Positions 1 to 64,000 of a DNA stretch of 64,000 nucleotides are shown piece by piece; within the stretch, counting starts at the first letter, position 1; each line of letters starts with the position of its first letter. The stretch covers positions 61,091 through 125,090 of the forward strand of contig JBBRLJ010000008.1 of the NCBI GenBank assembly GCA_038231435.1, read 5' to 3'. The stretch is from Planctomycetota bacterium. GTDB taxonomy: Bacteria; Planctomycetota; UBA11346. The notes under the pieces are model-generated. The model was not told where the DNA came from. It saw only the letters and a program-made list of their open reading frames with translations, and did no database searches. Both the position numbers and the translations under genes were made by a program.

Positions 1-63
1 GGGTGATCGACGCTTCCGAGGGTGCGTACCTGGTTCACCGGGTGAAACTGCGTCCGGCGAGGG

Positions 64-600
64 TTACGCCGCTTCCGAGATCCGCTTCAGATTCGCCAGG
101 CCCGCCTCGAAATCCTTGCCGATCATCCGGTCCATATCGCAGAACGTGCTCATCACCTTCATCATGTAGGGACGCGGTCCCTTCATAGCCCAGGTGATCA
201 CCGTGCCTCCGTTGGCGGGCGTGAGCGTGTACTCGGCGACGTTGTGGGCTTCGAAGGGCTTGAGGAAATCCAGCGTGATCGCGAGTCTCGTGGAAGCCGT
301 TGCCTCGGTGATCTCCATGCGCCCCTCGCCGACCTTCTTGTTGCCCTTCCAGGCGTAGACGGCGCCCTTGCCGCGCGGCGCTCCGCTGAAGGAGCGCGTG
401 AGGGCGGGATCCAGTTTCTCCCACGGCGACCACGAAGCCCAGTGGTGGAAGTCGTCGAGGAATGCGAAGACCTTCTCTGGCGGCGCGGCGATGGTGGTCG
501 AGCGCTGGATGACGAAGGCCGCGGACTTGGTCGTGGCATGGATGAGTACGATGGCGATGAGCGTGGCCAGGACGCCGACGATGGAGAGGAAGATGGTCAT
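64..600 (-). CDS. SRPBCC/polyketide cyclase family protein with N-terminal membrane anchor
   Basis: RSTTIAAPPEKVFAFLDDFHHWASWSPW and C-terminal GKDFEAGLANLK are typical of SRPBCC; hydrophobic N-terminus. Confidence 0.85.
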   Translation of the reverse strand: MTIFLSIVGVLATLIAIVLIHATTKSAAFVIQRSTTIAAPPEKVFAFLDDFHHWASWSPWEKLDPALTRSFSGAPRGKGAVYAWKGNKKVGEGRMEITEATASTRLAITLDFLKPFEAHNVAEYTLTPANGGTVITWAMKGPRPYMMKVMSTFCDMDRMIGKDFEAGLANLKRISEAA

Positions 601-701
601 GGTTGTCCGATGTGGAGGGGGACTGTCCGGCGGAGGTCATGGCATCGGGCGGTGATTTCAAGCCGCACGACGCATCATCGCCGCCGCGCGGGGAATCCCG
701 C

Positions 702-747
702 TTGACGTGCAGGGAAAGCATCATATTTAACCAAATAGTTAAATATG
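702..747 (+). promoter_or_regulatory. -35 box (TTGACG, 702-707) and palindromic ArsR-type operator overlapping the start codon
   Basis: Perfect inverted repeat CATATTTAAC-N6-GTTAAATATG at 722-747 in an AT-rich patch. Confidence 0.75.
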
Positions 748-1161
748 GCGATCGACCGTCTCAGCACCACTTTTGCCGCGCTCGCCGACCCGACGCGGCG
801 CGCCATCCTCGCGCGCCTGTGCGTCGGAGAATCCTCGGTCACCGAGTTGGCGAAACCGTTCGCGATGAGCCTGCCGGCGATCTCCAAGCATCTCAAGGTG
901 CTCGAGCGCGCCGACCTGATCGCGCGCGGTCGCGACGCGCAATGGCGACCGTGCAGGCTCGAGGCGAAACCGCTGCGCGAGGCTTCGGACTGGATCGAGC
1001 ACTACCGCCGCTTCTGGGAGGAGAGCCTCGACCGCCTCGAGGATTACCTGCGCGAGCTGCAGGCGCGGCCGCACCACCAGCACCCCCCGACCACGTCGGT
1101 GCCCGATCAGCCACCACCATCCCCCGGGACGATCGGGGCGATCGATCCGGATACCAACTGA
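745..1161 (+). CDS. ArsR/SmtB family regulator (SRPBCC-associated type)
   Basis: FAALADPTRRAIL...SLPAISKHLKVLERA; FWEESLDRLEDYL tail. Confidence 0.9.
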   Translation: MAIDRLSTTFAALADPTRRAILARLCVGESSVTELAKPFAMSLPAISKHLKVLERADLIARGRDAQWRPCRLEAKPLREASDWIEHYRRFWEESLDRLEDYLRELQARPHHQHPPTTSVPDQPPPSPGTIGAIDPDTN

Positions 1162-1230
1162 ACCATTCGCGATGGAGCGATCCATCACATCGCTCTGCCG
1201 AATTCGCCCGGACTCGCCCGCGATCTTCCA

Positions 1231-1265
1231 CACATCACACACCACACACCACACACCACAGGCCA
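1231..1265. repeat. Heptamer simple repeat (CACACCA)n
   Basis: cacatcacacaccacacaccacacaccacaggcca, intergenic. Confidence 0.7.
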
Positions 1266-1279
1266 TCAAGGAATCCTCA

Positions 1280-1789
1280 ATGGTAGAAAGGTCCGCGAAT
1301 CCCAAAGAGTTCGTCATCTCACGCGTGTTCGCCGCGCCGCGCCAGCTGGTGTACGATGCCTGGACGCGGAAGGAGCACCTGATGCGCTGGTTCGGCCCCA
1401 AGGGCTTCACCATGCTCGCCGCCCACGCCGACATCCGTCCCGGTGGCAGCTTCCATTACGGCATGCGCTCGCCAGAGGGGCACGAGATGTGGGGCAAATG
1501 GGTGTTTCGCGAACTGGTCGCGCCGGAGCGGATCGTGCTCGTCAGTTCCTTCTCCGATGCCAACGGCGGCGTGGCCAGGCACCCCATGAGCCCGACCTGG
1601 CCGCGCGAAACGCTGTCGACCACGACCCTCACCGAGCAGGCGGGCAAGACCACCCTCGTCCTGCGCTCGGCTCCGCTTGATGCGAGCGATGCGGAGCGCG
1701 CGACGTTCGATGGCGCGTTCGACGGCATGGACAAGGGCTGGGGCGGCACCATGGACCAGTTCGCCGCCTATCTTGCGACCCTCACATGA
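1280..1789 (+). CDS. SRPBCC/AHSA1 domain protein
   Basis: ISRVFAAPRQLVYDAWT...RWFGPKG...DIRPGG; AAGGA upstream of ATG 1280. Confidence 0.88.
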   Translation: MVERSANPKEFVISRVFAAPRQLVYDAWTRKEHLMRWFGPKGFTMLAAHADIRPGGSFHYGMRSPEGHEMWGKWVFRELVAPERIVLVSSFSDANGGVARHPMSPTWPRETLSTTTLTEQAGKTTLVLRSAPLDASDAERATFDGAFDGMDKGWGGTMDQFAAYLATLT

Positions 1790-1803
1790 CCCCCGGAGTG
1801 ACC

Positions 1804-2232
1804 ATGACCAGCGACGACGCTTCCAAATCCCCCACCCGGTTCCTGCCCGCGATCGGCCGGGTGCTGATGGGATTGGCCTTCACGTTCTTCGGCTCGAACG
1901 GGCTGTTCCACTACCTGCCCGATCCGAAGATGGAATTGCCCGATAAGGCCATGTCGTTCATCATGGCCCTGGTGAACAGCGGTTACATGATGCCGATGAT
2001 CTGCGGTACCCAGCTGATCGTCGGCCTGATGCTGCTGACCAATCGCTTTGTGCCGCTGGCGCTCGCCCTGATCGCGCCCTTCATCGTCAACAGCGTGGCC
2101 TTCCACCTGTTCCTCGAACCGGGCGGCCGCGTCATGTCGCTGATCGTCCTGGCCTTCGAGCTCGCGCTCGCCTGGGCGTATCGCGGGTCGTTCAAGCCGA
2201 TGCTCGCGATGAAGGCCAAGCCGGGGCCGTGA
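1804..2232 (+). CDS. DoxX-like membrane protein
   Basis: GRVLMGLAFTFFGSNG...NRFVPLALALIAP...FH; 4 TM segments; alternative start 1786 overlapping upstream stop. Confidence 0.8.
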   Translation: MTSDDASKSPTRFLPAIGRVLMGLAFTFFGSNGLFHYLPDPKMELPDKAMSFIMALVNSGYMMPMICGTQLIVGLMLLTNRFVPLALALIAPFIVNSVAFHLFLEPGGRVMSLIVLAFELALAWAYRGSFKPMLAMKAKPGP

Positions 2233-2310
2233 CCGGCGGATTGTCCGGGTTTGACGCCTCCGCTTCCCTCTCACCGATGGCGGCTACACCCATTCCCCAG
2301 GGGTCCGACC

Positions 2311-4737
2311 ATGCGGGTGCTTCTCGATCGACCGCCATTCCATGGGCCGGCCAAGAACCGCTGGGAGCGCGGCTGGTGGCCGGCGCTGTGGCTCGAGCCA
2401 GAGACCCCGCCGGTCCTGGGTCCGCAGGTATGGGCGTGGCGCCGGCGCTTCACGCTCGATGCGGCCACGCGGATCAGACTGCACGTCAGCGCCGACGAGC
2501 GTTACGAACTGTATCTCGATGGTGAGCGCATCGGCTGTGGCCCCGAGCGCGGCGATCGCCAGGTGTGGTATTTCGAATCCCACGATCTCGACCTCGTAGC
2601 CGGCGAGCACCTGCTGACCGCTCGCACCTGGTGGTTGGGGCCGGACGCGCCCGCGCCCTATGCGCAGGTGTCGCTGCGCCCGGCCTTCCTGCTCGCTGCC
2701 GAGAACGTCGATAAAGCGCTGCTGAATACCGGCCACGCGCCGTGGGAAGCGCAGCGCATCGATGGCTACTCGCTGATCCCGCCAGGGATGACCTGGGCGA
2801 CCGGCGTGAAGGTCGAGATCGATGGCTCGCGTTATCCGTGGGGCTGGGAGCTCGGCGGCGGCGGCGGCTGGACGCAGCCCAAACCCATCTGCACCGCCGG
2901 CAACGAGAGCGAGTCGGTAGACCACGATCTGCGCTGGTGGCTGCGCCCCGCCGAACTGCCAGCGATGCGCAACGAACGCTGGAGCGGTGGACGCGTCCGC
3001 CACCTCGAGCCGATCGCCTCGCTCGATACCGGCGATCTGCGCGTCGAGTCCAGCCGGCACGTGCCGGTCGAGGCGGTCGCGTGGGAGGCGCTGCTGGCGG
3101 GCCGCGCCGACGTGGTCATCCCGCCGCGCACGCGCAGGCGCGCGATCATCGATCTCGACGGCTACGCGTGCGCCTATCCGACGCTGGTCGTCAGCGGCGG
3201 CGCCGGCTCCGAGGTGCGCGTGAACTGGGCGGAATCGCTGTTCGAGGCGCCGCGCCAGGAGCACGGGGCGAAGGGCCAGCGCGACCAGATCGAGGGCAAA
3301 TGGTATTGGGGCACGGGCAACCGCTTCCATCCCGACGGCGGCGCCCGCCGTCTCTTCGAGGGCTTGTGGTGGCAGTCGGGCCGTTTCATCGAAGTGCTGA
3401 TCGAGACCGGCGACGCGCAGCTCACCGTGCATGAATTGACGCTGCGCGAGACCGGCTATCCGCTCGCGCGCGCCTCATCCTTCGTTTGCGCCGATCCGCG
3501 CCATGGCGCGCTCGATCCCTTGTTGTGGCGGACCATGACCGCATGCAGCCACGAGACCTTCGTCGATTGCCCATACTACGAACAGCTGCAGTACGTCGCG
3601 GACTGCCGCGTGGAGGCCCTGATCACCTACGCCACCGCCAACGATCCGACGCTGGCCCGCAAGGCGATCGCCACCTTCGACCGCAGCCGCATGCACAGTG
3701 GCCTGATCGAGTCCCGGGCTCCGCACTCGAAGCGTCAGATCCTCAGCACCTTCAGCCTGTGGTGGGTGGGGATGGTCCATGATTACGCGATGTGGGTGGA
3801 CGACCTCGGTTTCGTGCGCGAGCGCATGCGCACGTTGCGCGGGATCCTCGATCATTTCCTGGCGCACGTGGACGCTCGCGGACTGCTGATCGCGCCGCTC
3901 GGCTGGTCGTTCATCGACTGGTGTCCTGAATGGCTCGATGCCGTGCCGCCTGACGGCGAACAGGGCGAGTGCAGCGGCGTGCTATGCTGGCTGCTGGTGT
4001 GGTCGCTGCGCCAAGCCGCCGATCTCGAGAACGTCCTCGGAGAACCCGAGTTGTCTCAGCGTTGGCAGCGGCGTGCATCCGAACTGGCCGCCGCCACCGA
4101 TGCGGCGTTCTGGGACGAAGGCCGCGGTCTCTACGCGGACACGCTGCGCCATGGGGAATTCAGCGAGCACGCGCAAGTATTGGCGCTGCTTTCGGGCGCG
4201 GCGCCGGCGGCGCGGCGCGCGCGCATGATCTCAGGCCTGGCGGGCGTCAGAAGTGATGGCGGCGCGAGCCTGACGCGCGCAACCTGGTACTTCACCCATT
4301 ATCTCGGTGAGGCACTGGCGATGTCGGGACGCGTCGACGTGCTGCTCGCGCGGCTCGAGGCCTGGTTCGGGTTGCCGGCGCAGGGTTTCTTGACCATCCC
4401 CGAGCGACCAGAACCGAGTCGCTCGGATTGCCACGCCTGGTCGGCGCACCCGCTCTACCACCAGTTGGCGAGCATCCTCGGCGTGCGGCCATCATCGCCG
4501 GGGTTCGCCACGGTACGCATTCGGCCGCAGCTTGGCGGCCTCGCGAAGGCCTCGGGCCGCATTCCGCATCGATTGGGCGAGATTGTAGTGGATGTCGCCC
4601 GCGACGACTCCGGAAAACCAGGTGGCATGCGCGGAGAGGTCGTGCTTCCCGCGGGCCTGAGCGGCACGCTGGAACTCGGTGACGAGGTGATCACGCTCGA
4701 ATCCGGTAGAACGCCGTTCAGTTCGCTCGGCACGTGA
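2311..4737 (+). CDS. Alpha-L-rhamnosidase-like glycoside hydrolase (GH78)
   Basis: HVSADERYELYLDG, ETFVDCPYYEQLQYVAD, RSDCHAWSAHP, PHRLGEI. Confidence 0.88.
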   Translation: MRVLLDRPPFHGPAKNRWERGWWPALWLEPETPPVLGPQVWAWRRRFTLDAATRIRLHVSADERYELYLDGERIGCGPERGDRQVWYFESHDLDLVAGEHLLTARTWWLGPDAPAPYAQVSLRPAFLLAAENVDKALLNTGHAPWEAQRIDGYSLIPPGMTWATGVKVEIDGSRYPWGWELGGGGGWTQPKPICTAGNESESVDHDLRWWLRPAELPAMRNERWSGGRVRHLEPIASLDTGDLRVESSRHVPVEAVAWEALLAGRADVVIPPRTRRRAIIDLDGYACAYPTLVVSGGAGSEVRVNWAESLFEAPRQEHGAKGQRDQIEGKWYWGTGNRFHPDGGARRLFEGLWWQSGRFIEVLIETGDAQLTVHELTLRETGYPLARASSFVCADPRHGALDPLLWRTMTACSHETFVDCPYYEQLQYVADCRVEALITYATANDPTLARKAIATFDRSRMHSGLIESRAPHSKRQILSTFSLWWVGMVHDYAMWVDDLGFVRERMRTLRGILDHFLAHVDARGLLIAPLGWSFIDWCPEWLDAVPPDGEQGECSGVLCWLLVWSLRQAADLENVLGEPELSQRWQRRASELAAATDAAFWDEGRGLYADTLRHGEFSEHAQVLALLSGAAPAARRARMISGLAGVRSDGGASLTRATWYFTHYLGEALAMSGRVDVLLARLEAWFGLPAQGFLTIPERPEPSRSDCHAWSAHPLYHQLASILGVRPSSPGFATVRIRPQLGGLAKASGRIPHRLGEIVVDVARDDSGKPGGMRGEVVLPAGLSGTLELGDEVITLESGRTPFSSLGT

Positions 4738-4844
4738 ACTCGCATCACGAATTCCTCTCGCTCGGCACGTAAGCCGAACTCGAGAATCCATTCCGGGAAT
4801 CCCTAGAGAGAGAAAAGACAGCGCTCCGTCGAGTAGAATCCACA

Positions 4845-4884
4845 AGTCCTGCACCCTGGGGGCGATGCCCCAGGGTGCAGGACT
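4845..4884. terminator. Perfect 17-bp hairpin between convergent genes (terminator- or REP-like)
   Basis: AGTCCTGCACCCTGGGG-N6-CCCCAGGGTGCAGGACT; no long U-tract. Confidence 0.6.
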
Positions 4885-4925
4885 GTACGGCTCGAAGCCG
4901 AGGCGATCGTAGTCTTCGAACGCGA

Positions 4926-5066
4926 TCAGTGCGCGCGGCCGAAGAGGAACAGCAGGCCGATCACCGCCAAGGCGATGATGGCGATGCCCACCAAGGAGTA
5001 CCCCCCGACGGCGCCGGCGCGGACGGCATTGGTTGAGCGCACGATCATCGTATTGAGCTTATCCAT
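4926..5066 (-). CDS. 46-aa single-TM small protein
   Basis: Clear AGGAG RBS ahead of ATG; MDKLNTMIVRSTNAVRAGAVGGYSLVGIAIIALAVIGLLFLFGRAH. Confidence 0.65.
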   Translation of the reverse strand: MDKLNTMIVRSTNAVRAGAVGGYSLVGIAIIALAVIGLLFLFGRAH

Positions 5067-5374
5067 GACCAATTCTCCTGTGATGTCCGGGTGATCTCCG
5101 GTGGAAACCCGGCAGTTCGTGACCGGCATGAGCGTTGATTGTACCCGATGGCCATCTGCCCCATCGCAAAAACCTCGGAAGACTCGACCCTTTACGACGG
5201 GCGCTAAGAGCACCTAGTCCGGATATTCATCCGAGTCCTGGACCCACAGGAAATCGAGATGGATGATCATGGCGGAGCTGACTCTGCATTGTACGAGCAT
5301 CCCTGTTCGCACGCAGCAAGCGATGGCGGGAATCCTCGACAACAGAGGGAGGAGGACGGCGCCGACGGAAGGTG

Positions 5375-7855
5375 CTAGGCGATCGCGTTGGCACCAGGAT
5401 GGAGCACGGTTCGCTGCGTCCCGACGATCAGGGTGCCGCTGACCCCGACAGGCAGCCCGATGGCGCCGCGCAGGCGGTCGCCATCGCGCGCGAGCGACAC
5501 CGTGATCGCGCCCAAGGGATGGGGCACGGTGCCCGCGACCCGAGCCAACGGTCCGAGCTGCGGCTCGACATCGACGCGCGCGAACGCGAACGCCGCTGGC
5601 CTCACCCCGAGGATCGTGGCCTGCCAGTGGAACAAGGGATGGGCGCTCCAGGCATGGCAATCCGAACGCGTCGAACCGAAGTGCTCGGGGAAGGTCGTCA
5701 GGCCCTCCGCCACCGCCTCGTGCCACGGCGCGAGCCGCGCGAACAGCGCATCGACTCGTCGGGCCAGCCGGCAGGCCTCGAAGAGGTAATGGCTGAAGTA
5801 GGCTCCGGCTCGCGCTAGCGAAGGATCGGCGAACAACGTCGCCGAGGCGCGCGCCGCCAACGCGGCCGGAAGCGCCTCGGAGATCAACGCCAGGCACTGG
5901 CCGTGCTCAGAGAACGCCGCGTGCCCGATATCGTCCGCGAACGCTCCCCGGCGCTCGTCCCAGAACACCTGGATCAGCGCCGCGACGACCTCGTCGCGCA
6001 GCCGCGCGACCCGGGCCGCGAGCTCGGCCTCGCCCAGCCAGCCCTCGAGAGCCGCGGCTTGGCCGAGCGCGATCGCCAATTGCCAGTTCAGGATGCCGCT
6101 CACGCCACCTGGCTCGCCGCCCGCGGGGACTCCGCCGGGAAAGGCGCCGTCGACGTAGTTCCAGCCGCGCAGGCTGCGCGCCAGGCCGTCGGCGTCGCGG
6201 CTGGCGAGGAAGCGATCGATGACTGAGCGCACGCCCGGCATGAGCGCGGCTACCGCGTCGCGGCCGCCACGCCACATCGCGACATCGTGCACCATCGCCA
6301 CGTGCCAGAGAGCGAAGGGCGGGATGATCTGACCGGCGCTGCCGGGATGCGAGGCGGTGACCAGGCCGGTCGGATTCGCGCGCGATGAATCCAGCAGGGT
6401 GAGCGCCTTGCGCGCCAGGCGGTCATCACGGGTGAGCGCGTACCCAGCCAGCGCCTGGATGCGCGTGTCGCCCACGTACATCAGCTGCTCGTAATACGGG
6501 CAGTCCATGTAGGTCTCGTGGGCGCACATCCGCAGGGTGCGCAGCGCCACGCCCATGATGCGGTCGAGGGCAGTGTCGCCGGTCGCCGGAGGCGCCGCAT
6601 CGATGGGATGGCCGGTATCGCGGAAGGAGAGCTCAGCGATGGTCAGCGCCGTCGCTGCGGTGGTGATCTCGATCTGCACGTAGCGCCCGGCGCGCCACCA
6701 TGGCGGCTCGAATCCGCGCTCGTGGCCGTCGGCGGTGAAGCGGTCACCGAATCCGATAAAGCACCTGCTAGCGATGACATCGCGATGGCCTTTCGCCCTC
6801 CCGCCCGGTGAGTCGGCGAACAGCGCCTCGGCCCAGCGCACGCGGATCTCGGCTCCGGCGCCGCCCGAGACGCGCAAGCGCGGATACGCGCAGCGGTAGA
6901 CCCCGAGATCGATGAGCACGCGCCGACTCGCGCCACCAGGGACCGACAGCGGGACCGCTGCGCCGATTCCGTCGCCGAAGAGCGCGCTCCACGCCGCGCG
7001 TTCGGCTGGCAGGTCGGATGACGGCTCGATCGGTTCGCCGGGTGGCGTGGTCGATACATGGCGGACAGCGGGTGCGTTCGTGGGCGCGCTGGTCGACATC
7101 GCCGCGAGTGTTCCTGGCAGCATGAGCCGCACCGGCGTCATCGCGGAGAGATGGAAGCCGTTGGTGCCGGCGGCCCGGCGTTCGACGCCCGTCCAGCCGT
7201 CACCTTCGCCGGATTCATGGCCCCAGGCGTAGGCGGCCGCGTCGATGTCGAACGCGGCGCCGCCACCGAACGACGTGCCCAACTCGTCGCCACCGCCACG
7301 GAACGCGATGCCCGGCAGGCGTTTCGCCTCCCAGGCAGCCACGCCGGTGCCCAGCAGCGCGATGTGCGTCTCGTCGTCCGGCGCGCAGATGAAGCCGTGC
7401 TCGACCGAGATCTGCGCCCAGGGCGCAAGGCGGCCGACCGACCACACGCGCGCCACCAGCGTGTGCCGCCCAACGGGCAGGTCGAGTCCGTAGGTCTCGT
7501 AGTACCAATGCGCGCGGTCTCCACGCTCGCTGCCCTCGCCGATGCGCTCGCCATCGAGGAACAGTTCGTAACGCTCGTCGGCGCTGACGTGGCAGCGGAT
7601 CACGGTTGCCGCTTCGAGCGTGAAGATGCGACGGTATGCCGCGGCGAATGGCGGCTGGCCGGCCGATTGATGCGTGCGCACCCATGCGCACGGCCACTGG
7701 TCGAGCGCGGTCCACGGCTGCGCCGGGTCATACTCCGGTCTGCCGGGATAGGGGGGAGCGGTGACCAGGATCCGCGTGGCGGGCATGCCGGATGGTCGAC
7801 GCTCGCCTGGCGCGTCCAGGGGGGAATTCGTCCGCGTGTCGACCGCTGAGGTCAC
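5375..7855 (-). CDS. Second GH78 alpha-L-rhamnosidase-like protein
   Basis: HVSADERYELFLDG, HETYMDCPYYEQLMYVGD, RSDCHAWSAHP; start could be 7786. Confidence 0.88.
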   Translation of the reverse strand: MTSAVDTRTNSPLDAPGERRPSGMPATRILVTAPPYPGRPEYDPAQPWTALDQWPCAWVRTHQSAGQPPFAAAYRRIFTLEAATVIRCHVSADERYELFLDGERIGEGSERGDRAHWYYETYGLDLPVGRHTLVARVWSVGRLAPWAQISVEHGFICAPDDETHIALLGTGVAAWEAKRLPGIAFRGGGDELGTSFGGGAAFDIDAAAYAWGHESGEGDGWTGVERRAAGTNGFHLSAMTPVRLMLPGTLAAMSTSAPTNAPAVRHVSTTPPGEPIEPSSDLPAERAAWSALFGDGIGAAVPLSVPGGASRRVLIDLGVYRCAYPRLRVSGGAGAEIRVRWAEALFADSPGGRAKGHRDVIASRCFIGFGDRFTADGHERGFEPPWWRAGRYVQIEITTAATALTIAELSFRDTGHPIDAAPPATGDTALDRIMGVALRTLRMCAHETYMDCPYYEQLMYVGDTRIQALAGYALTRDDRLARKALTLLDSSRANPTGLVTASHPGSAGQIIPPFALWHVAMVHDVAMWRGGRDAVAALMPGVRSVIDRFLASRDADGLARSLRGWNYVDGAFPGGVPAGGEPGGVSGILNWQLAIALGQAAALEGWLGEAELAARVARLRDEVVAALIQVFWDERRGAFADDIGHAAFSEHGQCLALISEALPAALAARASATLFADPSLARAGAYFSHYLFEACRLARRVDALFARLAPWHEAVAEGLTTFPEHFGSTRSDCHAWSAHPLFHWQATILGVRPAAFAFARVDVEPQLGPLARVAGTVPHPLGAITVSLARDGDRLRGAIGLPVGVSGTLIVGTQRTVLHPGANAIA

Positions 7856-9589
7856 CTACTGGGCGGCGTAGAGCACGTAGCCGATGAACATCTCATCCCA
7901 GCTCTGCTCGCCCCAATGCACGCTCTTCTTCGGATCGGGATTCGACTCCTTGCCCGGCGAGTTGTCGAAGGCGCCATCGACCACGATGGTGGTGCCCGCG
8001 GGCAGCTGCCGCGGCTGCGCGAAGCGGTAGAACATCTGCCAGTTCATGTCGTACGCCGGCACCGACAGCAGCTGCTCGCGCTTGCCGTCGGGATAGCGCG
8101 CTTCGTAGGTCATCCACGAACCGCGCAAGTGCATATGTGGAGCCAGGCCGTAGAGCGTCACGGCCGATCGCGCAGTCCACGTCGCCTGGACCGGGACCTC
8201 GGCGATGCCGGGTGGGATCTGGAACTCCATCGCGCGCGCGCTCACCACCTTGGCCTCGCGCGCCGGCTTTGCCGGCAGGAAGTAGAGACCCAGGCGCGGA
8301 TGGTCGGTGGTGGCCTTGCCGTAGGTGGTGTAGTGCAGCTGGAAGGAGATGCGCGCCCCCTTGGGCAGGAACCTTCCGGTATTATTGGGCAGCACGCACG
8401 GTGGCATGCCGGGCGCGTAGTTGGCCAGGAAATCGTCGAGCCCGCTCAGCTTGTTCGCGTCCGGTGCTTCGCCAGGGGCGAGCACGAAGGCGATGGCGTG
8501 GTGCATGGCTCGGCGATCGCTCGGATGAATGTCGACCGCGCGCACCCAGGCGTCCTTCGGCAGGTTGGTCGCGACCTCGAAGCGGCGATATGGCTGCACG
8601 CCGTTGGCTGGCACCTCCTGCGCCGGACATTCGACGATCAGATCCGGCTTGCCCAGTGGCCATTCCTGCGGCGCCGGCAGCGGCTTCGCCAGGGGATCCT
8701 TCGCCGCGCCAGACTTGCTGTCGAGAGCCGCGCCGGCCTCGATCCAACGCACCAGCGCTCGGGCTTCGTCGGGTTGGAGCGGGGTCTGATTCTCGAACAC
8801 GCCCGGCATCGCGTCGATGCCCCACGGCGGCATGCGCCGGGTGCGGATGGTCTCGCGCATCATCGCCGCATGGTCCACGATCCGTTTGCCCGAATCCATC
8901 GCCCACGGCGCCACCCCTCCGGCGCGATGGCACGAGACGCAGCGCGTCTCGAGGATCGGCGCGATGTCCTTGGCGTAGTCGTAGACGCGATCGGGCTCGA
9001 CGCGGGTGAGCTTGCAGCCCTTGCTCGCGGGAGCATCCGTCGCGGGCGCCGTGCCGGCGATGACCGCGTCGATGGCGTCCTCGAGATAGCGGTGAATCGC
9101 TTCCGCCTTCTGCGCGCCGTAGCCGAGGCGATCGTCCACCGGTCCGCGCCAGCGCACCTGCCAGGTCCGGGTCTCGATCACCAGCGCCTCTCCGGTGCGG
9201 TCGAAAGCCAGGCTCGGCCCGATGATCTGCGCGGGATCGAGCAGGATCGGCAAGGTCGTCCCAAGTTCCTTGGCCTCGGCCGCGACGCGCGCGCGGTCGT
9301 CGCCGGCGGTCGAGTCGAGCAGCCACACGCGTGCCTTGGCATTGTGGTCCTTCGCGAGGCGGTCGAGGCTCGCCACGTCCTGGCGCGCGATCGGGCAGCC
9401 GAGCTGATACGAGTAGAGCACGACGACCGGCACATCGGCGCAGGCATGGAGACGGTGCTGCCGACCCTGCTGGTCGAGGGCTGCGAAATCATCCAACGCG
9501 TCGGAGCCTTGGAGCGACGCGGCCAGTCCGGTCACCAGTAGTGCGGCGAGGGGCCATCGGACGCGTGCGGGAGCGGTGGAGGGCATCAT
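7856..9589 (-). CDS. Secreted redoxin + cytochrome c (CxxCH) + copper type II monooxygenase-like protein
   Basis: Signal peptide; GCP redoxin with RGPVDD and GC; CVSCH haem motif; MPPW; MHH, LHY, PHMH and DEM copper-ligand motifs. Confidence 0.8.
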   Translation of the reverse strand: MMPSTAPARVRWPLAALLVTGLAASLQGSDALDDFAALDQQGRQHRLHACADVPVVVLYSYQLGCPIARQDVASLDRLAKDHNAKARVWLLDSTAGDDRARVAAEAKELGTTLPILLDPAQIIGPSLAFDRTGEALVIETRTWQVRWRGPVDDRLGYGAQKAEAIHRYLEDAIDAVIAGTAPATDAPASKGCKLTRVEPDRVYDYAKDIAPILETRCVSCHRAGGVAPWAMDSGKRIVDHAAMMRETIRTRRMPPWGIDAMPGVFENQTPLQPDEARALVRWIEAGAALDSKSGAAKDPLAKPLPAPQEWPLGKPDLIVECPAQEVPANGVQPYRRFEVATNLPKDAWVRAVDIHPSDRRAMHHAIAFVLAPGEAPDANKLSGLDDFLANYAPGMPPCVLPNNTGRFLPKGARISFQLHYTTYGKATTDHPRLGLYFLPAKPAREAKVVSARAMEFQIPPGIAEVPVQATWTARSAVTLYGLAPHMHLRGSWMTYEARYPDGKREQLLSVPAYDMNWQMFYRFAQPRQLPAGTTIVVDGAFDNSPGKESNPDPKKSVHWGEQSWDEMFIGYVLYAAQ

Positions 9590-9750
9590 CGTATCACGTA
9601 CTGGACCAGGGTGCGATGGTGGCGCAAGGAAGCTCCTAGCTGCTATCCGCGGGTTCGACGCCATCCGAATTGCTCGTACGCTCTGGCTCGCTCGCGGCCA
9701 CCGCCGGCACGGGTGCATGCCAGGGCCGAGCATCTCAAACGGAGACCACC

Positions 9751-10563
9751 ATGTCCCCAGCCCCGTCCCAGCCCGACGCGCCGCGCGGGCGCATGCCCGT
9801 GCTCTTCATCGGCCATGGGTCGCCCATGAACGCGATCGAGGACAATGAATGGTCTCGCGCCTTCCGCGCCGTCGCCGCGACCATTCCCAAGCCGCGCGCC
9901 GTGCTGGTGGTATCGGCGCACTGGTTCGTCCCGGGAACGCTCCTCACCGCGGACGAGCGCCCGGCGACGATCCACGATTTCAGCGGCTTCCCGCGCGAGC
10001 TCGCCGAGCTGCGCTATCCGGCGCCTGGCGATCCGGAGCTGGCGAATCGCGTCGTCGGCCTGATCGGCGCCGGGCGGGCGGCGCTCAGCGGCGCCTGGGG
10101 CCTCGATCACGGTGCGTGGTCGGTGCTCAGGCATCTCTTTCCCGACGCAGCCACCCCGATCGTCCAACTGAGCATGGACGACCAGGCAGAACCGGCGGAT
10201 CACCTGGCGCTCGGGCGCGCCTTGGCGCCATTGCGCGACGATGGGGTGCTGATCCTCGGCAGCGGCAACATCACCCACAATCTGCGCACGTTCATGGAGG
10301 CCTCCCGTCGTGGCGATGTCTCGACCCCCGATTGGGCGGCAGGTTTCGACGGCGATGTCGCCACGGCGCTGACCCAGCACGATGACGCCTATCTGACCTC
10401 GGCGCTCGACAGCGAGCGCGGGCGCATCTGCCACCCGTCGCCGGACCATTACCTGCCCCTGCTCTACGCAGCCGGGGCGGCGGATCGCCGGGATCGGGTA
10501 TCGTTCCCCATCACCGGCTTCGCCGGTGGCTCGCTGTCGATGCGCGCGGTGCGCTTCGGCTGA
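9751..10563 (+). CDS. ygiD: 4,5-DOPA extradiol dioxygenase (LigB family)
   Basis: MPVLFIGHGSPMN, VSAHW, WGLDHGAW, GSGNITHNL, HPSPDHYLPL. Confidence 0.9.
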   Translation: MSPAPSQPDAPRGRMPVLFIGHGSPMNAIEDNEWSRAFRAVAATIPKPRAVLVVSAHWFVPGTLLTADERPATIHDFSGFPRELAELRYPAPGDPELANRVVGLIGAGRAALSGAWGLDHGAWSVLRHLFPDAATPIVQLSMDDQAEPADHLALGRALAPLRDDGVLILGSGNITHNLRTFMEASRRGDVSTPDWAAGFDGDVATALTQHDDAYLTSALDSERGRICHPSPDHYLPLLYAAGAADRRDRVSFPITGFAGGSLSMRAVRFG

Positions 10564-10646
10564 CCGGCGTGGCGGAATATCGTGGGCTGACGATCCCCGG
10601 CCGATGTCCCTCGGCCCGAGAGCTTCGGGCTTGCGCCGCGTCGGAG

Positions 10647-10670
10647 TCATATGAACATCCGTTCATATGA
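10647..10670 (+). promoter_or_regulatory. ArsR/SmtB-type operator palindrome
   Basis: Perfect TCATATGAAC-N4-GTTCATATGA overlapping the ArsR start codon. Confidence 0.8.
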
Positions 10671-11005
10671 ACCGGCATTCAGCCCAGATCCCGCGTCCGA
10701 CGGCTCCGTCGGCGCTTTCGGCGACAGCTTCGTGCACCGAGCGCCTCAAGGTCCTCGCCGACGCCACGCGGCTCGAGGTGGTGCGGCGGCTGTCGGACGG
10801 TCCGTGCCATGTCGGCGCGCTCTCCGAAGCCGCGGGCATTGAACAGAGCCTGATGTCTCACCATCTGAAGGTGCTGCGCGACGTCGGCATGGTCGAGGCT
10901 GTCCGCGATGGCAAGTCGGTGCTGTACCGGCTCCCCGCCGGAACCGTCAGCCGGAGTGCGAACGTCATCAAGCTCGGCTGTTGCGACATCGCCTTCCACG
11001 ATTGA
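10667..11005 (+). CDS. ArsR family metalloregulator with C-terminal Cys-Cys
   Basis: LKVLADATRL...EQSLMSHHLKVLR...; N-terminal Cys, PCHV and C-terminal LGCCD. Confidence 0.88.
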   Translation: MNRHSAQIPRPTAPSALSATASCTERLKVLADATRLEVVRRLSDGPCHVGALSEAAGIEQSLMSHHLKVLRDVGMVEAVRDGKSVLYRLPAGTVSRSANVIKLGCCDIAFHD

Positions 11006-11032
11006 ACCCCCAGCCCGAGCCCGAGGAACCCC

Positions 11033-12166
11033 ATGCCTGCCACCCGCCCTAGTCCCGCCGTCAAGCCGGTACGCGCGGTCAACATCAAGGAAACTGCAAA
11101 GGCCATCGCAAAGGAGCGAATCGCAAAGGAGGACATCGCCAAAACCCTCGCGAAATTCGTGCGCCTCGGCCTGTTGACCCGCGCGGACGTCGACGAGTGC
11201 CTGCGCATGTTCGCCGCGGATTTCCCCTTCGCCGTGCAGCTCGCGTTGGCCGACACCATCCATCTGCACGTCAAGGTCGACGACGTGGCGGCACTGCCAC
11301 ACGCCGCGATCGAGGCGCTCGGCACGCGCGCCGAGAATCACAAGCCGGGCTACGTGAAGTATCCGTTCGCCAGCGGAGTGAACCTGATCTTCTCATCGAT
11401 CGATGTGGCGCAAGACGATCAGATCCCCGGGCTGCCCAAGCGCCCCAAGCCATTCCTCGATCACCTCGGCATCGATCTGCGCGGCGAGCAGCCGCGGGTG
11501 CGCCGCGTCTTCGACGGTGTCGCGGTCGTCGCGGCCAAGCTGCGGTGGGGGCTGGCGTCGCAGGGCGGAAATGGCAAGGCGGTGTTCTGTTGCCACGTGC
11601 AGGTCGCCGAGAAACGCTGGGTCTATCCGACTCTCGGCGGCATCTGCACCAGCCCGATCGAGTTCGCCTTCGGCCCGCTGATCATCGATACGTCGAAGAT
11701 GGGCTGCGATCTTCGCCCGATCGATCCCAATCATCCGGCCGCCGCGCAGGCGGTCTCGTGCTGCGCCGATCCGGATGCCGCTAGCGGGCATGCGGCCGCT
11801 TCTCCCGCCGCTTCTTCCGCCACGACGAATGCCTATTACGATGCTCGCGATCTGGCGCGCTTCGGCGACATGGGCGCGTTCGCCGCGCCGCTGATGGCCA
11901 AGTTCTTCGACTACTACAACGCCGTCACCGGTGCGGACGGCGCGCTGACCAAGCGCGAGAAGGCGCTGATCGCCCTGGCCGTCGCCCACTCCAAGCAGTG
12001 CCCGTACTGCATCGACGCCTACACCTCGCAATGCCTCGCCACCGGATCTACTCCGGACCAGATGCACGAGGCGGTGCATGTCGCGGCCGCGCTCGGCGCC
12101 GGCATCGACCTCGTCCACGGCGTGCAGATGCAGAAGGCGCTGCGCGCGAAGGGGGCGATCGCCTGA
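11033..12166 (+). CDS. Fusion: ArsI/CadI-like VOC domain + arsenosugar-associated AhpD/CMD peroxidase-like domain
   Basis: N-half HLHVKVDD, KPGYVKY, LDHLGIDL, CCHVQVAEKRWV, IEF; C-half YYDARDLARFG...FFDYY...REKALIALAVAH..QCPYCIDAY...LVHGVQM. Confidence 0.75.
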   Translation: MPATRPSPAVKPVRAVNIKETAKAIAKERIAKEDIAKTLAKFVRLGLLTRADVDECLRMFAADFPFAVQLALADTIHLHVKVDDVAALPHAAIEALGTRAENHKPGYVKYPFASGVNLIFSSIDVAQDDQIPGLPKRPKPFLDHLGIDLRGEQPRVRRVFDGVAVVAAKLRWGLASQGGNGKAVFCCHVQVAEKRWVYPTLGGICTSPIEFAFGPLIIDTSKMGCDLRPIDPNHPAAAQAVSCCADPDAASGHAAASPAASSATTNAYYDARDLARFGDMGAFAAPLMAKFFDYYNAVTGADGALTKREKALIALAVAHSKQCPYCIDAYTSQCLATGSTPDQMHEAVHVAAALGAGIDLVHGVQMQKALRAKGAIA

Positions 12167-12204
12167 TCGCCTGAGCGATCGGGCCGCTCGCGATCGCAGG
12201 TTCT

Positions 12205-12984
12205 TCAGTGGACGTCGAGCCTGGCGCTGGCCGAGGAGCGGCTCGCCACCGTCAGCGGCAGCCCATCACCATAGCGCGCGCGGTGGGTCGCGAGCGCGAC
12301 CTCGGGCGCGTTGCTGTTCGCCGAGAGGTGGGCGAGGCAGGCCCAACGCAGCTTCTTGCCGTGCCTGGCGATCAGCTCGGCCGATTCGTCGTTCGAGATG
12401 TGCCCGCCAGGCCCGGAGATGCGGCGTTTGAGGAAGGCGGGGTAGTCTCCGTCGGCGAGCATCCCTGCATCGTAATTGCTCTCCAGGTAGACCGCGTCGA
12501 GGGTCTCGACGATCGAGCCGAGACCCGGGAAGACGTGGCCGAAATCGGTCATGATGCCCACGCGGTGCTTGCCGTCGTCGACCACGAAGATCACGCCGTC
12601 GGCGGCATCGTGGGGCGTGCGGATGGTTTCGACGGTCAGCGAACCGAGCAGCGACTCGAAGCGTAGGGTGGCGCCCGACGCGAAATGCCGCCAGGCTCCA
12701 TCGTCACCGCCGCGCTCGGCGAGGCGCGACGCGTGCCAGGTGGGCTCGGTGATGTGCACCGGCAGGCCGAAACGCCGCGCGAGCGCCCCGGCGCCACCGA
12801 CGTGATCGGAATGGTCGTGCGAGATGATCACCGCGTCGACGCCTTCGAGGCCGTAGCCGTGCTCGGCGAGGCGCTGCTTGGCCTTCGTGCCACTGATGCC
12901 GGCGTCGAAGAGCAGGCGCACGCCGTTGCCCTCGACGTGGATGCAATTGCCGGCGCTGCCGGACTGGAGCGGAAGAACCTGCAT
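12205..12984 (-). CDS. MBL-fold metallo-hydrolase (YycJ/WalJ-like)
   Basis: SGSAGN, SHDHSDH, PHDA, LESNYD, GHISN, AHLS. Confidence 0.88.
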   Translation of the reverse strand: MQVLPLQSGSAGNCIHVEGNGVRLLFDAGISGTKAKQRLAEHGYGLEGVDAVIISHDHSDHVGGAGALARRFGLPVHITEPTWHASRLAERGGDDGAWRHFASGATLRFESLLGSLTVETIRTPHDAADGVIFVVDDGKHRVGIMTDFGHVFPGLGSIVETLDAVYLESNYDAGMLADGDYPAFLKRRISGPGGHISNDESAELIARHGKKLRWACLAHLSANSNAPEVALATHRARYGDGLPLTVASRSSASARLDVH

Positions 12985-13032
12985 CGCCGCATGCTGGCGG
13001 CGGCGCCGGGCGATCAATCAAAGTGGCCTATT

Positions 13033-13116
13033 GCCCAAGTGGCGGATGCGGTGGACACAGCGGATTCAAAATCCGCCATCCTCACGGATTTTTGGGTTCG
13101 AGTCCCACCTCGGGAA
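13033..13116 (+). tRNA. tRNA-Leu(CAA), degenerate / possible pseudo-tRNA
   Basis: Perfect anticodon arm GCGGA-TTCAAAA-TCCGC, long variable arm ATCC/GGAT, GGTTCGAGTCCC T-arm; mismatches in acceptor (2), D (1) and T (1) stems; no encoded CCA. Confidence 0.75.
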
Positions 13117-13211
13117 GGTGGTTGCAACAATAACGCAACGATACCGGTCTAATTCCGATTTTTCAAGTGAGAGGAGGAAACTCCCAGCGCTCCCAGCGCT
13201 ACGAAATCCCG

Positions 13212-14726
13212 TCATTTCCATCGCCCACGAGCACGAAGCATCAAGAGCATCAGCATTGTAAGAACAGCTCCCTGTCCGCTAGTTCCACAGAAGAAATTCT
13301 TTTTCTCATCTTGGGAACCTGGAACGCCTGTCGCAGTGCCGGATGATGTCGTGGATGCAGTGCTCGACCCGATGGGTGTTCCCGACCCGCTCGTAGTCGA
13401 TGTCGCGGTGGAGGTCCCTCCAATCGCTGGCGGCATGATCTGGATGGTTCCGCCCGGAGTGCCATTGCTTGCCCACAACTGGTCGTAGGTGTTCCAGGTG
13501 GCATAATGAGTGGCGAGGGCCTTCCCATTCACCGCGCCCACCGCCACCGGGTCGGACACCGCCGTGGTCACGGCCACCGTGCCAGCAGTGGTTCCATCTG
13601 TGCGCCAGAGTTCGCTGACGCCGCCGACTAGAGTGGTGAAGTAGAGTTGGTTGCCGACGGGCATATGAAGGCCCCCGGTTTGCATGGGCACGATTGACGT
13701 GCCGGCGGGGGTGCCGTCGCTGACCCCGATTTGTCGCACGGACGAGCCGGGGACATCTACATCAGTGAAGGCGCGGCCAGCTACGTCAGAAAAAAATCCG
13801 GGCGCTGACATTGCGGTGGAGGTCAAGGTGGGGGCGGCCAGGGAAGCGTCGCTTACGTAGATGCCGTTGGTGTACGCCCCGGTCGTTCCACGGGTGAATA
13901 TCTTGCCGTTGATGCCAGTATTGAAATCAGCGGAAGTTACTCCTCCGGGCATGGCCGCCGTACCCGCGGCGGTGCCGTCGCTGGACCACAGGAAGCTGCC
14001 GCTGTTCACTGAAGCGTAGAAGCAGCGATCACCGATCGCTCCAAGAGCGATCGGTTGGTTGCCGGCGCCACCTGTAGGTAGGACCGCATGCGTGCCGACG
14101 GCCGTCCCATCGCTCACCCACAGGCGATTGCCCACCGGGTCTGTCGCATTGAAAAACAGCAGGGTGGTGCCGCCGCAGAAGGAGTGGTGCCAGTTGTAGT
14201 CAAACTCGTCAGTCGTCGTCGACGGTAGGGGATCGGCGAGAGCGACGGTCCCTGAGGCGGTACCGTCGCTTCTCCACAGTCGCCACCCAATGCCAGTGGT
14301 AAACGCGGCGAAGAACACAGCGTTGCCCACGACGGTGATGTGATGTGGATTCGATGAGCCCGCCCCCGGCGAGATGTCGGCGACAAGATGCGTCCCTACG
14401 CTGGTGCCATCGCTGACCCAGAGTTCGCGCCCTGCGACGGAGTCGTTGGCGCTGAAGAAGATGTTACTGCCCGCAGCCACCAATTTCTGCGGCGAGCTGC
14501 CGGTGGCTCCAGCAACGATGTCGTACACCAACTGGGTGCCGGCGGCCGTGCCGTCAGTCCGCCAGAGTTCCTGTCCTTGGCCAGGGGTGGTGCCTGGGAA
14601 GTACGCGAAACCGCCGGCGGTTGCGACGTTGTATCTAAGATTTCTCGGATCCGCATCCTCGATGGCCGCATGTGCTGACGCTTGGAGGAACAGACAGGCA
14701 GCAACGGTCCATGGTTTCATGCTCAT
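13212..14726 (-). CDS. Secreted ELWxxDGT-repeat beta-propeller protein with Ser/Thr linker and Cys-containing C-terminal anchor
   Basis: Signal peptide; repeated ELWRTDGT/LWVSDGT; ends CGTSGQGAVLTMLMLLMLRARGRWK; visibly lower GC. Confidence 0.88.
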   Translation of the reverse strand: MSMKPWTVAACLFLQASAHAAIEDADPRNLRYNVATAGGFAYFPGTTPGQGQELWRTDGTAAGTQLVYDIVAGATGSSPQKLVAAGSNIFFSANDSVAGRELWVSDGTSVGTHLVADISPGAGSSNPHHITVVGNAVFFAAFTTGIGWRLWRSDGTASGTVALADPLPSTTTDEFDYNWHHSFCGGTTLLFFNATDPVGNRLWVSDGTAVGTHAVLPTGGAGNQPIALGAIGDRCFYASVNSGSFLWSSDGTAAGTAAMPGGVTSADFNTGINGKIFTRGTTGAYTNGIYVSDASLAAPTLTSTAMSAPGFFSDVAGRAFTDVDVPGSSVRQIGVSDGTPAGTSIVPMQTGGLHMPVGNQLYFTTLVGGVSELWRTDGTTAGTVAVTTAVSDPVAVGAVNGKALATHYATWNTYDQLWASNGTPGGTIQIMPPAIGGTSTATSTTSGSGTPIGSSTASTTSSGTATGVPGSQDEKKNFFCGTSGQGAVLTMLMLLMLRARGRWK

Positions 14727-15107
14727 GATATAACACTACTACCATAGGTTAACAGAATTCGTGTGTGTAGACTTAAAAACAGCCAACCCTTCATCCACGT
14801 AACCGAATAGATTTATTTCTCTGAATTTTGCAGACCCCTGAACCCGACAGATGTCGGCAGCGGGCTCGGCGCATTTCCGTAGGGCCATCGGGCGGGCATG
14901 CACCGCACAGAGCGCCGGCCGGCTGCTCGTGTCCATGGATCGCCAAGGGGACTAGCGGCAATGCCTTCTAGGCGACGATAACATCGCTGTGATGGCGGCG
15001 GACGGTGCCGGGGATCGAGGCGGTGGGCACAGATGTGCCTGACTGATTTCGGAGTGACGCCTATTCCCGGAGGAGCGTCCTCCGAGGAAAGGTCCATATT
15101 GACCCAT

Positions 15108-16235
15108 ATGCCCGACGCCCATGCTGGGAGCGTGCCCCATCCTGCTTTCCCACGTGTTTTACCGCCTATCCCATCGCCAGCCCGTCCCGAGGGCTTCAAG
15201 GGTCGTGGTGCCTCGGCCAATCCGCCCAATCGCTTCATGCCGCTGTGGAACGAGCCGGACAGCGAGTGGGTGCACGCCGAGGATCCCGCGCCCTCGACGC
15301 GCTTCCTGCGCGACGACACCCAGTCGATCATCACCCACAACGACAGTCCCGACGTCGGCTTCGACTCCAGCTTCAATCCCTACCGTGGCTGCGAGCACGG
15401 CTGCATCTACTGCTACGCGCGGCCGACCCACGAATACCTGGGGATGTCGGCCGGGCTCGATTTCGAATCGGTGATCCTGGTGAAGGAGCGCGCGCCCGAA
15501 CTCCTACGGCGCGAGCTGTCATCGCCGGGCTGGCGGCCGCGCGTGCTTGCTGCGAGCGGCGTGACGGATCTCTACCAGCCGGTCGAGCGCCGGCTGAGCC
15601 TGACCCGGCGCTGCCTGCAGGTGCTCGCCGAGTTCCGCAATCCGGTCTCGGTCATCACCAAGAACCATCTCGTCACCCGCGACGCCGACATCCTCGCCGA
15701 GCTCGCGCGCGCGGAAGCCGCCTGCGTCACCATCTCGGTGACCACGCTCGACCGTCAGCTCGCCCAGACCATGGAGCCGCGCGCGTCGGTGCCCGAGGCG
15801 CGCATCGCCGCCATCCGTGCGCTCGCTCGGGCCGGGGTCCCGGTCGGCGTCAACATCATGCCGGTGATCCCCGGGCTCACCGATCACGAGATCCCGGCGA
15901 TCCTCGCCGCCTGCGCCGACGCCGGAGCGACGTACGCAGGCATGGGCCTGGTGCGCCTGCCGCTCGCAGTCGCGCCGCTGTTCGAGCAGTGGTTGACCGA
16001 GCACGCGCCGACCAAGAAGGACAAGGTGCTCAATCGCATCCGCGAGGTGCGCGGCGGCGGGCTGAACGATCCGCGCTTCGGTTCGCGCATGAGCGGTGAA
16101 GGCCTCTACGCGCGCCAGATCGCCGATCTGTTCGCGGTATCGCGGCGCAAGGCTGGCATCGCCGAGCACGGCCCGGAACTGTCCGCAGCCTCGTTCCGAC
16201 CGCCGTTCGGCGTGCAGGAGACGATCTTCGGCTGA
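15108..16235 (+). CDS. PA0069/SplB-like radical SAM protein (putative DNA repair)
   Basis: KGRGA..NPPNRF, NPYRGCEHGCIYCYARP, TDLYQP, MEPRA; start uncertain. Confidence 0.88.
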   Translation: MPDAHAGSVPHPAFPRVLPPIPSPARPEGFKGRGASANPPNRFMPLWNEPDSEWVHAEDPAPSTRFLRDDTQSIITHNDSPDVGFDSSFNPYRGCEHGCIYCYARPTHEYLGMSAGLDFESVILVKERAPELLRRELSSPGWRPRVLAASGVTDLYQPVERRLSLTRRCLQVLAEFRNPVSVITKNHLVTRDADILAELARAEAACVTISVTTLDRQLAQTMEPRASVPEARIAAIRALARAGVPVGVNIMPVIPGLTDHEIPAILAACADAGATYAGMGLVRLPLAVAPLFEQWLTEHAPTKKDKVLNRIREVRGGGLNDPRFGSRMSGEGLYARQIADLFAVSRRKAGIAEHGPELSAASFRPPFGVQETIFG

Positions 16236-16254
16236 CGCTCCGGGCGCCAATCCC

Positions 16255-17481
16255 CTAGGTGCGCGCTTCGGGCCGCCGCGGCGCCAGCGGTCGTCGCATC
16301 TCGGCATCGGGCTGATCCGCGACGTGGATCGCGGCCGGATCCGCGGCGAGCCAGGTATCCGCGGCGATGATCCGGCCTGGAGCGACCAGGCTGCCACCCA
16401 GGGTCTTGGCGCCGGATTTGAGCACGCAGCCGAGGAAGCGCCCGCGATACAGGCGCGGGCCATCGGGCGTAGCGACGCGGATCGGCCGGCCATCGGGCCG
16501 GTAATCCATCAGGATGGTGGCGAAGGCCGACGAGCGGGATTCGAACTGCGAGAACTGGTATGGCCCGTGGATGAGGAACACCTGCTCCTCGACGTGGCAG
16601 CGGTAGAGCACGAGATCGTGCATCAGCCACGAGCCCTCGCCGATGGTCGAATACTCGGCCTTGGCTCCGTCGTGCAGACGCGCGCCGGCGGCGACATGGC
16701 TGAAGCGCACCACGCAGTGCGCTCCGATGCGCGCTCCCGCGCCGATCACGCTGCCTTCGATCACCGCGGTCGGATGTACCTGGGCGCTGCGATGGATGCC
16801 GGCGAACGCCAGCGCCGCGCGCATCCGCCAAGGCACGCCCTGGCGTGGAGCGAGCGCGCCGAGCAGCGCCAACGGGCTGCGCCGTACGCGCCGACTGATA
16901 TCGCCGAGCACGGCGATCTGATTCGCGAACAGCAGGTCGAAATCCGAGCGGTACGACAGCAGCAGGGCTTCCGGGATGGTGGAGATCCCCGGCGCGGTCA
17001 GCGACTCCGGGAAGGGGACCCAGGTCTGGTGGGCGGGCAGCGGCAGGATCAAGTCGCCCTCGGGGGCGGTTTCCGGACCGGCATCCTCGCGCCTGGCGAG
17101 GATCGGCAGCGGGATGCGGCGCGCGGGCTCGGCCTCGTCCTGCGCGGAGTCGTGCAGCGAATCGTGCGGCGACTCGTGCAACGACTCGTGCAACGAATAG
17201 TAATCGGCGTGGGTGCGTGGGTCGGGTTCTAGCACCACGCGCAACGCGCGCTCGCCGCCGCGATGCGCCTCGAGCGCGGCGGCGATCAGCCCCAGGCCCT
17301 CGCGGTCGAAGAGCAGGTCGGCGCCGAGATCGATCGCCCACGTGTCTGCACGTGCCGCTGCCCGAGTTGCGCCGTTCGCCGCGATCAGCTCCGTAGCGAG
17401 GAATTCCGCGACCGGTCGCGTCACCAGCTGTCTGCCGCGCAGCGCCGCGGGCGGTCCGCCGTGCCGGAAAACCACTGCCAT
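16255..17481 (-). CDS. Hexapeptide-repeat (left-handed beta-helix) transferase-like protein
   Basis: IHRSAQVHPTAVIEGSVIGAGARIGAHCVVRFS; ATG overlaps desaturase stop (TGATG). Confidence 0.7.
   Translation of the reverse strand: MAVVFRHGGPPAALRGRQLVTRPVAEFLATELIAANGATRAAARADTWAIDLGADLLFDREGLGLIAAALEAHRGGERALRVVLEPDPRTHADYYSLHESLHESPHDSLHDSAQDEAEPARRIPLPILARREDAGPETAPEGDLILPLPAHQTWVPFPESLTAPGISTIPEALLLSYRSDFDLLFANQIAVLGDISRRVRRSPLALLGALAPRQGVPWRMRAALAFAGIHRSAQVHPTAVIEGSVIGAGARIGAHCVVRFSHVAAGARLHDGAKAEYSTIGEGSWLMHDLVLYRCHVEEQVFLIHGPYQFSQFESRSSAFATILMDYRPDGRPIRVATPDGPRLYRGRFLGCVLKSGAKTLGGSLVAPGRIIAADTWLAADPAAIHVADQPDAEMRRPLAPRRPEART
17150..17197. repeat. 4 x 12-bp tandem repeat encoding SLHE/SPHD/SLHD units
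   Basis: TCGTGCAGCGAA TCGTGCGGCGAC TCGTGCAACGAC TCGTGCAACGAA. Confidence 0.75.
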
Positions 17482-18311
17482 CAGGCCACGTTCAGCACGT
17501 GCGGGCGCCGCGCCCGCGGCGCCTGCGCGGCTGGCGCGAGCGCATGCCACGGGATCTCCGGCGCCTGGTGGTGTTCCCAGTGCAGGCCGTTGTTGGCGAG
17601 CATGCGGTTGTAGATCCGGTTCGGATAGCTGGTGGCCTGGGGCGCGGTGTGCAGCGAGGCCTCCGTCGCTGATGCCGCAGCCGCCGTTGCCGCCGAGGTA
17701 GGCGGCGGATGCTGTCCGTAGTTGTGCGCGCTGACCAGCGCCCAGCCGACATAGATCAGCGCCAGGTACATCGCCAGGATCGCCGGCGCGACGGCGGCGA
17801 GCGCCACCAGCGTCGCGACCAGCATCAGCTTCTGCGCCGCGATCAGCCGGCGCGTCGACACGGCGACCTCGCCCGCGCGCGCGTCGCGCCGGATCGCGCG
17901 CATGGCCTGGGCGAGCTGGATGGGCCAGCCGAGGGCGTAGGCGAGCGGATGCCGGCGGCGCGGGCCGCTCGCGGTGGCGCGCCAGGTGCACGAATAATCG
18001 TCGAGGCCGTTGCCCGCGCGGTGGTGGTTGTGGTGGTGCAGGCGGTAGCCGTCGAAGGGCATGCCGATCAGCAACGTGATCGGCGCCGACAGCCCGGCCA
18101 TCGCCCACGATCGTCCGTGGTGCACGCACTCGTGGAAGGCGATGTGCACCGAGAAGTTCAGCGCCAGCGCGGCGAGCGCGAGCCAGGCCGCTGCCGCAAG
18201 TGGCGCTTCGTGGAACGTCCAGCACGCGGCCGCGAACGCAGCGGCCTCGACCAGCGGGATCACCATCAGCGGGGCGAGCCGGCGCCAGGCATGGGATGGC
18301 GGAAGGGGCAT
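17481..18311 (-). CDS. Membrane fatty acid desaturase/hydroxylase family protein
   Basis: Three His boxes HECVH, HHHNHH, HWEHH plus HNYGQH; TM segments. Confidence 0.85.
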   Translation of the reverse strand: MPLPPSHAWRRLAPLMVIPLVEAAAFAAACWTFHEAPLAAAAWLALAALALNFSVHIAFHECVHHGRSWAMAGLSAPITLLIGMPFDGYRLHHHNHHRAGNGLDDYSCTWRATASGPRRRHPLAYALGWPIQLAQAMRAIRRDARAGEVAVSTRRLIAAQKLMLVATLVALAAVAPAILAMYLALIYVGWALVSAHNYGQHPPPTSAATAAAASATEASLHTAPQATSYPNRIYNRMLANNGLHWEHHQAPEIPWHALAPAAQAPRARRPHVLNVA

Positions 18312-18408
18312 CGTAGCGTCGGGGATCACGCGCGCAGGTTGCGTCCGCCACGGTGAATTCAACTAGGCAACCGCCACTGGTGGTCCACGATCCGCGCCAG
18401 GAGCGGCC

Positions 18409-19035
18409 ATGGTCCACGAGCGGGATCCCGAACGGGCGATGTTCCGCGCGCTGGCCATGCACGGCGAAATGCGCGCCAATCTGCTGCGCCTCGCCGCGGT
18501 GTGCGTGTTCTATCTCATCGAACTGGTCGATTTCCACGGGCTGCCGCTCTTCGGCATCGCGCCCGCCGCCGGCATGACACCGGTGTTCCATCAGCTGGCC
18601 ACGGGCCTGGCGGTGGCGTGGAGCTTCACCGCGTTCGCGATCTGGCTGTGCCTGAGTCATCACCGGTTCAACGCGGCGATGAAGTTCACGGCGACCGCCG
18701 CCGATCTGTTCCTGCTGACCATGCTGCTCCTGGCCGCGAATGGCCCGTCCAGCCCGCTGTGTATCGTCTACGCGCTGATCATCGCCGCGTCGGCGTTGCG
18801 CTTCAGCCTGGCGCTGCTGTGGATGGCCACCGCTGGGGCTGTGTTCGGGTACCTGGTGCTGGTCGCTGACGCCCATTGGCACCACCCCGAGCATCAGGTC
18901 CCCCACCATCACCTGGTCATCGTCATCGCCGCACTGGTGTTGCTCGGGGTGATCGTGGGCCAGATCCTGCGTACCGCGCGCGGAGCGTTGAAGAGCGTGA
19001 TCGCGCCCGCGCCCAGCGTCGGCGGTGGGCCATGA
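18409..19035 (+). CDS. Multi-pass membrane protein, unknown function
   Basis: About 6 TM helices; GPSSPLCIVYALIIAASALRF; first gene of a coupled 4-gene unit. Confidence 0.75.
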   Translation: MVHERDPERAMFRALAMHGEMRANLLRLAAVCVFYLIELVDFHGLPLFGIAPAAGMTPVFHQLATGLAVAWSFTAFAIWLCLSHHRFNAAMKFTATAADLFLLTMLLLAANGPSSPLCIVYALIIAASALRFSLALLWMATAGAVFGYLVLVADAHWHHPEHQVPHHHLVIVIAALVLLGVIVGQILRTARGALKSVIAPAPSVGGGP

Positions 19036-19514
19036 CGCACACGCCGGCCGCACTATCGCCGCCGCCATCGCCGCCGCCATCGCCGACACCACGGATCTGC
19101 CCGGACTGCGGCAATGACGAGCACGAGCCGTCCGCCGACGCCTGCTGGGTGTGCGATTGTCCGCTCGACGCCGCGCCGGATCCGCAGCGCGCATTCATCA
19201 AGGGCATCGTGCGCTCGGACAAGGTGAAACGCAAAGGCCTGGCCAATGGCTCGGTCGGCATCACCACCATCGTCCTGATCAGCGGTCTCGCGCTGGTGAA
19301 TCCCATCCTCGCGGTGGCGATCGCCATCGCGATGGCGATCGCCGCCAAGAACAGACGGAAGAAAGGCAAGATCAAGGACACCTCCTTCATCGGCGTGGTG
19401 CTCGGGGTCCTGCGTGTGTTGACCATCGCGTTTCTTCTCATCGCCGTCGCCGCGGTCGCCGGACTCTTCGTCCTCTACCTCATCTGCATGAGCAGCAGCG
19501 GTGGGCACTTCTGA
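19032..19514 (+). CDS. Zinc-ribbon + TM protein, paralog 1
   Basis: CPDCG..CWVC; ends FVLYLICMSSSGGHF; ATGA overlap with upstream gene. Confidence 0.75.
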   Translation: MTHTPAALSPPPSPPPSPTPRICPDCGNDEHEPSADACWVCDCPLDAAPDPQRAFIKGIVRSDKVKRKGLANGSVGITTIVLISGLALVNPILAVAIAIAMAIAAKNRRKKGKIKDTSFIGVVLGVLRVLTIAFLLIAVAAVAGLFVLYLICMSSSGGHF

Positions 19515-19515
19515 G

Positions 19516-20001
19516 ATGTCTACCGGGATGGGAAACGACGGCGGCGCCTCATCCGGATCTCCGGGATCGGTACCGCGACGCATCTGCCCGGACTGCGGCA
19601 ACGATGAGCACCAGCCGGGGGCGGACGCCTGCTGGAAGTGCGACGCTCCGCTGGACGCGGCTCCCGATCCGCAGCGCATCGTCGCGCGCAGCCTGGCGGG
19701 ATCGAGTCAGGTCAGGAAGCGGGTGTGGTTCGGGGCCTCGCTGGGAATCATGGCCCTGGCGTTCACGATCGGGGTCTGGCTGCAGAGCATCGCAGCGTCC
19801 GGCGCGACCGCGCTGGTGCTGGCGATCGTGTTCGTGCTCACGCGCAGGCAGTGGGAGGGGGCTCCACTGAGCCGCACCATTGGCCGCATCGCGGGCGTGC
19901 TGACCCTGGTCGTGCTGCTCGCGGCCGCGGCCGCGGCGATCGGCGTCTTCGTGCTCTACCTCATCTGCCTGAGCAACGGCGGGATCCACGGGCACTTCTG
20001 A
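19516..20001 (+). CDS. Zinc-ribbon + TM protein, paralog 2
   Basis: CPDCG..CWKC; ends FVLYLICLSNGGIHGHF. Confidence 0.75.
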   Translation: MSTGMGNDGGASSGSPGSVPRRICPDCGNDEHQPGADACWKCDAPLDAAPDPQRIVARSLAGSSQVRKRVWFGASLGIMALAFTIGVWLQSIAASGATALVLAIVFVLTRRQWEGAPLSRTIGRIAGVLTLVVLLAAAAAAIGVFVLYLICLSNGGIHGHF

Positions 20002-20789
20002 TGGCCACCGACGTCGACGCCATCATCTCCGCCGGGCATCCGCTCATCCACCGCGCGGCGGTCATCGCCGCCGCGCTGATCGGCGGCTGGCTGATCGCGC
20101 GCGACTCGCGGTCATGGCCGTTGGCGTGGCGCCCGCGCTGCGAACTGCTCGCGGTGGTCGCGCTGGCCTCGATGGTCGGCTCGGCGCTGCCGGCGCTGTT
20201 CGCCGGCGGCTATGTCGGCGAGCTGGCCGCGTCCTACGTGGTCGATACGCCAAGCCTGCTCGACGGCGCGCTCGCCGAGTACCGCCTCGGGCCGAAGACC
20301 ATCCTCGGCGGCATGCTCTTCGGCTTCATCGGCGCGTCGCTCTACAAGGGCCTCTCTGGCCTGCGCGTCGAGACCAGCGACGCTTTCGCGCGGGGCTCGT
20401 GCCTGATGATGGCGATCGGGCGCCTCGGCTGCATCGCCCAGCACTGCTGCTTCGGCGTGGTGGTTCCGGCCGCGATCGGCTGCGACTTCGGCGACGGCCT
20501 ACCGCGTCTGCCGGTGCAGGCGATCGAGGCGGTCGCGCTGTTCGGGTTGTTCCTGGTGCTGCAGATCCTGCACCGCCGCGGCGCCCTGCGCGACCGCAGG
20601 CTGTTCCTGTTCTTCGCGATCTATGGGATGATCCGCTTCGTGCTCGAGTTCGGTCGTGAGACGATCGCCGTCACCGTGCTCGGCCTCGGCTACTACCAAT
20701 GGATCGCCCTGCTGGTCGCGGGGATCGGGGTCTACCAGCTGCTCAAGCGGCGGCCGCCAGCCGCCGTGGTCATGCCGCCAGCCGCCTAG
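20001..20789 (+). CDS. Divergent prolipoprotein diacylglyceryl transferase (Lgt) family protein
   Basis: KTILGG, GRLGC...CCFG, PVQAIE, YGMIRFVLEFGR, YQW; TGATG overlap. Confidence 0.78.
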   Translation: MATDVDAIISAGHPLIHRAAVIAAALIGGWLIARDSRSWPLAWRPRCELLAVVALASMVGSALPALFAGGYVGELAASYVVDTPSLLDGALAEYRLGPKTILGGMLFGFIGASLYKGLSGLRVETSDAFARGSCLMMAIGRLGCIAQHCCFGVVVPAAIGCDFGDGLPRLPVQAIEAVALFGLFLVLQILHRRGALRDRRLFLFFAIYGMIRFVLEFGRETIAVTVLGLGYYQWIALLVAGIGVYQLLKRRPPAAVVMPPAA

Positions 20790-20800
20790 ACTAGACTAGC

Positions 20801-21961
20801 CTAGCCGCTGGCGCTCGCGGCAGCGGAGGCGATCGCGGTGAACGCGCGCGCCAGGTCTGCCTCCAGGTCGGCGGGATCCTCGAAGCCGAAGCACAGACGC
20901 ACCAGGCCCTGGTCGAGGCCGATCGCCGACTTCTCGTCCGGCGTCATCGAGGCGTGGCTGCCGTTGTACGGCTGCGCCACCATCGAGGTCACGCAGGCCA
21001 TGCCGGTGCCGGTGTCGAACAGGCGCAGGGCTGCGGCGAAATCGCGGTAGCGCCCGGCGACCGCCGGAGCCAGGGCGAAGAACAGGATGCCACCGTAGCC
21101 GCGCAGCTGGTGCCCATCGATCGTCGGCAGGTGCACGCGCGCGACCTGCGGAATGGTGCCGAGGAAGGCCGCCAGGCGCGCGGTCACGCGTTCGTGCTCA
21201 CGCATGCGCAGGCCGAAGGTCTTCATGCTGCGGCACAGCAGCCAGGCGCTGTGCGGATCGAGGATGGCGCCGGCATAGAAGCGCGCATCGCGCAGCTGGC
21301 CGTGCAGGTCGTCGCGGTCGCAGCAGATGATGCCGCCCATGACGTCGCTATGGCCGCCAAAGTACTTGGTGGCGCTGTGCACCACCAGGTCGGCGCCGTG
21401 TGCGAGCGGATTCTGGAACAGCGGCGTCGCCCAGGTGTTGTCGACTACTACCAGTGCGCGCGGATCGGCGGCCCGGGCGGCCTTCGCCACGGCGGCGATG
21501 TCGATGGTCTTGAGAAAGGGATTGGTCGGGGTCTCGAAGATCACCAGGCGCGTGCCCGCCGGGATGCGCGCGAGCTGTTCGGGAACGGACAGGTCGAGCG
21601 CGGAGACGCGCACGCCGCGTGCTTCGGCGAAGCGCTGGAAGAGCCGGTGCGAGCAGCCGTAGATGTCGCGGTTGAAGACCAGGCCATCGCCGGCGCGCAG
21701 CAGGTCGAGCACCTGGTGGATCGCGGTCATGCCGGTGGTCACGGCGATGCCGTGGCGGCAGCCCTCGAGGCCCGCGACGATGCCCTCGAATTCGGCGATG
21801 TTGGGGTTGTCCTTGCGCGTGTAGAAGTAGGGGGAGCCGGTCTGGAAGGCGCTCGCCTGATAGAGCGGGGTCACGACCGGCAGGGCACCGTCGTGCGGCA
21901 CGCGCGCATGCAGCGAACGCGTGAGCGGGCTGGTCCCGGCGAGTGGATCCGGGTCAGCCAT
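20801..21961 (-). CDS. Cys/Met metabolism PLP enzyme (cystathionine gamma-synthase/lyase family)
   Basis: YTR..NP, GMTAI, ETPTNP, VDNTWATP, HSATKYFGGHSDVMGG, G.EDPADL. Confidence 0.88.
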   Translation of the reverse strand: MADPDPLAGTSPLTRSLHARVPHDGALPVVTPLYQASAFQTGSPYFYTRKDNPNIAEFEGIVAGLEGCRHGIAVTTGMTAIHQVLDLLRAGDGLVFNRDIYGCSHRLFQRFAEARGVRVSALDLSVPEQLARIPAGTRLVIFETPTNPFLKTIDIAAVAKAARAADPRALVVVDNTWATPLFQNPLAHGADLVVHSATKYFGGHSDVMGGIICCDRDDLHGQLRDARFYAGAILDPHSAWLLCRSMKTFGLRMREHERVTARLAAFLGTIPQVARVHLPTIDGHQLRGYGGILFFALAPAVAGRYRDFAAALRLFDTGTGMACVTSMVAQPYNGSHASMTPDEKSAIGLDQGLVRLCFGFEDPADLEADLARAFTAIASAAASASG

Positions 21962-23405
21962 CGCCGCCACCGGCGGTCTGGCTCGTACTTCTCAAGGATG
22001 CGAAGTCAGGCAGCGGGCTGATGTCGCCATTCAGCGTTCCGGCTCCGGCCTCGACGGTGGGGAAATGCGCGCGGTCGAAGACCTCGTGCAGGCTCGATGC
22101 CACCTCGGACGGCACCGCGACCTCGATGCCCTGTTCGTCGGGCGAGGCCTTGGCGGCGATGTAGCGGTAGCTCTCTCCGGGCGCGAGAGCTAGCGTGCGC
22201 CACGGTTCGGATGTTCCAGGATCGAGGCGGCGCGTAAATACCGTCGCCGGGTTCGTGCCTTGGTTGCGCACCTGGATGTGCAGCGAGCGGATGTCGCCCT
22301 TCCACAGGTGGCTGGCGCGCCGCAGGGAAGGTTCGATGGCGGCCGCTGTGGGCTGCGCCGAGCCGGGTTCGGCGAATAGGCGCATGTGCGCGTCGGTTCC
22401 GCAGGCCCGGCAATGCCCATCGCCGCCGAGTCCGATCAGGCGTGCGTTGAGGCCGTAGCGCGACACCAGTAGGGAGTCGCAAGCGTGGCAGCGCGTGTCC
22501 ACGCCTGCGTTGTCGTAGACATTCCCGAGGTAGACGTGGCGGATGCCGGCATCGAGCGCGAGAGCGCGCGCGGCCTCGAGTCGGGGGATCGGCGTGCGCG
22601 TGCTCGCGGTCATCTTGTAGTCGGGATGGAAGCGCACGAAGTGCAGCGGCACCGCCTGGTCGAGCTGCTGGCCGACGAAGTCGGCGATGGCGCCGGCGGT
22701 GCGCAGGTCGTCGGAGACGTCGGTGACCATCAGCGTCGAGATCTCGACGTGCTTGCCGGCGCGGTGCACCAGCTTCGCGCCCTCGAGCACTGGTTCGAGC
22801 CAACCCTTGGTGAGCTTGCGGTAGTAGACCGGATCCATCGACTTCACCGAGATCGAGAAGATATCGATCACCGGCAGCAGCTCGGCGATCGCCTCGGGGG
22901 TGATGAAGAAGGCGGACTTGAAGAGGTTGACGATGCCGCGCGCGCGCGCGAGCGCCGCGGTCTCGATGACGAACTCGTGCCACACCACCGGATCGTTGTA
23001 GGTCCATGAGATCACGCGGATGCCGTGGCGCACCGCGATGTCGACGACCTGCTCCGGGGTGTAGTGGTGGACGTCGGAATCAGAGACGTGTTTGGCCTGC
23101 GAAGTCTTCCAGTTGTGGCAGTAGTCGCAGTTCATCATGCAGCCAATGTTGCCCATCGACAGGATGCGCTCCCCCGGCGCGTAATGGAATACCGCCTCGG
23201 TCTCGATGGTCTCCTCGGTGGCGTGCACCGACTTGCCGTAATTGAGCGTCACCAGGCGGCCGTTGCGGTTGGCACGCACCCCGCAGAAGCCGTGCTGGCC
23301 CGGCTTGATGACGCAGGTGCGCGGGCTGAGATGGCAACGCACCGCGCCGCCGTCGAGGCGTTCCTCGAGCCGTGCTGGCCGCCACGAATCTTTCCAGGTC
23401 GCCAT
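21954..23405 (-). CDS. AmmeMemoRadiSam-type radical SAM enzyme with C-terminal extension
   Basis: GFCGVR.N, GCMMNCDYCHNW, WTYNDP, HFVRFHPDY, YLGN, CHAC/CRAC; extra domain ending DRAHFP. Confidence 0.82.
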   Translation of the reverse strand: MATWKDSWRPARLEERLDGGAVRCHLSPRTCVIKPGQHGFCGVRANRNGRLVTLNYGKSVHATEETIETEAVFHYAPGERILSMGNIGCMMNCDYCHNWKTSQAKHVSDSDVHHYTPEQVVDIAVRHGIRVISWTYNDPVVWHEFVIETAALARARGIVNLFKSAFFITPEAIAELLPVIDIFSISVKSMDPVYYRKLTKGWLEPVLEGAKLVHRAGKHVEISTLMVTDVSDDLRTAGAIADFVGQQLDQAVPLHFVRFHPDYKMTASTRTPIPRLEAARALALDAGIRHVYLGNVYDNAGVDTRCHACDSLLVSRYGLNARLIGLGGDGHCRACGTDAHMRLFAEPGSAQPTAAAIEPSLRRASHLWKGDIRSLHIQVRNQGTNPATVFTRRLDPGTSEPWRTLALAPGESYRYIAAKASPDEQGIEVAVPSEVASSLHEVFDRAHFPTVEAGAGTLNGDISPLPDFASLRSTSQTAGGGDG

Positions 23406-23472
23406 GGCCAGACCGTAGACCTGGCCCGCTCGCCGGGAAGCCCCGGTTTCCGCAGCGTCATCGGCCGTTACG

Positions 23473-25392
23473 GTGGCACCGGTGTCCCGACCCTCGGCCT
23501 CTCCCACTGCTCACGACGCCGCCGCGGAATACGCGCGCAGCATCGCGGATCCCGAGGCCTATTGGAGCGCGATCGCCGGCACAGAACTGCTGTGGGACCG
23601 GCCATTCACGCGTGCGTTCTCGGGCAGCCTCGCGGCCGGGGATGCGTCGTGGTTCGACGGCGGTGTGCTCAACGCGTGCGTCAATTGCGTCGATCGCCAT
23701 CTGGCGGCACGCGGCGAGCGCACCGCCCTGATCTGGGAGGGGGATGAACCCGGGTCAACGCGCACCTTCACCTATCGCGAACTGCACGGCGAGATCTGCC
23801 GTCTCGCCAACGCCCTCCAGCGGCGCGGCGTGGAAGCGGGCGACGGCGTAGGGATCTATCTGCCGACGGTGCCCGAAGCGGTGGTCGCGATGCTCGCATG
23901 CGCGCGGCTGGGCGCGGTGCACTGCGTGGTGTTTGCCGGCTTCGGCTCCGAGGCCCTGCGCCAACGCCTCGCCGCCGCCGACTGCCGCGTGCTGATCACC
24001 GCCGACATCGCCATGCGCGCGGGCAAGGCCATCGCGCTGAAGCCGATCGCTGATCGGGCGCTCGCGGCGCTGCCAGGCATCCATTCGGTCTTGGTGCTGC
24101 GGCGCGGCGTGCCCGGCATCACGCTCTCGGAGCCGCGCGAACTCTGTCTGCGCCGAGCCATGGATGCCGAATCACCGGCACACCGCGCCGCCGCGTTCCC
24201 GAGCGCGCATCCGTTGTTCGTGTTGCATACCTCCGGATCCACTGGCACGCCCAAGGCGGTGCTGCACGCCACCGCCGGCTCTTTGCTGTGGGCGATGCGC
24301 ACGCATCGCCTGGCGCTCGATTGGCGCGAAGGCGAGGTCTACGCCTGCGTCGCCGACATCGGCTGGATCACCGGACACTCGTACATCGTCTATGGCCCAC
24401 TCGGGAACGGCGCCACCACGCTGCTGTGCGAAGGCGTGCCGACACATCCGGATCCGGGGCGGTATTGGGCCATGGTCGAACAGCACCGCGTCGCGGTGCT
24501 GTTCACCGTGCCCACGGCGGTGCGTGCGATCGCGCGCCACGGCGACGCGCCCGCGCTGGCCCACGATCGCTCCAGCCTGCGCGTCATCGCCACCGCTGGC
24601 GAGGCCCTAGACGCGGCAACGTGGCGATGGCTGCGCGACGTGCCTGGCGGCGGGAGCTGCGCGGTGATCGACATCTACGGCCAGACCGAAGCCGCCGGAC
24701 ACCTGCTCGCCGCTCGTCCGCAAGCATTCGCGATGGGCGCGTCCAAGCCCGGATCGGTAGGCTCGCCCTTGCCGGGCGTGGTGGTGGCGGTGCTCGACGG
24801 CGCCGGGAACCCGCTTGTGGGCGAAGCGGCAGGCATGCTCGCGATTGGCGCTCCATGGCCGGGCTTGGCGAAGTCGATCGGCGATCGCCGCGACCCCGAC
24901 TGCTTGGCGCGTCATCCGGGCTTCTACCTCACCGGCGATGGCTGCCGGCGAGACGCCGATGGACATCTGTGGATCACCGGTCGCGTCGACGACGTGGTCA
25001 ACGTCTCGGGCGTGCGTCTCGGCACCGTCGAGATCGAGGCGGCGCTGCTGGCGCATCCGGCGTGCGCCGAGGCGGCGGTGGTGGGCGTGCCGCACGCGCT
25101 CAAGGGTTCCGCACTGATCGCATTCGCGGTGGCGCGCGTCGGCCAGGACGAGCCTCGGCTGGGAGCCGTGCTGCGCGCGGCCGTGCGCGCTGGCATCGGG
25201 CCCATCGCCGCGCCCGAACGCGTGGTGATGGTGCCGGCATTGCCGAAGACCAGGTCCGGGAAGCTCATGCGCCGGGTGCTACGCGCCCTGGCGATGGGTG
25301 ACGATGGTGCGCTGGGCGATCTCACCGCGCTGGCGGAGCCGTCGGTGATCGACGACGTGCGCCGCGCGCTATCGGAGCTGCCGAATTCCTGA
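23473..25392 (+). CDS. Acetate--CoA ligase-like acyl-CoA synthetase
   Basis: LNACVNCVDRH, TSGSTGTPK, DIGWITGHSYIVYGPL, GRVDDVVNVSG, LPKTRSGK; start uncertain. Confidence 0.88.
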   Translation: MAPVSRPSASPTAHDAAAEYARSIADPEAYWSAIAGTELLWDRPFTRAFSGSLAAGDASWFDGGVLNACVNCVDRHLAARGERTALIWEGDEPGSTRTFTYRELHGEICRLANALQRRGVEAGDGVGIYLPTVPEAVVAMLACARLGAVHCVVFAGFGSEALRQRLAAADCRVLITADIAMRAGKAIALKPIADRALAALPGIHSVLVLRRGVPGITLSEPRELCLRRAMDAESPAHRAAAFPSAHPLFVLHTSGSTGTPKAVLHATAGSLLWAMRTHRLALDWREGEVYACVADIGWITGHSYIVYGPLGNGATTLLCEGVPTHPDPGRYWAMVEQHRVAVLFTVPTAVRAIARHGDAPALAHDRSSLRVIATAGEALDAATWRWLRDVPGGGSCAVIDIYGQTEAAGHLLAARPQAFAMGASKPGSVGSPLPGVVVAVLDGAGNPLVGEAAGMLAIGAPWPGLAKSIGDRRDPDCLARHPGFYLTGDGCRRDADGHLWITGRVDDVVNVSGVRLGTVEIEAALLAHPACAEAAVVGVPHALKGSALIAFAVARVGQDEPRLGAVLRAAVRAGIGPIAAPERVVMVPALPKTRSGKLMRRVLRALAMGDDGALGDLTALAEPSVIDDVRRALSELPNS

Positions 25393-25402
25393 TCCCCGAG
25401 CG

Positions 25403-26242
25403 CTAGCCCAGGAGCGGATGCAGGTCGCCATCGACCGCATCCCCGGTCACGCGGCCGGCGAACCAGCGCTCGAGGGACGCGGCGCGCAGCGGATGGTCAG
25501 CATCGCCGATGCGCGCGCCGTCCGCGACGTAGATGACCGTCATCGCCTCTCGCGCGTGCGCGGACGCGTTGGCCTGGGCGCCATGGATGGTCCAGCCCAG
25601 GTGGAAGGTAGCGTCTCCCGCGCGCATCGCCCCGGTTCGTCGGATCGCCAGTCCGCGTTCGTCGATCAGGCGCGAGAAAAAATCCTGACCTTCGTCGCAG
25701 ATCGGCAGATCAGCCAGGCGCTTGAGGCGATGCGATCCGGGCACGAAGTCGAGCGTGCCCATGCGTTCGTCGATGTCCGCCAGCGCCATCCACATGGTCA
25801 GGGCGCGCGCATCGCCCAGCGGCCACGCGGCCTGGTCTTGGTGCCAGGGCGTGATGCCGCCGCCGCCTTCAGTGAACAGCGCCTGGTCGTGGTAGAGGCG
25901 GACGCGTTCGACGCCGAGCAGCCGCGCCGCGATCGCGGCGAAGCGCCGGGCGAGTACGAAGCTGCGCGCGGTGTCGTCGGCCCGCCACAGGTTGATCGCC
26001 TGTAGGAAGGCCCTGCCATAGGTGTCGCGCTCGGCGAGCGGCCGCGATTCGTGCTGGAGGCGGCGCGCCGTATCGCGCAGTGCCGGCGCGAGGTGCGCGA
26101 CGTCATCGCGCGCCAGCACCTCGCGCAGCAGAACGTGGCCATCGGCCTGGAACGCCGCGATCGTTTCCGCTGCCAGCGGATAGCTTGCGGTGAGCGGATC
26201 GTTCGCTTCCGAAGGGGCTGGTCCAATGCGTGTCGAGGGCAC
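25403..26242 (-). CDS. Phytanoyl-CoA dioxygenase (PhyH) family Fe(II)/2OG enzyme
   Basis: TPWHQD, PGSH, GDATFH..TIHGA..N. Confidence 0.85.
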   Translation of the reverse strand: MPSTRIGPAPSEANDPLTASYPLAAETIAAFQADGHVLLREVLARDDVAHLAPALRDTARRLQHESRPLAERDTYGRAFLQAINLWRADDTARSFVLARRFAAIAARLLGVERVRLYHDQALFTEGGGGITPWHQDQAAWPLGDARALTMWMALADIDERMGTLDFVPGSHRLKRLADLPICDEGQDFFSRLIDERGLAIRRTGAMRAGDATFHLGWTIHGAQANASAHAREAMTVIYVADGARIGDADHPLRAASLERWFAGRVTGDAVDGDLHPLLG

Positions 26243-26416
26243 GAGACGAAGGTATCCCTCAGGTCTCCGCGAGAAAGCATCGTGGTCCGCGGTCAGCAGG
26301 GGTGTCAGAAGCCCAGCTCCACGTTCTCTGTGAACGGCTCTGCGAATGGTTCTGGGAATGCCTCAGGCGAGCGCGACGACATTAGAGATGGGCCCAGGGG
26401 ACGAAGCCCCGGATGA

Positions 26417-27622
26417 CTAGGCCTTGATGCAGCCAAGCGCCTTGACGCCCTTCTGGCTGAGGAAGTAGTCGCTGTAGCCCCACCACTCCTGCGCCATGGT
26501 CATGTACAGCGAGCGGAAGTCGTTGGTGTGCACGAGATCGCCGTCGTTCAGTTCGGTAAGGCTCGGCGGCGCGCCGATGAAGCCGCCCTTCACCTTGCCG
26601 CCCGTGAGAAAGTGTGGAGCTGCGGTGCCATGATCGGTGCCCTTGCTGCCGTTCTCGCTGACACGGCGGCCGAATTCGCTGTAGGTGCCCACCAGAGTGC
26701 GATCCCAGGCGCCGCCCGCCATCAGGGCCTCGCGTAGCGCACCGAGCCCCTCCGAGACCTCGGTGAGGAGCTTGTCCTGTCGCTCGCGCTGGTTCGAGTG
26801 CGTGTCGAAGCCATCGATCGTGAGCTTGTACATCGGCACCACGGCACCCGCGATGATCAGCTTGGCGGTGGTCTGCAGGAAATCGCCGAGCTGGCCTTTC
26901 GGGAACTTGCCCTTCAGCGCGGGGGCCTTCGCCACCAGTTCGGCCATGCGCTCACCCGAGGCGTTGATGTCGGCCTGGACTTTCAACACCTGCTGGAGCG
27001 CTGGATTCTTGGTTTGGCTCTCGGCCTTCTTCATGGCCCGGGCTTCGCGGATGAAGCCGTCGGGGCCGTTCATGATGATGTTGCGCAGCGCGTCGCCGTA
27101 GAGCGGGCCGAAGCCGCCGTAGGCGGTGGTCTTGTCGTAGCCGAGGATGATCGAGTGCGCGAGCAGATCGTCGGGCACGCCCTGCGCCTTCGACATCACG
27201 CGCGCCGCCCAGCCGTCACCCTGCATCTCGTCGGCCTTCGAGCCGGAATTCCAGATGTCGATGCCGCGGAAATGCGAGCGGTTGGGATGATCGTAGCCGA
27301 CGGCGTGGACGATTGCGAGGTCGCCGTCCTTCCACGCAGGTAGCATCGCGCCCATCACTGGATTCAGGCCGAACTGCTTGTCGAGCTTGAGCACGTCGCC
27401 CGCCGGTATGGCCACCGCGGGACGCGCCTTGGCATATGCCGGATCGGCGTACGGCACCACGGTGTTCAGGCCGTCGTTCCCCCCGCGCAGCTCGATCAGC
27501 ACCACCGAGCGTTTCCAATCGATGGACACGGTCTTCGGCGGGTCGCCGGCAAAAGCGACGCCCGGGAACATCATCGCCAGCGAGGAGTATCCGCACAGTC
27601 TGAGAAAGTCGCGGCGTTGCAT
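26417..27622 (-). CDS. DUF1501 family Tat-exported protein
   Basis: RRDFL, LRGGNDGLN, NRSHF, GFDTH, SEFGR, GTDHG. Confidence 0.9.
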   Translation of the reverse strand: MQRRDFLRLCGYSSLAMMFPGVAFAGDPPKTVSIDWKRSVVLIELRGGNDGLNTVVPYADPAYAKARPAVAIPAGDVLKLDKQFGLNPVMGAMLPAWKDGDLAIVHAVGYDHPNRSHFRGIDIWNSGSKADEMQGDGWAARVMSKAQGVPDDLLAHSIILGYDKTTAYGGFGPLYGDALRNIIMNGPDGFIREARAMKKAESQTKNPALQQVLKVQADINASGERMAELVAKAPALKGKFPKGQLGDFLQTTAKLIIAGAVVPMYKLTIDGFDTHSNQRERQDKLLTEVSEGLGALREALMAGGAWDRTLVGTYSEFGRRVSENGSKGTDHGTAAPHFLTGGKVKGGFIGAPPSLTELNDGDLVHTNDFRSLYMTMAQEWWGYSDYFLSQKGVKALGCIKA

Positions 27623-27665
27623 GGGTGCTCCGGAAGCGGGGGGGGGGGACGGGTGGGCCGAGGCC

Positions 27666-29273
27666 CTATTTCAGGTTGTAGGCCGGATCGGTGAGCAGCT
27701 GTTTGAGCGCGCGATCGAGATCGGCGTCCTTGTCCATCGGCGTCACCGGATCGATCGGCAGCAGCAGATGCACGGCGAGCTGCACGCCCTCGGTGCCTTG
27801 CTTGCGCGCATCGGGGATCCACTGGCCGCGGTCGGGATGCGGCCCGGCTGCGGGTTTGTCTGATGAAGCCTCGCTCTTGGCGTCGGCCTTCTTGTCATCC
27901 GATTTTTTGTCCTTCGCGGTGTCCTTCGCGGACTTGTCCTTTGGATCCTTCGCTCCGGCGGCAGGAGCCATCGCCTCGCCCGCCATCTCGCCGCCCGCGG
28001 CGGGCGTGTCGGCGTCGGCCTTGCGGTGCTTGCCGTTGGGATTGCCGAGGGATCCGCCGGCGATCGCCGAGAAGATCTCGCGGCGCGCGAGCAGACTGTG
28101 GGTGCTGATCCACGCCGAGCCGCCCTTCCAGCCCCTGACGTTCGGTGGATCGAGGATGTCCTCGCCCAGCGCGCGCCCCATCTCCACCACCTTGGCGTAG
28201 TCATCGACCGGCAGGTCGAGCTGGCGGATGGTACCGACCAGCATCTCGACCGGGGAGCGGATGAGCGTGCCGCGGGCATCGGCATCCCAGAACTTCGGGT
28301 GCAGCAGCACCGCGCGCACCGCCTTCTTCACGTCGTACTTGGATTTGTAGAACACCGCGGCGATCTTGTAGACGTCCTTGGCGTCGATGGTCTCGCTGAC
28401 GAACTCCTGCCACAGCTTCTCGCAGATATGGATGGCGACGCGCTCTTCGCGCTCCATCAGGATCTTCATGATCTGGTCGGCATCGAGCAGGCCCTTGTGC
28501 CCGAGCACGGTCTTCCACTCGGTGTCGTGGAAGCGCTCGCTCAGCGCCGGCCGGCCGGTGGCCTCGTCGATCTTGTACCCAGAGAGCGAACGCGCGGCTT
28601 CCTTGATGTCGGCCTCGGTATAGAAGCCCTCGCCGACGGTGAAGAGCTCCATCACCTCGCGCGCGAAGTTCTCGTTCGGGCGGTAATTGATGTTCGAGTT
28701 GCTGTCGAGATAGATGAACATCGCCGGGTCGTAGGGGATGGCGGTCAATAGCGTGGCGAAGTTCCCGAGCGCCTGCGAACGGAAGAGCTGGTCCTGCTCC
28801 CACATCAGGCGCGGATCATAGACGGTGGTCAGGCTCGAAGTGAAATGGTTGTGCCAGAACAGCACCATGCGTTCGGTGAGCGGCGAGTCGGTGGCCGCCA
28901 TCTCGCGGTACCACCACGCCTTGAGCTCGACACCGCGCTTGCGGTCCCGGCTCTCGCGTTCATTGCTCTTGGTCTGGCGCTCCTGCTCGGACAGGCCCTT
29001 CCAGGATTTCTCCTCGGCCTGGCGCTGGGCGGCGTTGTCGGCCAGGGGCACGTTGCACCACTCGGGCGGTGCGAGTCGGTTGGTGGTGCGGTTCTTGGCG
29101 AGGATCGCGTCCACCGCCTGTTCGCGCGTCAATGGCAGCAGCTCGGCGATCTCGTCGGGAGTCGGGCCGAAGCCGGTGCGAGTCAGCAGATGGCGGGCTT
29201 CGCCCTGATCGAGCGCCTGCAGCGACGACAGGGGAGCGAGAACGGCCAGCGCCAGGGCGATGCGGGTCAGCAT
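27666..29273 (-). CDS. DUF1800 family protein
   Basis: HLL.R.GFG, ERMVLFWHNHF, NENFAREVMELF, PPNVRGW; Lys/Asp-rich low-complexity insert. Confidence 0.9.
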   Translation of the reverse strand: MLTRIALALAVLAPLSSLQALDQGEARHLLTRTGFGPTPDEIAELLPLTREQAVDAILAKNRTTNRLAPPEWCNVPLADNAAQRQAEEKSWKGLSEQERQTKSNERESRDRKRGVELKAWWYREMAATDSPLTERMVLFWHNHFTSSLTTVYDPRLMWEQDQLFRSQALGNFATLLTAIPYDPAMFIYLDSNSNINYRPNENFAREVMELFTVGEGFYTEADIKEAARSLSGYKIDEATGRPALSERFHDTEWKTVLGHKGLLDADQIMKILMEREERVAIHICEKLWQEFVSETIDAKDVYKIAAVFYKSKYDVKKAVRAVLLHPKFWDADARGTLIRSPVEMLVGTIRQLDLPVDDYAKVVEMGRALGEDILDPPNVRGWKGGSAWISTHSLLARREIFSAIAGGSLGNPNGKHRKADADTPAAGGEMAGEAMAPAAGAKDPKDKSAKDTAKDKKSDDKKADAKSEASSDKPAAGPHPDRGQWIPDARKQGTEGVQLAVHLLLPIDPVTPMDKDADLDRALKQLLTDPAYNLK

Positions 29274-29445
29274 GGGCTGCGTGCCTCCAAGCTGGCTTAT
29301 ACCGGCCTGCCCCCGTGCGCGCTGTGGGGGCATCGCCCAATCGGTAGGCGATCGCGTCCCGGCAGCTCACACAGCCGCAAACCGGTCGGCGGCAGCGGTC
29401 TGCGTGACGATGGTGCCGGTGGCCAGGACGGTGATGCCGCCCGGA

Positions 29446-30471
29446 TCACTTGTCGTCGAGGAATTCCTTGAGCGGCGGCGAGATCAGCGCTTCGATTTCG
29501 GGCTGGGCGAGGTTCTCGGGTGTCACCAGCTGCACCGGAGTGTCCACCTGCTTGGGCACGGTCTTGCCGAGCGCCGCGTCCACGCAGTACTTCACGCCGA
29601 GGTAGCCCATCTGGAAGGGATCTTGCACCACCAGGCCCTGGATATCGCCCGCCTTGAGGGCGGCGATCAGCGGCGGCGAGGCATCGAAGCCCACGTGCTT
29701 CACCGTGCCGTTGAGGCCCTGCTCCTTGAGGGCGAGTGCCATGCCGGCGGTCGACGATTCATTCGGGGTGAACACCGCGTCGACCTGACCCTTGAAGCGG
29801 TTGAGCAGATTCTGCGCTGCGGTGAGCGCGGTCTCGCGGGTGGCTCCGGCATGCTGGTCGTCGGAGATCAGCGTGATGTCCGGGAAGGCCTTCAGGGCTT
29901 CGAGGAATCCCGCCTCGCGCGCCTCGGTGCTGGCCGAGCCAACCGCGTAGCGCAGCAGGATCACCCGTCCCTTCCCGCCGAGCAGCTGCGCCAGGCGTTC
30001 GCCGCCCTTGCGCCCCCCGGCGAGGTTGTCGGTCGCGACGAAGCTCGACTGCGCCTTGGATTCGAGCGCCGAGTCGATGATCACCACCGGCACCTTCTGG
30101 GCCGCCGCCATCTCGACCGGCTGGACCAGGGCCTTCGAATCGAGCGGCGCGAGCACGATGCCGGAGACGCCCTGGGTCGCGAAGGTCTGGACCACGTCGA
30201 TCTGCTGCGCGCGGTCGTCCTCCTTGAGCGGGCCTTTCCACAGCACCTTCACCGGTTGGCCTGCGGCGGTGAGCTCGCGGCCGGCCTTGACCGCGCCGGC
30301 ATGGATGGCCTTCCAGAATTCGTGGGTGGTGCCCTTGGGGATGACAGCGATGGTCAGCGGCTTGGCGTCCACCGCCGCTGCGTTCGGCGGGGCCAGCAAT
30401 CCGGCGAGGGCCAGCAGCAGCACGGGCGCGAACAGCCGGCAGGGTATCGGGTGGCTGGCGGTGATCGTCAT
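29446..30471 (-). CDS. Sugar ABC transporter substrate-binding protein (RbsB-like)
   Basis: AVIPKGTTHEFW, VATDN..GG, GFDAS, VQDPFQMGY; GGAGG RBS. Confidence 0.9.
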   Translation of the reverse strand: MTITASHPIPCRLFAPVLLLALAGLLAPPNAAAVDAKPLTIAVIPKGTTHEFWKAIHAGAVKAGRELTAAGQPVKVLWKGPLKEDDRAQQIDVVQTFATQGVSGIVLAPLDSKALVQPVEMAAAQKVPVVIIDSALESKAQSSFVATDNLAGGRKGGERLAQLLGGKGRVILLRYAVGSASTEAREAGFLEALKAFPDITLISDDQHAGATRETALTAAQNLLNRFKGQVDAVFTPNESSTAGMALALKEQGLNGTVKHVGFDASPPLIAALKAGDIQGLVVQDPFQMGYLGVKYCVDAALGKTVPKQVDTPVQLVTPENLAQPEIEALISPPLKEFLDDK

Positions 30472-30589
30472 GGGGCCTCCGGCGGCGCCGGTGGTACCGC
30501 CGCGCGCATCCTCGCGCAAGCGCCCGTGTGGCGTTTTCCGTCATTCCGTGCCCACCGTGGCGTGATAAGAACGGGTTTCGGAGGCTCCC

Positions 30590-31120
30590 ATGTCCATCCG
30601 CATCGCCTTGGTCTGCTGCGCGCTGTTCGCCACGAGTGACGCCTTCTGCGCACAAGGGGGCGGAGGAGGCCGCGCCGGTGGTGGCGGTGGAGGCGGTGGC
30701 GGCGGCGCGGGTGTCGGCGTCGGCGCGGGCAACAACCGCGGCGCGCTCGCCCAGCTCGCGCCGTCGAGTGTGGTCGGCACCGCCTTCGATGTGATGATCG
30801 GCGAAAGCAAGGGCACGAAAAAGAAGACCCGCCTCACCTTCTCGACCAAGAAGCTCAGCAGCGACTGGTTCGCCTCCATCGGAGTCGATTCGATGACCTT
30901 CGAGGAGAAGAAGGGCAAGACCGCCGACGCGCCGGTCACCATCACGGCGTTGGCCACCGATGCCAAGGGCGGCAAGGTCGAGCTCGACGGCCAGGCTGTC
31001 GGCGATGGCATCAAGGGCACCGTCACCATCACCGCCAAGGATGGCAAGAAGCAGGAGCTGGTGTTCGACGGTGGCAAGCCGGGCTCGGACGAAGCCAAGA
31101 AGGCGATCGGACCGCAGTAG
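30590..31120 (+). CDS. Secreted hypothetical protein with Gly-rich N-terminus
   Basis: GGAGG RBS, signal peptide, poly-Gly, beta-rich domain, strong codon bias. Confidence 0.75.
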   Translation: MSIRIALVCCALFATSDAFCAQGGGGGRAGGGGGGGGGGAGVGVGAGNNRGALAQLAPSSVVGTAFDVMIGESKGTKKKTRLTFSTKKLSSDWFASIGVDSMTFEEKKGKTADAPVTITALATDAKGGKVELDGQAVGDGIKGTVTITAKDGKKQELVFDGGKPGSDEAKKAIGPQ

Positions 31121-31277
31121 ACGGCCGCTCCGTCGGACCGGTGGCCCTACGGCCAAGAGTCTGTGCCGCTCGGACTCGACGTGCGCGTCATACGGATCTG
31201 TGGACATCCGCCTTCATTCGGACAAATACCGACGAAAGCCGGTGGAAATACGATTGAATGACCCCCTGGAGGTCTCG

Positions 31278-32999
31278 ATGGACCAGCGTGCCGCCGTGCT
31301 GCGATGCATCAGATTCACGGCCATTGGGCTGTTCACCGTTCTCGCGCTCGCCGGACAGGCGAGCGCGGCCAACACCCCGGCGAGCTTCCTGACCGCGCGC
31401 TTCAAGAGCCACTTCGATTTCGGCGTCGAGGCCCCGATCGCGTGGATGCAGGACACCCGCGCCAACAACGGCTGCAATTGGGACGCGCGCGTCCAATACC
31501 TGTCCGGCGGCGTGCATTATTCGGGCAGCGTGCTGCAGGATCCGTGGTTCTTCAATCCGGCCTGGAACAACGGCGGGCACTACATCACCGGCTACATCGA
31601 CGAATGCCGCACCGTGAACTGCGCCGCCTGGTTCACCTGGTACTTCCTCGCCCAGTCGGACCCCGCGAACTATTCGCCTGGGCCTGCCCAGGCGACGCCG
31701 GTGAACGCCGCGAACGCCCAGACCATGAACGGCTACTTCACGCTGGTGAAGAAGGTGTTCCAGGAATGCGGCAGCGCGGGGAATCTCGATTGGCCGGTGG
31801 TCTTCCATGTCGAGCCCGACGAGTGGAACCACCTGCTCTTGACCACGCGCGTCGGCAACGCCTTCAATCCGGCAAACGTCGTGATCAAGGTCGGCTCGAG
31901 CGGCATGGCCGACGTCGCGAGCTATCCCGACAACCTCGTCGGCTACGCCGACGCGCTCAAGCACCTGCGCGACCTGTATGCGCCGCAGAACGTGCTCCTG
32001 GTCTGCAATCCCTCGGCGTGGGATCCGGACAACACCATGTCCGGCACGCAGATGGGCGGCTACATGAGCACCTGCTGCGGCGGCTGGGAGGCGGCGGTGC
32101 TCGAGACCGGCGACCGCGACAAGGGCCTGGGCGGGCAGCTGCCGCCATACACCGATCAGTCCGGCGTCCTCGGCACCTTCGATAGGCACATCCAGTGGAT
32201 CGCCGACTTCAAGGCGGCCTCGAATCTGCCGGTGTTCGTCTGGCAGGCCGCCGAAGGGAACACCTACTTCAAGACCTGCAACAACAGCGACGGGCATTAC
32301 ACCGACGACCTCATCCAGACGCTGCTCGAGGGCTATCCGAACAACAACACCATCCTGCGTTACGCGCGCGCCGGATGCCTCGGTTGGATGTTCAACGCCG
32401 GGCAGGGCGGTTCGACCCACTTCTACGATTCCAAGGGCGATGGCGTCACCAACCCGGCGACCGCGCCCGGCACGCTCGGCTACGCCTCGACCTACGCCGA
32501 CGATGACGGTGGTTACGCGCGGCTGCGCGTCGGGAGCTACTTCACCACGCCGTACGCGCTCGGTTCGACGCCACCAGCGCCGGTGGTGGTGGACACCATC
32601 TCGCTGCTCGCGGCGAACGACGCTAGCGCGAGCTTCCGCGTCAAGCTCGGCGCCGCTCCCGCGGGCGCGACCAGCGTGGCGGTGACCCGGCTGTCGGGCG
32701 ACGCGGACATCGCCGTATCCACCGCAACGGTGGCGTTCACCACCTCGAACTGGAACGCCTACCAGACCGTCACGCTCGCCATCGGCCCCAACGCCGATAC
32801 CACGTTCGGATCCGCCATCATCCGCTGCGCCGCCACGGGATATTCCAGTGCGTATGTCACCGCCACCGAGCCGCTCGACGGCGGCTTCGCTGCGGTGCCG
32901 GCGACGCACAAGGCTTGTGGATTCGGTTCGGCGTTCGGCGCGGTGCTCCTGCCGCTTCCGCTGTTGCTGCTCAGGCGCTCGCGCCCCAAGCGCGGGTAG
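31278..32999 (+). CDS. Secreted putative glycoside hydrolase-like protein with Ig/Calx-beta-like domain and Cys C-terminal anchor
   Basis: GGAGG RBS; signal peptide; QYLSGG, FTWY, HVEPD, DDDGG; FTTSNWNAYQTVTL; tail ACGFGSAFGAVLLPLPLLLLRRSR. Confidence 0.65.
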   Translation: MDQRAAVLRCIRFTAIGLFTVLALAGQASAANTPASFLTARFKSHFDFGVEAPIAWMQDTRANNGCNWDARVQYLSGGVHYSGSVLQDPWFFNPAWNNGGHYITGYIDECRTVNCAAWFTWYFLAQSDPANYSPGPAQATPVNAANAQTMNGYFTLVKKVFQECGSAGNLDWPVVFHVEPDEWNHLLLTTRVGNAFNPANVVIKVGSSGMADVASYPDNLVGYADALKHLRDLYAPQNVLLVCNPSAWDPDNTMSGTQMGGYMSTCCGGWEAAVLETGDRDKGLGGQLPPYTDQSGVLGTFDRHIQWIADFKAASNLPVFVWQAAEGNTYFKTCNNSDGHYTDDLIQTLLEGYPNNNTILRYARAGCLGWMFNAGQGGSTHFYDSKGDGVTNPATAPGTLGYASTYADDDGGYARLRVGSYFTTPYALGSTPPAPVVVDTISLLAANDASASFRVKLGAAPAGATSVAVTRLSGDADIAVSTATVAFTTSNWNAYQTVTLAIGPNADTTFGSAIIRCAATGYSSAYVTATEPLDGGFAAVPATHKACGFGSAFGAVLLPLPLLLLRRSRPKRG

Positions 33000-33002
33000 C
33001 CG

Positions 33003-35192
33003 TCAGGGCAGCGCTTCGGCTCCCGTGCTCGATGGCACGCCCAGCGCCGACAACCGGTTCCGAGCGTGCGCGCAGTGCAGCTCGCCCAGGGTGCGCACCT
33101 CCGGAGCAGGGCCCTCGCCGCCGATCCTGTCCCACGCCGCCGCGCGGCTGTCGCCATCGAGCGTCGCCCACGGGCGTTCGATGGCGATGACGCGACGCAG
33201 CGCCGCGGGCGCTGTCGCGCCGGTGAGATGCAGCACCACCAGATGGCGCGAGGTCGGCACGCGCAGCAGGCTCGGGAGCCAGTCCTCGAGATCGTCCGCG
33301 TCCCCGTGCAGCAGGCACGCGGCCATCTCGCCGAGATCGCGCAGCCATGCCGACGGCACGCGCGGCCGCGAGCTGGGGTCGTCGCGCGACGGCGGCTGCG
33401 CGTGCATGAGCGCCAGCGGCAGGCGCAGGGCGTGCGCCAAGCCCTCGGCGGCCTCGCGCGCCAATTGGCGCTCGGGCCCGGTGATCAGCAGCAGCACACC
33501 GAGCCCGGGGCGCTCCTGGGTAGCGTTTTGCGCGCGCACCTCATCGAGGGCGGAGGCGAGCGCGGAGATCTCCGCGGCGCGCGTCGGCCCGTGCAGACCA
33601 GCGCCGAGCGGCGTTAGGCGCTCGGCCCAGGCGCAGCCGGTGTGGATGCGGTCATCGAGCAGCTTCACCTGGCGCAACGCCGCCGAGGACAGGTCGTCGG
33701 CGGTGATCGCGCCGTGGCCGCCGCGGCGCAGGCCGGCGGAGAGCGCCGCCATCTGCACGACGTTGCGCAGGTAGCCGCCCGAGAAGCGGAAGGTTTCGGC
33801 GAGGCGTGCGAGGGCCGCGCCTCGAGCCAGGCCCGGATCGACGGCGTGACCCTGGCGGATGAGTTCGAGCCGGAGGATCTCGGCGCGCTGGCGCGCGCCG
33901 GGCATGCCGATGCACAACTTGATCTGCAGGCGGCGGTCGAGGGCCGGGTCGAGGCGGTACGGCTGGTTCGACGCGAGCAAAACCACCGCCGGGTGGCATT
34001 CCATGCCGGTGAGCAGCACGCGGCTGGCATCGTTGCCTTGCAGGAGCAGGTCGTCGGCCTCGTCGATGAACAGCACCGCATCTTGCGTCGCGGTCTGGCG
34101 CAACAGGCCGGCGAGCACGCGCACCAGGTCCTCGCGCCGGCGCAGCCGCGAGGCGTCCACCGACAGCAGCGCGCGCTTGCCGCTGCCGGCGATGGCCTGG
34201 GCGAGCAGCGTCTTGCCGGTGCCGCTCGGCCCATGGAGCAGGATGCCGAGCGCCTGGCTCTGGCGCTGGCGGCGCGCGGCGTCGAGATCGATGCGGCGCA
34301 CGCTCTCCATGAGCTCCGGCTCAAGCACCACATCGTCGAGCGTGGTGGTGGGGCGCGAGACCTGCACGCCTTCGCGCGCGCCGAGCGCTTCGAAGGGCAC
34401 GCCCAGGCATTCGTGGAGGAAGCTTCGCGACGGCACCAGATCGCGGCGCCGCACCTCGACCGAGCGTTCGCCGCCCTCGGGCAGCTCGCATACGCCATGG
34501 CGGTAGAGCGGGCTGTCGAGCGCATCGAAGGCCAGCAGCAGATCGTGCGCGGCGACCGGATCGGCGCACAGCAGGGTCAGCATCTGGCCGATCTCGAGCC
34601 AGGAATAGAACTCGACGCCGGCGCGCGCGATCGCCTTGTCGAGGTAGCCGCCGAGGTGGTGGCACAGCAGCAGGCCCGCCGCGCGCGCCTCGAACGGCGG
34701 CAGCAGCGACTCATAGCGCGCCAGTTCGTGGCAGGGGTGCCCGGGCGGGGTCGCCGCGGTGCGCTCGTGGCGGACCTTGGCAGTGGCCGCGGCGAGCTGC
34801 GCCCACTGGTCGAGCGGCAGCTCGGCGCGCGCGGCCAGGATCGCCACCGATAGCTGCGCTCCTCGCATGGTGAATGCCTTCCCGAGCGCGAGATCGCGCA
34901 GGGTCTCGGCATCGAGCACGTAGGCTTCCGCGTCCTTGCTCGGCGCCTCGCCATGGAGGAGCGCGCGCTCGCAGCGTGCGAGGCCGAGCGCGGCCTGCTG
35001 CTCGCGCGCCAGATCGAGGAGGTAGTCCACGACATGGGCGTAGGGCTTGAACGCCGAGCGCGCGAGCGGCAATGGCATCGGCATCGGTGATGCCGATGCC
35101 GATGCCGGAGCCGATGCGAACGACACGGGCATCGCCTGGATCGACGTCGGAGCGGCGGGCGGGGTTGGTTTGAGCGCGGTGCGGGGAGTCAT
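33003..35192 (-). CDS. AAA ATPase (classical clade) with degenerate second AAA module
   Basis: GPSGTGKT, LFIDEAD, ASN, LDPALDRR, FSGG.LRN; C-terminal LLITGPERQLA. Confidence 0.85.
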   Translation of the reverse strand: MTPRTALKPTPPAAPTSIQAMPVSFASAPASASASPMPMPLPLARSAFKPYAHVVDYLLDLAREQQAALGLARCERALLHGEAPSKDAEAYVLDAETLRDLALGKAFTMRGAQLSVAILAARAELPLDQWAQLAAATAKVRHERTAATPPGHPCHELARYESLLPPFEARAAGLLLCHHLGGYLDKAIARAGVEFYSWLEIGQMLTLLCADPVAAHDLLLAFDALDSPLYRHGVCELPEGGERSVEVRRRDLVPSRSFLHECLGVPFEALGAREGVQVSRPTTTLDDVVLEPELMESVRRIDLDAARRQRQSQALGILLHGPSGTGKTLLAQAIAGSGKRALLSVDASRLRRREDLVRVLAGLLRQTATQDAVLFIDEADDLLLQGNDASRVLLTGMECHPAVVLLASNQPYRLDPALDRRLQIKLCIGMPGARQRAEILRLELIRQGHAVDPGLARGAALARLAETFRFSGGYLRNVVQMAALSAGLRRGGHGAITADDLSSAALRQVKLLDDRIHTGCAWAERLTPLGAGLHGPTRAAEISALASALDEVRAQNATQERPGLGVLLLITGPERQLAREAAEGLAHALRLPLALMHAQPPSRDDPSSRPRVPSAWLRDLGEMAACLLHGDADDLEDWLPSLLRVPTSRHLVVLHLTGATAPAALRRVIAIERPWATLDGDSRAAAWDRIGGEGPAPEVRTLGELHCAHARNRLSALGVPSSTGAEALP

Positions 35193-35206
35193 GGCGTCAC
35201 AGTGGT

Positions 35207-35410
35207 TCAGGAGGTGATGGACAGGCGCGGCGGCGCGGGCCCTGCCGCTGGAGCGGCCGAGAAGATCAATGCGAATGCCCTGACCTCGCCCAGCAGACGC
35301 AGGGCGGAGAGGTCGGTGAGGACGCGCAGCCGATCGTTCGGGCGCGACAGGGCCGCGGGCCTTGCGATGCGATAGGCGCGTGGAGTGGAGAGGTTGGAGA
35401 GGGCGATCAT
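35207..35410 (-). CDS. 67-aa hypothetical protein between ClpP-like and AAA genes
   Basis: ATGA overlap with the ClpP-like stop; fills the gap; no recognisable family. Confidence 0.45.
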   Translation of the reverse strand: MIALSNLSTPRAYRIARPAALSRPNDRLRVLTDLSALRLLGEVRAFALIFSAAPAAGPAPPRLSITS

Positions 35411-36006
35411 GAGAGGGCTTTCGAGAGGCTTCTTGCTGGAGAGGAGAGATGAGTTGGGAGGGGAAGGGATGGGCTCGGCGACCAGACATGGTCGCCGAGG
35501 CCGAAGGCGATGGCCTGCGCTGGCGTCAGCCAGCGGTCGTTCGGGCGCAGCAGCTCCGCTTCGATGGCTTCGTCGTCGCAAAGAAGGCTGTGGCGCCGGT
35601 AGTGGTCGAGGATGCGCCGGTGCGCGAGGTCCTCCTGCACCCGGCCCGCGACCAGATCGGCGTGGGTGCCGCCGGTGATGGTCGCGAAGCGGTGAGACAG
35701 CACGCTGCAGTGGGGCAGCAGGGTGCGGTGCCCTGCGGCGCCGGCCATGAACAGCAGCAGGCCCATGCTCGCCACCAGCCCGAGGGCAGTAGTGTGGATG
35801 GGGATGCGGCTCCAGGCCATGATGTCGATCAGGGCGAAACCCTGGTCGACATCGCCGCCCGGGCTGTCGAGGTACAGACGCAGGCGATCACGATCCCCAC
35901 GCAGGTTGTGGATGAGGATCTGTTCGATCACCGGCTGCACCGAAGCCGTCGAAATGGGGCCGAAGAGGCGGATGACGCCTTCGTCGTCGAGTGGGGAACG
36001 TGTCAT
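35407..36006 (-). CDS. ClpP-like serine protease
   Basis: LYLDSPGG, VASMG (Ser), LSHRF (His), NDRWL (Asp), A..FGL.D. Confidence 0.88.
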   Translation of the reverse strand: MTRSPLDDEGVIRLFGPISTASVQPVIEQILIHNLRGDRDRLRLYLDSPGGDVDQGFALIDIMAWSRIPIHTTALGLVASMGLLLFMAGAAGHRTLLPHCSVLSHRFATITGGTHADLVAGRVQEDLAHRRILDHYRRHSLLCDDEAIEAELLRPNDRWLTPAQAIAFGLGDHVWSPSPSLPLPTHLSSPARSLSKALS

Positions 36007-36181
36007 GGCATGCTCTGAGAGAGGGGGTCCTGAAAGGGGGAGTGACGGGGGCTGGCCCATGCGGCGGAGCCGCATGGCGACGGAAGACGATGGAGTCGGA
36101 TGGAGCCGGAAGATTGCGCGAGGTCCGGGTCGCTCGGAGAGCGATCGGAAAAGAGTCGCGCAGAGCCGGTGGGAGCTGGTT

Positions 36182-36321
36182 TAGCCGCGTCGATCGCGGC
36201 GCACGCCGGCCGCCATATTCCGATCGGAATTCCGATCGGAATGGCAGGCGGACATGCGACACCGGCCGTTCGCACGGCCAGCGACGAGGCGGGCATCAGC
36301 GTAGGTCGGTGGGGTAATCAT
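36182..36321 (-). other. Putative leaderless uORF (about 46 aa) in a structured leader
   Basis: ATG 7 nt downstream of the -10 element; MITPPTYADARLVAGR...RRDRRG. Confidence 0.4.
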
Positions 36322-36328
36322 GGAGGAA

Positions 36329-36356
36329 GATGTAGCGGCGCGGACATCCGAGTCAA
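36329..36356 (-). promoter_or_regulatory. sigma70-type promoter for the clpP-like operon
   Basis: TTGACT-N16-TACATC on the minus strand. Confidence 0.6.
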
Positions 36357-36436
36357 GCGCGACGTGGTGAAAACCCCTGGAAAAACCGCTCAAGTCGTGA
36401 TGCGGCAGCGATGTCGGAGCAGATTCGGAGACTGCG

Positions 36437-37315
36437 TCAACGCGTCGTCCGCCATTCGCCAGAACCGAGCCGACGCGCGCAGGTCGAGCCCGGAACGAGC
36501 GTGAAGGGCAATGCGCGCGACTTCGCGCGGCTGAACGGCGATTCGTGTTGGGCGAGCAGCATGCGCGTCGCGGCCGAGCCGAGCTCTCTCCAATCGAACG
36601 CCACCGAGGTGGCCGCCGCGTTGCGTCCGGACGCATCGTCGGCGTCGCGGAAGTACGCGAGCGAGATCACGCGCGGCACTTCCAGTCCGCAGGCGCGCAC
36701 GTCGGCGTCGAGGTCGCCGTGCGTGTTGCTGATGACCGCGGTCGGCCGGTCGAGCTGGGCGAAGCGGCGTCGCCGCGCCGCCGAGCGCACGGCCTCGTCG
36801 CTGGAGAATTCGCAACCAGGCAACAGGTCCGGTGGCAGGCGCGCGTCGCGCATCGCCTGCAGGTAGCCGGCGCAGCGGTCCACCATGCCGTGGTGGCGAT
36901 TCGGCTCGGAATTCTCGGCGATCCATCCGTCGTAGGCGATGTGCCGATGTCCGAGCTCGATCAGGTGCTCGGTGAGCATCCGGCCGGCACCCACATCGTC
37001 GGGCCGCACCGCATTCCATTCGCGGTTCGAGTCGATCCACACGCGCGGGATGCTGAGGTTGGCGATGAGTTCATCGAGAGGCTTGGGGATCCTCGGCTGG
37101 AGGTTCAGGAAGATGCCGTCGGCGAGATGCTCCTTCAGCGCGGCGAGCAGCCTCTGCGGGTGGGCCAGCCACTCGCGCTCGACATGCAGGCGCTCGAGAC
37201 GCAGTCTGTTCGCGGCGAGCGAATGTTCGATGCCTTCGACCAGCGGACGCGGCAGGTGGTTGGCCTGGCCATCGCTGGTTAGCAGCACCATGCACTTCGC
37301 CGGGGTCTGGACCAT
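36437..37315 (-). CDS. LacI-family effector-binding domain protein lacking an HTH
   Basis: VRPDDVGAGRMLTEHLIELGHRHIAY, R..GY..AM, PTAVI, G..VP..ISL. Confidence 0.75.
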   Translation of the reverse strand: MVQTPAKCMVLLTSDGQANHLPRPLVEGIEHSLAANRLRLERLHVEREWLAHPQRLLAALKEHLADGIFLNLQPRIPKPLDELIANLSIPRVWIDSNREWNAVRPDDVGAGRMLTEHLIELGHRHIAYDGWIAENSEPNRHHGMVDRCAGYLQAMRDARLPPDLLPGCEFSSDEAVRSAARRRRFAQLDRPTAVISNTHGDLDADVRACGLEVPRVISLAYFRDADDASGRNAAATSVAFDWRELGSAATRMLLAQHESPFSRAKSRALPFTLVPGSTCARRLGSGEWRTTR

Positions 37316-37383
37316 GCGCGAGAAGATACCTCTTGCTGGCGGCGGGAGCAAATGACTCCGGAGTCGGCCTCAGCGGAGGAGGG

Positions 37384-37983
37384 TCATTTAGGCGTTTCGG
37401 CGGCAGCGGGAGCTGCGGTCGCCGGTTCTGCCTTGCCGGCTGGCGCGGCCTTCTCGAAGGTCAGGCACACGGAGTTGATGCAGTAGCGTTTGCCAGTGGG
37501 GGCCGGGCCGTCGTCGAAGACGTGCCCGAGATGGGATTGGCAGCGCTGGCACAACACTTCGTCGCGTTGCATGCCATGGCTGTCGTCCTTGCCCACGGTG
37601 ACCGAGGTGGCGTTCGCGGGCCTGGTGTAGCTTGGCCAGCCGGTGCCGGACTCGAACTTGTCGCCCGAGGAGAACAACGCCTCGCCACATGCGGCGCAGC
37701 GATAGGTGCCGGCCTCGTGGTTGTTCCAGAACTCGCCGGTGAAGGCGCGTTCAGTGCCTTTCTGGCGCAGGACCTCGTACTGCTGCGGGGTCAGGCGTTG
37801 TTTCCATTCGGCATCGGTCGCCGGCAGCGCGGCGCCAGGCGTCGGCTTGGCGGTCGCCTCAGCCGGACCCTGTCCGGCCGGAGCCTGGGCAGCAGGGGCC
37901 GCCACGTCGCCGCAACCGGCGACCATCGCCAGTACGCAGAGGGAGAGGAGATGGCCCACATGGCGGTGCAGCGTATCGGTCAT
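37384..37983 (-). CDS. msrB: Peptide-methionine (R)-S-oxide reductase, probable lipoprotein
   Basis: [36 protein letters not shown] lipobox. Confidence 0.92.
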
Positions 37984-38145
37984 GATGTGGATACGTTTGC
38001 CGCGAGGCCGTGGATGTCCACGGACAAGCCTCCGCCTCGCGCGGCGCGCAGGCCGGCTCCGCCGCCCGGATCGACGTTTGGGATGCGCAGTGCCAGGGGA
38101 AACCAGGCGGGTGGCAAATGTATCCGATCCAGCGATAGTCCCGTC

Positions 38146-38958
38146 ATGGCAACGCTTCCCCTCGGGCCCGCTGGGCCCCGCGAGCTGCATTGCCGTATCC
38201 TGCATGAGAGCATCGTGGTCATCGATCGCGCGTGGAATCACATGCTCTGCAACCCGTATTGGCGGCTCTACCGCAATGATGGCGATGGCGCGTGGGTCGA
38301 TTGCCCGTCCGGCGAGGTGCATCTCGATGCTGGCCTGTTGTATCTCGTGCCCGCTTGGGGGCGGTTCCACTCGCGCTGCGTGAAATCGACTCGGCACTTC
38401 TATGCCCACTTCGCGCCATCTGGCCTGGAGGGTGATTGGTCCAAAGGCGTATTCGATCGCCCCCTGGCCGTGCCGCGTGATGCGGCCCGCGATCTGGCGG
38501 CGGAGCGCCTTTCCCGCGGCGCACCGACTCCGGCCCGCCGCCTGCGCGTCCAGGCGCTGGTAGCCGATGCGCTGGCCGCGACCATCGAAGCCCTGCCCGC
38601 GCAGGCACTGCATGGCTTGTCGCTGCAGATGGCGGGGCCGGATCAGATGGGTCCGGCCCTCAGGCATATCGATGCGCACCTCGCGGCTCGGCTGCCGGTG
38701 GCGGTGCTGGCGAAGCAGTGCGGATTGAGCGTGCATCATTTCTCGCGCGTGTTCCACGCCCGCATCGGGCGGACGCCGACGCGCTACGTCCAGGAGCGCA
38801 GGGTGGCCGTGGCGGCCGAGCGCCTGGTGTCCGGAGACGAGGGCATCGAACGCATCGCCGACGCGGCTGGCTTCGCGAACCGCTACCACTTCACCCGCGT
38901 GTTCACCCGCTTCATGGGCGTCCCACCCGCCACCTACCGGCGCACCGGGCGGGTGTGA
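38146..38958 (+). CDS. AraC family transcriptional regulator
   Basis: LA..CGLS.HHFSR.F...GRTP..Y; IA...[12 protein letters not shown]...G.PP..YR. Confidence 0.9.
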
Positions 38959-39038
38959 TCGCTGCATCATCCATGACTGGCGCCCCTCGACTGCGCGCCC
39001 TGGCGGGTATACACAAGGGGCCGCGCGAAAGGGAACCG

Positions 39039-39902
39039 ATGCGATGCTTCTCCTGGGTTGTCCTCGGCCGCCTGCCGATGGCGATGCTCGTGCCGGTGTC
39101 GCTGACGGCGGTCCTGATGGTGATCGCGCCGAGTCTCCCCGCCGCCGATGCTCCGGTAGACCCGAAGCCGCCGGTCGAGGTTCCTGGACCGGGCCTAGAT
39201 CCGGCGAAGGACCCAGCGAAGCCGCCTACGGTCGAGGACCCTACGCTCCTGGATCCCACGGCGATGCCCGAGATCGAGCCGGTCGAACCGCCGCCGGATG
39301 AGCTCTCACAGCGGCGCGAGCGCCATCAGGATCTGCTCGACGCGCATCCGTCCCTCGGGATGGGCGCGGCGGACGAGCGCTGGCAGCAGGCCTTGGCCGT
39401 GGCGGATGAAGCACAAAAGGCGATGCGCGCCATCGAAGCGGCGCAGCAGGCCGTGGCTACGCCCGAGGGCGAGATGGTGACCGATCCGCGCACGCTCGAG
39501 ACCCAGTCGCGGCTCGAGGACAAGCTGCTGGCGCTGGATCAATTGCTCGACCGCATGGACATCGACGGCGAGCTGCTCGAAGTCGCGAAGAAGCTCGATG
39601 GCCACGACGAACTCGCGCAACGCGGCGGCAAGGCCAAGCAGCTCGCGGGTCTGCGCGAGCGGCTGCTCGGAGCGCTGAACGCGACCCACGCCCTGCAACG
39701 CGACGCGCTGGCGCTGCGCCACCACGCCGCCGCCGTGCAGGAGCAGGCCGACGCGAAGGAGCTGGAGTCCGAGAAGACCGCCGAGTCCGTCGAGGAGGCG
39801 CGCGCCGCCCTCACCGAACTCGGTGACCGCATCGACGACGCCTTGAGCCCGGTACCGTCCCAGGATGGCAGCGAGCAAGCGCCTATGCCCCGGCATTTTT
39901 GA
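39039..39902 (+). CDS. Secreted Pro-rich/coiled-coil hypothetical protein
   Basis: Hydrophobic N-terminus, Pro-rich linker, long Glu/Ala/Leu helices; start uncertain. Confidence 0.6.
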
Positions 39903-40006
39903 TCGACGCAAGTCCCTGCGCCTACTGATCGCGCCAATTCGGCGGTGACGGTGGAGATCCTCCAGACAAAAATCACGGTCGGCCGCATCATCATGGTTGA
40001 ACCCCG

Positions 40007-40552
40007 GTGATCAGCGACCATGACGACATCCGACGACTGCTTTCCGCGAGCGATCCGACCGCCCTCGACCTCATCCATGAGCGCTTCTGCGGGCTGCTGC
40101 ACGGGTACGCGCTGTCGATCCTCGGCTCTAGCCATGATGCCGAGGATGTGATGCAGGAGCTGTTCGTATCCATCGCGACCCATCGGGCGCAGGTCGCGTC
40201 CGCAGCCAACCTCGCCGGCTATCTCGTTGGCATGGCGCGCAACCAGGCGCTGCAGTGTCTCCGTCGTCGTCCGCGGCGCGAGCATCCACTGGGGGATGCG
40301 ATCGAGGTGCTGGTGGCTGCGCCGGGATGCGTCAACGACGACGATCGGACGCGCGCGCTCGCCGCGGCGCTTCTGTCGCTGCCGCTGGAGCAGCGCGAGG
40401 TCGTGGCCTTGAAGATCGACGAGGACCGCACCTTCGCCGAGATCGGCGAGCTGCTCGGGGTGTCGATCAACACCGTCGCCAGCCGGTACCGGTACGCGAT
40501 GGAAAAGCTCCGCGCGCAGCTCGGCGCCGGCTTCGGGGGGCGGGATGCCTGA
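40007..40552 (+). CDS. ECF RNA polymerase sigma factor
   Basis: DAEDVMQELF, ARN.AL, LP.EQREV..L, EIGELLG.SINTV.SR. Confidence 0.88.
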   Translation: MISDHDDIRRLLSASDPTALDLIHERFCGLLHGYALSILGSSHDAEDVMQELFVSIATHRAQVASAANLAGYLVGMARNQALQCLRRRPRREHPLGDAIEVLVAAPGCVNDDDRTRALAAALLSLPLEQREVVALKIDEDRTFAEIGELLGVSINTVASRYRYAMEKLRAQLGAGFGGRDA

Positions 40553-40958
40553 CCTTCCGGACGTTGATCGGCCCTTCCGCGGCCACCGACTCGCGCCTTC
40601 AGCCATGGACCGTGAGCGCATGCTCGTCCGTGCCCGCGCCGCGTGGGCCCTGCCCCCCGCGCGCGCCCGCGCCGGCTGGAAACCGTGGGCCCTGGCTACG
40701 GCGGCATCGCTGCTGGTGTTCGCTGATGTGCTGAGCACCGCCTGGTGCCGTGGGGGCGGCATCGACGAACGGATTGCGTTCTCGCGGACGGTCGTGGAGG
40801 CGATCGCGGTACCGTCGCCAGAGGATCCGGACACGCCTGATGGTCTCGACGACCGGCGCATGTCCCGGCTCGCGCGGTTGTTCCCGGCTGTGCCGGACCG
40901 TAGCGCGTCCGACGTCACGATTGCGAAGTTGCAGAACAGAATCTTCCAACAGGAGTGA
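40545..40958 (+). CDS. Putative anti-sigma / single-TM protein
   Basis: Overlaps sigma stop; L.P...DRERML..A then a hydrophobic segment. Confidence 0.55.
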   Translation: MPDLPDVDRPFRGHRLAPSAMDRERMLVRARAAWALPPARARAGWKPWALATAASLLVFADVLSTAWCRGGGIDERIAFSRTVVEAIAVPSPEDPDTPDGLDDRRMSRLARLFPAVPDRSASDVTIAKLQNRIFQQE

Positions 40959-42373
40959 ACATGCCTGGCATATCAGATTTCAAACGGTGGGCTTGGCGCA
41001 CGATCACGGGGCGAGCCGGCATCGTCGCGCTCTGCCTGCTCTTCGTCCTGGTCATGATCCATGTCGTTCTCGGCCTGGTCTGGGGTCGCGATCTGCGCGC
41101 GGCGCAGGCGCGCCTGGTGGAGGCGGGACTGCCGACGGCACCTGGCCAGGTCAGCCCGACGTGCCTGGAGGTCGACAATGCGGCGCCCTTGTATGTGAAG
41201 GCGTTCGTGCTGATGACGCTGGACAGCGGCAAGGTATTTTCCTCGTCGTCGTCGGGTAAGCTGAATCCAGCCCTCAATCACGTGATCGACCTGATCGCCA
41301 GGCCTCTCTGCTCGGATCCATCGGCGTGGACGCAGGCGGAGCGGGATGACACCCTCGCGGTGCTCGAGAGTGCCGATTTCACGCGCATACGTCTCCTCAT
41401 CGACGAGGCGGTGACGCGACCTCGCTGCTGCTTCGATCTCGATTACGGCACGGGCCCCGATACACGGTTGCCGCACATCATTGTAGCTCGTGAGTCCGCA
41501 CGCTTGCTCGCCTGCCGCGCGCGGCTGTTGGGGCTCGCCGGTCGCTTACGGGATAGCGCCGATGCGCATCGGGTCGTCCTCGGCCTCGGACGGCAGCAGT
41601 GCGAAACGCCGGTCTTCATCTGCCAGCTCGTCGGGCTTGCGATGGATGCGTTGGCCATCGAAAGCCTGCACCAGTCCTTCAATGCCGGACTGGTTCCTGA
41701 CGAGAGTCTGCCGGCGCTGGCCACTGCCTGCGAGGCGATGGATGCGCGCACCAACATGGTGAGGGCGTTCGACGGGGAGAGGTTGTTGTTCGGAGAATGG
41801 GTATTCGATGCCTTGGCCAATGGACGCATGGGATCGGACCTATATGGCACGAGCCTTGATGACGCTTCGCGTCTCGGGTTCATCGGAGGATGGCTGTACC
41901 GGAGCTTCCTTGGTGCTCCGCTGGTGGCCAAGGACCATGCCATCTATCTCGACCGCATCGTGGAGATGCGTCGGCAGATCGAGCAGGCCGAGAAGCCTGG
42001 CAAGTGGGTGCCGCTGCCATCGTACGCACGGCTGACCAGTATGCTGTTGCCCTCTGCGGACATGCTGGCGGCCGCGCTTGAACGTCATCGCGTGACCGTC
42101 GATCTGGCCCGCCTGGCGGTGGCCCTGCGACGCGCCCATGCGCGTGACGGCTCCTACCCCGACGCGCTCTCGGCGCTCTCGCCGAGTCTGCTGGCCACAC
42201 TCCCGGCCGGCACGTTGAATCACCAGCCCTACACCTATCGGCGGCTTGCGAATGGATTCGCGCTCTCCGCCGAGCCCGTGGTCGAGGCTACAGCCAAGCC
42301 CGACAAGAAGCAGCGCCTGATCGACGCCTGGACGTGGTCCGCCGGCAGCGAGCCTGGGAAGCCTGGACTCTGA
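40955..42373 (+). CDS. Membrane-anchored helical hypothetical protein
   Basis: N-terminal TM; NAAPLY; C-terminal LAVALRR...G.YP..L..L.P; coupled to the ECF cassette. Confidence 0.65.
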   Translation: MNMPGISDFKRWAWRTITGRAGIVALCLLFVLVMIHVVLGLVWGRDLRAAQARLVEAGLPTAPGQVSPTCLEVDNAAPLYVKAFVLMTLDSGKVFSSSSSGKLNPALNHVIDLIARPLCSDPSAWTQAERDDTLAVLESADFTRIRLLIDEAVTRPRCCFDLDYGTGPDTRLPHIIVARESARLLACRARLLGLAGRLRDSADAHRVVLGLGRQQCETPVFICQLVGLAMDALAIESLHQSFNAGLVPDESLPALATACEAMDARTNMVRAFDGERLLFGEWVFDALANGRMGSDLYGTSLDDASRLGFIGGWLYRSFLGAPLVAKDHAIYLDRIVEMRRQIEQAEKPGKWVPLPSYARLTSMLLPSADMLAAALERHRVTVDLARLAVALRRAHARDGSYPDALSALSPSLLATLPAGTLNHQPYTYRRLANGFALSAEPVVEATAKPDKKQRLIDAWTWSAGSEPGKPGL

Positions 42374-42434
42374 GCTCGACTCAGGTTCGTTAGGGGCGCC
42401 GTTGCCCGTCGTGCCCCGCGCATAGGGTCGCGGC

Positions 42435-43679
42435 ATGCCCAACGCCCCATCATCCCCTTCCTCCGATCTCGCCACGCGCCTGCGTGCCCACGTCCTCGAG
42501 GGCATCGATCTGAAGGCAGGGCGCCCGCAGGCGCCGTCGTCGCCATTCTGGAAAGGCTTGGCCGCGCTCGGGTCGAGACTGTGGCTGGACACCGGCGACA
42601 TCGCGGCGGCCGAAGCGTTGTGGTGCGCGGAATTCTCGGCGCTGACCACCAACAATACGCTCCTGAACAAGGAGGTGCAGACCGGTTACTACGATGCGTT
42701 CATCGGCCAGACCGCCAAGCTGCTCGGCGGGCTCGATGACCAGGAGAAGGTGCTCGAGATCGCCTTCGCGCTGAACGCCCGCCATGGCCTGCGCCTGGTA
42801 CAGCGTTTCGGCGCCAAGGTCAGCGTCGAGCTGCACACCGATCTCGCCCACGACGCCGAGCGCTCGATCGCCTACGGCGTGCGCTACAACGCCGTCTGCC
42901 CGGAGTCCTTCATCGTCAAGCTGCCGCTGACGCCGTCCGGCCTGATCGCCGCGCGCGAGCTCGGCAGCCGCGGCATCGCCGTGAATTTCACGCTCGGCTT
43001 CAGCGCGCGACACAACCACCTCATCACCACCTTCGCCAAGCCGTCGTTCGTGAACGTGTTCCTGGGCAGGCTGAATGCCTACATCAAGGACAACCAGCTC
43101 GGCAGCGGTGACATGGTCGGCGAGAAGTCGCTGCTCGCGAGCCAGCGCGAGGTCACGGCCGCGGGCGGCGGGCGCACCCTGCAGATCGCCGCCAGCCTGC
43201 GCGGCGCTGGACAGGTGCGCGATCTGGCCGGCTGCGACGTCTACACCATTCCAACCGCCGTGGCCGCTGCCGCGGTCAAAGAGCTCGACGGCACGTGGAG
43301 CGACCGCCGCCGTCAGGATTACCAGGTGACGTTCACCGCCGACCGCGCCGCGATCCGCGCCGATGTCCTGTGGGACGTGTCGGCTGCGGAGCGTGCCTTC
43401 GCGAACGATCTCGCGGCGAAACCGCCGGCCAAGGCCGAGGAGCTGGTGGCGCGCGCCCATCGCGCCGGCTGCGGCGACCTCTTCCCACGCTATTCCGCCG
43501 CCGATCTCGCCCGCATCGCGGCCGATGGCAAGATCCCCAAGCACGAGGCCTGGGCCCAGCGCATCCAGGGCGGCGAGCTGGCCATCGATACCCTGCTTGC
43601 GGCGGCCGGTCTCGCATCGTTTTCGGCCGACCAGGCCGCGCTCGACAAGCGCATCCGTTCCTGCATGTCCGCATCCTGA
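42435..43679 (+). CDS. Transaldolase family protein
   Basis: LWLDTG, TTNN, SVE, VKLP, VNFTL.FS, FLGR, AASLR. Confidence 0.82.
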   Translation: MPNAPSSPSSDLATRLRAHVLEGIDLKAGRPQAPSSPFWKGLAALGSRLWLDTGDIAAAEALWCAEFSALTTNNTLLNKEVQTGYYDAFIGQTAKLLGGLDDQEKVLEIAFALNARHGLRLVQRFGAKVSVELHTDLAHDAERSIAYGVRYNAVCPESFIVKLPLTPSGLIAARELGSRGIAVNFTLGFSARHNHLITTFAKPSFVNVFLGRLNAYIKDNQLGSGDMVGEKSLLASQREVTAAGGGRTLQIAASLRGAGQVRDLAGCDVYTIPTAVAAAAVKELDGTWSDRRRQDYQVTFTADRAAIRADVLWDVSAAERAFANDLAAKPPAKAEELVARAHRAGCGDLFPRYSAADLARIAADGKIPKHEAWAQRIQGGELAIDTLLAAAGLASFSADQAALDKRIRSCMSAS

Positions 43680-43826
43680 TTTCCTGCCGCCGCACCCGCC
43701 GTGGATGGCCGTGGATGGCCATGGATGAAGGGGGCGCCATCGCCCATCTCGACTATTCCCGCGGACCGCTCAAGCTGTGCGCTCCACGGGCGCATCGTTA
43801 GATGGCCCAGTACCCAGGAGCAGCCC

Positions 43827-44207
43827 ATGGCCAACGACACCCAGTACCTCGACGCCAACAAATCCAAGCCGGGCGTGACGACGCTGCCGAGCGGCCTCCA
43901 GTACCGGGTGGTGACGGCGGGAAGCGGCAAGAAGCCGCGCGCGAGCGACACCGTCAGCGTGCACTACAAGGGCAAGCTCATCGACGGCACCGAGTTCGAC
44001 AGCTCGCACAAGCGCGGGCAGCCGGCCAGCTTCCCGGTCAACGGCGTCATCGCCGGCTGGACCGAGGCGCTCCAGTTGATGGGCGAAGGCTCCACCTGGG
44101 AACTGGTGATTCCGTCCAATCTCGCCTACGGACCACGTGGCGCGGGTGGCGTCATCCCGCCGCACGCGACGCTGATCTTCGAGGTCCAGCTCCTCAAGGT
44201 CAGCTGA
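43827..44207 (+). CDS. FKBP-type peptidyl-prolyl isomerase
   Basis: SGLQY, VHYKGKLIDGTEFDSS, VIAGWTEALQLM, LAYG; AGGAG RBS. Confidence 0.93.
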   Translation: MANDTQYLDANKSKPGVTTLPSGLQYRVVTAGSGKKPRASDTVSVHYKGKLIDGTEFDSSHKRGQPASFPVNGVIAGWTEALQLMGEGSTWELVIPSNLAYGPRGAGGVIPPHATLIFEVQLLKVS

Positions 44208-44226
44208 TCGGGGCCGAGCGCCGTCG

Positions 44227-45177
44227 ATGCCCATGAGTGCAGTCGCACCATCGCCGGCGCCCACCGACTCTCCGTCCGCATCTCCGGCCGCCTGGGGCGG
44301 TCGCTCGCTCGTCGGGACGCTGCCCTTGCGTCTCGGAGAGCCGGTGCTGCGCGTGCTCGGTTTCGGCGGGATGCGGCTGTTCAGCTATCCGGTGGCGTTG
44401 CTCTTCCTGCTGATGGATGCGCGCTCGCGCCGCGAGACGCTGCGCTATTGGCGGCGCGTGCGGCCCGGCGACGACGGCTGCACTCAGCTCGCACGAGCGT
44501 GGCGGCAGATGGCGTGTTTTGGCCGCCTGCTCTGCGATCGCATGCTTGCCTACTCGCGACCCGGACGCATGCGGCTGGCGGCCCAAGGCCATGAACGGCT
44601 GCGCGTGTCGCTTACCTCCGGCACCGGCCGCATCATCCTCTCGGCCCATCTCGGCAATTGGGCGCTCGCCGGACGCATCCTCAGCCGCTGGGACGGTCCG
44701 CCGGTGAACGTCGTCAAGGTCGAGCTCGAGAGCGACGAGGAACGCGCGATCTACGAGCGCATCATGGGCGACCGCGCGCCGAAGGTGATCGATCCGCGTG
44801 ATCCGCTCGGCGCCACCCTCGCCATCCGCGAGGCGCTCTCGCGCGGCGAGACCGTGGGCATGCTCGGCGATCGGGTGTACGGCGACCAGCCGTGCGCGCG
44901 CGTGCCGTTCCTCGGGCCCGATGCGCGCTTTCCCATCGGCCCGTTCCAGATCGCTGCCGCGACCGGAGCGCCGATCTTTGTGTGCTTCTGCCTGCGCCGT
45001 GGCGACGGCGCCTACCGGTTCATCGTCGACGAGCCCTGGTACGTGAGCCTTCCGAGCGACCGCCGCGAGCGTCCCGCGGCCATGCGCGCCGCGGCTGCGC
45101 GCTGGGCCAAACGGCTGGAAACCGAAGTACGCCGACGTCCCCTGCAATGGCACAACTTCCACGATTTCTGGGCTTGA
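44227..45177 (+). CDS. LpxL/LpxP-like acyltransferase (aryl polyene/xanthomonadin-cluster type)
   Basis: SAHLGNW, MLGDR, FP.GPF..A, P.QW.NF.DFW. Confidence 0.85.
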   Translation: MPMSAVAPSPAPTDSPSASPAAWGGRSLVGTLPLRLGEPVLRVLGFGGMRLFSYPVALLFLLMDARSRRETLRYWRRVRPGDDGCTQLARAWRQMACFGRLLCDRMLAYSRPGRMRLAAQGHERLRVSLTSGTGRIILSAHLGNWALAGRILSRWDGPPVNVVKVELESDEERAIYERIMGDRAPKVIDPRDPLGATLAIREALSRGETVGMLGDRVYGDQPCARVPFLGPDARFPIGPFQIAAATGAPIFVCFCLRRGDGAYRFIVDEPWYVSLPSDRRERPAAMRAAAARWAKRLETEVRRRPLQWHNFHDFWA

Positions 45178-45212
45178 GCCTCGGCACGGGTCGACCATCC
45201 TGGGCGACCCCC

Positions 45213-45485
45213 ATGGAAGCCGACCGACTCGAACTCGCCAAGCACCTGATCGCGGGCCTCAACCTCGAGGGCACCACCCCCCAGGACATCGATCCGAAGG
45301 CGCCGCTCTTCGGCGAGGGGCTCGGCCTGGACAGCATCGATGCGCTCGAGCTCGCGGTCATCGTGGACCGTACCTACGGCGTGAAGATCCAGGGCATGGA
45401 GCAGGGCAAGGCGGCCTTCGCCAGCCTCGATGCCCTCACCGACTACATCGCGGCCAACCGCGCGAAGCCCGGCCCGGCGGCATGA
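45213..45485 (+). CDS. Acyl carrier protein (aryl polyene/xanthomonadin type)
   Basis: LNLE...DI...PLFGEGLGLDSIDALEL...YGVKI. Confidence 0.9.
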   Translation: MEADRLELAKHLIAGLNLEGTTPQDIDPKAPLFGEGLGLDSIDALELAVIVDRTYGVKIQGMEQGKAAFASLDALTDYIAANRAKPGPAA

Positions 45486-47131
45486 CGCATCTCCAGCCGG
45501 AGTACGACGTCGTCATCCTCGGTGGTGGCCTCGCCGGCCTCTGCCTGGCTTTGCAGCTGAAGCAGCGCCGCCCCGGCACGAGCGTGTTGGTGCTCGAGAA
45601 GAAGAAGCACCCGGTCGACGAGGCCGCGCACAAGGTTGGCGAATCGTCGGTCGAGATCGGCGCGCACTACTTCACCAACGTGCTCGCCCTGATGGACCAC
45701 TTCAAGGAGCGCCAGCTACCCAAGCTCGGCCTGCGCTATTTCTTCGCCGACGGCGACAAGCGCGACATCGCCACGCGCACCGAGCTCGGCGGCAACGTCT
45801 TCTTCCCATCGCGCAGCTGGCAGATCGATCGCGGCCGCTTCGAGAACCACCTGGCCGTCCAGGCGGCGGCTGCAGGCGCTGACTTCATCGATGCCGCGGT
45901 GGTCGGGAAGGTCGACCTCGGCGGACGCACCGCCATCAGCACCGTCGCGTTCACCGCAGCCGACAAGGTCGAGCGTACAGTACGCGCGCGCTGGGTCGTC
46001 GATGCCAGCGGCCGCGCTGGGATCCTCAAGCGCAAGCTCGGGCTGGCGAAGCCGAATGGTCACGACGCCAATGCGGTGTGGTGGCGCTATGACCGCAAGG
46101 TGGCGATCGACGACTGGTCCGAAGATCCCGCATGGCAGGCGCAGAATGCCGGGAAGCGCTCGCGCTGGTTGTCCACCGTCCACTTCATGGGCCGCGGCTA
46201 CTGGGTGTGGTTAATTCCCCTCGGTTCCGGCAGCCACAGCGTCGGCATCGTGGCCGACGCCAAGCTGCATCCGTTCAGCACCATGTCGTCCTACGAGAAG
46301 GCGCTGCAGTGGCTGCGCGATAACGAGCCGCAGTGCGCCGAGAAGTGCGAGGGCCGCGAAGCCCAGCTCCAGGACTTCCTCGGCTTCAAGGGCTTCTCGT
46401 ACAGCTGCAAGCAGGTGTATTCCGAGGAACGCTGGGCGCTCACCGGCGAGGCCGGCGCATTCCTCGACCCGTTCTATTCGCCCGGCAGCGACTACATCGG
46501 AATGGGCAACACGTTCATCGTCGATCTCATCACCCGCGAGATGGCCGGCGAGAGCATCTCGACGCGCGCGTCGTTCTACGACAAGATCTACTTCACCTTC
46601 TTCGAGAACCATCTGAAGCTCTACGAAGACCAGATGCCGCTCTTCGGCAACGCCAAGGTCATGGCGTTGAAGATCATCTGGGACTTCGCGTACTACTGGG
46701 TCGTTCCCGCGGCATTCTTCTTCCACGAGCGCCAGACCGACCTGATGGCGTTCGCGCGCTTCAAGGGCGCGCTCGACGCGTCAGGCGAACTGAACCGCGA
46801 CGTGCAGATGCTGTTCCGCGCCTGGGAGGCGCTCGACCCGCAGATCGCCAAGACCTTCATCGACGTCCCCGGCATCCCGTTCATGCACGACCTCAACGCG
46901 CGGTTGCAGGACCGGCTCGACGACGCTCAGTTCGCCGCGAAGCTGACGGCGAACCTCGCGCTGCTCGAACGCCTCGCCGGCGAGATCGTCGACGAGGCGA
47001 AGCGCGAATTCCCGGGCATCTCCACGATGGGTCTCGACGGCCTGCCGAGCGGACGCCTCGAGCTGCTGGCGACCATCATGCCGCAGCTGCGCCGTCGCCC
47101 GGCCGGCCAGGGCGCAGGCGCGGCGCGGTAG
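45482..47131 (+). CDS. FAD-dependent halogenase
   Basis: GGGLAG, HKVGES, WVWLIP, F.DPFYSPG; ATGA overlap with ACP. Confidence 0.85.
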   Translation: MTHLQPEYDVVILGGGLAGLCLALQLKQRRPGTSVLVLEKKKHPVDEAAHKVGESSVEIGAHYFTNVLALMDHFKERQLPKLGLRYFFADGDKRDIATRTELGGNVFFPSRSWQIDRGRFENHLAVQAAAAGADFIDAAVVGKVDLGGRTAISTVAFTAADKVERTVRARWVVDASGRAGILKRKLGLAKPNGHDANAVWWRYDRKVAIDDWSEDPAWQAQNAGKRSRWLSTVHFMGRGYWVWLIPLGSGSHSVGIVADAKLHPFSTMSSYEKALQWLRDNEPQCAEKCEGREAQLQDFLGFKGFSYSCKQVYSEERWALTGEAGAFLDPFYSPGSDYIGMGNTFIVDLITREMAGESISTRASFYDKIYFTFFENHLKLYEDQMPLFGNAKVMALKIIWDFAYYWVVPAAFFFHERQTDLMAFARFKGALDASGELNRDVQMLFRAWEALDPQIAKTFIDVPGIPFMHDLNARLQDRLDDAQFAAKLTANLALLERLAGEIVDEAKREFPGISTMGLDGLPSGRLELLATIMPQLRRRPAGQGAGAAR

Positions 47132-47142
47132 GTTGACCCCGA

Positions 47143-50100
47143 TCACGGGACCGTGCTGCGATGATCCCAGGGGATCACCTCCAGCAGCCGGGCCTGGAAG
47201 GCTGCGCGTTCATCGGTGGGCAAGGCCGTCGTGAACTGCCTGAGCCGATGCCAGGTCTCGTCACGACGCTGGTGACCCCAGCGCCGCCACCAGGCGATCA
47301 GATCCGTGCGCAATCCGCCGCCGATCGTTCCATCCAGGCCGGGGCCGTGGGCTGGATGGAAGCCGTCGGCGCCGCAGATGAACGCGGCACAGGCCGACCT
47401 CACGGCGGCATCCCCGGCGTGCAGGCCGCGCTTCAGCGCGGGCAGCGCGTCCTGGCCCATGGCGATCAGCGAAGACGCCGCGTCGGCACGGGTCTCGACC
47501 TTCGCGAGCGCTTCGACCTGGTCGAGGCCACGCGGATCCGCCCGTTCATCGTCGTAGGTGATGCGGATCGGACCCGAGATCAGCCATTCGTGCCCGGGCA
47601 CCATCGCCACCGGAGCGACCGCCATGGCGTTGTCCGGTTCCGGGAAGGTCAAGGCCACCTGGGCTGATCCCAGTCCGCGGACATCCGGGTTCGGCTCGGC
47701 ATCCATCACGAAGCGGTACGACGCGCCGGGTGCGATGCGCAGGAAGTCCGCTGCCGTCAGATCAGGCACCGCGTCGAAATTCAACCAGTGCGGGAAGTTC
47801 TCGTGCCCGGGCCTGAGCAGGAACAGCTGCCAGAGGTGCTGGAAGATGCAGAGCTCGTGGTCGGTGGTGTTGGTGATGGTTACCAGCAGGCTCACCGCGT
47901 CGCCGGGCTGCGAACGCGGCCCGACCTGGATGGCGGCGATGGTGATGCCTTCCGCGGGTTTCCCCGCCGCCGCCGGGATGGCGTCCAGCGCGGCCGCGCA
48001 CGCGGTGCGAACCATCGGATCCGCGTCGTCGAGCCTGTTCCCCAATTCCACCGCCGCGGCCGCACCGCGCACGCTCAGGGCGGCGATGGTCTCGGCGGGG
48101 CTGCCGGCGGTGGACGTGAGCGTCGCGTCCACGGCGCGATCGGCGGCGTGGTCCTCGTCGGTTGCTGTCGCCGGAACCAGATACGGATCCATGCCGCGGC
48201 GTTTGCGCAGCGCCGCGAGCGCGACCTGCCGCTCGAGCGCGTCGGCGGCTTCGCGGATCATCCCTGGTGGGCCCAGCTGGGCTTTGCCGTCGACATAGAG
48301 GAGGAACCGTCCGTCATGATTCGCGCACGTGCCGCTCCAGGGGCGGCCGCGGCGCCAGATTCCGGAGAACAGCTCGGTCCCTTCCGCATCCAGATGGGCG
48401 ATGGCAGTATCGCCATCGCCATCGCCGATGACGGTTTCGCGGAACGACACCGAGCCGTCCGCCCGATACTCGTCGACCGCGGCCAGCCGCCCGCCCGCGA
48501 ACGAGGCGGAGAACCAGCGCTCGCCATTGGCTCGGAACTCGACCAGCGTTCCGGTGCCGTGGTCGAACTTGCCGCGCCAGCGTTCGCGCCCGTCGCGGGC
48601 AAAGCTCACCCAGTCGCCATGGCGTCGTCCCGGCGTGCCGATCGTCGCCAGTCCCCATCCGCGCCCGTATCCGCCGCGAGGCAGCGGCGTGAGGCCGGCG
48701 ATCCAGCCGCCGCTCGCCGCCAGCGTGCCGTCCGGGTACCAACGCCGGTAATCGCCATCGAGTTGGCCATGGACGCAGGTGAAGGCCTCCTTTCCCATGT
48801 TCCCCATGCGGCGGGTCGTGCAGTTGCCGTTCCACAGTCCGTGATCGAACGTCTGCTCCTGCTCGACCTCACCGTTGGCATCGAACCAGCGCCACAGGCC
48901 ATCCGCGGTTCCGTCATCGAACTGGCCTGAGCAGATGACTTTGCCATCGGACGAGGCCAGGATGCGGGCCGGCCCCTGGAGCTGTCCACGGCGGTAGGTG
49001 GCGAATTCCTCGTGGTCTCTGAACATCGATGCATCCACAAGGTGCCATTCGCCCTCGCGAGTTCCATCCATGAAGCGCCCCCGCCACTCGTGGTCGCCGC
49101 TCTGGAACTTGGGTTTCAGCCGATATTCGCCGTGCGGCACCGCGACGCCGTCCGGCAGCAGATACCAATCGAGGGCGAGGCTCGCCCACCCTTCGCCGAA
49201 GTACGGCGCGTCACCCCACCAACGTTTCGGGAAAGGCTCGCCTTCGAAACGAGAGGTTTCGAAAGGAAGAAGGCGCTTCTCCCCAGGCTTCGGAATATTC
49301 TCTGAGACGATCACGCCGGAGTGGTGGATCTCCCTCACGAAACCAATTGGCAGAGCTGGCTGAGGGGATTGCGAGGCGCGTGGCGGCAACCGGACGAGGG
49401 AAGCATCGCTCGTCGCGGCCATTCGCTCCTGTTCGTGCCAAAGCGGAGCCTTGCCGAAGTACGGATTCTCATCCCATGCGATCGCGTACGCGCCATCGTC
49501 ACGTCGCGGCAGGGCGATGAGGATCCACGGCCGCGCGGGCAGCGAGCGTCCGGAGGTTTGGAATCCCGGCGTGCTCAGGCTCACGAGCGTGCGTTTCTCA
49601 TCCGATCGAACCTCCTCGCAGGTGATCCCGGAGGTGTTGCCGGTGTCTCCATAGCAGACGGCCAGGACCACATCGCGCGTGAAATCGACCTCTGCTACCA
49701 CCGGTTCCGGCCTGGCCAGCCCGTCCCACGGTTCCGGCAACGGCTGGAAGTCGCGATCAGCATCGTCCACGCCGTGCAGGCGCTCGATCACGCGCGCGCA
49801 CTGCTCTGCTGTCGTCGCAATGAGGGCGAACCGAGTCGCGCATGCGCCCCATCCGCCGCCCGCGACGACTCGTGCCTTTATCACTTGGCCAGACACAGGG
49901 GATTGGCCTGGGCACTGCTGACCATGCTCCACCTCGTAGTATTCCGCCTCCCCGGATCCCGTGGTGTCGCCAGCGCCTCGCACCGCCACCAGCGCGCGCT
50001 CGACAGTCTCAGAGGTTTTCGACGAAGCGCTCTTGGTGTGGTCGGAGCAGAACGCCAACATCCGCCAGGCCGGGCTCACCGCGCGCGACCACCGCACCGC

Positions 50101-50355
50101 GCTGGTCGCGTCGTCGACCGCCACCAAGTCGCCCGCGAGGCCGAGGTACACGGTCGTGCCGCGCCAGCTCAGGCCGAGATCGACGTCGATGCGGCGACCG
50201 TCGCGCAGTTCGAGCGTCTTCGTCGAAGTGCGCGCGTCGGCGTATTCCAACGGCGGAGGCGGGTTGTCTGCGGCACCGGCCGCGCTCAGCCCAACGATCG
50301 ACGCCAAAGCCAAGAACATGACCCGGCTCAGCGCGAGTCGAGGAGGGCGATTCAT
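47143..50355 (-). CDS. Large secreted multidomain protein with MORN-like (YwqK-type) and HEAT-like repeats
   Basis: Signal peptide; VDF.RDVVLAV..G; repeated G.W..Y/F..DG; LDDADPMVRTACAAAL. Confidence 0.65.
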   Translation of the reverse strand: MNRPPRLALSRVMFLALASIVGLSAAGAADNPPPPLEYADARTSTKTLELRDGRRIDVDLGLSWRGTTVYLGLAGDLVAVDDATSAVRWSRAVSPAWRMLAFCSDHTKSASSKTSETVERALVAVRGAGDTTGSGEAEYYEVEHGQQCPGQSPVSGQVIKARVVAGGGWGACATRFALIATTAEQCARVIERLHGVDDADRDFQPLPEPWDGLARPEPVVAEVDFTRDVVLAVCYGDTGNTSGITCEEVRSDEKRTLVSLSTPGFQTSGRSLPARPWILIALPRRDDGAYAIAWDENPYFGKAPLWHEQERMAATSDASLVRLPPRASQSPQPALPIGFVREIHHSGVIVSENIPKPGEKRLLPFETSRFEGEPFPKRWWGDAPYFGEGWASLALDWYLLPDGVAVPHGEYRLKPKFQSGDHEWRGRFMDGTREGEWHLVDASMFRDHEEFATYRRGQLQGPARILASSDGKVICSGQFDDGTADGLWRWFDANGEVEQEQTFDHGLWNGNCTTRRMGNMGKEAFTCVHGQLDGDYRRWYPDGTLAASGGWIAGLTPLPRGGYGRGWGLATIGTPGRRHGDWVSFARDGRERWRGKFDHGTGTLVEFRANGERWFSASFAGGRLAAVDEYRADGSVSFRETVIGDGDGDTAIAHLDAEGTELFSGIWRRGRPWSGTCANHDGRFLLYVDGKAQLGPPGMIREAADALERQVALAALRKRRGMDPYLVPATATDEDHAADRAVDATLTSTAGSPAETIAALSVRGAAAAVELGNRLDDADPMVRTACAAALDAIPAAAGKPAEGITIAAIQVGPRSQPGDAVSLLVTITNTTDHELCIFQHLWQLFLLRPGHENFPHWLNFDAVPDLTAADFLRIAPGASYRFVMDAEPNPDVRGLGSAQVALTFPEPDNAMAVAPVAMVPGHEWLISGPIRITYDDERADPRGLDQVEALAKVETRADAASSLIAMGQDALPALKRGLHAGDAAVRSACAAFICGADGFHPAHGPGLDGTIGGGLRTDLIAWWRRWGHQRRDETWHRLRQFTTALPTDERAAFQARLLEVIPWDHRSTVP

Positions 50356-50427
50356 GCAGCGACGGTAGGCCGGGGCGGCGCCACGCAATCCGCCGCGAAC
50401 CGCCTCGAATCGCATCGGAGGCCGGAG

Positions 50428-51231
50428 CTACGCCGCCAGCAACGGCCTCAGCTTGCGCACGCCGCGCTGCACGCCCACTACCGGTTCGACCGCGCCCTCG
50501 TATTCGATGCCCAGCCATCCGTCATAGGCGCACTCGCGCGCGATGGCCAGGCAACGGGCATGATCGAAGCGCGGATGGACCAGGGCCTCGTCGATGTCGT
50601 TGACCTTGGCGTGGACGCCCATCGCCAGCGGCATGATCATGCGCAGGGCGGCGTAGCGGTCGGTGGCGTCGTCCCAATTGCCGAAATCCGCGAGCGCGCC
50701 GACGATGTCGGCGCCGTGCGACGAGCGCACCGCCGTGAGCACCTCGACCATGCTGCGCGGATCCATGCTCAGACCCCAATGGTTCTCCATCATGATCCGC
50801 ACCCCGTGCTTACGGCCGATGTCCGCTAGGCGTTGGAAGCTGTCGGTGCAGTTGGCGACCGCGCGGGCTCGGTCGGTGAGCGCGCCGCCGCCGGAGTTGG
50901 CGCGGATCGCGTCGATGCCGAGTTCCTTGGCGATCGGGATCCAAGCGCCGTAGTTGCGCAGTCCGAGCTCGCGTTGGCTGGCCTCGTCGTGCGACAGGTC
51001 ACCCTGCTCGTCGACCGCGATGTTCACCAGCGCGGTGCCGGCGCGCGCGGCGGCTTCGCGCAGCTTGGACAGGTAGGCCGAGTCGCGCGACGCGAAGAAG
51101 ATGTTGTTGAGCTCGATGCCATCGAGTCCGAAGCGGTCGCGGGTGAAGGCCGGGAAATCGAGCAGGGTGAGCGACGGGGGCGTAGAATTGAAGAGCTTCT
51201 GCAGGCTCCAGCCGGCGAGCGATAGGCGCAT
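50428..51231 (-). CDS. Sugar phosphate isomerase/epimerase (xylose isomerase-like TIM barrel)
   Basis: MENHWG, DFGN, HAK, IEYEG; GGAG RBS. Confidence 0.88.
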   Translation of the reverse strand: MRLSLAGWSLQKLFNSTPPSLTLLDFPAFTRDRFGLDGIELNNIFFASRDSAYLSKLREAAARAGTALVNIAVDEQGDLSHDEASQRELGLRNYGAWIPIAKELGIDAIRANSGGGALTDRARAVANCTDSFQRLADIGRKHGVRIMMENHWGLSMDPRSMVEVLTAVRSSHGADIVGALADFGNWDDATDRYAALRMIMPLAMGVHAKVNDIDEALVHPRFDHARCLAIARECAYDGWLGIEYEGAVEPVVGVQRGVRKLRPLLAA

Positions 51232-51294
51232 GTGGTCTCCAGGGGGTATGGGCGTCGAGGCAGGGGGGCGATCAGGGGTCTTGGCGAGGCGGGT

Positions 51295-52281
51295 TCAGAG
51301 GTCGATCCAGCCGCCGCTGCGCGAGGAACGCGCGGCTGCATCCATGATCGTCACCGCGTCGAGCGCCGCGGCGAGGTCGGCCCGCGCTTCCGACGGATCC
51401 AGCTCGCCGCGAATGGCGGCGAGCAGGCGGCGGACCGAGTTCGGCTTTTCCGCGGCGGCGATCACGGGCACGGCCTGCTTGTTGGCCATCTGCGTGACGT
51501 ACGAGGATCCATTGTGGTAGAGGGCGCCGAGCGAGCCGACGATCTCCAGACCCTTGATGCCGGCCGTTTGCACCCACGAGCCCTCGACGGTGCCGAAAAT
51601 GCCATTGGCGAAGCGCAGATGCACCACGCCGAAATCGTCGGCCGACGGGTACTGGCCGCTGAGGTTGTGCGACGTCGCCCATACCTGCTTCACCGGTCCG
51701 AAGAGCATGCGTAGCGCGTGCACGCAGTGCGTGCCCTCGTCGAGCATGCCGCCGCCGCCGGCCAGTGACACGTCATGGAACCAGGCGAGGGCACTGTCGT
51801 CGAACCAGCGCCACCATGCTCCGCCGTGGCAGTTGCGGAAGCGCACATGGGTGACGCGGCCGAAGGCGCGCTCCTCGACCAGACGGGCGATCGCCTGGTA
51901 GTGGCCCATGAACGGATAGACGTAGCCGTTGACCAGGGTGCTGGAATGGCGGGCGCACAGCGCCGAGATCTCCTTCGCATCCGCTGCGGTGGTCGCGAGC
52001 GGCTTCTCGCACAGCACCGGCTTACCGCTGGCGAGCGCGCGGCGCAGGAGCGGCAGATGGCGGGTGTTCTCGGCGCAGATCACGAAACCGTCGACGCTGT
52101 TGTCGCCCATCACCTGGTCGAGGTCGGTGGTGTGCGTGCTCTTGGCGTAGCCGGCGTGCCGGGCACCACGGTCGGCGACGTCGTCCCAGACCGACGCGAC
52201 GCGCGCGCCGGCGGCGAGGGTGTCCTCGATCCATCCCTTGGCGTGGATGTGGGCGGTCGAGAGGAAGGCGAGATTGGCCAT
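51295..52281 (-). CDS. Gfo/Idh/MocA family oxidoreductase
   Basis: H......GKPVLCEKP, GGGGMLDEGTH. Confidence 0.88.
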   Translation of the reverse strand: MANLAFLSTAHIHAKGWIEDTLAAGARVASVWDDVADRGARHAGYAKSTHTTDLDQVMGDNSVDGFVICAENTRHLPLLRRALASGKPVLCEKPLATTAADAKEISALCARHSSTLVNGYVYPFMGHYQAIARLVEERAFGRVTHVRFRNCHGGAWWRWFDDSALAWFHDVSLAGGGGMLDEGTHCVHALRMLFGPVKQVWATSHNLSGQYPSADDFGVVHLRFANGIFGTVEGSWVQTAGIKGLEIVGSLGALYHNGSSYVTQMANKQAVPVIAAAEKPNSVRRLLAAIRGELDPSEARADLAAALDAVTIMDAAARSSRSGGWIDL

Positions 52282-52314
52282 CGCGGTGCTCCGGGCGGCC
52301 GGCGCCGCGGTGAG

Positions 52315-52355
52315 GTCGATTGGAATGTCGGTTGGAATGTCGGTTGGACTGTCGA
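52315..52355. repeat. About 3.4 x 12-bp direct repeat in a divergent intergenic region
   Basis: GTCGATTGGAAT GTCGGTTGGAAT GTCGGTTGGACT GTCGA. Confidence 0.75.
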
Positions 52356-52510
52356 AGGGAGAAGCGGCGCGGAAGGCGCGCGGGAATGATCGTAAGGGCC
52401 GAGGGTTCCCCGGGCGGCGGCGGGGTGGCCGCCCCCGGGCATTCCTTCCGAGCTTCGTGGAAATTTTGCTCTCAGGCTGGCCTATCGGCGCCGTCTCCGA
52501 AGATCGCGGC

Positions 52511-53764
52511 GTGCGTCCCCATGTCGCCATCTCGGCCGCGTTGTCCACCGCCTTGCCAACCATCGCGCGCAAGCGCATGGCGGCGCTCGCGTGTTCGGCG
52601 GCGATCTTCACCCTGGTCAACGGCGCTTTCGACGTCGTCGGTCCGCTGTGGGCGACCAGCGATCTCGGGCTCGACGCCGCGGGCTGGGCGCATCTGCGTT
52701 CGATGCGCATGGCCGGGACCTTCATCGGCATCGCGATGCTCGGCGTGGTGTCCGAACACATCGGCGCCCGTTTGATGGGTGCCATCGCCATGGGCCTCGG
52801 CGCGCTCGCCCTTGCTGCGATGGCCGGGTCGCCGACCGCCGCCACCGTGGCGATGCCGGTGTTCGGCGCCTGCATCAGCGCCGGCTACGTGAACCTCAAC
52901 GTGCTCACCCAAGGCGTGTCCACCACCCGGCAGGGCTTGGCCAATGCGCTCTACCGCGGCGTCGGCGCCGCCACCGCGATCGTGGCGCCCACGGCGGCGC
53001 TCGCGGCCGCGGTCCATTTCGGTTCATATGGCGAGGCGCTGCGGATCGGTGCCGCGGTGCTCGCGGTCGGTGGCCTGGTGCTGCTCGCGTACCCGCTCCC
53101 CCGCCGCGGTGAACCGACGCCGCCACTCGGCGCACTGCTCGCGGGCTATGCGCAGGCGCTGCGCCGACGGCCGCTGGTGGCCTTCGTCGCGCTCGAGCAG
53201 TGCTGGTACGCCACCCAGCTGGCGGTGGTGTCGTTCGCCGCCATCCGCCTCACCCGCGAGCTCGGCCTCGCCACGCCCGCCTTCGGCGCGCTCTGCACCG
53301 CCATCGCCATCACCGGACTCGCCGGCACGCTGGTCAGCGGTGCGGCGGAGGCGCGCCTCGGCACCCGGCGGCTGCTCGCGCTGGTATGGTCGGGTGCGAG
53401 CGCATGCGAGCTGGTCATGGGGTTCACCGATTCGCTGCCGGTCACCATGGCCGCGTATGCGGCCTTCTGCACCATCCTGGCCTTCGGCGCCGTGCCGGGA
53501 TCGATGTGGGTGAGCCGCGCCGCGGGTGCCGGCAGCCAGACCACGGCGTTCACAGTCTACAAGATCGGCGGTGCCGGAATCTCCGCCGCCGCGATCGGCG
53601 CGCTGGGTTTCCTCGAGCCGCATACGGGCATGCGCTCGCTGTTCTGGTGCGGTGGGCTGCTGGGGTTGCCCTTCTGCCTGGCGATCCTGCGCCTCGGGAA
53701 TGGAAACTCCGCCGACCCCTCGATGCGTGCTCCGCACACAGCGCTGCCCGGAACCACGCGGTAG
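52511..53764 (+). CDS. MFS transporter
   Basis: About 12 TM; G..SEHIGAR and G....RLGTRR motif-A-like loops; start uncertain (52511/52577). Confidence 0.78.
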   Translation: MRPHVAISAALSTALPTIARKRMAALACSAAIFTLVNGAFDVVGPLWATSDLGLDAAGWAHLRSMRMAGTFIGIAMLGVVSEHIGARLMGAIAMGLGALALAAMAGSPTAATVAMPVFGACISAGYVNLNVLTQGVSTTRQGLANALYRGVGAATAIVAPTAALAAAVHFGSYGEALRIGAAVLAVGGLVLLAYPLPRRGEPTPPLGALLAGYAQALRRRPLVAFVALEQCWYATQLAVVSFAAIRLTRELGLATPAFGALCTAIAITGLAGTLVSGAAEARLGTRRLLALVWSGASACELVMGFTDSLPVTMAAYAAFCTILAFGAVPGSMWVSRAAGAGSQTTAFTVYKIGGAGISAAAIGALGFLEPHTGMRSLFWCGGLLGLPFCLAILRLGNGNSADPSMRAPHTALPGTTR

Positions 53765-53828
53765 ATCGATCTGCAGGACCGTGTGCAACGTCGCTCGACG
53801 ATCCGAGGTCGTTCGGGTGGAGGGGCGG

Positions 53829-53834
53829 TATAAT
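53829..53834 (+). promoter_or_regulatory. Consensus -10 box
   Basis: TATAAT in high-GC context, 6 nt before a hairpin; no clear -35. Confidence 0.6.
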
Positions 53835-53840
53835 CCTCGT

Positions 53841-53979
53841 GTCGGCTGCATACGAACATGCCGACGCCAACGATGTCCGAGCCAGGACGATAGTCCTCGG
53901 CCCGGCATCCCCGAGGACCCGCCCACCGGGCGCGGTCCGATCTTGGACGGCCACCGCGAGGTGGCCGTCCATTTTTTTT
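53841..53979 (+). ncRNA. Putative stand-alone structured small RNA, family not recognised
   Basis: TATAAT, hairpins GTCGGC/GCCGAC, GTCCTCGG/CCGAGGAC, CGCCC/GGGCG, then terminator; next gene is convergent. Confidence 0.6.
53944..53979 (+). terminator. Intrinsic terminator
   Basis: 12-bp stem TGGACGGCCACC/GGTGGCCGTCCA, GCGA loop, T8. Confidence 0.9.
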
Positions 53980-54023
53980 GTCGGGCAGCGATGGCTTCGC
54001 CTGGCCATCCAGGATGATGCTGC

Positions 54024-54557
54024 TTATGGCCTGATGAACGCGCTGCGGCCGCCGATGCCGCCCGACGGCAACCTGAACGCCGGGTCGACACACGCCCGCA
54101 TCAGCGCGACCAGGAAGGTATTCGAATTGGGTCCCAGCAGGCGATAGTCGCCGCGCGAGGTCGGCAGCCTCGGATCGCGGGCGAATGCTCTCGCGGTATC
54201 GGCGAGGCAGGCACAGGGAGCGGCGGACGGGTAGCCGCGCTCGAAGACGGTGCGGGTCCGCACGCCCCCGCCACCCCATCGCTCGATCCCACGCGGATGG
54301 CCATGCGCGTTCGGCAGCGAGAAATCCTCGAGCACCAGCGAGGGCCGTCCGTCCTGGTCGGGAAGCGACCACGGCGGGATCGGCACCTGCCAGAGTTCAT
54401 GGGTTCGCCACGTCGCGGCTTCAGGATCCCCGCTCTGAGCACAGCAGGACTCGACAAACCCATGGCGGCCGACCCACAGGGTCTGCCGTACATACCACAT
54501 CTTGACGCTGATCCGGCACGCCGGCGGCTGTCCCCGGGGGACAACCCCAGGCGTCAC
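54024..54557 (-). CDS. DUF3750-like protein
   Basis: GRHGFV ... YP..DYRLLGPNSNTF...LPSGGIG; GTGA overlap with upstream gene. Confidence 0.6.
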   Translation of the reverse strand: MTPGVVPRGQPPACRISVKMWYVRQTLWVGRHGFVESCCAQSGDPEAATWRTHELWQVPIPPWSLPDQDGRPSLVLEDFSLPNAHGHPRGIERWGGGGVRTRTVFERGYPSAAPCACLADTARAFARDPRLPTSRGDYRLLGPNSNTFLVALMRACVDPAFRLPSGGIGGRSAFIRP

Positions 54558-54793
54558 TCGGCCTTGTCGGCCTCGGCATCGCCGGCTTCGGCGGCTCCCG
54601 CGATGCGCGTGAGCCGCTCGCGGAAGGGGGCGCTGACCTTGCCCACGAACTCGATGATCTTCTCGCGCTTCTGGTCGCTGACGCGCTCGCTGAGGACGGC
54701 AGCCATCTCTTCACGCGTCATCTGCGCGGGCACTTTGCCCTGATCGAGGGCGTTGAGCAGGAGACGGGCGGCGGCTTGCTTGGGGGTCGACAT
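54554..54793 (-). CDS. 79-aa helical hypothetical protein
   Basis: GAGGA RBS, strong codon bias. Confidence 0.7.
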   Translation of the reverse strand: MSTPKQAAARLLLNALDQGKVPAQMTREEMAAVLSERVSDQKREKIIEFVGKVSAPFRERLTRIAGAAEAGDAEADKAE

Positions 54794-55013
54794 GGTGTCC
54801 TCGAGTAGGTGGAACGCGGTTTGGAGGATACTCTCCCCGCCCGAGCCGCAACACGGTAAGCATGTTGACGCGTAAGTAACTATAGAAAAATGAGTTACAG
54901 AACCAGCAAGAGACTATTCCAGCCGCTACTGCGCGTTAGGGCGTGGTAGCCGACGATCGGATTCTGGCCTTTCCGGAGCGCCAAGCCACGTCCAGCGGCA
55001 CTCGATGGTGCCC

Positions 55014-55541
55014 TTAGCCGTTGGCCAGGGCCCCGGGGACTCCGGCCTTCTTGCGGCACGCCTCGCTCAGCTCGCGGATGCGGGCGAAGACCTCGTCGGG
55101 CTTCACCACGCCGTTGAGCGTCACCGAGGGGCTCGAATGATCGACGGTGTCCAGCACCACGTCGCCTACGCCCAGCAGGCGTGGCAGAAGCGGCAATTCG
55201 AGGTGCAGATCGCGCACGCGGTACAGTTCGAGATTGTCCACCCGGCGCATCAGCAGTCCGCGCGTCACCACCAGGCGCTCGGCGGTGAGGTCGTAGCGGA
55301 TCAGGCGCGAAGTGATCCACGCGCACGCGAGATGGACGACGGGGATAGCCAAGCCCACCCACGACCAATGGATCACCGTATCGATCACCGGTTGCCAGGA
55401 TGGCGGAACCTGCAGCCGGGCTGCGAGCAGGGGCAGCCACCAGCGGGCAGCCGCCAGCCCGACACCGACGATCACCCAGGCGGTGATGCGTCCGGCATGC
55501 GAGCGGAGCGCGGGATGTTGGGTCCAGAGCACATCGGCCAT
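55014..55541 (-). CDS. Bacterial PH domain membrane protein
   Basis: 2 TM; RY.LT.ERL...G.L.R..D.LELYRVRD...RLLGVG. Confidence 0.85.
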   Translation of the reverse strand: MADVLWTQHPALRSHAGRITAWVIVGVGLAAARWWLPLLAARLQVPPSWQPVIDTVIHWSWVGLAIPVVHLACAWITSRLIRYDLTAERLVVTRGLLMRRVDNLELYRVRDLHLELPLLPRLLGVGDVVLDTVDHSSPSVTLNGVVKPDEVFARIRELSEACRKKAGVPGALANG

Positions 55542-55621
55542 GCCAAGGCGTACCAGCTCGCCAGCCGCGGTCGAGCGCTCTCGCCCCCACCTCGTCCTCC
55601 CGCCGTGCGCTCTTCCCCGCT

Positions 55622-55700
55622 CCCTGCTCTCTGCTCTCTGCTTTCTGCTTTCCGCTCTCCGCAGTCTCCTCGCTCTTCAGTCTTCAGTCTTCAGTCTTCC
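55622..55700. repeat. Heptamer simple repeats (CTGCTYT)n and (TCTTCAG)3
   Basis: Directly visible; overlaps the ATPase stop. Confidence 0.75.
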
Positions 55701-56834
55701 CGCTTCCCCTTCTCCATCCTCCTCCGTCATCATCACCGCATCCTCGTGCCCAGCGATGCGCGTCTCGCCCTTGCGCTGCACCAGCGGCAAGATTCCCGCG
55801 CGCCCCTCGAGGCGACGCGCCAGCTCCTGCGAATGGGTGGTCACCACCACTTGTCCGCGGCTCGCCGCGGCGGCGATTAATTCGGCCAATGCCGGCACCA
55901 GGTCGGGATGGAGGCTGGTCTCGGGCTCGTTCAGCGCGATCAGCGGCGGAGGCTTCGGACTCAGGCAAGCCGCGGCCAGGCACAGGAAGCGCAGTGTGCC
56001 GTCAGACAGCTCGCGCGCCTGGAAACGACGGAACACGCCGGGCATTCCCCATTCCACCCACAGCCGTCCGTGCTGGTCGGCGGGGATCTCGAGCGTGGCG
56101 CCGGGGAACGCGCTGGCGATGGCCGTGGCCAGCTCCGGCTCACGGTCGGATTCGCCGATGGTCTGCAGCGCGGCGGCGAGATCGCAGCCATCGTGCGCGA
56201 GCGCGTTGGTGCGCACGCCCAGGCGCGGATGGCGCAGCGGCGCGTCGGCGTCGGTGCGGAACTCATGGTAGTGGCGCCAACGCGACATGCCGCCGCGCAA
56301 CAGCGCGAGTTCCGGCCAACGCGCCGGATCGTGCAGCTGGGCGAGGATGGACTCGTTGGTGTCGAGGGGTTCCTCGAGCGCCTGCCAGCGCCCGGCCTCG
56401 TCGCGCAGCTTGGCGCCGAGCCCGCTGCGTTGGCACAGCGAGGTGGTGCCGCCGCCGTCGAGGCGCACCGCGATCTCCTCCTCCTTCACCTCGGGATCGA
56501 GCATGAAGCGGGTGCGTTTCGGCGTCGGCAGCCCGAGCGCGATGCTGTAGATGAAGCGGCCCCAGACGATGCGCACCTTCATGCGCACCACCTCGCCCTT
56601 CTGGCGTCGACCTGCCCACAGCGCCGAGGGCATGCCGCCCTCCTCGCCCATGGTGGCGGCGAGCGTGCCCGAGGCGGCGGCGCTGAGCAACCTGAGCGCG
56701 CGGTAGCAGTTGGTCTTGCCGCAGCCGTTGGGCCCGATCACCAGCGTCAGCGGTGAGAGCCGCAGGCGCAGCTTGCGCAATGAGCGGTAGTTCTCGACGT
56801 CGAGCGCCGTGACGACGGACGCTGCCCGATTCAC
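55677..56834 (-). CDS. Predicted ABC/SMC-like ATPase (AAA_21 type)
   Basis: [35 protein letters not shown] overlap with tdh stop. Confidence 0.88.
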
Positions 56835-57865
56835 CAATCGAGCACGACCTTGCCCGAAGTGCCTTCGCGCATGGCCTTGAAGCCCTCGAGGAAATCGTCC
56901 ACCGGCAGGCGGTGGGTGACCACCGCCGAGATGTCGAGGCCGCTCTGCAGCATGCTCGTCATCTTGTACCAGGTCTCGAACATCTCGCGGCCGTAGACGC
57001 CCTTCATCACCAGGCCCTTGAAGATCACCTTGCTCCAGTCGATCGCCACCGGCTTGGGGAAAATGCCGAGGATTGCGACGCGTCCGCCGTGATTCATCGC
57101 ATCGAGCATCGATTGGAATGCCTCGCCGTTTCCGGACATCTCAAGGCCGACGTCGAAGCCCTCGGTCATGCCGAGCGCAGCCATCACGTCCTGCAATGAA
57201 CCGGAACGCGGATCGTGGACCCTGGTCGCGCCCATGCGGCGGGCGAGCTCGAGCCGGTAGGGATTCACGTCGGTCACCACCACGTGGCGCGCGCCGACGT
57301 GGCGCGCGATCGCCGCGGCCATGCAGCCGATCGGTCCGGCGCCGGTGATCAGCACGTCTTCGCCGACCAGATCGAAGGACAGCGCGGTGTGGGTCGCGTT
57401 GCCATAGGGATCGAAGATGCTCGCGACCTCGTCCGAGACGTCGTCGGGCAGCTTGAAGGCGTTCGACGCCGGGAGATCGAGGAATTCGCCGAAGCAGCCA
57501 GGGCGGTTGACGCCGAGCCCTTGGGTGTTGCGACAGAGGTGGCGGCGTCCGGCGCGGCAGTTGCGGCAGTGTCCGCAGGTGATGTGGCCCTCGCCCGAGA
57601 CGCGGTCGCCCGGGGCGAAGCCCACCACCGCCGCGCCCACGCGCTCGACCACGCCCACGAACTCGTGCCCGGTGACCATCGGCACCGGGATGGTCGCGCG
57701 CGCCCATTCGTCCCAGTTGAAGATGTGCAGGTCGGTGCCGCAGATCGCGGTCTTGCGCGTGCGGATCAGCAGGTCGTTGGGGCCGATCTCAGGGATGGGC
57801 ACGTCCTGCATCCACAGCCCAGGCTCGCGGCTGGCTTTGACCAAGGCTTTCATGGTGCTGGACAT
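56831..57865 (-). CDS. tdh: L-threonine 3-dehydrogenase
   Basis: [19 protein letters not shown]...[22 protein letters not shown]. Confidence 0.95.
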
Positions 57866-57919
57866 GAGGGTTCCTGGAGCTGTCTACGAGGGCGGCATCG
57901 AGCGGACTTCAGACGGACA

Positions 57920-59107
<1,188 letters not shown>

Positions 59108-59265
59108 GCGCTGGCTCCGTACGCACCGTACGCCGCGCGACGCGCGGGAAACCGATTCTGCTCCTCCCGGTCGCCGTCCCTGGTCAAAGCTCAAGGCCGT
59201 TACGCTCGCCGCCTCGCGCGCGGCGCCCGGAGTTGTGCGAGGCTCTCGGCTTCTACAGTGCCGCC

Positions 59266-60237
59266 ATGACCAAACCCATCCGCTGGGGCATCATCGGCAC
59301 CGGCATGATCGCCGGCATCTTCGCCGAGGGACTCGGCAAGGCGTCGAGATCCACCAAGCAGGCGGTGGGCAGCCGCAGTCAGGCGAAGGCCTCGGCATTC
59401 GCCGCCAAGTACGGATTTCCCAAGGCCCATGGGTCCTACGAGGCCCTGTTCGCCGATCCCGAGGTCGACGCCGTCTACATCTCCACGCCTCACACCAACC
59501 ACCACGCCGAGACCCTCGCCGCCCTGCGCGCCGGTAAGCACGTGCTGGTCGAGAAGCCGATGGCCGTGATGGTCGCCGAGGCCGAGGAGATGGTCGCGGC
59601 CGCAAAGAAGGCCGGCAAGGTGCTGCTCGAGGCCTTCATGTACCGCACCCATCCGCAGACGCGCAAGATCGAGTCGCTGCTGAAGTCGGGCGCGATCGGA
59701 GTGGTGCGCACGGTGCGCAGCTGCTTCACCTTCGGCCTGGGCGATTCGCCCAACATCCGCCTCGATCCGAAGCTGCGCGGCGGCGCGCTCTTCGACGTCG
59801 GCTGCTACTGCATCAACGCCAGCCGCATGGCCGCGGGCGGCGAGCCCGACCAGATCGTCTCGACTTCGCGGGTCGAGCCTCAGACCGGGGTCGACGTCAA
59901 CCTCGCCGCGTCGCTGCGCTTCCGCTCCGGCGCGCTCGCGCATTTCGACGTCGGCATCCGCAGCGCGTATTCGGGCTCGCTCGAGATCCTCGGATCCGAG
60001 GGCCGCATCGTGGTGCCAAATCCGTGGAAGCCCGATGCCAAGCGCACGTCCTTCACCCTGGAAGAGAAGGGCAAGCCAGCCGAGGAAATCGTCATCAGCG
60101 ATGGCGGCGACATCTACGCGCTCGAGGCCGACCACCTCGCCGACGTGATTGGCGGCGCCGCCACGACCATTTCCGGCGAGCAGGGCATCGGCAACACCAA
60201 GGTCCTCGAAACCATCTGGAGGCAGATCCATGGCTAA
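59266..60237 (+). CDS. Gfo/Idh/MocA family oxidoreductase
   Basis: [36 protein letters not shown]. Confidence 0.9.
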
Positions 60238-60274
60238 TGTCGTCACGAACTCCCTCGCGGCTCGTTCCGATCGC

Positions 60275-61339
60275 ATGACCACCCAGCTTTTCCCCCTGGC
60301 GCTGCTCGTGGCGTGCGTCGCCACATCATTCGCCGCGGATCTACCGGAGAACATTCCACCGAGCGATAAGGAGATCCGCTACATCGGGCGCTTCGACCTC
60401 CACGACCCCGCGACCGCGCGCTGCTCCTGGAGCGGCGCCACGGTCATGGCCAAGTTCAAGGGTACTGCCATCAATGTGAAGATGAAGACCACTCGCGACG
60501 AGGCCTACTACCAACTGATCGTCGACGGCAAGCCGACCACCGTGCTCGAGATCACCAAGAGCCAGGAGATATATCCGCTGGCTACCGGGCTCGAGAACAA
60601 GGAACACGTGGTCGAGGTCTTCAAGGCCACTGAACCCTACCAGGGCACCGATGCCTTCACCGGGTTCCAACTCGAGAAGGGCGGCAAGCTGCTGCCCCTG
60701 CCGAAGCGGCCCGACCGCCGCATCGAGTTCTACGGCGACTCCATCACATGCGGGTACGGCAACATGGCAGCCTCGCAGAAGGAGAAATTCAGCGCCGCGA
60801 CCGAGAACAACTGGTACGCGTATGGAGCGGTGGCAGCGCGCGCGCTGAATGCCGAGTATTCGTGCATTGCAGTCTCAGGCATCAAGGTGTGGCAGGCGGA
60901 TTCGCTGCCGACCTGCTACGACCTCACGTTGTTCAAGTGGGACAACGGCCCCAAATGGGATTTCTCGACCTGGATCCCGCAGGTGGTGGTGATCAACCTC
61001 TGCACCAACGATTTCGGCGGCGGCGCGCCCGACGAGAAGGGTTGGACGGACGCCTATCGCGCGTTCATCGCCGACATCCGCAAGCACTATCCCGAATGCA
61101 CGGTGTTCTGCGCGGTCGGCTCGATGATGAATGGCGCGAACCTCGAGACCGTGCGCGGTTACCTGACGCGCATGGTGAACGACCTTGCCAAAGCCGGCGA
61201 TAAGAAGATCCACTATGTCGAGATGTCGCCCCAGAACATGGCGAACGGCATCGGCGCCGACTGGCATCCCAACGTCAAGACCGACCAGATCATGGCCGAC
61301 GAACTGGGCGCCGAGATCAAGAAGGTGATGAAGTGGTGA
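60275..61339 (+). CDS. Secreted SGNH esterase (CE2 acetylxylan esterase-like)
   Basis: YIGRF, GDSITCGYG, INLCTND, DWHP; alternative start 60230. Confidence 0.85.
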   Translation: MTTQLFPLALLVACVATSFAADLPENIPPSDKEIRYIGRFDLHDPATARCSWSGATVMAKFKGTAINVKMKTTRDEAYYQLIVDGKPTTVLEITKSQEIYPLATGLENKEHVVEVFKATEPYQGTDAFTGFQLEKGGKLLPLPKRPDRRIEFYGDSITCGYGNMAASQKEKFSAATENNWYAYGAVAARALNAEYSCIAVSGIKVWQADSLPTCYDLTLFKWDNGPKWDFSTWIPQVVVINLCTNDFGGGAPDEKGWTDAYRAFIADIRKHYPECTVFCAVGSMMNGANLETVRGYLTRMVNDLAKAGDKKIHYVEMSPQNMANGIGADWHPNVKTDQIMADELGAEIKKVMKW

Positions 61340-61375
61340 CGCTCGCCGCGCAGGGCGCGCGCAACGGGTCGGGCA

Positions 61376-62278
61376 TCAACGGGTGAAAACCCACACCGCG
61401 TAGGCGATGTTCCCCGCCGCCGCCATCACCGGCACGGCGAGCGCCCAGAACATCGATACGCCAGGCGCGTTCACCAGGCGATCGTCCCGACCGAGAGCGA
61501 GTCCTGGAACGCTGTCGGCCACCAGCGCCGGCGCTGACGAGTCCGCGAGGAGCAGCACTCGCTCTTCCGCCTCGTCGGTGAGCTCCTGCGGATCGTTCGA
61601 CCGCACCGTGACCGAACGCGGCTCGCCGTCGGCTGGCGTGAAGGTGAACATCAGCTTGATCACGTTCCGTCCGTTGATCTTCACGTTGGTCCACTGCTTG
61701 GATGCCAGTTTGGCCCGGTATTCATCCCCGATCGCGAGCGTGCGCGCGATCCTGGTTCCGATCGCGATCCGCCAGACCGCCAGCATCACGCCGATCGCGG
61801 GCAGGACAGCCGTCAGTCCCAGCCAAGCCGAGAACGGCGCCCCGCGCATGCCGACGATGCGCGCATGTCGAGGCTGTCCTGATGGGTATTCGATCTCCAC
61901 CCGGGGCGTCGCGCCGGCTTCGGCGCCGACGGCGGCAGGCGCGCGCGAATACGACACGCCGTCGTGGGCGGTACCGTCGTCGGCGATGAAGTGGAAGCGG
62001 TGGGCGTAGATGGGATGGCCGGGGCGCTTCTTGCCGCCGCCTTCGCTGTAGCCGGTGCGCTGGACACCGAGTTCCGCGCCCGTGGCCGTGGCGATCCCGC
62101 CGTGGAAATGCAGCGCCGACCAGTCCGCGGCTCCAGCGAAGATCCAGGCGAAGAGGCCGCCTATCGCGATCATCCACCAGCCGGCGAGACCGACGCCCAT
62201 CATCATCAGGCGCAGCCGCAGCGCCGTCGAGAGGGCGCGCGGAGGTGGCGGCAGGCGCTCCGGGAGATCCTTGGACAT
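61376..62278 (-). CDS. DUF3592-like membrane protein
   Basis: PPPPR start, TM-beta domain-TM, TNVKINGR..IKL.F.F. Confidence 0.6.
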   Translation of the reverse strand: MSKDLPERLPPPPRALSTALRLRLMMMGVGLAGWWMIAIGGLFAWIFAGAADWSALHFHGGIATATGAELGVQRTGYSEGGGKKRPGHPIYAHRFHFIADDGTAHDGVSYSRAPAAVGAEAGATPRVEIEYPSGQPRHARIVGMRGAPFSAWLGLTAVLPAIGVMLAVWRIAIGTRIARTLAIGDEYRAKLASKQWTNVKINGRNVIKLMFTFTPADGEPRSVTVRSNDPQELTDEAEERVLLLADSSAPALVADSVPGLALGRDDRLVNAPGVSMFWALAVPVMAAAGNIAYAVWVFTR

Positions 62279-62286
62279 GTCTGAGG

Positions 62287-63003
62287 CTACGCCTTCACCG
62301 TGCGGCTAGCGCCAGGCTTCTGGCGTCGTCCGTGGCGGCCGCCTCTGCCGGGTGGAGTCGAAGCCGCTCCCTGGCGCTTCTCCGGCGGCGTGCGGGAAGC
62401 GCCGACGGCGTCCAGGCTGCGCCACAGGTACCAGCTGGCGATGGTGCCGTGCGGGCTCCACGCCGCGCCGAGCTTGCGTACGCGCTCTGGCGAGGGCAAT
62501 TCGCGCAGGCGGTAGGCGCGCTGTACGGCCTTGCGGATCCCGAGATCGAGCACGGGCAGAACATCGGGACGCCCGAGCCTGAACATCAGGAACATCTGCG
62601 CGGTCCACACGCCAACGCCCTTGACCCGCGTCAGCGCGGCGAGGATGGCCGCGTCGTCGAGATCGTGCAGCGATTCGATGGGCAGCTCGCCGGAGTGCGC
62701 GAGCCGCGCGAGATCCTTGAGGTAGGCGACCTTCTGCCGCGACAGGCCCACGCTGCGCAGGCTGTCCTCGGATGCGGCGAGCACCGTCACGGCGGTGGGC
62801 GCGCCGCCGAACAGCGCCATCAACCGCCCGTGGATCGTCGAGGCCGCGCTGCCGGACAACTGCTGGTAGACGATCGCCCGGATCACCGCGTCCAGGTGCG
62901 TGCCCGCGGCGTTCGCCGCGAACCGGCATGGCCCAACCAGGTCGATGACCGCCGCGATCGCCGGATCGGCTCGGCGGAGATGGGCGATCGCGCGCTTGCT
63001 CAT
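62287..63003 (-). CDS. DNA-3-methyladenine glycosylase II (AlkA family)
   Basis: IVYQQLS, GLSRQK, VKGVGVWTAQMFL.F.L.RPDVLP..D, W.P...ASWYLW. Confidence 0.9.
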   Translation of the reverse strand: MSKRAIAHLRRADPAIAAVIDLVGPCRFAANAAGTHLDAVIRAIVYQQLSGSAASTIHGRLMALFGGAPTAVTVLAASEDSLRSVGLSRQKVAYLKDLARLAHSGELPIESLHDLDDAAILAALTRVKGVGVWTAQMFLMFRLGRPDVLPVLDLGIRKAVQRAYRLRELPSPERVRKLGAAWSPHGTIASWYLWRSLDAVGASRTPPEKRQGAASTPPGRGGRHGRRQKPGASRTVKA

Positions 63004-63146
63004 AACACCATCATCGTCGCGTGATCGCGAGCTCAAGGCGGGGCCCAGGCGAGCGGAACCGAGTCCGTCGCCCGACGGACCGCCACCGGGGTGGGACCGG
63101 GCTGGTCGTGACTTGGGCATGGAAACTCATAGTATGGACGACGTCG

Positions 63147-63830
63147 ATGGCCCTTGAAACCACGGACATCCTGCTGCGCATCGGCGTCGCGCTCATCGCC
63201 AGCGCGGTGATCGGCTTCGAGCGCGAAAGCCACGGCCGCGCGGCCGGCCTGCGCACCACGGTGCTGGTCGGTGTCGCCGCCGCTTTGGCGATGATCCTTT
63301 CCGAGATCCTCTTCGACAGCGCCGCCAGCCCGGGTGCCGGCTGGCGGCCCGATCCCGCGCGCTTGGCCGCCGGAGTGCTCACCGGCATGGGCTTCCTCGG
63401 CGCCGGCACCATCATCCGCGAGGGCAACGTCATCCGCGGCGTGACCACGGCCGCGACCCTGTGGATGGTGGCGATGCTCGGCCTGGCCTTCGGTTCAGGA
63501 CAACTGTTGCTCGGCGGCATCGGCTGGGGCGTGGCGGTGTTCACGCTCTTCGTGCTGCCCAGCGTCGAACACTTCGTGAAGAACGACTGGTACGGGACCC
63601 TGACCCTGCAGGTGTCGATGGACGGCATCGGCGAGGATGAGGTACGGCGCCGGCTGAAGACGCTCGGAGTATCGGTCAAACGACTCGAGCTCGACTACGA
63701 TCTGGTGCGCAAGACGCGCTTCATCACCCTCGAAGTGAAATTCAAGAAGGAGGACCTGTTCGAGCTGACCCAACGCATCGTCGCCGATCTGGTCGGAGCT
63801 CCCGGCATCCTCGAGATCAAGTGGCGCTGA
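63147..63830 (+). CDS. MgtC/SapB family protein
   Basis: IGFERE....AGLRT, DPARLAAGV..GMGFLGAG.I, GVTTAA.LW. Confidence 0.92.
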   Translation: MALETTDILLRIGVALIASAVIGFERESHGRAAGLRTTVLVGVAAALAMILSEILFDSAASPGAGWRPDPARLAAGVLTGMGFLGAGTIIREGNVIRGVTTAATLWMVAMLGLAFGSGQLLLGGIGWGVAVFTLFVLPSVEHFVKNDWYGTLTLQVSMDGIGEDEVRRRLKTLGVSVKRLELDYDLVRKTRFITLEVKFKKEDLFELTQRIVADLVGAPGILEIKWR

Positions 63831-63835
63831 TAGTC

Positions 63836-63903
63836 GGGGGCTCCGCCCCCAAACCCCCACGGCCTTTGTCGTCCTTCTTTTTGTCCGCCGGGCGGCCAAA
63901 AAG
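63836..63903. repeat. REP/MITE-like palindromic element
   Basis: GGGGGC-TCC-GCCCCC AAACCCCC followed by a CTTTTTG...CAAAAAG hairpin. Confidence 0.45.
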
Positions 63904-64000
63904 TTTGGTTCTTCACGGAATATCGGGAATCGAGCTCTAAGAGCGGGATAGAAAAGGACATCGGCGGCCAGGGCGGCAGGTTGTGGTTACCACGCCAACA

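Follow-up and report, generated by a model that had tools for sequence, protein, structure and literature searches.

Results

Gene order and transcription signals

Between a gene for an MFS transporter on the forward strand (stop at 53764) and a convergent DUF3750-like gene on the minus strand (stop at 54024) there is a candidate RNA unit, which we analysed within a 64-kb window (the whole stretch of DNA under study). The unit is stand-alone in its layout, consisting of a -10 box, a series of hairpins and an intrinsic terminator (Table 1), and the predicted RNA, running from G53841 to 53979, is ~139 nt long. Its start would lie 76 nt beyond the MFS stop, and the DUF3750-like gene stops 45 nt beyond the U-tract. 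The latter gene has an Atlas feature score of 0.94 to the DUF3750 cluster, and no other protein match was found for it at E 1e-3. Genes on the minus strand extend from 54024 to 59194, and no co-oriented gene stands behind the terminator. Two further features of this stretch are a 79-aa ORF on the minus strand (54554-54793), which has no NCBIfam match and is kept in both congeners at 75-77% DNA identity, and a pyrimidine-rich, low-complexity region of short repeats between the AAA_21 and bPH_2 genes (55620-55700).

No -35 consensus is present at the unit, and a consensus promoter scan returned 0 sites. Six nucleotides separate the -10 box from hairpin 1, whose first base is a purine; G53841 was placed from the -10 spacing and is a candidate start only. 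The host genome has a GC content of 67% and contains 122 copies of TATAAT on both strands together, and the chance of finding one in a given 4-nt slot is ~5e-5. Genome-wide, two of 30 strong terminators have a TATAAT within 260 nt upstream, with an expectation of ~0.09. The terminator of the unit is the sole one found in 53400-54400; the scan brought up none belonging to the convergent DUF3750-like gene. A previous sequence-only reading of this DNA had pointed to the -10 hexamer, to hairpin 1, to a GNRA-capped terminator with eight T, to an 11-aa mini-ORF and to the convergent orientation of the next gene, all of which are present.

Upstream of the -10 box is a heptamer, TGTGCAA, that may be a weak regulator site. 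Of 1112 -10 hexamers in the genome, three have its core GTGCAA 46-47 nt ahead of them, against an expectation of 1.5 for the full search window, and two of these three sites had served to define the motif. The three sites are that of the window (53782-53788), one on host contig C7 (~106485) and one on the minus strand of host contig C26 (~79708), before a response-regulator-like gene; it is possible that TGTGCAA is a common regulator site for the three promoters.

Table 1. Features of the element, its neighbours and comparable units elsewhere in the host genome (window positions unless a contig is named; P, pair probability)
Feature	Position	Strand	Evidence
MFS transporter gene, start codon approximate	52574..53764	+	Pfam MFS_1, E 2.5e-10
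TGTGCAA box, possible regulator site (weak)	53782..53788	+	~47 nt before -10 box
-10 box TATAAT, GG in front	53829..53834	+	sequence; no change listed in relative X6
Hairpin 1: 6-bp stem, 13-nt A/U-richer loop 53847-53859 (candidate seed)	53841..53865	+	P ~1.0; -9.7 kcal/mol
Mini-ORF MPTPTMSEPGR; inner AUG 53873 gives MSEPGR	53858..53893	+	translation; stop between A and B
Hairpin 2 of dominant fold: A (53872-53888) with B (53893-53909), GAUA loop	53872..53909	+	-22.3 kcal/mol; P 0.94-1.0
Alternative helix B:C (hairpin 2 of the sequence-only reading)	53893..53918	+	-12.8 kcal/mol; P 0.0 unmasked
Hairpin 3 (C:D), C-rich top	53915..53938	+	-17.7 kcal/mol
Potential antiterminator D:E, 5 bp	53935..53948	+	forms in masked-A predictions
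Intrinsic terminator: 12 bp, GCGA loop, U8	stem 53944-53971, T8 53972-53979	+ only	-26.2 kcal/mol
DUF3750-like gene, called product 158 aa	54024..54557	-	Pfam DUF3750, E 0.035, below cut-off
C7 unit, ~85-105 nt	host contig C7:106533-106628 (L062, L071)		-10 box, two hairpins, strong terminator
C21 unit, 167 nt	host contig C21:51631-51810 (L063)		TATAAT and strong terminator; no Rfam match
C10 unit, 115 nt	host contig C10, from 47658	-	TATAAT and strong terminator

Predicted fold and mini-ORF

The RNA is predicted to fold at -89.6 kcal/mol (z -8.17), a stability reached by none of 200 shuffles. The sequence-only reading had described an unpaired stretch with near-repeats after hairpin 1; the near-repeats are there (53866-53875 and 53881-53893), but most of the stretch is paired as segments A and B of hairpin 2, leaving only the linker before 53872 open. 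The hairpin 2 of that reading, B:C, lies outside the dominant fold, and since forcing it costs 13.5 kcal/mol, its competitor at 53915-53938, correctly recognised as a hairpin and mistakenly classed as the alternative, is instead the dominant one.

GGAC and GUCC alternate along the stems, such that the segments can pair either as A:B, C:D and E:F, which is the terminated form, or as B:C and D:E, which opens the base of the terminator. Helix B:C is predicted to form only once A is masked, with P 0.84-0.95 for 3' ends at 53950-53966. With A masked, D:E has P 0.95 at end 53950, 0.24 at 53958, 0.94 at 53966, 0.36 at 53969 and 0.0 at 53972; with nothing masked its P is 0.0. Modelled in this way, the helices would compete in an attenuator-like cascade leading up to the terminator, a point that the sequence-only reading missed. 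Three stems contain GGAC at a 30-nt spacing, and the three GGA, at 53885, 53915 and 53945 (two of them within AGGA), all lie in stems (P ~1). The 4-mer common to the three 5' arms was seen in 298 of 3000 controls, and neither TRF nor autocorrelation gave a 30-nt tandem periodicity, which was rejected. Hairpin 3 and the terminator hairpin are alike in sequence to a degree equalled in 19 of 3000 controls.

The mini-ORF has its stop between A and B and its first AUG inside hairpin 1. No SD-like sequence precedes either of its AUG codons, in a host that does use SD sequences (30% of 2035 first ATGs, compared with 8% of internal ATGs).

Sequence constraint in a relative

Three other studies have DNA runs (X5, X6 and X7) with contigs over the element. 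The most informative comparison is with X6, a relative that is ~90% identical in the flanking genes and is represented by one contig at depth 6. Over the 79 nt of the -10 box and the 5' part of the RNA (53826-53904) a single change is listed for X6. The neighbouring coding sequence has 25 within 266 nt (Fisher test, p 0.008), and the non-coding DNA next to the element has 14 within 50 nt (p 5e-6). The table of changes leaves out 42 rows; five of the 14 differences on the X6 contig over the element are listed, the other nine may include 53905-53935, and the result covers the promoter and 5' RNA part only. The constraint begins at the -10 box, with four changes in the 14 nt immediately upstream. 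In the flanking genes, all 10 listed X6 changes in the MFS gene fall at codon position 1 or 3, and 9 of the 15 listed in the DUF3750-like gene fall at third positions. The sole listed change within 53826-53904 is at 53870, an unpaired base that is T in X5, X6 and X7 alike, turning codon 5 of the mini-ORF from Thr to Ser. Comparison of aligned letters thus indicates that, in one relative and for the 5' part, the element is constrained above its flanks. X7 has 15 differences and 19 gap letters, mostly unplaced; the contigs of a further run, X3, end at 53836 and restart at 53982, and such a gap proves nothing. No RNA datasets holding the element were listed.

The same data bear on whether the unit is simply the end of the MFS transcript, that is, a long 3' UTR with its terminator or a piece processed from it, with the TATAAT unused or of minor use. 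No other terminator was found beyond the MFS stop, this one acts on the MFS strand, the unit has no -35 box, and long 3' UTRs are frequent, as are sRNAs derived from 3' UTRs (types I and II; PMC7821165). Nevertheless, constraint sets in at the -10 box and not at the MFS stop, the TATAAT is a rare hexamer placed at an exact spacing from hairpin 1, and three MFS orthologues in the family have no similar element, all of which makes this origin unlikely.

Known RNA families and homologue searches

No Rfam 15 family reached its gathering cut-off in the window. The best Rfam match of the element is RF02870 ncS035 (20.3 bits against a gathering threshold of 79, E 0.063, spanning 53839-53978), and riboswitch families are absent from its matches at E up to 10. 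The covariance-model check that the sequence-only reading had proposed therefore returned no known family, and its opinion that the RNA is not a tRNA, SRP RNA, tmRNA or RNase P RNA holds: no such model matches the element, and the housekeeping RNAs are found elsewhere in the host genome, with 6S RNA on C11 (47 bits), SRP RNA on C3 (42 bits), tmRNA and tRNA-Sec (by ARAGORN) and an RNase P motif on C11. An HDV-like ribozyme was rejected by eye against the features of that class. The element is single-copy in the host genome. We found no paper on this RNA; supplementary lists of non-Rfam structured-RNA candidates may bear on its novelty.

Of the homologues for which the sequence-only reading had proposed a search, none turned up in the 47 genomes of the family, in 150 of the phylum or, with the patterns used, in public collections. 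BLAST against 60 relatives, including 36 of the 47 family genomes, gave 11 short non-self matches, of which the 10 that were re-aligned and inspected were all due to chance. A covariance model (R1) built from the single sequence, with hairpins 1-3 and without the terminator, was run on all 47 family genomes and gave five matches of 25-30 bits, none of which had a -10 box or a terminator at the expected place. It gave none in 27 genomes of a class search that returned this family only, and none at E 0.001 in 150 genomes of the phylum, with 26 candidates scored per genome; because the model was built from one sequence, distant homologues could be missed. Five handles rescored with more candidates reached 30 bits at best.

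Pattern searches in larger collections gave the same picture. An exact 21-mer had no match in metagenomes, and a 17-mer had 12 matches in viral contigs, all chance. The terminator pattern occurred in no viral contig and at 109 metagenome loci; none of these is homologous among the local alignments listed, and the covariance model, run on 100 of the 109, scored 18 bits at best. A hairpin-2 pattern gave eight chance matches in genome contigs, a promoter and hairpin-1 pattern gave eight unrelated viral matches, and a promoter-start pattern occurred in the family at control-level counts, with none of 50 inspected loci homologous. Plasmid and phage collections had no match. Nearer to the host, the two congeners (61 and 79% complete) have no match to the MFS or the DUF3750-like gene and carry no such RNA beside the neighbours that they share with the host, and nothing similar lies alongside the three MFS orthologues of the family.

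These searches brought up two unrelated groups of loci. In genus g7, the loci L223 (G063), L252 (G062) and L254 (G064) have a conserved promoter and 5' hairpin before the same gene, which is LOG-family-like by eye; the motif is possibly a cis-regulatory element. Furthermore, 13 metagenome loci (L107, L114, L131, L151, L157, L158, L161, L176, L188, L192, L193, L195 and L196) have in common a structured stretch with a tRNA-like CCA end before the terminator, and many of them are followed by a conserved ORF. An Rfam tmRNA match lies ~300 nt upstream of this stretch in L107, L158 and L161, and the L161 alignment breaks off at the T-loop. These loci resemble tmRNA genes split by an intron, possibly one of group I. 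Kinship of the element with tmRNA 3' regions that have the same terminator was rejected.

Comparable units and repeats in the lineage

When units with a -10 box and a terminator were tallied across the host genome, 25 entries resulted, and REP-like repeats make up many of these. Four are clean candidates for stand-alone units: the present element, which is the most folded of them, and the C7, C21 and C10 units. The C7 unit has no Rfam match. One congener carries its orthologue in synteny (G002:C183; L065, L070), upstream of a gene for an Ala/Lys/Glu-rich membrane protein and recognisable by its terminator alone, and another genus has a likely member (G018:C224; L072). All three have in common a short ACCGG(C/T)TCC motif and the terminator stem, and the C7 unit holds more promise for a covariation analysis than the present element. 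Another unit of G018 (C373:4093-4270; L260, L270), with TATAAT, hairpins and terminator in ~165 nt, is weakly similar to the C7 family. With three other such units in the genome, one of which has relatives, RNAs built of promoter, hairpins and terminator appear to be a feature of the lineage. Paralogy of the element with the C7 unit was rejected: against three C7 members, 144, 181 and 79 of 200 shuffles score equally. When promoter flanks are included, 13 of 1000 shuffles align as well to the C7 unit as the element does.

A REP/BIME-like palindromic repeat of ~145 nt occurs genome-wide, with 102 anchored units and 292 profile matches at E below 1e-5. Copies are often in tandem, each with TATAAT or TACAAT beside its hairpin, and show compensatory stem changes among them; one lies near 63826-63906 of the window, and both congeners have related short repeats. 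The element could be a decayed or co-opted copy of this repeat, which likewise bears TATAAT/TACAAT and has a similar stem, now fused to a terminator; only 12 of 1000 shuffles align as well to the repeat consensus. We consider this very unlikely, as an nhmmer profile of the 102 units does not match the element, alone or in a genome scan, at E up to 20, and the constraint seen in X6 speaks against neutral decay.

Discussion

A candidate small-RNA gene and its possible partners

The -10 spacing, the constraint that begins at the -10 box, the lack of an Rfam family and the presence of the housekeeping RNAs elsewhere in the genome together make a free-standing small RNA the best-supported reading. 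The proposal of the sequence-only reading, an RNA with its own -10 box and terminator, is in this respect supported, even though a -35 box is lacking. More specifically, we hypothesize that the element is a lineage-restricted, Hfq-independent, trans-acting sRNA gene of ~139 nt that works by base-pairing, to which we assign a probability of about 0.45; that the unit is an independent RNA with its own transcript, in whichever of these readings, is probable. It belongs to no described family, and we regard it as a real candidate for a constrained, lineage-restricted small-RNA gene.

On this small-RNA reading, RNA polymerase with the housekeeping sigma factor would start at G53841 from the TATAAT, transcription would end at the U8 terminator, as its strong consensus suggests, and the product would fold into three hairpins and the terminator. 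By analogy with other sRNAs it would then most likely pair with other mRNAs and regulate them independently of Hfq, ProQ and CsrA, through its few open segments, namely the 13-nt loop of hairpin 1, the C-rich linker and the top of hairpin 3. Pairing seeds are scarce, because few bases are unpaired, and a scan for exact complements found no standout target; the best match of loop 1 is one 12-mer that has no obvious connection to any start codon. Since Hfq, ProQ and CsrA were not found in the host genome (88% complete) and matches to KhpA/B lie below cut-off, no chaperone is in hand, and a true sRNA would need some other chaperone or would have to act unaided.

A protein partner was considered as well. 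The sequence-only reading had suggested titration of a protein through AGGA motifs; the motifs exist, two AGGA and three GGA in all, and CsrA is encoded in 41 of the 47 other family genomes, yet csrA was found in none of the three genomes of the host's genus (the host and two congeners, 88, 79 and 61% complete), nor in G018, which possibly reflects a lineage-specific loss. With csrA not found in the genus and the GGAs buried in stems, where a sponge would have several exposed in loops, a CsrA/RsmA sponge is extremely unlikely. An RNA that titrates or scaffolds some other protein, recognised by overall shape or by the three GGAC stems (GGAC at 53885, 53915 and 53945), would fit a molecule that is nearly all paired and short of seeds, and whose stems are near-invariant in X6. 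There is no candidate protein for it, however, and the GGAC stems lack tandem periodicity and share a 4-mer that is common in controls, so that we hold a non-CsrA protein-binding role to be rather unlikely.

A possible fold switch facing a convergent gene

From the convergent orientation of the next gene the sequence-only reading had concluded that the RNA could not be a riboswitch, which is wrong in principle: antisense-acting riboswitches have been described, and one survey gives the S-box at ubiG-mccBA in Clostridium acetobutylicum and the cobalamin riboswitch at pocR in Listeria as examples (PMC9943018). The element could by this precedent be an antisense-acting attenuator, in which masking of A, by a ribosome on the mini-ORF or by another factor, would let B:C and D:E pair, open the base of the terminator and allow transcription to continue antisense into the DUF3750-like gene, from where it might go on towards tdh-kbl at 2.9 kb distance. 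Full translation, with A and B both masked, or none at all would end in termination.

Several predictions suit such a switch. With A masked, B:C and D:E average ~0.94 at nascent ends 53950 and 53966, and D:E is at ~0 when no segment is masked and also when A and B both are; the mini-ORF stop is positioned between A and B; and the convergent gene has no intrinsic terminator found. The cascade appears in seven of 500 controls that preserve architecture and base content, and equally strongly in one of the 500, by a stricter metric that was picked after an earlier, looser test had proved unselective (67-74 of 400 controls).

Against it stand an antiterminator of just 5 bp whose P falls to 0.24 at end 53958, and which at full length with A masked still loses to the terminator by 6 kcal/mol, and the lack of an SD before either AUG in a host that uses them, the first AUG being in hairpin 1. 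The shared 4-mer (298 of 3000 controls) and the likeness of hairpin 3 to the terminator (19 of 3000) also weigh against it; because of that likeness, a local duplication could give the D:E cross-pairing without selection. Thr5 of the mini-ORF is Ser in three relatives, weakening any link to Thr sensing, the downstream genes are not kept together in the congeners, and no sense gene to control lies behind the terminator. We therefore judge an antisense-acting attenuator of any kind unlikely, and slightly less likely still the version in which a leader peptide and its ribosome exert the control, with no sense gene, antisense read-through and a terminated 139-nt form that may itself be an sRNA. 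Of the marks of a leader peptide, the ORF is there, with no SD before either AUG and a codon 5 that varies between Thr and Ser, and a co-oriented downstream gene was looked for and is absent.

The antisense-attenuator reading is nevertheless one worth an experiment. If true, it would extend the antisense-acting riboswitches to translation-sensing attenuators, and antisense transcription driven by an attenuator that senses ribosomes would, if the fold switch is real, be a new arrangement of known parts.

Comparison with known systems

Sponges of the CsrB/RsmZ type expose several GGA motifs in loops. The element resembles them as a stand-alone structured RNA with GGA, and differs in having three GGA only, all paired, in a genus where csrA was not found. 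Its likeness to RF02870 ncS035 (Burkholderia sRNA 35) consists of a comparable hairpin count and a terminator; many pairs of the third helix are broken, and the likeness is one of generic architecture, not of homology.

In attenuators of the his/thr type, six segments pair as A:B, C:D and E:F or as B:C and D:E, and a short ORF ends between A and B. The element is predicted to have the same segment scheme, and its ORF stop is placed likewise; in contrast to these attenuators it has no sense gene downstream, no SD and no run of a single codon, and its antiterminator is 5 bp long. With the antisense-acting riboswitches it would have in common a promoter and a switchable terminator directed towards the 3' end of a convergent gene, the switch being here a prediction; unlike them it contains no known aptamer, and its terminated fold is favoured by 11.7 kcal/mol, so that nothing short of a ribosome or a strong binder could flip it. 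Neither 'leader peptide' nor 'threonine' appears as a term in the survey of these riboswitches (PMC9943018).

The small-RNA reading finds its closest counterparts elsewhere. SBP_bac_10 (DUF1559-type) domains are associated with PVC bacteria, and the host carries them; sRNAs of the PVC group are barely catalogued, with eight annotated in Table 1 of PMC9029176. As one of about four orphan sRNA candidates in its genome, the element would be of moderate interest. Compared with orphan intergenic sRNAs it has no family match, its host has no Hfq or ProQ that we could find, and it has unusually little single-stranded sequence. It shares with them a size of 100-200 nt, hairpins followed by a strong U-tailed terminator and a narrow taxonomic range, as well as, with those of the 3'-region type I (as described in PMC7821165), a -10 box of its own shortly downstream of a coding sequence.
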